Positions 1 to 32,000 of a stretch of 32,000 bases of DNA are shown here, in pieces. Origin of the DNA: Pasteurella multocida (GTDB lineage Bacteria > Pseudomonadota > Gammaproteobacteria > Enterobacterales > Pasteurellaceae); assembly GCF_900187275.1 (NCBI RefSeq), contig NZ_LT906458.1, positions 60,001 to 92,000 of the forward strand. Reading direction: 5' to 3'. The notes under the pieces were generated by a model, which worked only from the letters and a program-made list of their open reading frames with translations, did not search any database and was not told the DNA's origin. Each line of letters begins with the position of its first letter. The first letter of the stretch is position 1. A program made the translations under genes and the position numbers.

Positions 1-455
1 CAGTCACAGAAATGATCACGGGTGTGGACTTGGTGAAAGAACAATTGCGTATCGCAGCCGGATTGCCGATCTCCATTAAGCAAGAAGATGTGAAAGTGCG
101 TGGTCATGCGATTGAATGCCGTATTAATGCAGAAGATCCTAAATCCTTCTTGCCTTCACCGGGTAAGGTGGATCATTTACACTCTCCGGGTGGATTAGGT
201 GTGCGTTGGGATTCACATGTTTATGCGGGTTATACCGTCCCACCACATTATGATTCAATGATTGCAAAATTGATTACTTATGGTGATACTCGTGAAGTCG
301 CGATTCGTCGTATGCAAAATGCACTGGGTGAAACGATTTTAACCGGTATTAAAACCAATATTCCTCTGCACGAATTGATTCTGGCAGATGAAAATTTTCA
401 ACAGGGTGGCACGAATATCCATTACCTAGAGAAAAAACTTGGCATGCGTGACTAA
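1..455 (+). CDS. accC: Acetyl-CoA carboxylase biotin carboxylase subunit, C-terminal ~150 codons (5' end outside window)
   Basis: The frame is open from the window edge to TAA 453-455. The translation (ECRINAEDP...[13 protein letters not shown]) is colinear with the C-terminus of E. coli AccC. Confidence 0.92.
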
Positions 456-537
456 TTAAAATCTGTCACTTAACGAAGGAACGAGAAAAGTGGATTTATC
501 CACTTTTCTTATATCAGTTTTACAAGGAATTTATAAA

Positions 538-789
538 ATGAATCTTAATTCCCGCTATAAGCAAGCAACAAAAGAAGCGCTATGGGCGTTTGGGTTAACC
601 ATTTTATATATGGTTGGTTGGTGTGTTTTTGCCTATGGATTACCAAATACAAAAGGATTTTTTGACTTCCCACTCTGGTTTGAATTTTCCTGCTTTTATT
701 TGCCAATCCTCTTCACAGCTATCATTTATATTTGTATTAAATTTGTCTTTTGTGATATCGATTTAGAGGACAATGAAAATGAACTATAG
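538..789 (+). CDS. yhdT: Small membrane protein of the YhdT/DUF997 family (83 aa from ATG 538)
   Basis: It has two hydrophobic helices and sits directly upstream of panF, overlapping it by 17 nt, as yhdT-panF does in E. coli. The GTG 490 start in the ORF track looks like an over-extension. Confidence 0.7.
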   Translation: MNLNSRYKQATKEALWAFGLTILYMVGWCVFAYGLPNTKGFFDFPLWFEFSCFYLPILFTAIIYICIKFVFCDIDLEDNENEL

Positions 790-2212
790 CATTCTTATTC
801 CTTTATTCCTGTATTTATGCTTTGTGTTTGCAGTGGCTTATTATGCCTATGCTAAACGACAAAAGGGGAGCTTTTTAAGTGAATATTATGTTGGAAATCG
901 CTCTATGTCTGGTTTTGTATTGGCGATGACGACGGCTGCAACTTATGTAGGGGCGAGTTCATTTATTGGTGGACCGGGTGCCGCGTATAAATTTGGTTTA
1001 GGCTGGGTTTTATTGGCGATGATTCAAGTCCCCGTGGTGCTTTTTACCCTTGGTGTATTGGGGAAAAAATTTGCCATGTGGGCAAGAGAACATAAAAGTT
1101 TAACCATTAATGACATTTTATTTTCTCGCTATAAAAGCCCAACCATTGTGTTGTTAGCCAGTTTATCCTTGTTATTTTCCTTCTTTATTATGATGGCAGT
1201 ACAATTCATTGGTGTTGGACGTTTATTAGAAACCACATTGAATATTGACTACCGTCTTTCTGTACTAATTTTTGCCACAACTGTGGGAATCTATACTTTC
1301 ATTGGTGGCTTTAGAGCGGTAGTATTAACGGACACGATTCAAGGTCTCATCATGATGATCGGTACGTTCCTACTGTTATTTGGTGTGATTTATGCTGGTG
1401 GCGGAGTCAGTCAAATCATAGATACATTAGAAACGATTGATCCACGTTTGATTACGCCTTATGGCATTGAAGCAAGACCGCTTGATTTTACTTTTATGGC
1501 GTCTTTCTGGGTGTTGGTGTGTTTTGGATTGTTAGGGCTTCCACATACGGTTATCCGCGCGATGTCATATAAAAACAGTAAAGCATTACATAGTGGAATT
1601 GTGATTGGTACTGTGGTGATTGCCTTATTAATGTTAGGGATGCATTTAGCTGGCGCACTAGGACGAGCGGTGGTACCAGAATTATCAGTTACGGATAAAA
1701 TTATTCCAACTTTGATGATTCAAGTGCTTCCGCCTGTGGTTGCTGGGATTTTCTTAGCGGCGCCGATGGCAGCCATTATGTCATCTATTGACTCGATGCT
1801 TATTCAAGCGTCTTCGACGTTAATTAAAGATTTATATCTACGTTTTAAACCTGAGCAAATTCGTAATGAGCGACGGGTCAAAATTTTATCGACAGTCGCT
1901 ACATTATTCATGACGGTTTTAGTCACTGTCGCGACATTAAATCCGCCTGATATGCTGATTTGGTTAAACTTATTTGCCTTAGGGGGATTAGAAACAACGT
2001 TCTTATGGGTGATGTTGCTAGGCTTATATTGGCAGAAAGCGAATGCATATGGTGCGGTATGTTCCATGATAGTTGGTTTTGGCTCTTATGTGACCTTAAC
2101 TGCGGCTTCAATTAAATTATTGGATTTCCATGCGATTGTGCCTGCTTTATTATTTGGTTTGATCGCTTTCCTAATTGGTAACCAATACGGTGAGCGTAAG
2201 ATTCAGCACTAA
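773..2212 (+). CDS. panF: Sodium/pantothenate symporter (SSS family)
   Basis: The 479-aa polytopic protein is colinear with E. coli PanF (GPGAAYK.GLGWVLLAMIQ, FLAAPMAAIMS.I. motifs). Confidence 0.93.
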   Translation: MKMNYSILIPLFLYLCFVFAVAYYAYAKRQKGSFLSEYYVGNRSMSGFVLAMTTAATYVGASSFIGGPGAAYKFGLGWVLLAMIQVPVVLFTLGVLGKKFAMWAREHKSLTINDILFSRYKSPTIVLLASLSLLFSFFIMMAVQFIGVGRLLETTLNIDYRLSVLIFATTVGIYTFIGGFRAVVLTDTIQGLIMMIGTFLLLFGVIYAGGGVSQIIDTLETIDPRLITPYGIEARPLDFTFMASFWVLVCFGLLGLPHTVIRAMSYKNSKALHSGIVIGTVVIALLMLGMHLAGALGRAVVPELSVTDKIIPTLMIQVLPPVVAGIFLAAPMAAIMSSIDSMLIQASSTLIKDLYLRFKPEQIRNERRVKILSTVATLFMTVLVTVATLNPPDMLIWLNLFALGGLETTFLWVMLLGLYWQKANAYGAVCSMIVGFGSYVTLTAASIKLLDFHAIVPALLFGLIAFLIGNQYGERKIQH

Positions 2213-2237
2213 GTGACATTACCATGACATGATTTGA

Positions 2238-2270
2238 GGGCAGACCTGAGTGTCTGCCCTTATTATTTTG
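2238..2270 (+). terminator. Rho-independent terminator after panF
   Basis: Stem GGGCAGAC (2238-2245) / GTCTGCCC (2252-2259) with a 6-nt loop, followed by the T-rich TTATTATTTT. Confidence 0.7.
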
Positions 2271-2354
2271 CGTAAAAACCTGCAACAATGTGTCGTGACA
2301 CGATACAATACACGACAGGTTATGATTTTATTAACAGATTGAGGACAATTGATT

Positions 2355-3236
2355 ATGGCTTGGATCCAAATTCGTATTAATAGTACTAATACACAAGCAG
2401 AACAGATGAGCGATTACTTAGCCGAAATTGGTGCGGTGTCGGTGACATTTATGGACAGCCAAGATACTCCTATTTTTGAACCGCTTCCAGGGGAAACTCG
2501 TTTGTGGGGGAATACGGATGTGGTGGCGTTATTTGATGCAGAAACAGACATGCAACAGATTGTGGATTTACTCAAAGAAGCGCAATATCTCGTTGAAAGT
2601 TCTGTATATAAAATTGAACAAATTGAAGATAAAGATTGGGAGAGAGAATGGATGGATAACTTTCATCCTATGCGATTTGGTAAACGTTTATGGATTTGTC
2701 CAAGTTGGCGTGAGGTACCAGATGAAAACGCTACCAATGTAATGCTCGATCCTGGTTTGGCGTTTGGTACAGGTACTCATCCAACGACCGCATTGTGTTT
2801 AGAATGGTTAGATAGCCTTGATTTACAAGATAAAACTGTGATTGATTTTGGTTGCGGTTCGGGCATTTTAGCGATTGCCGCCCTAAAACTGGGCGCGAAA
2901 AGTGCGGTGGGCATTGATATTGATCCACAAGCGATTTTAGCCAGCCGTAATAATGCGGAGCAAAATGGCGTAGCCGACAGACTGCAATTATTCTTATCTG
3001 AAGATAAGCCGGCTGATCTAAAAGCAGATGTGGTGGTAGCCAATATTCTTGCAGGACCATTAAAAGAACTTTATCCAGTGATTCGCCAATTAGTGAAACC
3101 AAATGGTGTTCTAGGGCTATCAGGCATTTTAGCAACTCAAGCATCGTCCGTTTGTGATGCCTACGCGCAATCTTTTGTCCTTGAACCCGTAGAAGAACGC
3201 GAAGAATGGTGCCGTATTACGGGAAAATTGCAATAG
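2355..3236 (+). CDS. prmA: Ribosomal protein L11 methyltransferase (293 aa from ATG 2355)
   Basis: MAWIQIRI... aligns end to end with E. coli PrmA (MPWIQLKL...), including the SAM motif [14 protein letters not shown]. The TTG 2349 start in the track is 2 codons too long. Confidence 0.93.
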
Positions 3237-3512
3237 AGGAACCGTGTCATTTAGCGGAAATATAAAAGCGAGAAAAATTATTTTGCTTATTTTATGAGCA
3301 AATGGAGTGGATTGAGCAATAAATAAACGATTGTTAAGTAATTTTTGAGCAGGAAACCGTTTGCTTTCTTAATATAAATCAAAAAATGTTCAAAAAGCAC
3401 TTTGTGTATAAAAAATATGCTTTCCAAATGGCTTAAAAGTGCGTATTATAGCATCCCTTATCGGTCCGGGTATGTTTAACCGATAAAATAGGATTTGGAT
3501 GTTAAAGGAGTA

Positions 3513-4517
3513 ATGACAGTGCGGATAGGTTCTTATCAGCTTAAAAATCGCATTTTTCTTGCTCCTATGGCTGGCATCACTGACCAACCATTTCGGCGAA
3601 TCTGCACTCATTATGGGGCAGGTTTAACTTTTTCTGAAATGATGTCAACGAATCCGCAAGTCTGGCATACCGAAAAATCGAAACTGCGCTTGGCTCATCA
3701 TCAAGAAGCAGGAATTAATGCTGTGCAAATAGCTGGTTGTGATCCCGATGAGATGGCGAAAGCCGCTCAAATCAATGTAGAATATGGGGCAGAAATTATT
3801 GATATCAATATGGGCTGCCCAGCCAAAAAAGTGAATCGTAAAATGGCGGGCTCTGCGCTGTTACAATATCCTGATTTGGTCAAACAAATTCTTAATAAAG
3901 TTGTGAAATCTGTTACTGTACCAGTGACATTAAAGATAAGAACAGGCTGGGATAAAGACAACCGAAATTGTTTAGAAATCGCTAAAATTGCAGAGCAATG
4001 TGGTATTCAAGCACTGACCATCCATGGACGAACAAGGAGTTGTATGTTTGAGGGGGAGGCTGAATATGACAATATCAAGGCGGTCAAAGAGCAACTTTCT
4101 ATTCCGATTATTGCCAATGGCGATATTACTTCCGCTGAAAAAGCAAAGTATGTTCTTGATTATACCAACGCAGATGCAATAATGATCGGACGTGGTTCAT
4201 TAGGCAATCCGTGGCTTTTCCGAGTTATGGAAAGCTTAATTGAAAAAGACTCGATTGTTTTAGAGCCAAGTTTAAACGAGAAATGTAATGTGATTTTACA
4301 GCATATCCAAGAACTACATCAATTTTATGGTGCGGAGAAAGGATGTCGTATTGCACGTAAACACGTTGCTTGGTATTTACAGGGAATCCAACCTAATCCC
4401 GTTTTTAGACAGGCTTTTAATGCAATTACTGATCCCAAAGAACAATTAATTGCTTTAGAAGGTTTTTTTAATTTGATTCTGATGGATAAAGAAAAAAATG
4501 TTAGAACAACAACGTAA
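3513..4517 (+). CDS. dusB: tRNA-dihydrouridine synthase B
   Basis: Colinear with E. coli DusB (MRIGQYQLRN.. / [10 protein letters not shown] / LTIHGRTR). The start is ATG 3513 or GTG 3519, with AAAGGAG at 3504-3510. Confidence 0.92.
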
Positions 4518-4806
4518 TCCTGCTGATGCACTAACTGTATCAGTGTTAAATTCACAATCTCAAGTCACAAATAAACCATTGCGTGATTCTGTGAAACAAG
4601 CATTGAGAAATTATTTGTCGCAGTTAGATGGCCAAGATGTCAATGAGCTTTATGAATTAGTATTAGCAGAAGTTGAGCATCCTATGTTAGATATGGTTAT
4701 GCAATATACACGTGGAAATCAAACTCGTGCAGCGACAATGTTAGGGATTAACCGTGGCACTTTACGTAAGAAATTAAAAAAGTACGGTATGGGTGGACCA
4801 TTGTAG
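4498..4806 (+). CDS. fis: DNA-binding nucleoid protein Fis
   Basis: The 102-aa product is near-identical over its C-terminal HTH to E. coli Fis ([29 protein letters not shown]). It overlaps the dusB 3' end by 20 nt, consistent with a dusB-fis operon. Confidence 0.95.
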
Positions 4807-4830
4807 TATTTAAACTAGTTTTGGTTATAG

Positions 4831-4857
4831 AAGGGCGGACTTAGGTTCGCCTTTTTA
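4831..4857 (+). terminator. Rho-independent terminator after fis
   Basis: 7-bp stem GGCGGAC (4834-4840) / GTTCGCC (4845-4851, one G-U pair) with loop TTAG, followed by TTTTT. Confidence 0.75.
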
Positions 4858-4932
4858 ATTTTCATTTCCTTTCTTTTTCAAAACAATGATTTTTACGCCT
4901 CAGATTGCAAAAAAATCAAAGTGTAAATATCA

Positions 4933-4948
4933 ACGCAAACGTTTTCGT
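4933..4948 (+). promoter_or_regulatory. PurR operator (pur box) in the purL promoter
   Basis: ACGCAAACGTTTTCGT matches the 16-bp E. coli pur-box consensus ACGCAAACGTTTTCNT at every defined position. TATAAT lies at 4966-4971, 47 nt upstream of the purL ATG. Confidence 0.8.
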
Positions 4949-5017
4949 TTTTTCTGATTTCCCTTTATAATAGCCCCGTTTTTCGTTTTAATTATTTAAC
5001 TAAACAGGGCTAATCCT

Positions 5018-8000
5018 ATGTTACAAATTTTTCGTGGTTCTCCCGCACTTTCTGAATTTCGTTTAAATCAACTTGCTGTGCGTTTTCAAAAAGCCAATCT
5101 TCCCGTGAGCGCGTGTTATGCGGAATATATTCATTTTGCTGACTTATCTGAACCCTTAACAGAAGATGAAAGCGCAAAATTAGACCAACTATTACACTAT
5201 GGTCCCACTCTTGCGGAGCATGATCCTGTTGGTCACTGTTTTATCGTGATTCCGCGTATTGGCACTATTTCATCTTGGTCATCTAAAGCAACCGATATTG
5301 CGCACAACTGTGGCTTAAACAAAGTGAATCGTTTAGAGCGTGGATTAGCATTTTATTTTGAATTTGACCGCATGTTATTGTCTGAAGAGCAACAACGCTT
5401 GGTTTCACACATTCATGACCGAATGTTAGAAGGCATCATTCATACCCCTGAAGAAGCCAAAGTGCTGTTCGACCAACAAGCACCAAAACCATTTACTACT
5501 GTTGATATTTTGAGCGGTGGGCGTCAAGCGTTAGAAAATGCAAACGTGGAATTAGGTCTGGCGCTCGCAGAAGATGAAATTGATTATTTAGTCGAAAATT
5601 TCACCGCACTAGGTCGCAACCCAAATGACATCGAACTGTATATGTTCGCACAGGCAAACTCTGAACACTGCCGTCATAAAATTTTTAATGCGGATTGGAT
5701 CATTGATGGCGAAAAACAAGAAAAATCCTTGTTTAAAATGATTAAAAATACCTTTGAGAAAACCCCAGATCACGTACTTTCAGCCTATAAAGATAACGCG
5801 GCGGTGATGGAAGGTTCAAAAGTGGGACGATTCTTCCCGGATCAAGATGGGCAATATCGCTATCACAATGAAGATGCGCATATCTTAATGAAAGTGGAAA
5901 CTCACAACCACCCAACTGCGATTTCGCCCTTCCCAGGCGCGGCAACCGGTTCTGGTGGTGAGATCCGTGATGAGGGCGCAACCGGTCGTGGTGCGAAACC
6001 AAAAGCCGGTTTAGTGGGCTTCTCGGTGTCTAACTTAGTGATTCCAGGTTTTGAACAACCTTGGGAAAATCCAGTGTCGAAACCTAATCGTATTGCTTCA
6101 GCACTCGATATTATGATCGAAGGACCTTTAGGCGGTGCAGCATTTAACAATGAATTTGGTCGCCCAGCGTTATTAGGTTATTTCCGTACTTATGAAGAAA
6201 AAGTCAATAGCTTTGCGGGTGAAGAAGTACGTGGTTACCATAAACCGATCATGTTAGCGGGTGGGATTGGCAATATCCGTGCAGAACATGTACAAAAAGG
6301 CGAAATTCCTGTCGGGGCAAAACTGATTGTATTAGGTGGACCTGCCATGAACATCGGTTTAGGCGGTGGAGCAGCTTCTTCTATGGCTTCGGGTAAATCA
6401 AAAGAAGATTTAGATTTTGCCTCGGTACAACGGGATAACCCAGAAATGGAACGTCGTTGCCAAGAAGTGATCGACCGTTGCTGGCAGTTAGGTGAGGACA
6501 ACCCAATTCTCTTTATTCACGATGTGGGGGCAGGTGGTTTATCCAATGCGATGCCAGAACTCGTACATGATGGCGGTCGTGGCGGGAAATTTGAACTACG
6601 CAAGATCTTAAGTGATGAGCGTGGTATGAGCCCATTAGAAATTTGGTGTAACGAATCGCAAGAACGTTATGTGTTAGCAGTTGCGCCAGAAAAACTCGAA
6701 TTATTTACCGCACTTTGTGAACGTGAACGTGCGCCCTTTGCGGTGATTGGTGAAGCCACCGAGCAAAAGCATTTAACCTTACACGATGATCATTTCGACA
6801 ATAACCCAATCGATTTACCGATGAACGTGTTGTTGGGTAAAACGCCAAAAATGACCCGTGATGTGAAATCAAAAACGGTAGAAGGTAGCGCTTTAGATCA
6901 CTCTCAAATTGACTTAAAAGAAGCGTTTCACCGTGTGTTACGCTTACCTGTGGTGGCAGAAAAAACCTTCTTAATTACCATTGGTGACCGTTCTGTGACC
7001 GGTATGGTGGCACGGGATCAAATGGTCGGTCCATGGCAAATTCCTGTGGCAGACTGTGCAGTCACTACAGCAAGTTTAGACAGCTATCACGGTGAAGCCA
7101 TGTCAATGGGTGAACGTGCGCCTGTGGCATTATTAGATTTTGCCGCGTCTGCGCGTTTAGCGGTAGCAGAATCGATTACCAATATCGCAGCAACGAACAT
7201 TGGTGATATTAAACGTATTAAATTATCAGCGAACTGGATGTCAGCAGCAGGTCACGAAGGCGAAGATGCAGGCTTATATCAAGCGGTGAAAGCCGTCGGT
7301 GAAGAGCTTTGTCCACAACTTGGCTTAACTATTCCTGTGGGCAAGGACTCCATGTCAATGAAAACCACGTGGCACGAAAACGGTGAACAAAAAACCGTGA
7401 CGGCGCCATTATCTTTAGTGATTAGTGCTTTTGCACGTGTGGAAGATGTACGCAAAACAGTCACGCCACAATTACGCACCGACAAAGGACACAGTCGCTT
7501 ATTATTAATTGACTTAGGCGAAGGCAAAAATCGCTTAGGTGCGACCGCACTTGCGCAAGTGTATAAACAACTTGGTGATAAACCTGCGGATGTGGTGAAC
7601 GTTGAAAACTTGAAAAACTTCTTTAATGCCATGCAAGCCTTGGTAGCAGAGCAAAAACTCTTAGCTTACCACGACCGTTCAGACGGCGGTTTAATTGCCA
7701 CCCTTGCCGAAATGGCGTTTGCGGGTAACTGTGGTTTATCGATCCATATCAGTGCATTAGGCGATAACGATCTTGCCGTGTTATTCAATGAAGAATTAGG
7801 CGCGGTGATTCAAGTGCGTGAGAGCGATTTAAGCTATGTACGTGATGTGTTATCACAACATGGTTTAATCCATTTAACCAAAGAGTTAGGGGAAGTGACC
7901 ACAGAAGATCGTATCGAAATTTCTCGTGGTACCAAATTATTATTCAGCCAAAAACGTTCTGAATTGCGTGGTATTTGGGCGGAATTAACCCATCAAATGC

Positions 8001-8911
8001 AACGTTTACGTGATAACCCAGAATGTGCAGACCAAGAGTTTGAAGCGAAGAAAGATCCAGAAAACAAAGGCTTCTCCGCCCATTTAACCTACGACATTAA
8101 CGAAGATATCGCCGCACCTTACATTGCGACAGGTAAAAAACCGCGCATTGCGATTTTACGTGAACAAGGAGTTAACAGCCATTACGAAATGGCAGCGGCC
8201 TTTGACCGTGCGGGCTTTGAAGCGATTGACGTACATATGAGCGATTTACACAACGCTCGCCACCACTTAAAAGACTTCAATGCGTTGGTAGCCTGTGGTG
8301 GTTTCTCTTATGGGGACGTGCTTGGCGCGGGTGGCGGTTGGGCGAAATCGATCTTATTTAACCCAATGTTGCGTGAACAGTTTAGCGAGTTCTTTGCTAA
8401 TCCAAACACTCTTACTTTAGGGGTGTGTAACGGTTGCCAAATGGTTTCTAACCTTGCTGAAATTATCCCAGGTACAGAAGCTTGGCCACGTTTCGTGCGT
8501 AATAAATCAGAGCGTTTCGAAGCGCGTGCTGCATTAGTGCGTATTAATGAGACAAATTCACTTTGGTTCCAAAGCATGGCGGGTTCACATATGCCAATTG
8601 CGGTGTCGCATGGTGAAGGTCAGGTGGAGTTTAAACATCCTGAACAACTTGCTAACTTACAAGCACAAAACTTAGTTATCGCTCAATATATTGATAACAA
8701 CCTCAAACCAACAGAGGTGTACCCTGCTAACCCGAACGGCTCAGTATTAGGTATTACCGCCATCGGTAATGCTGACGGACGTGTCGCCATCATGATGCCA
8801 CACCCAGAACGTGTATTTCGCACGGTTTCTAACTCATGGCACCCAGAAGATTGGAGTGAAGATGGGGCTTGGATGAGATTGTTTAGAAATGCACGTGTTA
8901 GTTTGAAATAG
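5018..8911 (+). CDS. purL: Phosphoribosylformylglycinamidine synthase (large single-chain form)
   Basis: The 1297-aa product has FGAM-synthase N-terminal and AIR-synthase-like repeats and a C-terminal class I glutamine amidotransferase domain ([13 protein letters not shown]). Confidence 0.97.
6707..6715 (-). repeat. Uptake signal sequence core (ACCGCACTT)
   Basis: Perfect 9-mer inside purL. Confidence 0.8.
7544..7552 (-). repeat. Uptake signal sequence core (ACCGCACTT)
   Basis: Perfect 9-mer inside purL. Confidence 0.8.
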
Positions 8912-8960
8912 TTGTGAATGGGTTTGCCAAGCTATAATAACTCTTGTTATTCGACTTAAT

Positions 8961-9300
8961 AGCACTCGTGTTTTCATGAGTGCTTTTTTATATTGAATTA
9001 AGTGAAAATCTTCATGGTAGATGAGAGTTATCTTTGAAGATGCGTGGAGTTTAAAAATAATGATGTGTCTCACAGTTAAAATAATAAGGTCTTGTCATAT
9101 ATCAATATATAGATGAGAATTTATTTCTGATAGTTAAAGTACTTATCCTATCTTAATGGACTTTTAGAAGGAATCAGGGTACTTTCCTATAAAGATAGAT
9201 GTGTTGCTATTATGATGCGCGTTTACTAACTCATGACCCTTGAGTATTAGGGGATGTTTTTTTACTTAGTTATTAATTTAACTTTTACTAAGAATAGTTT
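8961..9300 (+). repeat. Copy A of the receptor-gene upstream module (hairpin + promoter/dyad + leader), truncated before the start codon
   Basis: By-eye alignment to 13289-13700. Examples: CTTGTCATATATCAATATATAGATGAGAATTTA (9091-9123) vs CTTGTCATTGATCGATATATAGACAATAATTTA (13458-13490); AGATGAG and TCTTT blocks at about 9019-9035; TTATTAA..ACTTTT near 9270-9290. The right boundary is approximate. Confidence 0.6.
8962..8989 (+). terminator. purL terminator hairpin (copy A of the repeated GCRCTCGTG hairpin)
   Basis: GCACTCGTG (8962-8970), loop TTTT, CATGAGTGC (8975-8983), then TTTTTT. The same hairpin recurs at 13289 and 16182. Confidence 0.8.
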
Positions 9301-9344
9301 GGTTGATAAGATTAGTTAAATTATTACTACGCTAAAAAGTATAT

Positions 9345-9917
9345 TTATGTATAGGCTTTTTTTATTTCATCACATAAAAAACAATAGTATTGTAGAGCGG
9401 ATTTATATAATTCAAACACTGAATCCATATCTCTATTGTATTCGGCAAACTTAACTCCTTTATGAGTTATTTGATTTCTTTCATTTCCTAATGTGATGAA
9501 ATCATTCTCACCTTTTTTGAGGTCATCCTCACGCTCTATTTTATTTCTAATTTCTTTTTTAAAATCTTCACCAAATAAACTATAAAAAGTATTGCAGTTT
9601 TTGTGGGTAGTTGATTGTTCCCATTTGAATAGGGTGTGATACTTTCTAGATAGTGCTTGTTTACTAAGAAAATTATGTAATATAGAATTATCTTTTTCTG
9701 AAAATACACTCGGTATAAATTTAGTCAAATGTCTTTCAAATGAGTTTGCTGATGAAATTAATAATATTCTTCTTGATATATCATTATATTCACTCAGAAG
9801 TGTGGTTAAATAGTAATTTTCATGTAATAGTTTGTTTAGCTCTTTAATATTCTCTTTATAATCATCATAAATTTTATTAATTGCGTTAAACTCTTCGCTA
9901 TCTAGAATTTTGAGCAT
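9345..9917 (-). CDS. Small all-alpha HEPN-like protein (190 aa) with an Rx4H motif; putative RNase effector
   Basis: LGNERNQITHKG contains R147-x4-H152 (nt 9462-9479) near the C-terminal helices, as in HEPN families (RNxxxH). The gene starts 13 nt downstream of the DUF262 gene, with GAGGTAAT in the spacer, and is very AT-rich. Confidence 0.6.
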   Translation of the reverse strand: MLKILDSEEFNAINKIYDDYKENIKELNKLLHENYYLTTLLSEYNDISRRILLISSANSFERHLTKFIPSVFSEKDNSILHNFLSKQALSRKYHTLFKWEQSTTHKNCNTFYSLFGEDFKKEIRNKIEREDDLKKGENDFITLGNERNQITHKGVKFAEYNRDMDSVFELYKSALQYYCFLCDEIKKAYT

Positions 9918-9930
9918 AAAATATTACCTC

Positions 9931-11169
9931 TTAATTTTTAAAGTTATATTTATTGTAAGCAATCTTCAGTCTTTTGATAACATTTGTCTTGGAACTTGTT
10001 TTTCCTGTGGAAGCATCTTTGAAATTTTGGTCTTCTTTTAATTCTTCAATAAATCTTCTATTTATTTGAATTAGATTAATATTCTTTTCGTCCCAAGCTT
10101 TTCTACAACAACCAAAAAACACGGATTCCAAAAATGTAATGCTGAGTTTAGGGTTTTCTGTGGAAAAACTTATTAGTGGACCAGTGATTTCAGAACATTT
10201 ACATTCAATCATGAATTTATCCCAGATTTCTTTCAGTAAGGAAATTTCTTCATCTTTTAAGTTTTTAGCTGAGTTAGCTATATTATTTAGAAACCCTATC
10301 ATTGAGTTTTGATATTCTATTTTTTCATTTTTATTCTTATCTAGAGCGCTATTATATCCTGCTAGTAGCATTCCAAATAGTCTTAAAATTAACTCTATAT
10401 CTTTTAATCTCAAATCCTCTTGGGATTTTGATAGTAGATTTTCTCTCCAGATAGTATTCTTATTCATTTCAATTAATTCTTTTAAAAACTTTGAATGGTA
10501 TAGTGACATTCTTATTTCTTGATTATTTAAATTAACCCCGCCACTATTTAATCTATTGAAAATTTCGAACATAGATTGTACGTTATCCTCACTATCAGTA
10601 GATGGTTTTATAATCATATTTCTGATTGTGGCCAAGTCTAATGTTGTTTTATCTTCAAATTCTAAAGTTTCATAATTTTTATCATGAAATCTATTTTTCT
10701 GAGGATTGTTTTTAGAGTCTAGTTTTAAAGAAAAATTGCTAAATAATTTATTGTTAGATAATAAACTCTTGCTTATAAATTCTCCCGTTTTGGCGCTTTC
10801 TCTTATTTTTAATCTAGCATCAGTTTTAGGAAATTTCCCTTTTACGAAAAAATATAAAGACATAAGTCTTTGTTGGCCATCTATAACAAAAAATTCATTT
10901 CTAGATTTTTCATATAAAAACATCTGTGGAATTGGTAGACCTATAAGAAGTGATTCAATTAACTTTGATGCTTTATTTATATCCCATACATAATTTCTCT
11001 GAAAATCAGGTATCTTAAATACACCAGCATCTAAAAATGATATAATCGTGGATATATTGAAGTCGTTTGGAGTTGTAGTTAATTTAAAAGTCTCAGATGG
11101 GTATAAACTAATTTCATCATCGCAATCATCACTTACTAGGTTTATTTCTTGAATATCTGTATTAGCCAT
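9931..11169 (-). CDS. DUF262 (ParB-like / GmrSD N-terminal type NTPase) domain protein, 412 aa, with an unassigned C-terminal half
   Basis: DUF262 hallmarks are IPDFQRNYVW (aa 53-62, nt 10984-11013), IDGQQR (aa 96-101; DGQQR = nt 10867-10881) and FEIFNRLNSGGVNLNNQE (aa 201-218). I recognise no DUF1524/HNH-type His motif in the C-terminal ~180 aa. Confidence 0.8.
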   Translation of the reverse strand: MANTDIQEINLVSDDCDDEISLYPSETFKLTTTPNDFNISTIISFLDAGVFKIPDFQRNYVWDINKASKLIESLLIGLPIPQMFLYEKSRNEFFVIDGQQRLMSLYFFVKGKFPKTDARLKIRESAKTGEFISKSLLSNNKLFSNFSLKLDSKNNPQKNRFHDKNYETLEFEDKTTLDLATIRNMIIKPSTDSEDNVQSMFEIFNRLNSGGVNLNNQEIRMSLYHSKFLKELIEMNKNTIWRENLLSKSQEDLRLKDIELILRLFGMLLAGYNSALDKNKNEKIEYQNSMIGFLNNIANSAKNLKDEEISLLKEIWDKFMIECKCSEITGPLISFSTENPKLSITFLESVFFGCCRKAWDEKNINLIQINRRFIEELKEDQNFKDASTGKTSSKTNVIKRLKIAYNKYNFKN

Positions 11170-11289
11170 AAATGTCTCTTAATTGTAGTTATTAAAATTA
11201 AATAGAATCTTATCACATTAAAGCAATTTGTTTATTGGTAAAGTCAAATAATGTGAGTTTGATCAAAATATTATCTCTTGTGATGCCTC

Positions 11290-11872
11290 CCTACTATGTT
11301 GTCCCTACGAATGCTTTTTCATATCTTACTCAGTTAAATCCCCTTCTCAGACAGTCTTGTTTTTAAAAAATCTATCACACTTTTATCATTAAAAAGAGTA
11401 GATATTTAGTGATAATTTACGCAATAAAAAAGTTTTGTTATTTATCGATATAGACAATAATTCACTGCTAACTTCAATGTACATTGAGATGTAATATAGT
11501 CAGTTTTGGTGAGATACAGTTTAGTTAAGATGGGAGGAGGCAGAGCTCCACAGTGTGAGCGTGTATGCTGGGGAGGAGCTCATCCATGGCATTCAGAAAA
11601 TTAGTGTGAAGATTAAGCTTGGATATGCATTTATATAACTACAAGCGTTTATTAACTTTTGAAGTTATATGCTTATTTATGAATAAATTTCGTATTTATC
11701 ACTTTGTGTTATTTTGGGACTTTATAGCCAAATACCCATTACACAAAATAATTTAACTAATACAAGCAATCATATTGAACTTGACACGATACATGTTGAT
11801 GCACTTGCTAAGAACAGACAGGGTACTCCTTCTATGATGCTAGTTTTTTCACAATTATCTTTTCATCTCTAG
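11290..11872 (+). repeat. Copy B of the receptor-gene upstream module (degenerate hairpin 3' arm + promoter/dyad + leader + first ~55 codons)
   Basis: Aligned blocks against copy C: CTACGAATGCTTTTTCAT (11305-) vs CTCATGAGTGCTTTTTCAT (13300-); GTGATAATTTACGCA vs ATGATAATTTACGCA; TATCGATATAGACAATAATT vs GATCGATATATAGACAATAATT. The coding part aligns without gaps apart from a 1-nt deletion. Confidence 0.75.
11679..11872 (+). pseudogene. Frameshifted, truncated 5' fragment of a ZnuD-like TonB-dependent receptor paralogue
   Basis: ATG 11679 followed by AATAAATTTCG has one A fewer than ATGAGAAAAATTTCG at 13713. The frame homologous to the receptor (..LCVILGLYSQIPITQNNLTNTSNHIELDTIHVDAL..) therefore lacks a start, and the ATG frame stops after 25 codons. 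Homology fades by about 11850. Confidence 0.75.
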
Positions 11873-11970
11873 TCTAGTTAATGTACTCGTCAAAAATGAG
11901 TCTTCTTCTCTGAATACTCTTCACAAACCACAACATTAGTCCCCTATATCAATAAAGTATTCCAGACATA

Positions 11971-12060
11971 ACCGTTTTTTTAATCAATACTACCGTATAA
12001 TAAACAAGCTATTTTCACTGTAATTAGGATTATTTTTATGAGAAAACGTCAGTACTTCAA
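11971..12060 (+). repeat. Possible fourth short fragment (B') of the leader 3' end and start codon
   Basis: CCGTTTTTTTAATCAATAC vs GCGTATTTTTAGTAATAC (13659-), and TTTTTATGAGAAAAC..GTACTT vs TTTTTATGAGAAAAA..GTACTT (13708-). The middle part is not alignable. Confidence 0.4.
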
Positions 12061-12161
12061 ATCGCTAGGCGTTGTTCTTTGGAGGAATTCTTGTGATCCC
12101 ATGACTGATTATGTTGATGTACATTTGTAAGGAAAGTATGCTAGAAATTTCTGTAAATTTG

Positions 12162-12170
12162 ACCGCACTT
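12162..12170 (-). repeat. Uptake signal sequence core (ACCGCACTT)
   Basis: Perfect 9-mer with an AT-rich flank, 17 nt upstream of the orphan ORF's start. Confidence 0.8.
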
Positions 12171-12186
12171 TTTGACGGAGAACAAA

Positions 12187-13212
12187 ATGACGTTAATTGA
12201 AAAGCTAAAAAAGATTGAAGACTATGTTTTACAACATTGCCAATATCGTTTTTATTTCGCCAAATCACTATTTGGTATGGCGTTAAGGGCACAATATTAT
12301 TATTACCCTGAAGATATTTCAGAAGCGACGAAAAATTTGGCTAATCATTTTTTAACGCAAGCAGGCTATGAAGATTTTTATACGCCGCTTGAAGCGCTGA
12401 TGAGCAAAGCGAATATCACGCCACCTAGTCCTGCGGAGATGATTGAGGGAGGAAATTGGCGATTTTTTGCGATTAAATTCAATTTTTTTTCTCCGCTAAA
12501 TCCAGCATTGAAAAAATACTATAATACAGAATATGTCACTTTTATTTGCATACCTTGCCAAGATCATGAAGGTCAGGATAGTATGGAATTGCTTTATACC
12601 TCACCGACAACGGGCAATCTGTTTAAAGAAATGGGCAATAGCCAATTACTTGATCCAAACTGTGAAGTTGATCAAGCTTATCTTCAATTACTTGAAGAAG
12701 CTGTCGATTTTATGTGCGAAAAATTAGATATTGATGCACCAGAACCAACTGACATTACAGAAGCGTTGCATGACTTCACTACTTTATTAAATATTCATGA
12801 TAAAGAGGAATTTATAAAACGTTATCAACAAATTCAAGAGGCGCCTGAAAAATGCTTACTGGATTTAGTAGAACAAGGCTATGCAGAGGAAGACGATAAA
12901 CCTGAATTGGCATTTTTGAGTTATCGTTTTTTATTGCAACCAATGTTAGATTCATTTGATACGGATTGGGGCATTGATAATGAAGAATTAAGCGAATATT
13001 TATCAAACATCATTGGCAAGAAATTCAAATTGCCCCAAAAAGCCCTCGAACCTTATGAAATTGTCGAACGCTTAGAGAAAAAGAGCGACTATACTTTGTT
13101 AAATATTGAAACAGAACAAGATTCATACAGTTTATTTGTCTGTAAACAAAAAGATAAAAAACGTATTTTACAGCTAGCAAGAATGTTAGATTTTGCTATT
13201 GTTCCTTTTTAA
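12187..13212 (+). CDS. Hypothetical acidic cytoplasmic protein (341 aa from ATG 12187), no family recognised
   Basis: A long ORF with GGAG 6 nt upstream of ATG 12187, which I prefer to the track's TTG 12172. It has no TM segment or signal peptide and is rich in D/E. USS cores lie at 12162 and 13274, and a terminator hairpin at 13289. Confidence 0.65.
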
Positions 13213-13273
13213 ATAGAAAGAGAGTGATAAACGTCATCTTATTTTTCATATGTTAAAAAGTTGGCTCAAAATG

Positions 13274-13282
13274 ACCGCACTT
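13274..13282 (-). repeat. Uptake signal sequence core (ACCGCACTT)
   Basis: Perfect 9-mer between the orphan ORF's stop and hairpin C. Confidence 0.8.
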
Positions 13283-13288
13283 ACGCTG

Positions 13289-13315
13289 GCACTCGTGTTC
13301 TCATGAGTGCTTTTT
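13289..13315 (+). terminator. Terminator hairpin, copy C of the repeated GCRCTCGTG hairpin
   Basis: GCACTCGTG (13289-13297), loop TTCT, CATGAGTGC (13302-13310, one G-U pair), then TTTTT. Confidence 0.75.
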
Positions 13316-13458
13316 CATTTTCTCAAGTTAAAGCACCTGTCCCAGATGAGCACTGTCTTTAGGCTGCAGATGAGCGCTGCCGTTAAAAACCTATCAGCCT
13401 TTCTATCGTTAAAAAAAGAGTAAATATCATCATGATAATTTACGCAGTAAAAAAAGAC

Positions 13459-13487
13459 TTGTCATTGATCGATATATAGACAATAAT
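13459..13487 (+). promoter_or_regulatory. Putative sigma70 promoter of the receptor gene, overlapping a conserved dyad
   Basis: TTGTCA (13459-13464), a 17-bp spacer and AATAAT (13482-13487). The spacer contains the TTGTC-N15-GACAA inverted repeat with a central ATCGAT. The same layout occurs in copy A (TTGTCA 9092-9097 / GAGAAT 9115-9120). In copy B the spacer is only 15 bp. Confidence 0.4.
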
Positions 13488-13712
13488 TTAGCGCTAATTT
13501 AAATGTACCGCATAGCTTAACCGAGTCAGCTTTAGGTATCGCGCACGATCCTATTACAACGGACAAGTCGTTATTAGGATGCCACACCTAGCGCGTGTAT
13601 TCCGTACAGTCAGTTACTTATAGCATCTTGCAGACTGACGCAAAGACAGGGCTTGAATGCGTATTTTTAGTAATACATGCCTTTATTAACTTTAAAAATT
13701 AATATGTTTTTT

Positions 13713-16106
13713 ATGAGAAAAATTTCGTACTTATCATTGTGTGTTATTTCGGCACTTTATAACCAACTGGCAGTTGCTCAAAGCCCACTAAAAAATACAA
13801 CTGAGCATATTGAACTTGAACCGATCTTTGTAAATACGCTGATTGAGAGCAGAGAAGGTGCGCCACTTAGCGGGCGTTTAATGGCAAGTGAAAAAATTAT
13901 TCCAGCGTATAGCCTTAAACAACGCGGGAGTAATCTTGGTGATGCGTTATCGAGTGAGCTGGGTATTCATGCTAGTCAATTTGGTGGTGGGGCGTCTGCG
14001 CCAGTGATCCGTGGACAAGAAGGTAAGCGGATTAAAGTGCTGAGCAGTGGTAATGAAACCTTGGATATGTCTGCTATGTCGCCTGATCATGCTGTGGCAG
14101 TGGATAGTCTATTAGCTAAAAAAGTTGAAATTTTACGTGGTGCAAATACCTTGTTGTATAGTTCAGGCAATGCGGCAGGTGTAGTCAATGTGGTTGATAA
14201 TAAAATTCCTACCGCCGAGGTTGTCGGAGTTGAGGGCGAAGTCGGCTTAAGAACGGGCAGTGCGGACAATGAACGTCTGGTGAATGTGGCATTAGATGTG
14301 GGATTATCAAAACATTTTGCGTTACACCTTGAAGGTTTGCACAAAAAAGCCGGTGATTATCGCACACCTTCTTATCAGTATCAGGGGAGCACGCATCATA
14401 AATTGGCAAATAGCTTTGTGGATAATCGAAGTGGCAGTGTTGGACTTTCTTGGGTGGGTGATAAAGGTTATTTAGGTGTTGCGTATAGCCAACGTAAAGA
14501 CAAATATGGGTTACCTGCGCATTCACATCTCTACGATGAATATTATATGCATGTTTTATTATCCGATGTACATTGGCGTAAGCCCTATCTAAAACATTAT
14601 CCATTTTTAATGGAAGAAACTGACATTGATTATAATAATCCCGGTATTGATTGTATAAAAAAAGAGTGGCATAGCCATGGGCATCTGTGTAATCACGGTC
14701 ATGCTCATCACGGAAATGGGCAACATAGTCACGATCATCACGCGCATGCCGATCCGCATATTGCGTTAAATACGCAACGTTGGGATTTGCGTGGCGAATG
14801 GAAAAATCCAGTAAAAGGCTTAGATAAAGTCCGTTTTTCGATTGCCAAAGTTGGTTATCGCCACGATGAAAAATCAGGGGCGATCTCAGACAATTCATTT
14901 AAAAATAAAGGCTATTCAGCACGTGTTGAATTCCTCCATCAGCCGATTGCGGGCGTCAGTGGGTTAATTGGTTTAAGTCATGTATATCAAGATAGCTATG
15001 CGTTAGATAATCATACACTTGAATATCGTAAACAAAATCTCCTTTCTGATCATACTACGGCTCAGCAAAGCCTCTTTTTAATGGAGCATGTTGAATTAGG
15101 TAAATGGCAATTTGATATTGGTTGGCGTGTGGAAAAACAACGCATTGCGATGAAATATCATTTTAATGTGCCAAAAGATGAGCGGCCACCGGAAGAACTG
15201 ACTCGACCACATAAATCGAAAGCCTATTCTTATGCTTTATCGGCAAATTATCAATTAAATGAACGACATCAGTTTAATATGATTGTTTCGCATCAAGAAC
15301 GTTTGCCAAATGCGCAAGAGCTATATGCGCATGGAAAACATTTAGCCACCAATTCTTTTGAAGCGGGAAATAAAAATCTGACAAAAGAACGCTCGAATAA
15401 TGTCGAATTAGGTTGGGGGTATACAGGGGAAAAATTAGGGATCAAATTAAGTGGCTACTATCAACAGTTTTCTAACTATATTTATGCCGCCATTTTAAAT
15501 AACAAAACAAGCTGTCCGTGGCGACCTAATTCCCGTTGTTTACGTTCATTAAGCGATGATTATCCATTACGCTTATATCGCTACAATCAAGCGAAAGCAA
15601 AGATTTATGGGCTGGAAGCTGAAGTGAGCTATCAAATTTCCTCAACACACAGTGTGTCCGTTTTTGGTGATTACGTGCGGGGTAAGTTAAAAGACCTTCC
15701 GTCTCTCCCGATTGGATATAAATATATCTATAACGAAAATTATGACATGGTTGGTGTACAACCAACGGGCTGGGAAAAACAACCTGATGGTAATGCACCT
15801 CGTATGTCACCAATGCGTTTAGGCATAAAATGGAATGCGTATTTTGACAACGGCATAAGTTTCAATACGCAGCTTTATCGAGTCTTTGCACAAAACAAAG
15901 TGGCACGACTAGAAACACCAACGAAGGGGCATACCATGTTGAATCTTGGCATGAGTTATGATGGTAAGATGGGCAATAATGAGTATACCTTATTTGCCAA
16001 TGTGAATAATGTGCTAAATAGTAGAGTCTATAATCATACTTCGTTCTTATCCTATATTCCGCAAAGTGGTCTAGGTCTTAATGTGGGAATGAATTTTAAA
16101 TTCTAA
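13713..16106 (+). CDS. znuD: TonB-dependent outer-membrane receptor, ZnuD-like, with a His-rich surface loop
   Basis: A signal peptide (..LAVAQ), a TonB-box-like ELEPIFV, a plug (GGGASAPVIRGQ) and a C-terminal ..NFKF. Blocks GLPAHSH.YD, HQERLPNAQELYAHGKH.ATN.FE.GNK.L.KERSNN.EL and YRVFAQNK.AR.ET match my recollection of Neisseria ZnuD. There are 13 His in 30 residues at nt 14670-14759. ATG 13704 is an alternative start. Confidence 0.8.
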   Translation: MRKISYLSLCVISALYNQLAVAQSPLKNTTEHIELEPIFVNTLIESREGAPLSGRLMASEKIIPAYSLKQRGSNLGDALSSELGIHASQFGGGASAPVIRGQEGKRIKVLSSGNETLDMSAMSPDHAVAVDSLLAKKVEILRGANTLLYSSGNAAGVVNVVDNKIPTAEVVGVEGEVGLRTGSADNERLVNVALDVGLSKHFALHLEGLHKKAGDYRTPSYQYQGSTHHKLANSFVDNRSGSVGLSWVGDKGYLGVAYSQRKDKYGLPAHSHLYDEYYMHVLLSDVHWRKPYLKHYPFLMEETDIDYNNPGIDCIKKEWHSHGHLCNHGHAHHGNGQHSHDHHAHADPHIALNTQRWDLRGEWKNPVKGLDKVRFSIAKVGYRHDEKSGAISDNSFKNKGYSARVEFLHQPIAGVSGLIGLSHVYQDSYALDNHTLEYRKQNLLSDHTTAQQSLFLMEHVELGKWQFDIGWRVEKQRIAMKYHFNVPKDERPPEELTRPHKSKAYSYALSANYQLNERHQFNMIVSHQERLPNAQELYAHGKHLATNSFEAGNKNLTKERSNNVELGWGYTGEKLGIKLSGYYQQFSNYIYAAILNNKTSCPWRPNSRCLRSLSDDYPLRLYRYNQAKAKIYGLEAEVSYQISSTHSVSVFGDYVRGKLKDLPSLPIGYKYIYNENYDMVGVQPTGWEKQPDGNAPRMSPMRLGIKWNAYFDNGISFNTQLYRVFAQNKVARLETPTKGHTMLNLGMSYDGKMGNNEYTLFANVNNVLNSRVYNHTSFLSYIPQSGLGLNVGMNFKF

Positions 16107-16181
16107 GGATGAATACGTAAATAAATCGTCTTACTGTAGAGATGTCAAAAACATCGTTTAATTTTAACTAATCTTTCCATG

Positions 16182-16209
16182 GCGCTCGTGTTCCCACGAG
16201 CGCTTTTTT
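16182..16209 (+). terminator. Receptor-gene terminator, copy D of the repeated hairpin
   Basis: GCGCTCGTG (16182-16190), loop TTCC, CACGAGCGC (16195-16203), then TTTTTT. Relative to copies A and C both arms changed together (A->G, T->C). A tail motif CAGGCGAGCGCT lies at 16230-16241. Confidence 0.8.
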
Positions 16210-16251
16210 CAGCATTTAAGCGCTGGTCACAGGCGAGCGCTTTCTCATTTT

Positions 16252-16989
16252 TTAAACCCGAAAGAAAATCCCACTTTCATCTTTTTTCTGCAAAATTTGC
16301 CAGCGGTAGACCGCACTTAAGCGTTCGCTTTGCATCACATCTTCTACCTTACCTTGAGCGATAATTTGACCTTGTTGCATTAAAATAATGTGGTCGGCGT
16401 AACTGGCAGCGAGATCTAAATCATGTAATACCATGACGGCATTAAATTGGGTCTTATGCTGTTTTAAAAATTGCATAAGACTTTGTTGGTGACGAATATC
16501 CAAGTGATTACAAGGTTCATCTAATAAAATCACAGGCGCATTTTGCATTAACGCACGTACGATATTGGCGCGTTGCTGTTCACCACCGGAAAGTTGATTG
16601 ATCCGTTTATGGCGTAAATGACTGAGTTCAAATTGATCTAATAATAGTGATAAATGTTGTTGATTCACTTTTCTGGCGGAGAAAAGAGTTGGGTTGAATT
16701 GTCCTAATTTGACATATTCTTCCACACTTAACGGCATACCATAGCGCCCATTTTGTGCCACAAAGGCTAATTTTCCTGCTCTGATTTGTTCTTGCACGGG
16801 GTGTCCGTTGAGGGTGACCTGTGCATTAAAATAGCCTAATAAGGCACGCAATAAGGTGGATTTGCCTGCGCCATTCGGACCAATAATCGCGGTATGTTTG
16901 CCCTGTGGAATGGTTAACTGATCAGTTTGTAAAATTACCCGCTCATTTGCCTTTAGGGATAAGGGGTGTAATTCAAAGAGTGCTTGCAT
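16252..16989 (-). CDS. ABC transporter ATP-binding protein, iron/heme-chelate (FecE/HmuV) type
   Basis: Walker A GPNGAGKST, signature LSGGEQQR, Walker B ILLDEP. It is the last gene of a three-gene minus-strand operon with 11-12 nt gaps between genes. Confidence 0.9.
   Translation of the reverse strand: MQALFELHPLSLKANERVILQTDQLTIPQGKHTAIIGPNGAGKSTLLRALLGYFNAQVTLNGHPVQEQIRAGKLAFVAQNGRYGMPLSVEEYVKLGQFNPTLFSARKVNQQHLSLLLDQFELSHLRHKRINQLSGGEQQRANIVRALMQNAPVILLDEPCNHLDIRHQQSLMQFLKQHKTQFNAVMVLHDLDLAASYADHIILMQQGQIIAQGKVEDVMQSERLSAVYRWQILQKKDESGIFFRV
16310..16318 (-). repeat. Uptake signal sequence core (ACCGCACTT)
   Basis: Perfect 9-mer inside the 3' end of the ABC ATPase gene. Confidence 0.8.
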
Positions 16990-17000
16990 ACAACGGTTCC

Positions 17001-17945
17001 TTACACTTTACGTTGTGTTGACTGGATAAAGATCCAGAAGAAGAAAGGACCACCAAGTAAGGCAATCACAATGCCCACAGGCAGATCAATGGGATAAGTG
17101 ATAAGACGAGAAGCACTATCCACCGCTAATAAAAATACAGCACCCACCCAAGCGGATAATAAAATCAGTTTACGGCGATGCCCGCCGATGACAGTTGTTA
17201 AAATATTCGGGATCATCATGCCTAAAAAACCAATAATACCAGATAAAGAAACAGCAGCACCGGTTAATAAAGCGGCTGCAATGACAGTTTGTAAGCGGAG
17301 TTTGGATACGGATATACCCATGGTAAAGGCGGTATCTTCACCAAGCATCAAGCAATCAAGCTGGCGACCTAAAATAGCCATCCAAACTAAGCCAATCAAC
17401 ATAATGGCGAAAGGGTAGTAAATAGGGGTAAAGCCGGCTTCTGATAAGCTACCAGCTAACCAAATGGTGGCGCTGCGTAGTACAAGATCATCGGATAAAA
17501 ATAGGATAAGCCCTACCACAGCGGAACAAAAGGCACTGAGGATAAACCCCATGATTAACAAACCCAACGTACCGCCCCCGAATACGTGATGAGCGAATAA
17601 TATCACTAAGCAAACTACTAACGCACCGACAAAGGCGGCAAGAGGTACGCCAATGCCAAGGCTTCCAAATGCCAGTACACAAATGACGCCTAACGCGGCA
17701 CCGCCAGAGGTGCCAATCAAACTGGGATCGGCTAAGGGATTTTCAAATAAGGCTTGCAGCCCGGCACCCGCTGCCGCGAGTGCTGCGCCAACGAGTAAGG
17801 CATTGAGAATACGAGGAATGCGGATATCAAAAACGATGGGAGCAAGGGCGTTTGGTGGCTGCCAACCACCAAAGCCCACGCCAGTTGAAAACCAAATCAG
17901 TAATACGGTTCCCAATATGGCCAAAAAGACAGACAGTTTTTTCAT
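17001..17945 (-). CDS. ABC transporter permease, FecCD/BtuC/HmuU family
   Basis: A 314-aa polytopic protein with Gly/Ala-rich helices typical of type II importer permeases (..IGFLGMMIPNI.. region). Confidence 0.9.
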   Translation of the reverse strand: MKKLSVFLAILGTVLLIWFSTGVGFGGWQPPNALAPIVFDIRIPRILNALLVGAALAAAGAGLQALFENPLADPSLIGTSGGAALGVICVLAFGSLGIGVPLAAFVGALVVCLVILFAHHVFGGGTLGLLIMGFILSAFCSAVVGLILFLSDDLVLRSATIWLAGSLSEAGFTPIYYPFAIMLIGLVWMAILGRQLDCLMLGEDTAFTMGISVSKLRLQTVIAAALLTGAAVSLSGIIGFLGMMIPNILTTVIGGHRRKLILLSAWVGAVFLLAVDSASRLITYPIDLPVGIVIALLGGPFFFWIFIQSTQRKV

Positions 17946-17957
17946 TCGGAATGCAGA

Positions 17958-18746
17958 TTACTTCGCTAAATCATGTAAACGTTTTAACACTTCAGGGGTG
18001 TTTAATCCATAACGTAAGTAATCATTAGCAGACCAGAAATAAATATGACCTGATTTTGCCGCTGGGCTATTGGCAATTTCAGGGCGTTCTAATAATTTTT
18101 CTACTCCACCAATCACTTCTTTTTGGTGTTCTGCCACAATAATGACATCTGGTTGTGCCACTAACCAGGCTTCGCGATTAAGTGGCTTAATCCCTTCTAC
18201 ATCTACTGCTGCGTTTACCCCACCTGCGCGACGAATTAATTCATCTGCTGCAGTATGTTTGCCTGCCACTACGCGACCATCATAGGTTAATAAATAACGT
18301 TTGCCTGTGCTTGGTAATGCTTGAATACCGGCTTCCCATTGGCTTGCCACTTGGTTTGCTTTGTCTTGCTTACCGATTAATTGACCCACTTCACGAATCG
18401 CTTTACCAAAGGCATCAATATGATCTTCGGGTAAAACATTGACAGCCTTTACACCAAGTTGCGTCAGATTATCGAAAATCGTTGCAGGCATTGCCATATA
18501 AGAACCTAAGACTAAATCCGGCTTGCTTTGCACAATCGGCTCAACAGCGAGTTTACGATGAATACCAATCACGGCGACTTTTTCTAAGGCAGGGTTCATC
18601 GTAGTTTGATCACGTCCCACAATCTTATCTTGAGCGTCTAATGCCACCACAATGTCAGCCACATCAGGCGTCAAAGTAACAATTTTTTGTGCATAGGCAA
18701 ACGGGGTTAACGCAGATAAAAACAGAAGCGTAAGAAGTTTTTTCAT
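17958..18746 (-). CDS. Periplasmic substrate-binding protein, cluster A-2 (HmuT/FhuD/BtuF-like), 262 aa from ATG 18746
   Basis: Signal peptide MKKLLTLLFLSALTPFAYAQ, then KIVTLTPDVADIVVALDA..IVGRD and PDLVLGS, typical of heme/siderophore binding proteins. AGGA lies 7 nt upstream of ATG 18746. Confidence 0.85.
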   Translation of the reverse strand: MKKLLTLLFLSALTPFAYAQKIVTLTPDVADIVVALDAQDKIVGRDQTTMNPALEKVAVIGIHRKLAVEPIVQSKPDLVLGSYMAMPATIFDNLTQLGVKAVNVLPEDHIDAFGKAIREVGQLIGKQDKANQVASQWEAGIQALPSTGKRYLLTYDGRVVAGKHTAADELIRRAGGVNAAVDVEGIKPLNREAWLVAQPDVIIVAEHQKEVIGGVEKLLERPEIANSPAAKSGHIYFWSANDYLRYGLNTPEVLKRLHDLAK

Positions 18747-18868
18747 AATCATGTCCTATAATATGAGTTTGACTGTTAATTTCAGTGTGTATTTGGTTTC
18801 GCCAGCGATCCGTCAGTCATGACGAGAGTAGGATTGACTCTATCTGAGCGATGTGCATAAACTTCGCC

Positions 18869-18908
18869 ATTCTATACTGTTAACAAAATAATAACAATTA
18901 TCATTATA
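18869..18908 (-). promoter_or_regulatory. Fur box overlapping the promoter of the ABC importer operon
   Basis: On the minus strand, TATAATGATAATTGTTATT (18908-18890) matches the 19-bp Fur consensus GATAATGATAATCATTATC at 15/19 positions (hand count). It overlaps TTGTTA (18897-18892), which is followed by a 17-bp spacer and TAGAAT (18874-18869). Confidence 0.7.
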
Positions 18909-19053
18909 AAATTATCTTGTTTTTTCCTTGTGATTATTTGAGGAAAAACGCAATAAAATAGGGGAAAATAAGGCGATAGAACACAAATGAAATGGCGGTG
19001 ATAAGAGCGTAAAAATAGCCAAACAAGGCTGTTTGGCTATATTGTTTAAGGGA

Positions 19054-19608
19054 TTATTTTTGTTGGTATTGCTGTTTTAGTTTTTCTTTTTGTGTTTCCA
19101 TTTCAGCATGTAACTTATCCATTTCATTCAATTTTGCTTCAAGCGAAGCCAAATCTTTTTGCGCTTTTTCAAGTGGATTTGCCGTTGCTTTGACCACGAG
19201 TTCAAGCATATCTATTGCTACACTATGTGCTGCTTTCGTTTTTTCAGCTAAGAGTAATACATCAGCATCTTTCAGCTGTAATCCATCGAGTTCTGCACTG
19301 CTTGTCTGTATTTGAGTCCGTAAATTTGATATTAATGTGTTAATTTCTTCTGGAGATAATTGTTTACCACTTTCTATTTGTGCGACTTTTTGCTGTAAAC
19401 CATCGACTTCTTTATTCATTCTCTGATCGGTCGTGCTTTGCCATGTTTCAAAGGCTTCATAATCTTTGCGGAATTGCTCTTGTGGGGAGAGGGTGATTTC
19501 TGCTTTGGGGGCGGGCTCGGTCGTTTTTGGCGTGTTGCTGGCATTATCACAGGCGATAAGGCTTAAAGCAAAACAGGTAACTAAGCTAAGTTGTGTGATT
19601 TTTTTCAT
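19054..19608 (-). CDS. Lipoprotein, coiled-coil-rich, unknown function
   Basis: A signal peptide with lipobox LIAC (Cys20). The remainder is Q/E/K-rich and helical. Confidence 0.75.
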   Translation of the reverse strand: MKKITQLSLVTCFALSLIACDNASNTPKTTEPAPKAEITLSPQEQFRKDYEAFETWQSTTDQRMNKEVDGLQQKVAQIESGKQLSPEEINTLISNLRTQIQTSSAELDGLQLKDADVLLLAEKTKAAHSVAIDMLELVVKATANPLEKAQKDLASLEAKLNEMDKLHAEMETQKEKLKQQYQQK

Positions 19609-19996
19609 CTTGATTTCCTTTTTGAAACGGCAATTGTTGTTTGATTTGTCGTTGCTTGAATTGATTATAAAATATCAAATTATGTTTTAGTAGTGCTTTT
19701 TTCAAAAAGCAAAAGAGGTTACCTGTTTATGATTAAATCAGAGAAGCGATGCTTTCAGCTTATTAAGCATTCTGTATATAAGATACTTCATGCTGTCTTT
19801 TATCACATGCTGTTGTTCATCTCTTTACGCTTAGGAAAGTGCCAGTCACAATACGCTCTTTTGTGTAAACAAAATGATAAACAACGCTTTTTACGGCGAG
19901 CAAGGTAGTTTGAGTTTGCGATTGTGGCATTAGCATAATACATATGCCTGAGTGCGCTGATCGTGTTTAAGTTGAAAAGAAAATTGATAAAAACGG

Positions 19997-20005
19997 ACCG
20001 CACTT
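19997..20005 (-). repeat. Uptake signal sequence core (ACCGCACTT)
   Basis: Perfect 9-mer, intergenic, followed by TTTT. Confidence 0.8.
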
Positions 20006-20088
20006 TTTGCACTGTGCTGTTTTCCTCCATTGTTAAATAGTGCTACTATTGTTCAACTTTTAACAAATTATTGACATTTACTTGCACA

Positions 20089-21168
20089 ATGGATGGGTTA
20101 CTTTTTAGTTTTTTAAGCATACCGATTATTGCCACATTATTGCCTTTTTTGCCGTTTAATCATTGGACGGTGCGTATTTTTGATTTTCCGCGTTTACAAA
20201 TTGCGATCCTCAATTTTCTTTGCCTCGTAATAGGTTGGGTCGCTTTGCCGGAACCACGCTGGTTACTGGTCATCTTACAATTATTGAATTTGACATGCAT
20301 GGGCTATCAAATTTGGGAAATTTTGGCTTATACGCGTTTAACACGTCCGCAAGTCTTACAATATCAAGGCGAACGCGATCAACGTAGTATCTCGTTACTC
20401 ACGACCAATGTGCTTACCCCAAATCGTCAGGTGCATAAATTATTATCACTCATTGAACAATGGCAACCCGATGTCGTATTAACGCTCGAAACAGATCTGT
20501 GGTGGGAGGAAAAGCTGGCTTCGCTCGAAGCGCATTATATTTACACGGTGAAAATCCCGCTTGATAATTTATACGGTATGCATTTATACAGCCGCTTGCC
20601 TTTGCGTAATACAGAGATTCGCCATTGGGTACAAGAGGACATTCCTTCCATTTATACGGAGGCATGTTTACCTTCTGGAGAATGGATTCATTTGTATTGT
20701 TTGCACCCAATGCCACCGACGCCAACAGAAAGTGCCACCTCAACCCAACGTGATGCCGAGTTGTTGCTTGTGGGACAAGAGATCAGTAACCATAATCAGT
20801 CGGTATTGGTGTTTGGCGATTTAAATGATGTCGCATGGTCGACAACGTCACGCTTATTTCAGAAAACCAGTGGTTTATTAGATCCGCGTGTGGGACGAGG
20901 ATTATACAGTACCTTTCATGCCAAATATCCTTTCTTACGTTGGCCATTGGATCATATCTATCACAGTAATGACTTCATGATGCGTGATATTCGTGTGCTG
21001 TCAGAGATTGGCTCTGATCATTTCCCTGTTTATGGCTGTTTTCAATATCATCCTTGTGTTGAGGTTGCGCAACCTGAGCCTGAGGTAGAGGAGACAGATC
21101 ATGAATTAGCGCAAGAAAAAATTGCTGAGGCAGATCCAGAGAAAAAGGTGATTGCTGAAAAATATTAA
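20089..21168 (+). CDS. Endonuclease/exonuclease/phosphatase (EEP) family protein with an N-terminal membrane anchor
   Basis: About 3 N-terminal TM helices, then EEP-like blocks (LLTTNV, VVLTLETD, GDLNDVAWS, GSDHFPV). I prefer ATG 20089 to the track's TTG 20071. Confidence 0.8.
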   Translation: MDGLLFSFLSIPIIATLLPFLPFNHWTVRIFDFPRLQIAILNFLCLVIGWVALPEPRWLLVILQLLNLTCMGYQIWEILAYTRLTRPQVLQYQGERDQRSISLLTTNVLTPNRQVHKLLSLIEQWQPDVVLTLETDLWWEEKLASLEAHYIYTVKIPLDNLYGMHLYSRLPLRNTEIRHWVQEDIPSIYTEACLPSGEWIHLYCLHPMPPTPTESATSTQRDAELLLVGQEISNHNQSVLVFGDLNDVAWSTTSRLFQKTSGLLDPRVGRGLYSTFHAKYPFLRWPLDHIYHSNDFMMRDIRVLSEIGSDHFPVYGCFQYHPCVEVAQPEPEVEETDHELAQEKIAEADPEKKVIAEKY

Positions 21169-21197
21169 ATGTAGAGGAAGGTTGAATTGCTGTTTAT

Positions 21198-21252
21198 CTT
21201 AAGCTACGTAAAGAAAAATGGCACAGTGTACTGTGCCATTTTGTAGCTTAAG
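21198..21252. terminator. Bidirectional terminator / long nested palindrome between convergent genes
   Basis: Inner 10-bp stem ATGGCACAGT (21218-21227) / ACTGTGCCAT (21230-21239), flanked by an A-run and a T-run. Outer arms CTTAAGCTAC (21198-21207) / GTAGCTTAAG (21243-21252). Confidence 0.75.
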
Positions 21253-21257
21253 TCAGA

Positions 21258-22913
21258 TTAGCAATCCTGCTTACCAAATTCATCTTGACGTAAAATGTGA
21301 CGAACACTTTCATCAAATTGGGCTAACACTTGCTCAGCATCTTTTGGATCTTTCCCTTTCGCATCGAGGTAGAACTTGATTTTTGGTTCTGTACCAGATG
21401 GGCGTACGATCAAACGACTACCATTTTCAAGAACGAACACTAAAATGTCACTTTGGCGATCGGTTTTGGTGTGATCCAAGAATTGTGCGACTTTGAAACC
21501 GCCGATATCGCTTGGTGGATTTTGACGCAGTGCACTCATTAATTTGCCAATTTCAGATAAGTCATCAACACGAATCGAGATTTGTCCACTTACATAAGCA
21601 CCAAATTCTTGAGTGAATTCATCGGCATAGTCGGCGAGTGTTTTGCCTTGTTTTTTCAAGTAACGTACTAAATCTAAAAACGAAATAGCGGCAGAAATAC
21701 CGTCTTTATCACGGACTTTGTCTGGGTCAACTAAATAACCTAATGCTTCTTCAAAGCCGAATAATAACCCATCGACTTTACCAATATATTTAAAGCCAGT
21801 GAGTGTTTCTTCTGATTGGAAACCGTATTTTTTCGCAATCTCAGCCAGTGCTGGCGAAGAAACTAATGAACAAGCAAGAATGCCTTTTTGTCCTTGTGCA
21901 TGATATTGTTTCGCTAAGTACCAACCTAAGAAACAACCAACCACATTACCATGCAACGGTTTCCAGTTGCCTTCTGCATCTGGTACTGCGACGGCTAAGC
22001 GGTCAGCATCTGGGTCATTGGCAATGATAAATTCGGCATTTTTCTCTTTCGCTACTTTAATGGCTAAGTCTAATGCGCCTTTTTCTTCTGGATTCGGGAA
22101 GTTTACTGTTGGGAACGTGCCATCTGGCCACACTTGCTCCGCCACTAAATGTGGTTGTGGTAAACCTGCTTTAGCTAACGTTTTGCTCAATACTTCATAG
22201 CCGACACCGTGCATTGCGGTATAGACATAATTAATGTCTGTTTGGGGTTCTTTGGCAAGGCTAGCTGTTTTCGCAATGTAGGCATCAACGACTTCGTCAT
22301 CCAGTACGATAAAATCTTGGCTACGTGGTAAATCTTTAATGGAGCCAGCCGCCACTTTATCAATCAGTTTAGCGATGTCTTGGTCTGCTGGAGAAACAAT
22401 TTGACCGCCACCATTGGCTTTACCTAAATAGACTTTATAGCCATTATCTTCTGGAGGGTTATGACTTGCGGTCACCATGACCCCCGCTGTGGTATCAAAA
22501 TATTTGATCGCATAAGCAAGGACTGGGGTTGGCAATTTACGTGGTAATAAGTAGGCTTTGATGCCTGCGCCAGCCATAATTTCGGCAGTATCGCGTGCAA
22601 ATACATCTGAATTTTTACGCCCGTCATAGCCAATGACAATAGAAGGGGTTTTATCATAGTCTTTTAAATAATCGGCTAAGCCCCCCGCTGCTTGTGCAAC
22701 TAACACGCGGTTCATCCCCATTGGTCCGGCTTGTAAACGACCACGTAAGCCTGCAGTACCAAACTGTAAACGACCATCAAAGCGTGCATTTAATTCTGTG
22801 CTTGCTTTCGCATCCCCCGTTTTTGCCGCGTCAAGAAGTGCGGTAAGTTCTGCATGTGTTTCAGGATCAGGATCTTGTGCTAACCAATGTTGAGCAAGGG
22901 TAAAGATTGACAT
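21258..22913 (-). CDS. Alpha-D-phosphohexomutase (phosphoglucomutase/phosphomannomutase, PGM2/PgcA-like)
   Basis: The 551-aa product has the active-site loop TASHNPPEDNGYKV, the metal loop DPDADR and the sugar/phosphate loops GFEEALG and RPSGTEPK. AAGGAG lies upstream of the start. Confidence 0.92.
   Translation of the reverse strand: MSIFTLAQHWLAQDPDPETHAELTALLDAAKTGDAKASTELNARFDGRLQFGTAGLRGRLQAGPMGMNRVLVAQAAGGLADYLKDYDKTPSIVIGYDGRKNSDVFARDTAEIMAGAGIKAYLLPRKLPTPVLAYAIKYFDTTAGVMVTASHNPPEDNGYKVYLGKANGGGQIVSPADQDIAKLIDKVAAGSIKDLPRSQDFIVLDDEVVDAYIAKTASLAKEPQTDINYVYTAMHGVGYEVLSKTLAKAGLPQPHLVAEQVWPDGTFPTVNFPNPEEKGALDLAIKVAKEKNAEFIIANDPDADRLAVAVPDAEGNWKPLHGNVVGCFLGWYLAKQYHAQGQKGILACSLVSSPALAEIAKKYGFQSEETLTGFKYIGKVDGLLFGFEEALGYLVDPDKVRDKDGISAAISFLDLVRYLKKQGKTLADYADEFTQEFGAYVSGQISIRVDDLSEIGKLMSALRQNPPSDIGGFKVAQFLDHTKTDRQSDILVFVLENGSRLIVRPSGTEPKIKFYLDAKGKDPKDAEQVLAQFDESVRHILRQDEFGKQDC
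22836..22844 (+). repeat. Uptake signal sequence core (AAGTGCGGT)
   Basis: Perfect 9-mer inside the phosphohexomutase gene. Confidence 0.8.
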
Positions 22914-23084
22914 AAATTCTCCTTAATTTTATTAAAAATTATGCGGTATATAACATAGTTAGACTAGCCGAAAAAAAGCAGAATGAAAATGATCAAACTC
23001 AAATTATTTGAACTGAGTCACTTTGCAATCGATTACGTTTTTATTTGTGTGGAAGAGGTAGGCAAAGAAAAGGAAGCGCAGTAT

Positions 23085-23120
23085 AAGAAAAGGGAGACAG
23101 AGAGGAGATGATCCTCTCTG
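23085..23120 (-). terminator. Rho-independent terminator of the lipoprotein gene
   Basis: CAGAGAGGA (23098-23106) / TCCTCTCTG (23112-23120). On the minus strand this is followed by TCTCCCTTTTCTT. Confidence 0.65.
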
Positions 23121-23130
23121 TGATGTCGCC

Positions 23131-23685
23131 TTATAATAACAAGGCGGCACCCCATTTAATGATGTCAAAGAAGAATTTATTTTGGTTAGTCGCAACACCG
23201 TCAGGGTTGTGTTTATCTTGGTTAAGTGGATTTTCTTCAGCCATGCCACTTTTATATTGACCTTTGACGACGGCAAGATCGTCTTTTGCTTGCATTCTCA
23301 ATACACGACATGGTTCTTCTTCTAACGGTTTTTCTTGTCGTTGCTTAAATTTTTTGTATTGTAATATGGCATAACCCATGGACTTTTCATCTGCTTGGAT
23401 CATTTTGACATATTGTTCGCCAATGATTTCTTCGAGTGGATAGAAAAAGACATATTGCGAATGGATATAGGCGTCTTCTTTGGAAAAATGTTCGCGTTGG
23501 ATACGGGTTAAATTTGGGTAAATACATTGTTCTACTTGCGTACTGGCGATTGCCCAACGTCTGGCATCTTGATCAGAAAGCTCATAATCAAGATTGGCAA
23601 ATTCGGCAGGAAATGTCGTAGGTTTTGTAGATAAACATGCCGAGAGCGAAAGCGTTGTCATGAGTAAAATCAATAGTCTTAACAT
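23131..23685 (-). CDS. Lipoprotein of unknown function (184 aa from ATG 23685)
   Basis: [17 protein letters not shown] lipobox, with AAGGTG 4 nt upstream of ATG 23685. The track's start at 23757 adds an implausible 24-aa extension. Confidence 0.7.
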
Positions 23686-23773
23686 ATTACACCTTAAACA
23701 GGATAAAAAATTGCGCGCGATTGTAGCAATAATCAGGCAATTAACAAAGTTTTTCATTTCGATATGAGGGCAA

Positions 23774-23782
23774 AAGTGCGGT
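23774..23782 (+). repeat. Uptake signal sequence core (AAGTGCGGT)
   Basis: Perfect 9-mer, intergenic, followed by a T-rich flank. Confidence 0.8.
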
Positions 23783-23832
23783 GAGTTTTTGCTTTATTTC
23801 ATAAGGCGTTGACTCCACAACGCCCTGTCTTG

Positions 23833-25590
23833 TTATTGAATGTGTAATTGCTGTGAATGGTGCGGAATTAACGTCGAACGGTGTCCAACACTGATCACAG
23901 TAATCTGAGGCAGTTCATCTTTCAGTAAGCGGTACATCGCATCTTCCAGTCCTTCATCCATGCTGGCAGTGGCTTCATCTAAGAAAACAACAGTAGGTTT
24001 ATGCAATAAAATGCGAGCAAACGACAGACGTTGTTGTTCACCTAAAGAGAGTACCCGTGTCCAATCATTTTCTTGTTCTAGTTTATCGCTTAAATGCCCG
24101 AGTTGTACTTTCGCGAGTATGTCTATAACTTGTTGCTCATTCACGTCTTCAGGCGCCAGTTCAGGATAAAATAGGGCATCAAGTAGGCGACCTTGTGGCA
24201 AATAAGGTTTTTGAGAAAGAAACAGAGTATCTTGTTGTGGACGTTGAATTGTCCCACTAGCATAAGGCCATAGTCCCGCAATGGTTCTTAACAAGGTTGT
24301 TTTCCCTACACCAGAATGTCCTTGAATTAATAACCATGTACCGAGAGGAAATTGTAGGTTGAGCTTGTCAATTAAGGTTTTTCCTTGCGGGGTCTCTACG
24401 TTGAGATCATGAAAACCAATATCATGACGACTTTCTGTGAGCACTAATTTGCTTGGGCGATTAGCCGCTTTAATCGCGCTATGAAAGCCAGTTAAACGAT
24501 TTAACACCGCACGATAAGCGGCAAAGTCATCATAGGAATTACGGAAAAAAGACAACGAGGATTGTACTCGACCAAAAGCACTGGAGGTTTGCATTAAATC
24601 GCCCAGTGTGATTTGTTGACGAAAATAACGTGTCACTTGAATCACCAGCGGAAAAACCACCGAAATCTGCGTAATGATTAAGTTAAAACCGGATAATTTC
24701 AAGGTGCGGTAGATTACTTGCCAAACGTTATCAATCACCTGATTAAATTGTGTGGTCAATAGACGTTTTTCCATTTTTTCACCACGATAAAAAGCAATGC
24801 TTTCAGCATATTCTTTCAGACGGATAAGTGAATAACGGTAGTTGGCGTTTAAGCGTTCATTGGCAAAATTGAGCTGAATTAACGGGCGACCGATTTTAAA
24901 TGCCACAATACTGCTAAACAGCACGTAAATAAAGACCAAAAAGACCATCGCGTGAGGAATTTCAATATTGGCAATGGTCATCGGTCCAGAGAGATTCCAT
25001 AAAATAATGGTAAACGCAATGATTGAAACGATAGAAGAAATTAACCCCGTCGCAAAATCTAAGCTGGTCGACACAAAGGAACTCACGTCTTGTTGAATAC
25101 GTTGATCGGGGTTATCTAATTGGGCTTCTACATATTGCGTTTTGTAATACGCCTGATTTTCTGTCCATTTATTGAGCATTCTATTGTTGAGCCACATTCG
25201 CCAGTGGATCAAAAAACGTTTACTCAAGTAGTAAGTCAGTAGAGCGTTCGTAATACTTGAACTGGCGATCACGGCAAATACCACCATTTGCTGCCAAAAG
25301 ACGGTTTCATTCATGTCTTGTAATGATTTGTACAACGCGTTGTACCAGTTTGATACCAAAATATCGATACGCACTGAAAGTAAATTGAAAAACACAATAA
25401 TCATAAAATAAAACAGTGGTAAGAGATTGTGTTTGGGGTGGAAATAGTCTTCCGCCAAAAGCCAAAACTGGCGACCCCATTGCGTGGTTTTTGCCAAGAT
25501 ATAAACGGTGAGAGGAAAGAGTAACGTTGTCAATGAAAGGCTTTTTAGTAACCAAATAAAAGAATCATATAATTCTTGTGACCAATCCAT
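23833..25590 (-). CDS. yddA: Fused permease/ATPase ABC protein with an SbmA/BacA-like membrane domain (YddA-like)
   Basis: 585 aa. The N-terminal half is a 6-TM SbmA/BacA-type region. The C-terminal NBD has GHSGVGKTT, LSLGEQQR and VVFLDEATAS. Confidence 0.8.
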   Translation of the reverse strand: MDWSQELYDSFIWLLKSLSLTTLLFPLTVYILAKTTQWGRQFWLLAEDYFHPKHNLLPLFYFMIIVFFNLLSVRIDILVSNWYNALYKSLQDMNETVFWQQMVVFAVIASSSITNALLTYYLSKRFLIHWRMWLNNRMLNKWTENQAYYKTQYVEAQLDNPDQRIQQDVSSFVSTSLDFATGLISSIVSIIAFTIILWNLSGPMTIANIEIPHAMVFLVFIYVLFSSIVAFKIGRPLIQLNFANERLNANYRYSLIRLKEYAESIAFYRGEKMEKRLLTTQFNQVIDNVWQVIYRTLKLSGFNLIITQISVVFPLVIQVTRYFRQQITLGDLMQTSSAFGRVQSSLSFFRNSYDDFAAYRAVLNRLTGFHSAIKAANRPSKLVLTESRHDIGFHDLNVETPQGKTLIDKLNLQFPLGTWLLIQGHSGVGKTTLLRTIAGLWPYASGTIQRPQQDTLFLSQKPYLPQGRLLDALFYPELAPEDVNEQQVIDILAKVQLGHLSDKLEQENDWTRVLSLGEQQRLSFARILLHKPTVVFLDEATASMDEGLEDAMYRLLKDELPQITVISVGHRSTLIPHHSQQLHIQ

Positions 25591-25718
25591 AGCTGTTCCA
25601 AATTGAAATAATGTTTAAAAAACAAGCCAGTATTGTTAAAAATTTTGACATTTTTAGCAAGAAAAATGTGATTACGGTTAAATTTTTAGTATTTCTTCAA
25701 GTTTTTAAAAAAAGAGAT

Positions 25719-25727
25719 TGCTATAAT
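25719..25727 (+). promoter_or_regulatory. Extended -10 element (TGcTATAAT) upstream of yidE
   Basis: TG at 25719-25720 and TATAAT at 25722-25727, 48 nt upstream of the ATG. The -35 is poor. Confidence 0.35.
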
Positions 25728-25774
25728 TCATTTTAGTTATTTTTGTTAAATTTAAAATTGATATAGAGGTTAAT

Positions 25775-27436
25775 ATGAGTGATATCGCCATCACGATAAG
25801 CCTCCTTGCACTGGTTGCTGTCATTGGGTTGTGGATAGGACATTGGAAGATTCGAGGCGTGGGGTTAGGTATTGGCGGGGTATTATTTGGCGGGATTATT
25901 GTCGCCCATTTTACTAACCAATATGGTTTAAAGCTAGATGCACATACGATGCATTTTATTCAAGAGTTTGGTTTAATTTTATTCGTTTATACGATTGGGA
26001 TTCAGGTGGGACCCGGTTTTTTCGCCTCATTACGTCAATCTGGTCTTAAGTTAAATGGCTTTGCAGCATTAATTGTTTTGCTGGGTTCACTGGCGGTGAT
26101 TGTGATCCATAAGCTTGCTGATGTGCCATTGGATATTATTCTCGGGATTTATTCAGGTGCGGTGACGAATACGCCGTCGTTAGGGGCAGGGCAACAAATT
26201 CTTTCTGAATTAGGGCTTACGCAAACCACGTCAACCATGGGGATGGCGTATGCGATGGCTTACCCATTCGGCATCTGTGGGATTTTACTGAGTATGTGGT
26301 TAATCCGCCTATTTTTCCGCATTAAAATTGATGATGAAGCGAAAAATTTCCTGAAAGAAAGTGGGCAAGATAAAGAAACCCTTGGTTCGATAAATGTCAG
26401 AGTCACCAATCCGAATTTAGATGGGCTACGTTTAGTGGATATTCCCGGGTTTGATGAAAAAAGAGATGTGGTGTGTACGCGTTTAAAACGGGACGAGCAT
26501 ATTAGTGTGCCGCAAGCCAATACGATTATCCAGAAAGGTGACTTGTTACATTTGGTGGGTGAAATTCCTTTATTGCGTAAAATCAAATTGGTGTTAGGTG
26601 AAGAAGTCGATGTGCCTTTATCCAGTTTTACTGGGGATTTACGCTCCGATCGTATTGTGGTCACCAATGAAAAAGTTTTAGGCAAGAAAATTCGCGCGTT
26701 AGGTATTCATCAGAAATATGGCGTCGTGATTTCACGATTAAACCGAGCAGGGGTTGAGTTGGTGCCGACAGCGAATACCGCATTACAGTTTGGTGATGTG
26801 TTACATGTTGTTGGGCGCAGTGAAGTATTAAACCAAGCGGTTTCAATTCTCGGCAATGCGCAACAAAAATTACAACAAGTCCAAATGTTGCCTGTGTTTA
26901 TTGGGATTGGTTTAGGGGTATTACTGGGTTCCATTCCTTTCCATATTCCCGGTTTTCCAGTGCCGCTTAAGCTCGGTTTAGCCGGTGGACCATTAGTGGT
27001 TGCGTTGATTTTGGCGCGTATCGGGAGCATTGGTAAACTGTATTGGTTTATGCCACCTAGCGCTAACTTAGCATTGCGTGAAATTGGGATCGTGTTATTC
27101 CTTGCAGTAGTGGGCTTAAAATCCGGAGGAAATTTTGTTGATACTTTAGTTAATGGAAGTGGGCTAGAATGGATGGTGTATGGGATTTTTATCACCTTTG
27201 TACCATTGATGATTGTTGGTATCGTGGCACGCTTATACGCGAAAATGAACTATTTAAGTTTGTGTGGCTTATTGGCGGGTTCGATGACCGATCCGCCAGC
27301 ACTAGCCTTTGCAAATGCGATTAAAGAGGAAAGTGGCGCATCTGCGTTATCCTACGCAACGGTTTATCCGCTTGTGATGTTCTTACGGATTATTTCGCCT
27401 CAACTGTTAGCTATATTGCTGTGGACGTTACTGTAA
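25775..27436 (+). CDS. yidE: Putative transport protein YidE (AAE family, two RCK_C/TrkA-C domains)
   Basis: Colinear with E. coli YidE from MSDIA.T.S.LALVAV.GL through [12 protein letters not shown] and [21 protein letters not shown]. Confidence 0.92.
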
Positions 27437-27441
27437 TCAAC

Positions 27442-27473
27442 AAAAAAACCGCACATCAAAGTGCGGTTTTTTT
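27442..27473. terminator. Bidirectional terminator formed by an inverted USS pair
   Basis: AAAAAAACCGCAC (27442-27454) / GTGCGGTTTTTTT (27461-27473). One arm is a perfect USS core (27459-27467) and the other is ACCGCACAT. It lies between convergent yidE and yfcZ. Confidence 0.85.
27459..27467 (+). repeat. Uptake signal sequence core (AAGTGCGGT)
   Basis: Perfect 9-mer forming one arm of the yidE/yfcZ terminator. Confidence 0.8.
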
Positions 27474-27483
27474 CGTTTCTTTT

Positions 27484-27774
27484 TTATCGTGTCGAAAGTT
27501 GGAAAATCATGGCTTCTGCTTGGCAGCTAAACACAAATTGTGCTTTAAGCAAGGCTCCTTGTTCTACGGCTGAAATATCACTTGTGATTTCGCAAGGATC
27601 GCTTTCTGCGGCTTTTGCTTTTTCAGTTAAATAAGCCAGTGCTTCTTCGGCTTGTGCTTGCGAGGCATATACTTGTTCAAATTCTACCGTACAGTCAGAA
27701 CCATCAATAATAGTACCCACATCAACACAGCAACAGGCTTTGGCTTCTTCTGGATTGCATTTTAATTTACTCAT
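27484..27774 (-). CDS. yfcZ: YfcZ/UPF0381 (DUF406) family protein, 96 aa from ATG 27774
   Basis: CCCVDVGTIIDGSDCT and F.C.AEAMIFQL resemble E. coli YfcZ. It is divergent from fadL, as in E. coli. Confidence 0.75.
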   Translation of the reverse strand: MSKLKCNPEEAKACCCVDVGTIIDGSDCTVEFEQVYASQAQAEEALAYLTEKAKAAESDPCEITSDISAVEQGALLKAQFVFSCQAEAMIFQLSTR

Positions 27775-27890
27775 ACCTTTTCCTTCTAATTTTGATGAAA
27801 TATTTAGCACATTTTATCACTGTTCCGCGGGCTCGTAAAATTTAACCCTTGTTTTTGTAAGGTAAAATCAATCATTCACACATCTATCTG

Positions 27891-27907
27891 ACTGGTCTGA
27901 ACTCTTA
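27891..27907 (+). promoter_or_regulatory. FadR-like operator in the fadL/ompP1 promoter region
   Basis: ACTGGTCTGAACTCTTA contains CTGGTCTGA(A)C. Compare the CTGGTCCGACC / CTGGTACGACC cores of the E. coli fadL and fadB FadR sites. It lies 112 nt upstream of the fadL ATG. Confidence 0.45.
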
Positions 27908-28018
27908 CTAAATCGAGCAAATACATTTGCACCCCTCTAGATACTTCTTTAGAATCCAAACGTTTTATTACAAATGTTTTATTATACAAATAACTTAAAT
28001 AACAAAGGTCTCATAATT

Positions 28019-29329
28019 ATGGCGAAAACTAGCAAATTTACTCAAACTCTTCTTGCTTCCGCGTTAGCGGTGGTCGCGGGTAGCGCTTCTGCTGCCGCTT
28101 TCCAACTAGCAGAAGTGTCAACATCCGGTTTAGGGCGTGCTTATGCGGGGGAAGCCGCGATTGCAGATAATGCGGCAGTGGTTGCCACGAACCCAGCATT
28201 AATGAGCTTATTGAAACAACCTGAAATTTCTGTTGGGGCAATTTATGTGGACCCAAATATTAATTTAACTTCACCAATGCCAGGGTTCGCCTATAAAAAT
28301 ATTGCGCCGAATGCGTTAGTTCCGACAGTGTATGGTGTGTATCCAATTAACGAAAAATTCGCTGTGGGCGGTGGATTGAATGTCAACTATGGTTTAGCCA
28401 CCGAGTTTGATGACAAATATGCGGGTGGCTTTTTAGGCGGTAAAACCGATTTAACCGCAATTAACTTTAACTTAAGCGGTGCCTATCGTGTTACTGAAAA
28501 ATTCAGTGTTGGTCTAGGCTTAAACGCAGTGCATGCGAAAGCGAAACTTGAGCGTTATGCGGGTGTAGCGTTAAAATTAAAAGCGCAAGCATTGGCTCAA
28601 GCTGGAGTTCAAGGTGCAGAACAACTTGCGAAATTACCAGCGAATACTGTGATTTCAAAGTTACAGGGTGATAAATGGGGCTTTGGCTGGAATGCAGGAT
28701 TGGTATATGAATTTAATGAGCGTAACCGCATTGGTATCGCCTATCATTCACAAGTGGATATCAATTTTAAAGGACAGTATTCGAATCAATTTCCTTTAGC
28801 TCTTGCACCTGCATTAAGTCCTCAAGGTATTACTGCGACAGGTGGCAAAGAAATCCCGGGTACTTTACATTTACCGCTACCGGCTTATTGGGAAATTTCT
28901 GGCTATCATAAAATGACCGATCGTTTTGCAATGCACTATAGCTATAAATATACGCAATGGAGCAAATTTAAAGAGTTACGTGCAAAAGGTACGGACGGTA
29001 AGACCTTATTTAGCAAAACAGAAGAGTTTCGTGATTCTTCACGTATTGCCCTTGGTGCGAGCTATGATGTAACCGATGCATTAACGGTACGTACGGGTAT
29101 TGCGTATGATGAAAGTGCTGCAGATGAGCATAACACCATTTCTATTCCAGATACGGATCGTACTTGGTTTAGTGTGGGGGCCACTTACCGCTTTACGCCA
29201 AATGTATCTATTGATGCCGGTTTTGCACACTTAAAAGGCAAGAAGAATACCTTTAAAGAAGAAGGGGTTCCATTTACTAGCAAAGCCAGTGCGAACCTTT
29301 ATGGTTTAAATGTGAATTACCGTTTCTAA
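28019..29329 (+). CDS. fadL: Long-chain fatty acid outer-membrane channel FadL / OmpP1
   Basis: Signal peptide ..AGSASA, then AAFQLAEVSTSGLGRAYAGEAAIADNA (the conserved FadL/OmpP1 N-terminal hatch) and a C-terminal ..NVNYRF. Confidence 0.93.
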   Translation: MAKTSKFTQTLLASALAVVAGSASAAAFQLAEVSTSGLGRAYAGEAAIADNAAVVATNPALMSLLKQPEISVGAIYVDPNINLTSPMPGFAYKNIAPNALVPTVYGVYPINEKFAVGGGLNVNYGLATEFDDKYAGGFLGGKTDLTAINFNLSGAYRVTEKFSVGLGLNAVHAKAKLERYAGVALKLKAQALAQAGVQGAEQLAKLPANTVISKLQGDKWGFGWNAGLVYEFNERNRIGIAYHSQVDINFKGQYSNQFPLALAPALSPQGITATGGKEIPGTLHLPLPAYWEISGYHKMTDRFAMHYSYKYTQWSKFKELRAKGTDGKTLFSKTEEFRDSSRIALGASYDVTDALTVRTGIAYDESAADEHNTISIPDTDRTWFSVGATYRFTPNVSIDAGFAHLKGKKNTFKEEGVPFTSKASANLYGLNVNYRF

Positions 29330-29352
29330 TTGACAAAAAATCAAGCATAATA

Positions 29353-29381
29353 AAGCGTACTTCGGTACGCTTTTCTTTTTT
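29353..29381 (+). terminator. Rho-independent terminator after fadL
   Basis: AAGCGTAC (29353-29360), loop TTCG, GTACGCTT (29365-29372), followed by a T-rich run. Confidence 0.8.
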
Positions 29382-29391
29382 AGAGGATGTT

Positions 29392-29934
29392 ATGTCACCT
29401 GTTTATTATTGCTATGAGGATTCTCCGGTTGGGCGTTTATTGATGCTGTGTGAAGCGGAGAAACTTACGCATCTTGATTTTGTTGTCACGCAAGTTGCCC
29501 CTCGCCCCGATTGGATTTTAGATGAAAATCGACCGCTCTTTTTACAGGTTAAGCAAGCCTTGCGGGACTATTTTGCTGGGAAACGTGTGTGCTTTGACGC
29601 GATTCCTTTTGCCCCTAAAGGTACGGCATTTCAGCAACGCGTTTGGTCTGCATTACAACAGTTAGCTTATGGTGAATGCACGACTTATGGCGAGCTGGCT
29701 CAACGAATTGGTCAGCCGAAGGCGGTGCGTGCGGTTGGTGGGGCCGTTGGTCGTAATCCAATTAGCATTCTAATCCCTTGTCATCGTGTTTTAGGTAAAC
29801 AACGTGAATTGACCGGTTTTGGTGGAGGCTTACCCATCAAACGCCATTTGTTGCAATTAGAACAAATTGACTATGTGGATCACGGGGTAGAGTTTGTAAA
29901 ACCTAAACACCTCAAAAAATATCAGCAAAAATGA
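29392..29934 (+). CDS. ogt: Methylated-DNA--protein-cysteine methyltransferase
   Basis: Active site IPCHRV and helix-turn-wing TYGELA..IG.P.A.RAVG.A.G.NP. Confidence 0.92.
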   Translation: MSPVYYCYEDSPVGRLLMLCEAEKLTHLDFVVTQVAPRPDWILDENRPLFLQVKQALRDYFAGKRVCFDAIPFAPKGTAFQQRVWSALQQLAYGECTTYGELAQRIGQPKAVRAVGGAVGRNPISILIPCHRVLGKQRELTGFGGGLPIKRHLLQLEQIDYVDHGVEFVKPKHLKKYQQK

Positions 29935-29942
29935 CCGCACTT
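29934..29942 (-). repeat. Uptake signal sequence core (ACCGCACTT)
   Basis: Perfect 9-mer overlapping the last base of the ogt stop codon and filling the spacer before the mutH ATG. Confidence 0.8.
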
Positions 29943-29943
29943 T

Positions 29944-30612
29944 ATGACACCTCAAACTGAGCAAGAATTATTACAACGGGCACAGGCGATTGCAGGCTTA
30001 CGCTTTGCCGATCTGGCACAAAGCCTGCATATGCCGGTTCCACCTGACTTAAAACGAGATAAAGGCTGGGTGGGTATGTTAATTGAAACCGCTCTCGGTG
30101 CAACCGCAGGCAGTAAAGCTGAGCAAGATTTTGCGCACTTGGGGATTGAGTTAAAAACGCTCCCGATTAATGCACAGGGGATGCCGTTAGAAACCACTTT
30201 TGTCAGCTTAGCGCCCTTAACGCAGAATGTGGGGGTCAGTTGGGAAAACTCACATGTTAGGCATAAACTCAGTAAGGTACTGTGGATTTTAGTTGAAGGG
30301 GAAAGACAGATTCCGTTGTCTGAACGGCGTGTTGGGCAGCCGATTTTATGGCAGCCTTCAGCACAGCAAGAATTGCGTTTAAAGCGAGATTGGGAAGAGC
30401 TAATGGAATATATTAGCTTAGGCAAGCTTGAGCAGATTAATGCGACCTTAGGCGAGGTGCTACAGCTTCGTCCGAAAGGGGCAAACAGTAAAGCGTTGAC
30501 CCGTGGAATTGGCAAACACGGTGAAATGATTGATACGTTACCTTTAGGCTTTTATTTACGTAAAACCTTTACTGCGGAAATTTTACAACAATTTTTGCTT
30601 GGCACGGGGTAA
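29944..30612 (+). CDS. mutH: DNA mismatch repair endonuclease MutH
   Basis: Colinear with E. coli MutH (LKRDKGW.G.L.E, EQDF..LG.ELKT.P, LETTFV..APL, SHVRHKL..VLWI.VEGER). Confidence 0.95.
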
Positions 30613-30677
30613 TTGACTTGGTGTCTTTGCACAAAATGATATGATTTATCTCATTTTTATGAAAAAAGGAACAGACT

Positions 30678-31406
30678 ATGTTTGAATGGCTTGCGAGTCC
30701 GGAGGCTTGGGTTGCACTTTTTACCTTAGCTGCTTTAGAAATTGTGTTAGGGATTGATAACATCATTTTCATTAGTATTTTGGTTGGGCGTTTACCCGAA
30801 CATCAACGCCAATCCGGACGCTTGATTGGGCTCGGTTTGGCAATGGGAATGCGAATTTTATTATTGCTTTCTCTCTCTTGGGTCATGTCGTTGACAGCGA
30901 CCTTATTTACCGTATTAGGGGAGGCGATCTCTGGGCGTGATTTAATTTTATTGATTGGTGGCTTATTCCTAGTAGCAAAAAGTACCCATGAAATTCACCA
31001 TGCTATGATGCCAGAAGAAGAAAATGAGGAAGAGAAACCAAAAACAGTAAGCTTTTTAGGCATTTTAACGCAGATTGCGATTTTGGATATTGTGTTCTCA
31101 TTGGATTCGGTGATTACGGCAGTAGGCATGGTAGATCAAGTGGGCGTGATGATTGTGGCGATTGTGATGGCTGTTGGGGTAATGATGTTTGCAGCGAAAC
31201 CAATCGGGGATTTTGTTGAAACGCATCCAACTTTGAAAGTCCTTGCTCTGTCTTTCTTAATCTTAATTGGTGTGGCATTGATTGGAGAGAGTTTAGATTT
31301 CCACATTCCGAAAGGTTATATTTACTTTGCGATGGGCTTCTCCGTGGTGGTTGAAATGATCAACATTAAAATGCGTAAAAAGCTCATTAAAAAACCGAGT
31401 GTGTGA
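30678..31406 (+). CDS. ygdQ: TerC-family integral membrane protein (YgdQ-like)
   Basis: A 242-aa protein with 7 TM helices and the TerC motifs LE.VLGIDN.IFI and LD.VFSLDSVITA. It is adjacent to mutH, as in E. coli. Confidence 0.85.
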   Translation: MFEWLASPEAWVALFTLAALEIVLGIDNIIFISILVGRLPEHQRQSGRLIGLGLAMGMRILLLLSLSWVMSLTATLFTVLGEAISGRDLILLIGGLFLVAKSTHEIHHAMMPEEENEEEKPKTVSFLGILTQIAILDIVFSLDSVITAVGMVDQVGVMIVAIVMAVGVMMFAAKPIGDFVETHPTLKVLALSFLILIGVALIGESLDFHIPKGYIYFAMGFSVVVEMINIKMRKKLIKKPSV

Positions 31407-31444
31407 GAGAACACAAAAATGGCAAGCCTGAGTCGCTTGCCATA

Positions 31445-32000
31445 TTATTATAGCTAGACAAAGTCTAGCTATAAAAACCATACGCTTTGCGTATGGAACA
31501 GAAAAGCTTAAGCGGTGAGCAGAACAAAACATCCTCCTATAATGAACAAGGCTGACAACCAAAATTCAACATATAGGAGGATAAGTCATGGCAAGTAAAT
31601 CCAATGACGATTCAAGTCTATCACACACAAGATGGAACTGTAAGTACCACATAGTCTTTATCCCTAAGTATAGGAGAAAAGCAATTTATGGAAAATTGCG
31701 AGTTGATATAGGAGGGATACTAAGACAATTATGTCACTACAAGAATGTAGAGATAATAGAGGCATATGCAATGAAAGAGCATATCCATATGCTGTTAAGG
31801 ATACCTCCGAAACTGGCCGTTTCAAGTTTTATGGGGTATTTAAAAGGTAAGTCATCGCTAATGATATTTGAAAGACATGCAAATTTGAAATATAAGTATG
31901 GGAATCGAAATTTTTGGGCGAAAGGCTATTATGTAAGTACAGTAGGTTTAAATACAAAAATTGTAGAGGAATATATCCGAAATCAGGAAAAGGAAGATAT
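31445..32000 (+). mobile_element. IS200/IS605-family insertion sequence, left end and tnpA (runs off the window)
   Basis: Perfect 11-bp hairpin TATAGCTAGAC/GTCTAGCTATA (31449-31473), a second hairpin CCATACGC/GCGTATGG (31478-31496), a stem that could sequester the SD, and a Y1 HUH transposase ORF. The left boundary is uncertain by about +/-30 nt. Confidence 0.8.
31588..32000 (+). CDS. tnpA: IS200-type Y1 (HUH) transposase TnpA, first 137 codons
   Basis: My own translation: MASKSNDDSSLSHTRWNCKYHIVFIPKYRRKAIYG...EHIHMLLRIPPK..SSFMGYLKGKSS...NFWAKGYYVSTVG. The HUH motif (HIH) and catalytic Tyr context match Salmonella IS200 TnpA. AGGAGG lies 7 nt upstream. The ORF is missing from the track because it is open at the window edge. 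Confidence 0.9.
   Translation, partial: MASKSNDDSSLSHTRWNCKYHIVFIPKYRRKAIYGKLRVDIGGILRQLCHYKNVEIIEAYAMKEHIHMLLRIPPKLAVSSFMGYLKGKSSLMIFERHANLKYKYGNRNFWAKGYYVSTVGLNTKIVEEYIRNQEKED

Follow-up and report, generated by a model that had tools for sequence, protein, structure and literature searches.

Gene Content of the Interval Downstream of purL

The analyzed window is a 32,000-nt stretch of the Pasteurella multocida genome; coordinates are counted from its first nucleotide, and features lie on the plus strand unless stated otherwise. The left core flank of the interval is purL, encoding FGAM synthase (5018–8911; Pfam and allele comparison), followed by two minus-strand ORFs encoding a HEPN_RiboL-PSP-like partner protein of 190 aa (9345–9917) and a DUF262/GmrSD_N protein of 412 aa (9931–11169; Pfam, 7 × 10−35). 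The 412-aa protein strongly matched the PADLOC profiles NsnA (1.7 × 10−52) and PD-T4-2_A (3.6 × 10−36) and is, judging from these matches, a predicted defense component of the NsnA/PD-T4-2_A type. The 190-aa partner had no direct match in Pfam, NCBIfam, or PADLOC (the latter at E ≤ 0.001) and was recognized by 61% identity to the partner protein of L096, which carries PF18735. PD-T4-2 and Menshen (NsnABC) are DUF262 defense systems without DUF1524 (PMC12065111; PMC9519451), and in Menshen NsnA is accompanied by an adjacent NsnB ABC-ATPase and an NsnC effector (PMC12065111), whereas neither was present beside the NsnA-like gene studied here, whose sole neighbor encodes the small HEPN-like protein. 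The same DUF262+HEPN pair was found in another genus directly 3′ of purL and convergent to it (84% amino acid identity for purL and 71.5% nucleotide identity for the cassette).

Further downstream were found the 5′ stump of a receptor gene (11679–11832; translation and alignment), the stump of a PM1083-family gene (12038–12130), a DUF7821/DUF6630 gene (12187–13212; Pfam and cross-strain comparison), and an intact gene encoding a TonB-dependent receptor (13713–16106; Pfam and NCBIfam). The score of this receptor against the ZnuD model NF038289 was 590 bits, short of the cut-off of 950, and it is designated ZnuD-like only. The PM1083-family stump carries an internal deletion and reads MRKRQYFKSLGVVL...CDPMTDYVDV, while the gene is intact in L087 (P. 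oralis), L093, L094, L103, and L106. A short fragment at 11971–12060 had tentatively been taken for a fourth copy of the repeat described below, and 11998–12057 did match 13668–13732 (71%, E = 0.005); this candidate was rejected, as the fragment is the start of the internally deleted PM1083-family gene. The DUF7821/DUF6630 gene, with uptake signal sequences (USS) on either side (12162–12170 and 13274–13282), was shared by the five P. multocida variants compared, P. oralis, and L093. Thus, what had been regarded as the orphan ORF of a second cassette is conserved backbone and not variable cargo.

Composition of the Repeated Modules

Gapped self-BLASTN, together with local alignments scored relative to 300 dinucleotide shuffles, revealed three diverged collinear copies of a module, namely, A (8961–9290), B (11290–11832), and C (13288–13712). 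Copies B (11366–11829) and C (13385–13864) were 66.6% identical over 482 nt (E = 1 × 10−51, z = 55), and copies A (9083–9218) and C (13450–13582) were 65% identical (E = 2 × 10−7, z = 10); the similarity of A to B was weak (z = 3.3), and control regions gave z between −1.5 and 0.9. The sequence-only reading had described repeats extending well beyond a hairpin, with best blocks about two-thirds identical, and had held them to be old and diverged and not a recent tandem duplication; on all three points it was accurate.

The unit itself proved not to be primarily the proposed receptor upstream module. Each module is a REP-type palindrome doublet joined to the pseudogenized last ~95 codons of purL (psi-purL), and in B and C a ZnuD-like receptor gene contributes its 5′ end as a third part. 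The segments previously read as leader and dyad are in every copy homologous to the last ~290 nt of purL, a relationship that had been missed, with alignment z-scores of 32.7, 12.9, and 5.1 for psi-purL C, B, and A, respectively. The psi-purL copies contain in-frame peptide remnants in register with purL and have a common 5′ edge corresponding to purL nt ~8611–8628. psi-purL A (9044–9290; alignment) is the most decayed copy; it reads LVIYQYIDENL and VAIMM and has a 12-nt exact run, GTGGAGTTTAAA, in common with purL 8624–8635. Its best match was the L103-type purL allele (116/180, E = 7 × 10−13), and with a best match of just this extent it is too decayed for donor assignment. psi-purL B (11396–11672; self-BLASTN, alignment, and shuffle test) reads IDIDNNSL and ERV..HPWHSEN.CED.AW, whereas psi-purL C (13418–13700; self-BLASTN and alignment), 65% identical to purL, reads LVIDRYIDNNL and VVIRMPHLARVFRTVS. 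The junction between the spacer and psi-purL is common to B and C by descent. It should be noted that chance similarity of AT-rich intergenic DNA, with which the A–B score and the match of the supposed fourth fragment to unrelated sequence would agree, is ruled out by the shuffle controls and can practically be disregarded, given the z-scores of B–C, A–C, and purL–C, the register of the peptide remnants, and the conservation of module C in other lineages.

As had been supposed, copy B reaches into the 5′ end of a receptor gene, although deletion of 1 nt immediately past the ATG puts the stump out of frame. The stump matched receptor P0123 of another lineage at 38/48 positions, versus 26/48 for the resident receptor, so that the suggested import of allelic DNA appears apt for copy B.

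REP Hairpins

Module A begins with a REP-type hairpin followed by a degenerate second REP with an AGATGAG block (8961–9035; pattern search and terminator score), and the hairpin (8961–8984) with its T-run is the purL terminator. Module B begins with a degenerate hairpin (11290–11335), and module C with a doublet (13288–13385) composed of a hairpin (13288–13311), a T-run, and a second, degenerate REP in which the AGATGAG block occurs twice. The cargo slot is bounded on the right by a degenerate doublet at 11836–11903 (hairpin 11883–11903), and a further REP copy separates the convergent genes for the receptor and the ABC transporter (16182–16203). The sequences 8962–9007 and 13289–13332 were 83% identical (33 nt at 91%), and a pattern search located the hairpin at positions 8962 and 13289 (0 chance matches expected); both hairpins (8961–8984 and 13288–13311) resemble intrinsic terminators (10-bp stems with 5 GC pairs and T-runs). 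All four REP copies counted in the window fell between 8962 and 16203.

These palindromes resemble REPIN/RAYT systems (PMC3116915, PMC3337134, PMC5581495) in also acting as terminators and in forming short doublets that, in a sister species, cluster around the gene of a Y1 transposase: at the same locus of P. oralis (L087), seven REPs, in doublets, lie around a Y1_Tnp gene. It might therefore be supposed that a Y1 transposase mobilized REP-bounded segments, including the receptor unit between the REPs at 13289 and 16182, and thereby created the duplications, and the confinement of the REPs to this interval and the REP doublets at the right border of the slot in all variants agree with this. 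Such capture is nevertheless quite improbable, since no Y1 transposase gene was found in the window or at any P. multocida variant locus, the psi-purL 5′ edge and the left edge of the repeat d-prime (see below) lack a REP, and the reported targets of RAYTs are REPINs and not kb-size cargo (PMC3116915, PMC3337134). The REPs of the window also differ from REPINs in being joined to a gene fragment.

Module C and the Receptor Gene

Module C is ancient and common to sister lineages: orthologous copies were present in L093 and L094, whereas the more distant orthologue in L095 was not preceded by one. For the ZnuD-like receptor gene it provides the working 5′ region. Within psi-purL C, the block 13450–13490 contains the promoter-like sequence TTGTCA-17-AATAAT, the strongest sigma-70-like candidate of the interval (the promoter scan as a whole was at chance level, with 25 matches found versus 25.9 expected), and psi-purL C also carries the conserved motif TGATAATTTACGC; a copy of the block is found in psi-purL B (11426–11482). 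A search for the Fur-box consensus was negative. The block was 93% conserved, compared with 39–79% for the flanking psi-purL, and therefore this purL-derived sequence probably serves as the promoter or operator of the receptor gene. Thus, of the previously proposed promoter with a dyad, the constraint on the block was borne out, while the sequence itself derives from a purL 3′ pseudogene.

The last 77 nt of the DUF7821 gene and 70 nt downstream (repeat d, 13136–13282) recur as a second DUF7821 3′ end (repeat d-prime, 19859–20005) at the distal edge of the receptor/ABC/PM1805 block, which is lacking in P. oralis. The two repeats are 79% identical, and both are 147 nt long and end on the same USS. 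This, together with the order purL 3′ end, d, psi-purL C, d-prime and the single-copy state in P. oralis, is the interleaved pattern to be expected if module C goes back to a single ancient tandem duplication, in which the segment between purL codon ~1203 and the USS beyond DUF7821 was copied and the two copies then underwent reciprocal losses. We consider this origin possible, though rather doubtful: a direct junction would be expected, whereas a REP doublet and spacer of ~129 nt separate d from psi-purL C; the receptor remnant is missing from the first copy in four of the five variants; and purL and psi-purL C are only 65% identical, well below the value for d and d-prime. The idea concerns the origin of module C alone and is compatible with the explanation preferred below.

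Variable Cargo and Exchange Tracts

Cross-strain comparison, in which 24 contigs were sampled per allele, revealed sites with a single module as well as sites with other cargo, which the sequence-only reading had predicted for a hotspot. The slot extends from the purL stop codon to the REP doublet upstream of PM1083–DUF7821, where homology to all the other cargo variants restarts. Five cargo types were found in P. multocida, namely, DUF262+HEPN (this window), Thoeris, a retron-type RT-Toprim system, PIN_8, and a 646-aa unknown protein, while the flanks were constant in these five variants and in P. oralis (purL on the left, the REP doublet–PM1083–DUF7821 backbone on the right). With five different cargo types in one slot, the interval 3′ of P. 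multocida purL is a genuine defense-gene hotspot with core genes on both sides. Other cargo was located immediately 3′ of purL in P. oralis, L088, L094, and L096. The slot is 1.3–2.9 kb in size, holds one system per strain, and has no tRNA or tmRNA flank; the cargo block (8914–11850) is foreign in composition, its GC content being 28.3% versus 39.7% in the window. Gene calls in the five P. multocida variants included no recombinase or integrase, and the search for a plasmid or phage counterpart of the cargo was negative. P. oralis and L088 carry a Y1 transposase at this locus, L088 together with a DDE transposase. The window contained 11 USS per 32 kb, with 0.15 expected.

Comparison of purL alleles revealed a sharply mosaic 3′ end. 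Codons ~1202–1252 (nt ~8618–8790) exist in at least three very divergent versions within P. multocida: relative to L100/L103, nucleotide identity was 69% in 8618–8717 and at least 99% across most of the gene, whereas relative to L089 the sequence was identical at 8576–8769 and then had 20 mismatches within the last 140 nt. The divergent patch of the window matched other genera at 52/59 positions and the Pasteurella consensus at 44/59; its start at codon ~1202 adjoins the psi-purL 5′ edge at nt 8624. In the single closely related pair in which the exchange tract was mapped, the segment swapped relative to the Thoeris strain extended from ~8770, inside purL, to ~11851–11960, in the REP/PM1083 region. 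Exchange tracts ending inside purL would account for the mosaic 3′ end.

The modules had been proposed to be active homology arms, recombination among which inserts, swaps, or deletes the bracketed cassettes. The copies do bracket the DUF262 cassette (A and B) and the segment with the stumps and DUF7821 (B and C), recombination between them would yield clean deletions, and the out-of-register origin of A and B suggested below would itself be a past event of this type. This model is nonetheless unlikely: the swapped tract takes in both A and B, no breakpoint was placed in a module copy, and module C stands alone in the other four cargo variants. RecA-type exchange generally requires ~20–30 nt of exact identity, whereas the longest exact run common to the copies, which are ~65% identical, is at most 15 nt, which makes them poor substrates for homologous recombination. 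Modules A and B lie inside the ~2.9-kb DUF262+HEPN cargo block, occur only alongside this cargo, and can no longer act as homology arms; the DUF262+HEPN variant has three psi-purL copies, against one in each of the other four. Rarer arrangements, including deletions between modules, could exist beyond the 24 contigs per allele.

Genomic islands at gene 3′ ends (tRNA, tmRNA, and guaA-type) duplicate the 3′ end of their target. The interval resembles them in having partial 3′ copies of the upstream gene beyond the inserted DNA with a common 5′ edge, and the coincidence of this edge with the start of the purL patch could reflect a site-specific process instead, with an att site near codon 1203, a replacement 3′ end brought in, and the old end displaced as psi-purL. 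Cargo located immediately 3′ of the purL stop in several genera would also fit. We regard such islands as very improbable, since no integrase gene was called in the five P. multocida variants, no att repeats surround each cargo, four of these variants lack an extra psi-purL, and plasmid or phage counterparts were not found; furthermore, the junction inherited in common by B and C means that the integrations were not independent, and the patch ends at ~8790, beyond which the purL tail is species-like again.

The best explanation, to which we assign a probability of about 0.7, is a core-flanked hotspot with exchange tracts ending in purL and in the REP–PM1083 region, in which the modules are relics and the cargo would turn over by natural transformation and RecA-type recombination. 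An incoming fragment composed of a purL 3′ end, cassette, REP, psi-purL, and receptor may have paired out of register, its purL end against a resident psi-purL, which would produce the extra modules; the DUF262+HEPN block would have entered this lineage later, with one illegitimate junction inside the receptor of copy B. Neither an intermediate of the type purL–REP–psi-purL–receptor without PM1083/DUF7821 nor a cassette followed by a full-length P0123-like receptor was found in the sample. In a distinctly unlikely extension of this explanation, psi-purL/REP modules act as decoy landing pads, with which an incoming purL end and cassette pair so that the cassette is added and not exchanged. If true, a transformable bacterium would stack defense cassettes without an integrase at a preferred breakpoint, purL codon ~1203, and the coincidence of the purL patch and the psi-purL edge would be explained.

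Relation to Known Hotspots and Significance

The purL-to-receptor interval is a well-documented case of an established type of hotspot, the core-gene-flanked hotspot or minimal mobile element, and requires no new mechanism. According to the definition given in PMC3082526, the minimal mobile elements of Neisseria (Saunders & Snyder 2002; Snyder et al. 2007) are likewise different whole-gene cassettes located by strain between two conserved genes; they are incorporated through homologous recombination, as the cargo may be here, and their host is naturally transformable and has uptake sequences. In contrast to them, the P. multocida cargo is mostly anti-phage, the 3′ end of the left flank is sharply mosaic, and one cargo block contains flank pseudogene copies and REP doublets. 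Core defense hotspots of P. aeruginosa (cDHS1/2, PMC10250203), E. coli (PMC10121019), and Acinetobacter (PMC11723918), for which transfer via conserved flanks has been proposed, are similar in their constant core flanks, variable defense cargo, low GC content, and absence of obvious mobile-element genes; however, the present slot is much smaller, belongs to a small Pasteurellaceae genome, lacks a tRNA/tmRNA flank, and bears scars of the flanking gene.

The modules are decayed relics, or scars, in a slot of varying anti-phage genes. purL offers a concrete case of probable recombinational cargo exchange scarring a housekeeping gene: it carries a patch of ~170 nt with ~30% divergence within the species, where identity over most of the gene is otherwise ~99%, and purL 3′ pseudogenes remain. 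One such pseudogene piece has apparently been recruited as the putative promoter/operator of a metal-uptake receptor gene, a clean and testable case of regulatory exaptation. P. multocida, a major veterinary pathogen, now has a precisely mapped anti-phage hotspot, and its five interchangeable cargoes, including Thoeris, a retron-type system, and the DUF262+HEPN pair, have a bearing on phage therapy and strain typing.

Gene content of the interval and the cassette

The genes prmA, dusB, fis and purL were followed by the interval under study, the gene of a ZnuD-like TonB receptor (NF038289, 590 bits, below the cut-off of 950), and the FecCD/ABC transporter, PM1805 and Exo_endo_phos genes; the purL protein fell into a 99% cluster named Pasteurella multocida. 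Cassette 1 consisted of two genes, encoding a DUF262 protein (PADLOC: NsnA, 1.7e-52; PD-T4-2_A, 3.6e-36) and a partner of 190 aa that shares 61% identity with a HEPN_RiboL-PSP protein. This cassette is not a Menshen system (PMC12065111), because NsnB and NsnC are missing from it; judged by its sequence, it is a predicted PD-T4-2-like system with a HEPN partner. The GC content of the cargo block was 28.3% versus 39.7% in the window. An ORF previously regarded as an orphan encodes a DUF7821/DUF6630 protein. In one P. multocida genome (locus L085, 7353–8983) the DUF262 gene was split (326 + 95 aa) and the HEPN partner was cut to 126 aa; the cassette is undergoing decay in some strains.

Repeat copies and their composition

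The sequence-only reading had described three to four diverged module copies, with the best blocks perhaps two-thirds or more identical, which bracketed the cassette and the second ORF. Three of them lie at 8961–9290 (A), 11290–11832 (B) and 13288–13712 (C). Repeat finding, gapped self-BLASTN and local alignment against 300 dinucleotide-preserving shuffles were applied to the interval. Module B (11366–11829) aligned with C (13385–13864) at 66.6% over 482 nt (E = 1e-51, z = 55), A (9083–9218) with C (13450–13582) at 65% (z = 10), and the hairpin regions (8962–9007 and 13289–13332) with each other at 83%; the similarity of A and B was weak (z = 3.3), and control regions gave z from −1.5 to 0.9. 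The hairpin pattern occurred exactly twice (0 chance matches expected), and both sites resembled intrinsic terminators. Thus, the three copies, their order and the identity estimate were correct. The extension of copy B into the 5′ end of a receptor gene is present, but its frame is shifted by a 1-nt deletion directly 3′ of the ATG. A tentative fourth copy (B′, near 11971–12060) was rejected, since window positions 12038–12130 encode MRKRQYFKSLGVVL...CDPMTDYVDV, the two termini of a protein of the PM1083 family; this is the remnant of a gene that is intact in sister loci. The observation of repeat copies is confirmed, and its interpretation as a recombination hotspot is partly supported.

In the self-alignment, the coding 3′ end of purL (8741–8893) matched module C (13526–13677, E = 1.6e-15), and purL 8798–8899 matched module B (11548–11649); in gapped alignment, homology to the module leaders covered purL ~8624–8911. 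The dyad CTTGTCAT..ATATATAGA noted earlier lies inside this homology and corresponds to purL codons. Peptides of purL stayed in register in the conceptual translations of the decayed copies (psi-purL), namely, LVIDRYIDNNL and VVIRMPHLARVFRTVS in C, LVIYQYIDENL and VAIMM in A, and IDIDNNSL and ERV..HPWHSEN.CED.AW in B (z against shuffles of 32.7, 5.1 and 12.9, respectively). The receptor ATG is located ~25 nt 3′ of the psi-purL pseudo-stop. The hairpin belongs to the palindrome family GCRCTCGTR-N-YACGAGTGC, of which seven copies surround a Y1 (IS200-like) transposase gene at the same locus of P. oralis and further copies occur in the window at 11883 (degenerate) and 16182; together with its ~50-nt tail containing AGATGAG blocks, it matches REP (palindromic repeat) doublets of the P. 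oralis type. The purL homology and this match indicate, at the level of sequence, that a module is composed of a REP doublet, a spacer and psi-purL, with or without a receptor 5′ end. The REP family fits the descriptions of REPIN/RAYT systems (PMC3116915, PMC3337134), with no RAYT in the P. multocida locus. In the gap separating the convergent genes of the receptor and the ABC transporter sits the REP copy 16182–16203 (see also P. oralis L087, 7034–7119), which probably serves as a bidirectional terminator. The sole Rfam match in the interval was a snoRNA at the chance level (E = 0.34).

Cargo variation and breakpoints

About 900 collection blocks (look-up index units) carried purL and the DUF7821 protein in identical form, and all of the 24–25 contigs read for each had the arrangement of the window. 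Other P. multocida purL alleles were followed in the same slot by four further cargoes, as had been anticipated for the purL–receptor interval: Thoeris (ThsA and two ThsB; L089), a retron-type RT-Toprim_I-C (L100), a 646-aa protein (L103) and PIN_8 (L106–108), the last two with an intact PM1083 gene. Directly after purL were also found PIN_8 and the Y1 transposase in P. oralis, ParA-like and RelA/SpoT genes in a lineage with 88% purL identity (L088), two ORFs with no assigned function in a sister lineage (L094), and, in another genus (L096, purL 84% aa), a homologous DUF262+HEPN pair convergent to purL, with 71.5% nt identity to the window cassette. Thus, defence cargo recurs in the slot that follows the purL stop. 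The 646-aa protein (L103, 14000–15940) and the pair of 144 and 185 aa in L094 (1216–2207) had no match in Pfam or PADLOC and are, by position, candidate new defence genes. The RT-Toprim_I-C of L100 (13931–15783) was called as two ORFs (254-aa RT and 363-aa Toprim), while the PADLOC models are single genes of ~550 aa, and it may be split or frameshifted. A genome-contig scan anchored on the purL C-terminus was dominated by universal purL matches and yielded two useful H. parainfluenzae loci, both without a downstream receptor. No vehicle of the cassette was found in plasmid and phage collections.

Relative to the Thoeris strain, purL was identical at 8576–8769 and had 20 differences in its last ~140 nt; homology was lost at the stop and returned at 11851, with divergent sequence to ~11960 and ~98% identity beyond. 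Consequently, the exchanged tract covers approximately 8770–11960, and both module A and module B, with the stump of the receptor, lie inside it. In comparison with L100, L103 and L106, homology resumed at 11913, and the right flank (REP doublet and PM1083 upstream region) was common to all variants. The window variant had three psi-purL copies; the other four variants and L094 had one each, module C, and P. oralis and L088 had none. The longest exact run common to any two module copies was 15 nt, and the mapped tract contains both A and B; the copies, which had been proposed as recombination arms, are passengers in the mapped exchanges and not their arms. In a P. multocida-like contig labelled "synthetic metagenome" (L109, 1–2156), the part of the DUF7821 gene that begins at window position 12251 was joined to a gene for a ModA-like periplasmic binding protein, which is another right-flank rearrangement.

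Mosaicism of purL and proposed origin of modules A and B

Other P. multocida purL alleles differed from that of the window by 26–40 residues, 13–20 of them in the last 100, with clustering at codons 1202–1252 (a patch of ~170 nt, window ~8618–8790). Between allele types, nucleotide identity was ~69% in 8618–8717 and ~80% in 8718–8817; most of the gene reached at least 99%, apart from some other 100-nt blocks of lower identity. At least three versions of the patch, ~30% divergent at the nucleotide level, exist within the species: a "consensus" common to P. canis and P. oralis, that of the window, which is closer to other genera (52/59 vs. 44/59), and that of the P0367 allele and L103. This pattern agrees with repeated import, the crossovers lying in conserved blocks of purL. 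A rival explanation is a site-specific process, its main support being that the patch start and the 5′ edge of psi-purL lie within ~20 nt of each other.

The receptor stump of module B matched the receptor of a sister lineage (L093, P0123) at 38/48 residues and the resident receptor at 26/48; module B was 71% identical to the L093 module and 67% to C. The distance from psi-purL A to the end of the HEPN gene was ~55 nt, and the true purL–HEPN spacing in L096 was 74 nt. The simplest origin of A and B would be an out-of-register route of three steps. A Pasteurella lineage with the order purL–REP–psi-purL–receptor would have met a fragment with the order purL 3′ end–cassette–REP–psi-purL–receptor, the purL end of which paired with the resident psi-purL and the right arm of which lay in the receptor. 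The product would have been A–cassette–B–receptor, and this block would later have entered the lineage of the window with an illegitimate junction at ~11832. Confidence in this route is low to moderate, because no intermediate was found among the genomes compared. The possibility that psi-purL A is simply the purL end of the cassette donor was unsupported: its REP-to-psi order is the same as in C, and no match between it and the purL end of L096 could be detected. Because of decay, comparison of the psi-purL copies with purL lineages gave no clear donor for any of them.

The receptor block with module C

The two sister lineages have orthologues (~80–83%) of module C plus the receptor, in the orders PM1083–DUF7821–module–receptor (L093) and purL–cargo–REP–PM1083–module–receptor (L094); psi-purL was absent upstream of a receptor orthologue that is more distant (L095, 74% aa). 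Block 13450–13490 in module C was 93% conserved in both orthologues, and the flanking psi-purL 39–79%. This block contains TTGTCA-17-AATAAT, the best sigma-70-like match of the interval (10/12), with a total number of matches equal to chance. We infer that the purL-derived segment now acts as the putative promoter/operator of the receptor. A metagenome scan with the conserved block returned one P. multocida-like contig. The purL-derived motif TGATAATTTACGC (13433–13447 and 11410–11424) was kept in both module B and module C as well as in L093, and in part, as TGATAATTCGC, in L094; it resembles half a Fur-type box, although the full Fur-box consensus had no match within three mismatches.

The block 13283–19858, absent from P. 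oralis, is flanked by a 147-nt direct repeat (d, 13136–13282; d′, 19859–20005) that comprises the DUF7821 3′ end and 70 nt. The interleaved order of purL 3′ end, d, psi-purL C and d′ is suggestive of a single old tandem duplication followed by losses, although a REP doublet and spacer of ~129 nt at the expected junction count against its simplest version. Both repeats end exactly on the uptake signal sequence (USS) ACCGCACTT (13274–13282 and 19997–20005). The USS AAGTGCGGT occurred 11 times in 32 kb (0.15 expected), with none in the cargo block 8914–11850; its abundance is in keeping with a Pasteurellaceae genome that is transformable. PM1805-family genes numbered one in the window (19054–19608), four tandem paralogues in L093 (4639–7446) and at least two in L094 (6617–7963); in L093 and L094 they directly follow the receptor, a position taken in P. 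multocida by the FecCD/ABC transporter.

Relation to known systems

An integrase-type island is not a fitting description of the locus, because no recombinase was called in the five P. multocida variants and att duplicates for each cargo are absent. The literature searches gave no earlier account of a hotspot linked to purL in P. multocida. The locus corresponds to a minimal mobile element as defined in PMC3082526 (citing Snyder 2007), with homologous recombination in the flanks as the probable route of incorporation. It is similar to core defence hotspots (PMC10250203, PMC10121019) and is a well-resolved further case of a known hotspot type.

Follow-up and report, generated by a model that had tools for sequence, protein, structure and literature searches.

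A stretch of 32,000 nucleotides of Pasteurella multocida DNA, referred to here as the window, carries a genuine two-gene operon encoding a DUF262/ParB-type protein (A) followed by a small HEPN-type protein (B). Judged by sequence comparison, this pair is a divergent relative of PD-T4-2, an already named and tested anti-phage system of E. coli. The locus is probably, with some reserve, an anti-phage system of the PD-T4-2 type that consists of two chromosomal genes and represents a divergent branch in which A would be the sensor that gates the RNase B.

Both genes are located on the minus strand. Gene A (9931..11169) is an ORF of 412 aa encoding a DUF262/ParB-type NTPase, a putative sensor without a DUF1524 nuclease. 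Its TAA stop is followed by a 13-nt spacer (9918..9930, minus strand; gaggtaatatttt), which holds a GAGGT Shine-Dalgarno sequence for gene B, and then by the ATG of gene B (9345..9917), an ORF of 190 aa for an all-alpha HEPN protein of the RiboL-PSP family and putative RNase effector. The sequence-only reading of this DNA had the two minus-strand ORFs, their 13-nt distance and the ribosome-binding site exactly right, and its interpretation as a single operon, combining a DUF262 protein devoid of DUF1524 with a HEPN-type protein carrying a conserved RNxxxH motif, is upheld. B is probably translationally coupled to A. Shuffled sequence yields promoter-like matches at least as often as the region itself does, and therefore no promoter was assigned.

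The N-terminal part of A (residues 41-224; 10498..11049, minus strand) matches GmrSD_N (PF03235, DUF262) in Pfam with an E-value of 7.3e-35, while DUF1524/HNH gave no Pfam match at E up to 1, in line with the previously noted absence of this nuclease half. All motifs quoted at the outset are found in the proteins: IPDFQRNYVW at residue 53 of A (FQR at 56-58), DGQQR at 97-101 and FNRLNSGG at 204-211, as well as LGNERNQITH at residue 143 of B (R147, H152). FQR, DGQQR and NxxNSGG are invariant across 20 A homologs with 49-100% identity. A structure search with A returned BrxU (7p9k, E 1.4e-4) as the sole significant match, followed by weak matches to ParB CTPases, and a profile of A retrieved BrxU alone from the PDB sequences (E 2.4e-5). 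The C-terminal domain (residues ~225-410; 9940..10497, minus strand), delimited by profile alignments and an AF2 model in which residues 230-410 are helical with a pLDDT of ~90, had been regarded as unassigned, which is probably incorrect. A is aligned by the PADLOC model of NsnA (E 1.7e-52, model positions 38-376 of 385) as well as by that of PD-T4-2_A (E 3.6e-36, model positions 56-361 of 363), both alignments extending to residues 405-408 of A, and the NsnA model outscores PD-T4-2_A for A and for 20/20 relatives tested. A ParBDB domain, proposed to bind DNA, has been described in NsnA, DndB, GmrSD and SspE (PMC12065111), and the full-length NsnA match suggests that the C-terminus of A corresponds to this putative DNA-binding domain.

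The identity of B has to be approached differently. B itself matches no profile, including the HEPN models of Pfam (PF18735) and PADLOC, and shows no match to PADLOC PD-T4-2_B at E up to 10. Its assignment to HEPN is made solely by way of its relatives, because these match a HEPN profile: PF18735 (HEPN_RiboL-PSP) is matched by 37 of the 39 B family members (best E 3.2e-21), and the matching homologs are 50-63% identical to B over its full length. PD-T4-2_B is matched by 12/39 relatives (best E 1.8e-5), and weak cross-matches of the family relate to CARF_HEPN, Cas13-ApeA, HEPN_Swt1, HEPN_Apea and HEPN_MAE_28990. The conserved Rx4-6H near the C-terminus that serves as a HEPN criterion is present in B as R147-N-x-x-x-H152 (codons R147-N148-Q-I-T-H152; 9462..9479, minus strand), a putative catalytic motif. 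E61, G116, R147, N148 and H152 constitute the only invariant columns among the 39 B sequences, and the retention of R, N, H and E despite a mean column identity of 28% argues for a catalytic role of B. The motif of an E. coli B homolog was aligned to LRNKVAHN of Csm6 (6tug), in which R372/H377 are catalytic, the match being weak (E 0.055). The AF2 model of B consists entirely of helices (pLDDT 89.7), and no solved structure was found for its relatives. The proposal that B is a HEPN protein is thus sustained by 37/39 relatives and by the RNxxxH motif, although not by any profile match of B alone, and through these relatives B is classified as a RiboL-PSP-family HEPN and a putative RNase.

The association of the two genes is widely conserved. 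A B homolog is located directly downstream in 41/43 A homologs, distributed over many phyla, with the DUF262 gene first and the small HEPN gene second in these 41 of 43 related loci and with gaps mostly ranging from -8 to +12 nt. Conversely, look-ups anchored in B identified GmrSD_N directly upstream in 3/3 cases. The protein distances of A and B co-vary (Mantel r = 0.92; 0/2000 permutations as high), and the G+C content of the cassette is below that of the flanks in 35/35 loci. The E. coli pair sits in a phage/satellite-like region, the pair is also present in phage genomes (Akkermansia, Klebsiella), and neighbours elsewhere include recombinases, Schlafen-like helicases, a ScoMcrA-like protein and a methyltransferase with a helicase. 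The expected co-conservation, often in mobile or defence-rich contexts, is thereby confirmed.

PD-T4-2 was identified in E. coli ECOR65 (Vassallo 2022) and is recorded as 'DUF262, HEPN' (PMC9519451). It was recovered from a phage selection and, when cloned, protects E. coli against T4, while its deletion in the native host increased T4 plaquing (PMC9519451); PD-T4-2B was assigned to PF18735 by HHpred (PMC9519451 Table S3). A system composed of a DUF262 and RiboL-PSP-HEPN pair is consequently already known as PD-T4-2, and the operon link was noted in 2013 in a HEPN survey listing 'Ribo L-PSP-HEPN ... operon with ParB' (PMC3710099). The latter is in agreement with the survey mentioned in the sequence-only reading, whose statement that no characterised DUF262+HEPN system was known is contradicted by the T4-defence phenotype of PD-T4-2 (PMC9519451). 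The pair had been put forward as uncharacterised unless a named system matched it; PD-T4-2 is such a system, although the match is only remote in sequence. PD-T4-2 was compared through its PADLOC models and published description, and on this basis both loci comprise two adjacent co-oriented genes, a DUF262 gene without DUF1524 followed by a small HEPN gene (PF18735), A matching the PD-T4-2_A model and relatives of B matching PD-T4-2_B. However, A exceeds the 363 positions of the PD-T4-2_A model by ~50 aa and obtains its higher score with NsnA, B has 190 aa compared to the 168 positions of the PD-T4-2_B model, which it does not match, and the Pasteurella pair resides in another host family, the Pasteurellaceae. 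The relation to the E. coli PD-T4-2 is remote, as B matches neither PF18735 nor PD-T4-2_B and A favours NsnA. As the NsnA model attracts A and no model recognises B, current PADLOC models would probably not call the Pasteurella locus, and this branch is probably missed or mislabelled. The pairs of a Klebsiella Peduoviridae phage, an Akkermansia phage, E. coli and a Rhizobium MAG were ruled out as the PD-T4-2 archetype; all four resemble the Pasteurella pair in giving a higher score with NsnA than with PD-T4-2_A and a weak or no match of B to PD-T4-2_B.

Other defence systems resemble the pair in parts. A shares with Menshen (NsnABC) the NsnA architecture (ParB-DUF262 plus ParBDB) and has NsnA as its best model match, but the Pasteurella locus has no adjacent NsnB ABC-ATPase or NsnC inPIN-nuclease, the sensor being followed directly by the HEPN protein without an ATPase transducer. 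With GmrSD, BrxU and SspE it shares the N-terminal DUF262 with its QR, DGQQR and NxxG motifs, BrxU being the best match in structure and in PDB sequences. However, each of these enzymes combines DUF262 and a C-terminal DUF1524 His-Me DNA nuclease in one polypeptide, whereas A lacks the DUF1524 half and a putative RNase is encoded separately. B has the RNxxxH motif in common with Csm6, DARNA/PD-T7-3, ApeA and AbiF/AbiD, and its family shows weak cross-matches to the CARF_HEPN, ApeA and Swt1 profiles, but B belongs to a different HEPN family, RiboL-PSP. Unlike in other HEPN defence RNases, the putative sensing function is here placed on a separate DUF262 protein and not on a fused CARF or C-terminal domain. 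DARNA was rejected as a characterisation of the A-B pair, being identical to PD-T7-3, a single HEPN protein without a DUF262 partner. WonAB and GrwAB of V. cholerae, considered since this species has an A homolog, were likewise rejected, the former being an ABC-ATPase with a PD-(D/E)xK nuclease and the latter containing DUF1524.

The cassette differs markedly from its surroundings in composition. Its G+C content is 0.271, about 6 sd below that of equal-sized windows outside the islet (minimum 0.364, mean 0.411, sd 0.022; n=1004), and the GC3 of its genes is 0.20-0.21 compared to 0.38 for purL. The low G+C content inferred earlier from sampled lines is accordingly verified (27% vs 41% in the remainder of the window). 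The cassette also lacks USS cores, as had been pointed out, the whole window containing 11, but this absence is not significant, a USS-free stretch of 1.8 kb having a chance probability of ~0.53 at one core per 2.9 kb. Together with the non-coding ~1 kb that lies upstream of A, the cassette forms a low-G+C islet (8912..12171, unstranded; 28.7% G+C), extending from the purL stop to the start of a DUF7821 gene and containing A and B as its only genes; a hairpin resembling an intrinsic terminator of purL (8961..8984, plus strand) belongs to the flank and lies outside the system. The other annotated ORFs of at least 100 aa in the window are all related to housekeeping or transport (an accC fragment, an SSF symporter, prmA, dusB, fis, purL, a DUF7821/DUF6630 protein, a TonB-dependent receptor, an iron ABC transporter, a phosphoglucomutase-type enzyme, ogt, mutH, terC and others), and they include neither integrases nor recombinases nor further defence genes. 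The description of the cassette as placed between duplicated recombination modules is hence without basis. This lack of mobile-element or defence neighbours at the P. multocida locus counts against the anti-phage reading.

The cassette occupies the same site in 24/24 P. multocida contigs read, these being the longest-contig blocks among 899 encoding an identical flanking protein, so that empty sites may be missed, and four other P. multocida records carry the islet at 99.5-99.97% identity. Among the 24 contigs there was no empty site from which insertion borders could be defined, and no convincing direct repeats flank the locus. The 1-kb spacer upstream of A belongs to no Rfam family and shows no similarity to plasmids, phages or the related loci; the folding of its G+C-rich patch is not unusual. 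The cassette looks fixed in P. multocida and not like strain-variable cargo, its presence in all 24 contigs being unusual for accessory defence cargo.

In GmrSD and SspE, the role of NTPase sensor falls to DUF262 (PMC12065111), and DARNA (DARNA 2026 preprint) sets a precedent for a HEPN tRNase that is activated by a DNA signal. The DUF262 NTPase and the ParBDB-like domain of A may recognise phage DNA, either by a modified base or by another phage-specific DNA state, and couple this recognition to the binding or hydrolysis of NTP, as does DUF262 in GmrSD, BrxU and SspE. A, having no fused DUF1524 nuclease, would then control the separately encoded B. Dimerisation of B would create the RNxxxH active site, and upon its release or activation B would cut cellular RNA (tRNA or mRNA), so that translation would cease and the infection be aborted. 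The defence phenotype in this scheme is that of the related PD-T4-2 (PMC9519451); we infer the physical interaction between A and B, the trigger, the RNase activity with its targets, and the abortive outcome. No report on the mechanism of PD-T4-2, or of any RiboL-PSP HEPN, was found in the literature searched.

The same operon structure, with genes that overlap or abut, would also be expected of a toxin-antitoxin or addiction module, in which B is a constitutive HEPN RNase toxin neutralised by A, loss of the module kills the cell, and any effect on phages is secondary. HEPN toxins do occur in such modules, for instance HepT/MNT (per the DARNA preprint), the pair is often found on mobile elements, and the single chromosomal site in 24/24 contigs is compatible with addiction. 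We nevertheless regard this as unlikely: A, with its 412 aa, its two domains (NTPase and DNA-binding) and its invariant catalytic motifs, far exceeds what a neutralising antitoxin needs, the Pfam search revealed no MNT-type nucleotidyltransferase partner, and PD-T4-2 was found through its effect on phages, its native deletion raising T4 plaquing. That same phage has modified DNA, DUF262 relatives are sensors of modified DNA, and the 2013 HEPN survey regarded domains with a ParB fold as DNases (PMC3710099). This could fit a restriction-like system in which the ParB-like DUF262 domain of A itself cuts or nicks phage DNA, with B as a non-catalytic or RNA-binding accessory. Such a role for A is decidedly unlikely, since DNA cleavage in GmrSD, BrxU and SspE is attributed to DUF1524 and not to DUF262, and since the invariant R, N, H and E of B are retained at 28% mean column identity.

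The fixed position, the near identity of the islet where aligned, and neighbours that are all housekeeping genes without mobile-element traces may instead indicate that the pair has been domesticated in P. multocida for a non-defence role, for example in RNA turnover or in regulation tied to the status of the DNA. The G+C content and a GC3 of 0.20 are, however, still strongly foreign, other hosts carry the pair in phages, in satellites and in islands rich in defence genes, and the sample of 24 among 899 may have missed empty sites, which together make domestication very improbable.

Within the preferred reading, that of a PD-T4-2-type system, a more far-reaching and rather doubtful version is that a widespread branch uses an NTP-dependent ParB-type DNA clamp to gate an RNase directly, unlike Menshen and the GmrSD enzymes, and that in P. 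multocida it may be fixed species-wide. If true, such direct gating would link DNA sensing to RNA cleavage by a minimal relay. As a probable phage-defence locus, seemingly present across P. multocida, the cassette could matter for phage therapy and typing of this veterinary pathogen. The branch is broad and intact, B-type proteins forming ~700 clusters at 50% identity, and the invariant residues in A and B are clear targets for mutagenesis. An NCBI protein with 100% identity to A bears the name 'DUF262 domain-containing protein [Pasteurella multocida]'.

The DUF262 gene A (9931-11169, minus strand, 412 aa) and the HEPN gene B (9345-9917, minus strand, 190 aa) were recovered as ORF calls at exactly the positions assigned to them in the sequence-only reading, with the TAA stop of A followed on the minus strand by gaggtaatatttt and then by the ATG of B, a 13-nt spacer that carries a GAGGT Shine-Dalgarno sequence. 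The motifs reported for A were located at residues 53 (IPDFQRNYVW), 97 (DGQQR) and 204 (FNRLNSGG), and that of B, LGNERNQITH with R147 and H152, at residue 143. A protein 100% identical to A is deposited under the name Pasteurella multocida. This two-gene cassette lies in a low-G+C islet bounded by the purL stop (8912) and the beginning of the following gene (about 12171). Its G+C content is low, as had been claimed: 27.1%, compared to a mean of 41.1% (sd 2.2%, minimum 36.4%) in equal-size windows outside the islet, while the GC3 of its genes is 0.20-0.21 versus 0.38 in purL. This composition says that the cassette DNA is of foreign origin. The Hin-type USS core AAGTGCGGT, with 11 copies in the window, is indeed absent from the cassette, but this absence does not carry the weight earlier given to it, as at this density about half of all 1.8-kb stretches would be USS-free by chance.

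The domain reading proposed for the pair is essentially right and the underlying observation is real, A being a DUF262 protein without DUF1524 and B a HEPN protein by way of its relatives. The Pfam domain GmrSD_N (DUF262) covers residues 41-224 of A (7.3e-35), and Pfam finds no nuclease domain in it. Homologs from Pasteurellaceae, Neisseria, Vibrio, Acinetobacter, Enterobacterales and others all retain FQR, DGQQR and FNRLNSGG unchanged. Two PADLOC models match A near full length, NsnA of the Menshen system (NsnABC; 1.7e-52) and PD-T4-2_A of the two-gene E. coli anti-phage system PD-T4-2 (3.6e-36), a ranking repeated in 20 of 20 relatives of A (the A2 set). The C-terminus, described from the bare sequence as helical and unassigned, is helical in the AF2 model (residues 230-410 confident; overall pLDDT moderate at 73.6) but not unassigned, as the full-length NsnA match suggests that the C-terminal half is equivalent to ParBDB, a ParB-associated DNA-binding domain common to NsnA, DndB, GmrSD and SspE (2025 Menshen study, PMC12065111). 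The sole significant PDB structural match of A was BrxU (E 1.4e-4), followed by weak matches to ParB CTPases, and the A-family profile also retrieved only BrxU among PDB sequences.

Searched by itself, protein B gave no match to any Pfam, NCBIfam or PADLOC model. The relatives nearest to it (50-63% identity, full length) do match one, PF18735 HEPN_RiboL-PSP of Pfam, as do 37 of the 39 members of the B family alignment (best 3.2e-21); a weak match to the PADLOC model PD-T4-2_B was obtained for 12 of the 39 (best 1.8e-5), and single members matched the HEPN models MAE_28990, Swt1, ApeA, CARF_HEPN and Cas13-ApeA. Mean column identity in this alignment is 28% and the invariant columns are E61, G116, R147, N148 and H152, which include the RNxxxH signature together with an acidic residue. 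The AF2 model of B is confident (pLDDT 89.7, pTM 0.86) and all-helical. No solved structure was found for any B relative, and the one link to a solved HEPN is a weak match: the best PDB match of the E. coli B homolog was Csm6 (6tug, E 0.055), in which ...elRNKlaHn is aligned with ...LRNKVAHN, a stretch of Csm6 that holds R372/H377, given as catalytic in the DARNA preprint. An exhaustive B profile search retrieved 705 clusters at 50% identity with E <= 0.001, and 461 with E <= 1e-10. The Clostridia-type B proteins (~223-236 aa) carry a ~45-residue insertion before the RNxxxH helix (columns ~165-205 of A3, an alignment including the B proteins; e.g. L035:2755-3426) and lack RQYHTLFxW (residues 91-99 of the window B), a motif conserved among the B proteins of proteobacteria and Bacteroidota. 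These two features mark what are, judged by the alignment, two structural subtypes of the effector.

A and B form one unit. Co-occurrence across genomes, which the sequence-only reading had proposed to look for, was found from both sides: the A profile recovered 57 loci, 43 with an identifiable A ORF and downstream sequence, and in 41 of these A is directly followed by a B homolog, usually overlapping or within ~12 nt, the two exceptions being a frameshifted and a partial A; look-ups anchored on B found a GmrSD_N gene (388-391 aa) 1-5 nt upstream in three out of three. Pairwise distances of A and B correlate strongly (39 pairs, r = 0.92; 0 of 2000 permutations as high), with B diverging faster (mean identity 30% vs 46% for A), and the G+C content of the cassette is below that of its flanks in 35/35 loci, on average by 0.11. 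The hosts comprise Gamma-, Beta- and Alphaproteobacteria, Bacteroidota, Clostridia, Chloroflexota, Actinomycetota and Verrucomicrobiota. Outside P. multocida, the pair was found in surroundings typical of defence or mobile DNA. The pair is present in Akkermansia and Klebsiella phage genomes, and its neighbours in gut Clostridia and others are serine recombinases, integrases, Schlafen-like helicases, a ScoMcrA-like protein and a methyltransferase with a helicase. The E. coli copy is found amid genes for AlpA, capsid, head decoration, SSB and a D5 primase, adjoining lambdoid tail genes. In this region (L059-L064, 7056-12006), one flank holds a truncated capsid gene (Phage_cap_E, 254 aa) next to the tail genes, and the other AlpA, the head-decoration gene, a full capsid gene (346 aa), SSB and the D5-type primase; the region looks like a capsid-encoding satellite or phage-satellite mosaic with the pair as cargo.

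The mention, in the sequence-only reading, of a HEPN survey linking such families to DUF262 genes was correct, since Anantharaman et al. 2013 list a 'Ribo L-PSP-HEPN ... operon with ParB' (PMC3710099). PD-T4-2, obtained from E. coli ECOR65 by T4 selection, is described as 'DUF262, HEPN', with PD-T4-2B assigned to PF18735 by HHpred (97.8%); it was validated once cloned, and T4 plaquing increased sharply when it was deleted from the strain it came from (Vassallo et al. 2022, PMC9519451). Reviews place it among the DUF262 systems without DUF1524, which are largely uncharacterised. The statement that no experimentally characterised DUF262 + HEPN system is known thus fails: the architecture is named and its T4-defence phenotype known, and one of the findings listed beforehand as counting against the sequence-only reading is therefore in hand. 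The P. multocida pair nevertheless differs from PD-T4-2 when compared via the PADLOC models, as B fails PD-T4-2_B and A is nearer to NsnA, and pairs from E. coli, a Klebsiella phage, an Akkermansia phage and a Rhizobium MAG behave in the same way. On these grounds we assign it, by sequence, to the PD-T4-2 kind, as a divergent member whose sensor resembles that of Menshen, rather than to an uncharacterised architecture. It is not Menshen itself, since A has neither NsnB nor NsnC beside it, nor is it a GmrSD enzyme, since A lacks DUF1524.

The NsnA model (PDLC03877) outscored PD-T4-2_A (PDLC04027) for every A-type protein tested (the 20 A2 members and those of the Klebsiella phage, Akkermansia phage, E. 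coli and Rhizobium MAG), and neither NsnB nor NsnC was seen beside any of them; best-hit assignment would therefore mislabel the whole branch and leave the pair uncalled. The branch is probably missed by current defence-finder models. No paper giving the mechanism of PD-T4-2 or the biochemistry of RiboL-PSP HEPN proteins was found in the literature searched, and the value of the pair lies in representing such a kind of system, in a branch that is broad and intact.

As to mechanism, we lean towards A acting as a DNA sensor or switch that controls an RNase, B. The DUF262 and ParBDB domains of A would sense phage DNA, with NTP binding or hydrolysis as the switch, by analogy with the DUF262 + DUF1524 enzymes GmrSD, BrxU and SspE; A would control B, whose HEPN dimer would then cut cellular RNA, and the resulting arrest of translation would end in abortive infection or growth arrest. 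The domain identities, the conserved catalytic residues of both proteins, their operon coupling and their co-inheritance are observed features of the pair, while the defence phenotype is borrowed from PD-T4-2 and DUF262 sensing, by analogy, from other systems in the literature; we infer the A-B complex, the trigger, the RNase activity with its targets, and the outcome. That the two genes instead constitute a toxin-antitoxin or addiction module appears unlikely. A DNA-targeting system in which A is the nuclease we regard as quite improbable; a domesticated, non-defence function would come as a considerable surprise.

In the window, the cassette is flanked on one side by a biotin carboxylase fragment, an SSF symporter, PrmA, DusB, Fis and PurL, and on the other by a DUF7821/DUF6630 protein, a TonB-dependent receptor and an iron ABC transporter, with an exo/endo-phosphatase-family protein, phosphoglucomutase, an SbmA-like ABC protein, a permease, an OmpP1/FadL-type outer-membrane protein, Ogt, MutH and TerC further along. 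Neither an integrase, a transposase or a recombinase nor a further defence gene was seen among the annotated ORFs of the window, and the claim that duplicated recombination modules enclose the cassette was not upheld. The conserved neighbouring DUF7821 + DUF6630 protein (12187-13212) is indexed in identical form in 899 blocks of the collection, and a USS (12162-12170) lies just upstream of its gene start, at the right edge of the islet. Among contigs encoding this identical protein, the 24 longest-contig blocks out of the 899 all carry the cassette at the same site (24/24), and no strain-variable presence was seen in them; four aligned records match the islet of the window at 99.5-99.97% identity. 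In the complete P. multocida genome CP040918.1 (L066, 3353-4983), A is interrupted, giving pieces of 95 + 326 aa, and B is shortened to 126 aa. Compared with the window, the islet there has 7 indels and 0 mismatches, a pattern that suggests homopolymer assembly error in AT-rich DNA and not true pseudogenes.

Between the start of A and the DUF7821 gene lies ~1 kb of AT-rich non-coding DNA (11170-12171), with no ORF of at least 60 aa and no Rfam match; neither plasmids and phages nor any related locus showed similarity to it. It includes a patch of 49% G+C (11501-11600) whose folding is not unusual; a long leader, a promoter region or a decayed gene are candidate explanations for this spacer. 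At the opposite end of the islet, a terminator-like hairpin of purL (8961-8984) is followed ~250 nt downstream by a second one with a T-run (9237-9253, plus strand), ~90 nt from the B stop and on the strand opposite to the cassette, which could serve to end a short, unannotated transcript of the plus strand or else be a remnant of the inserted DNA.
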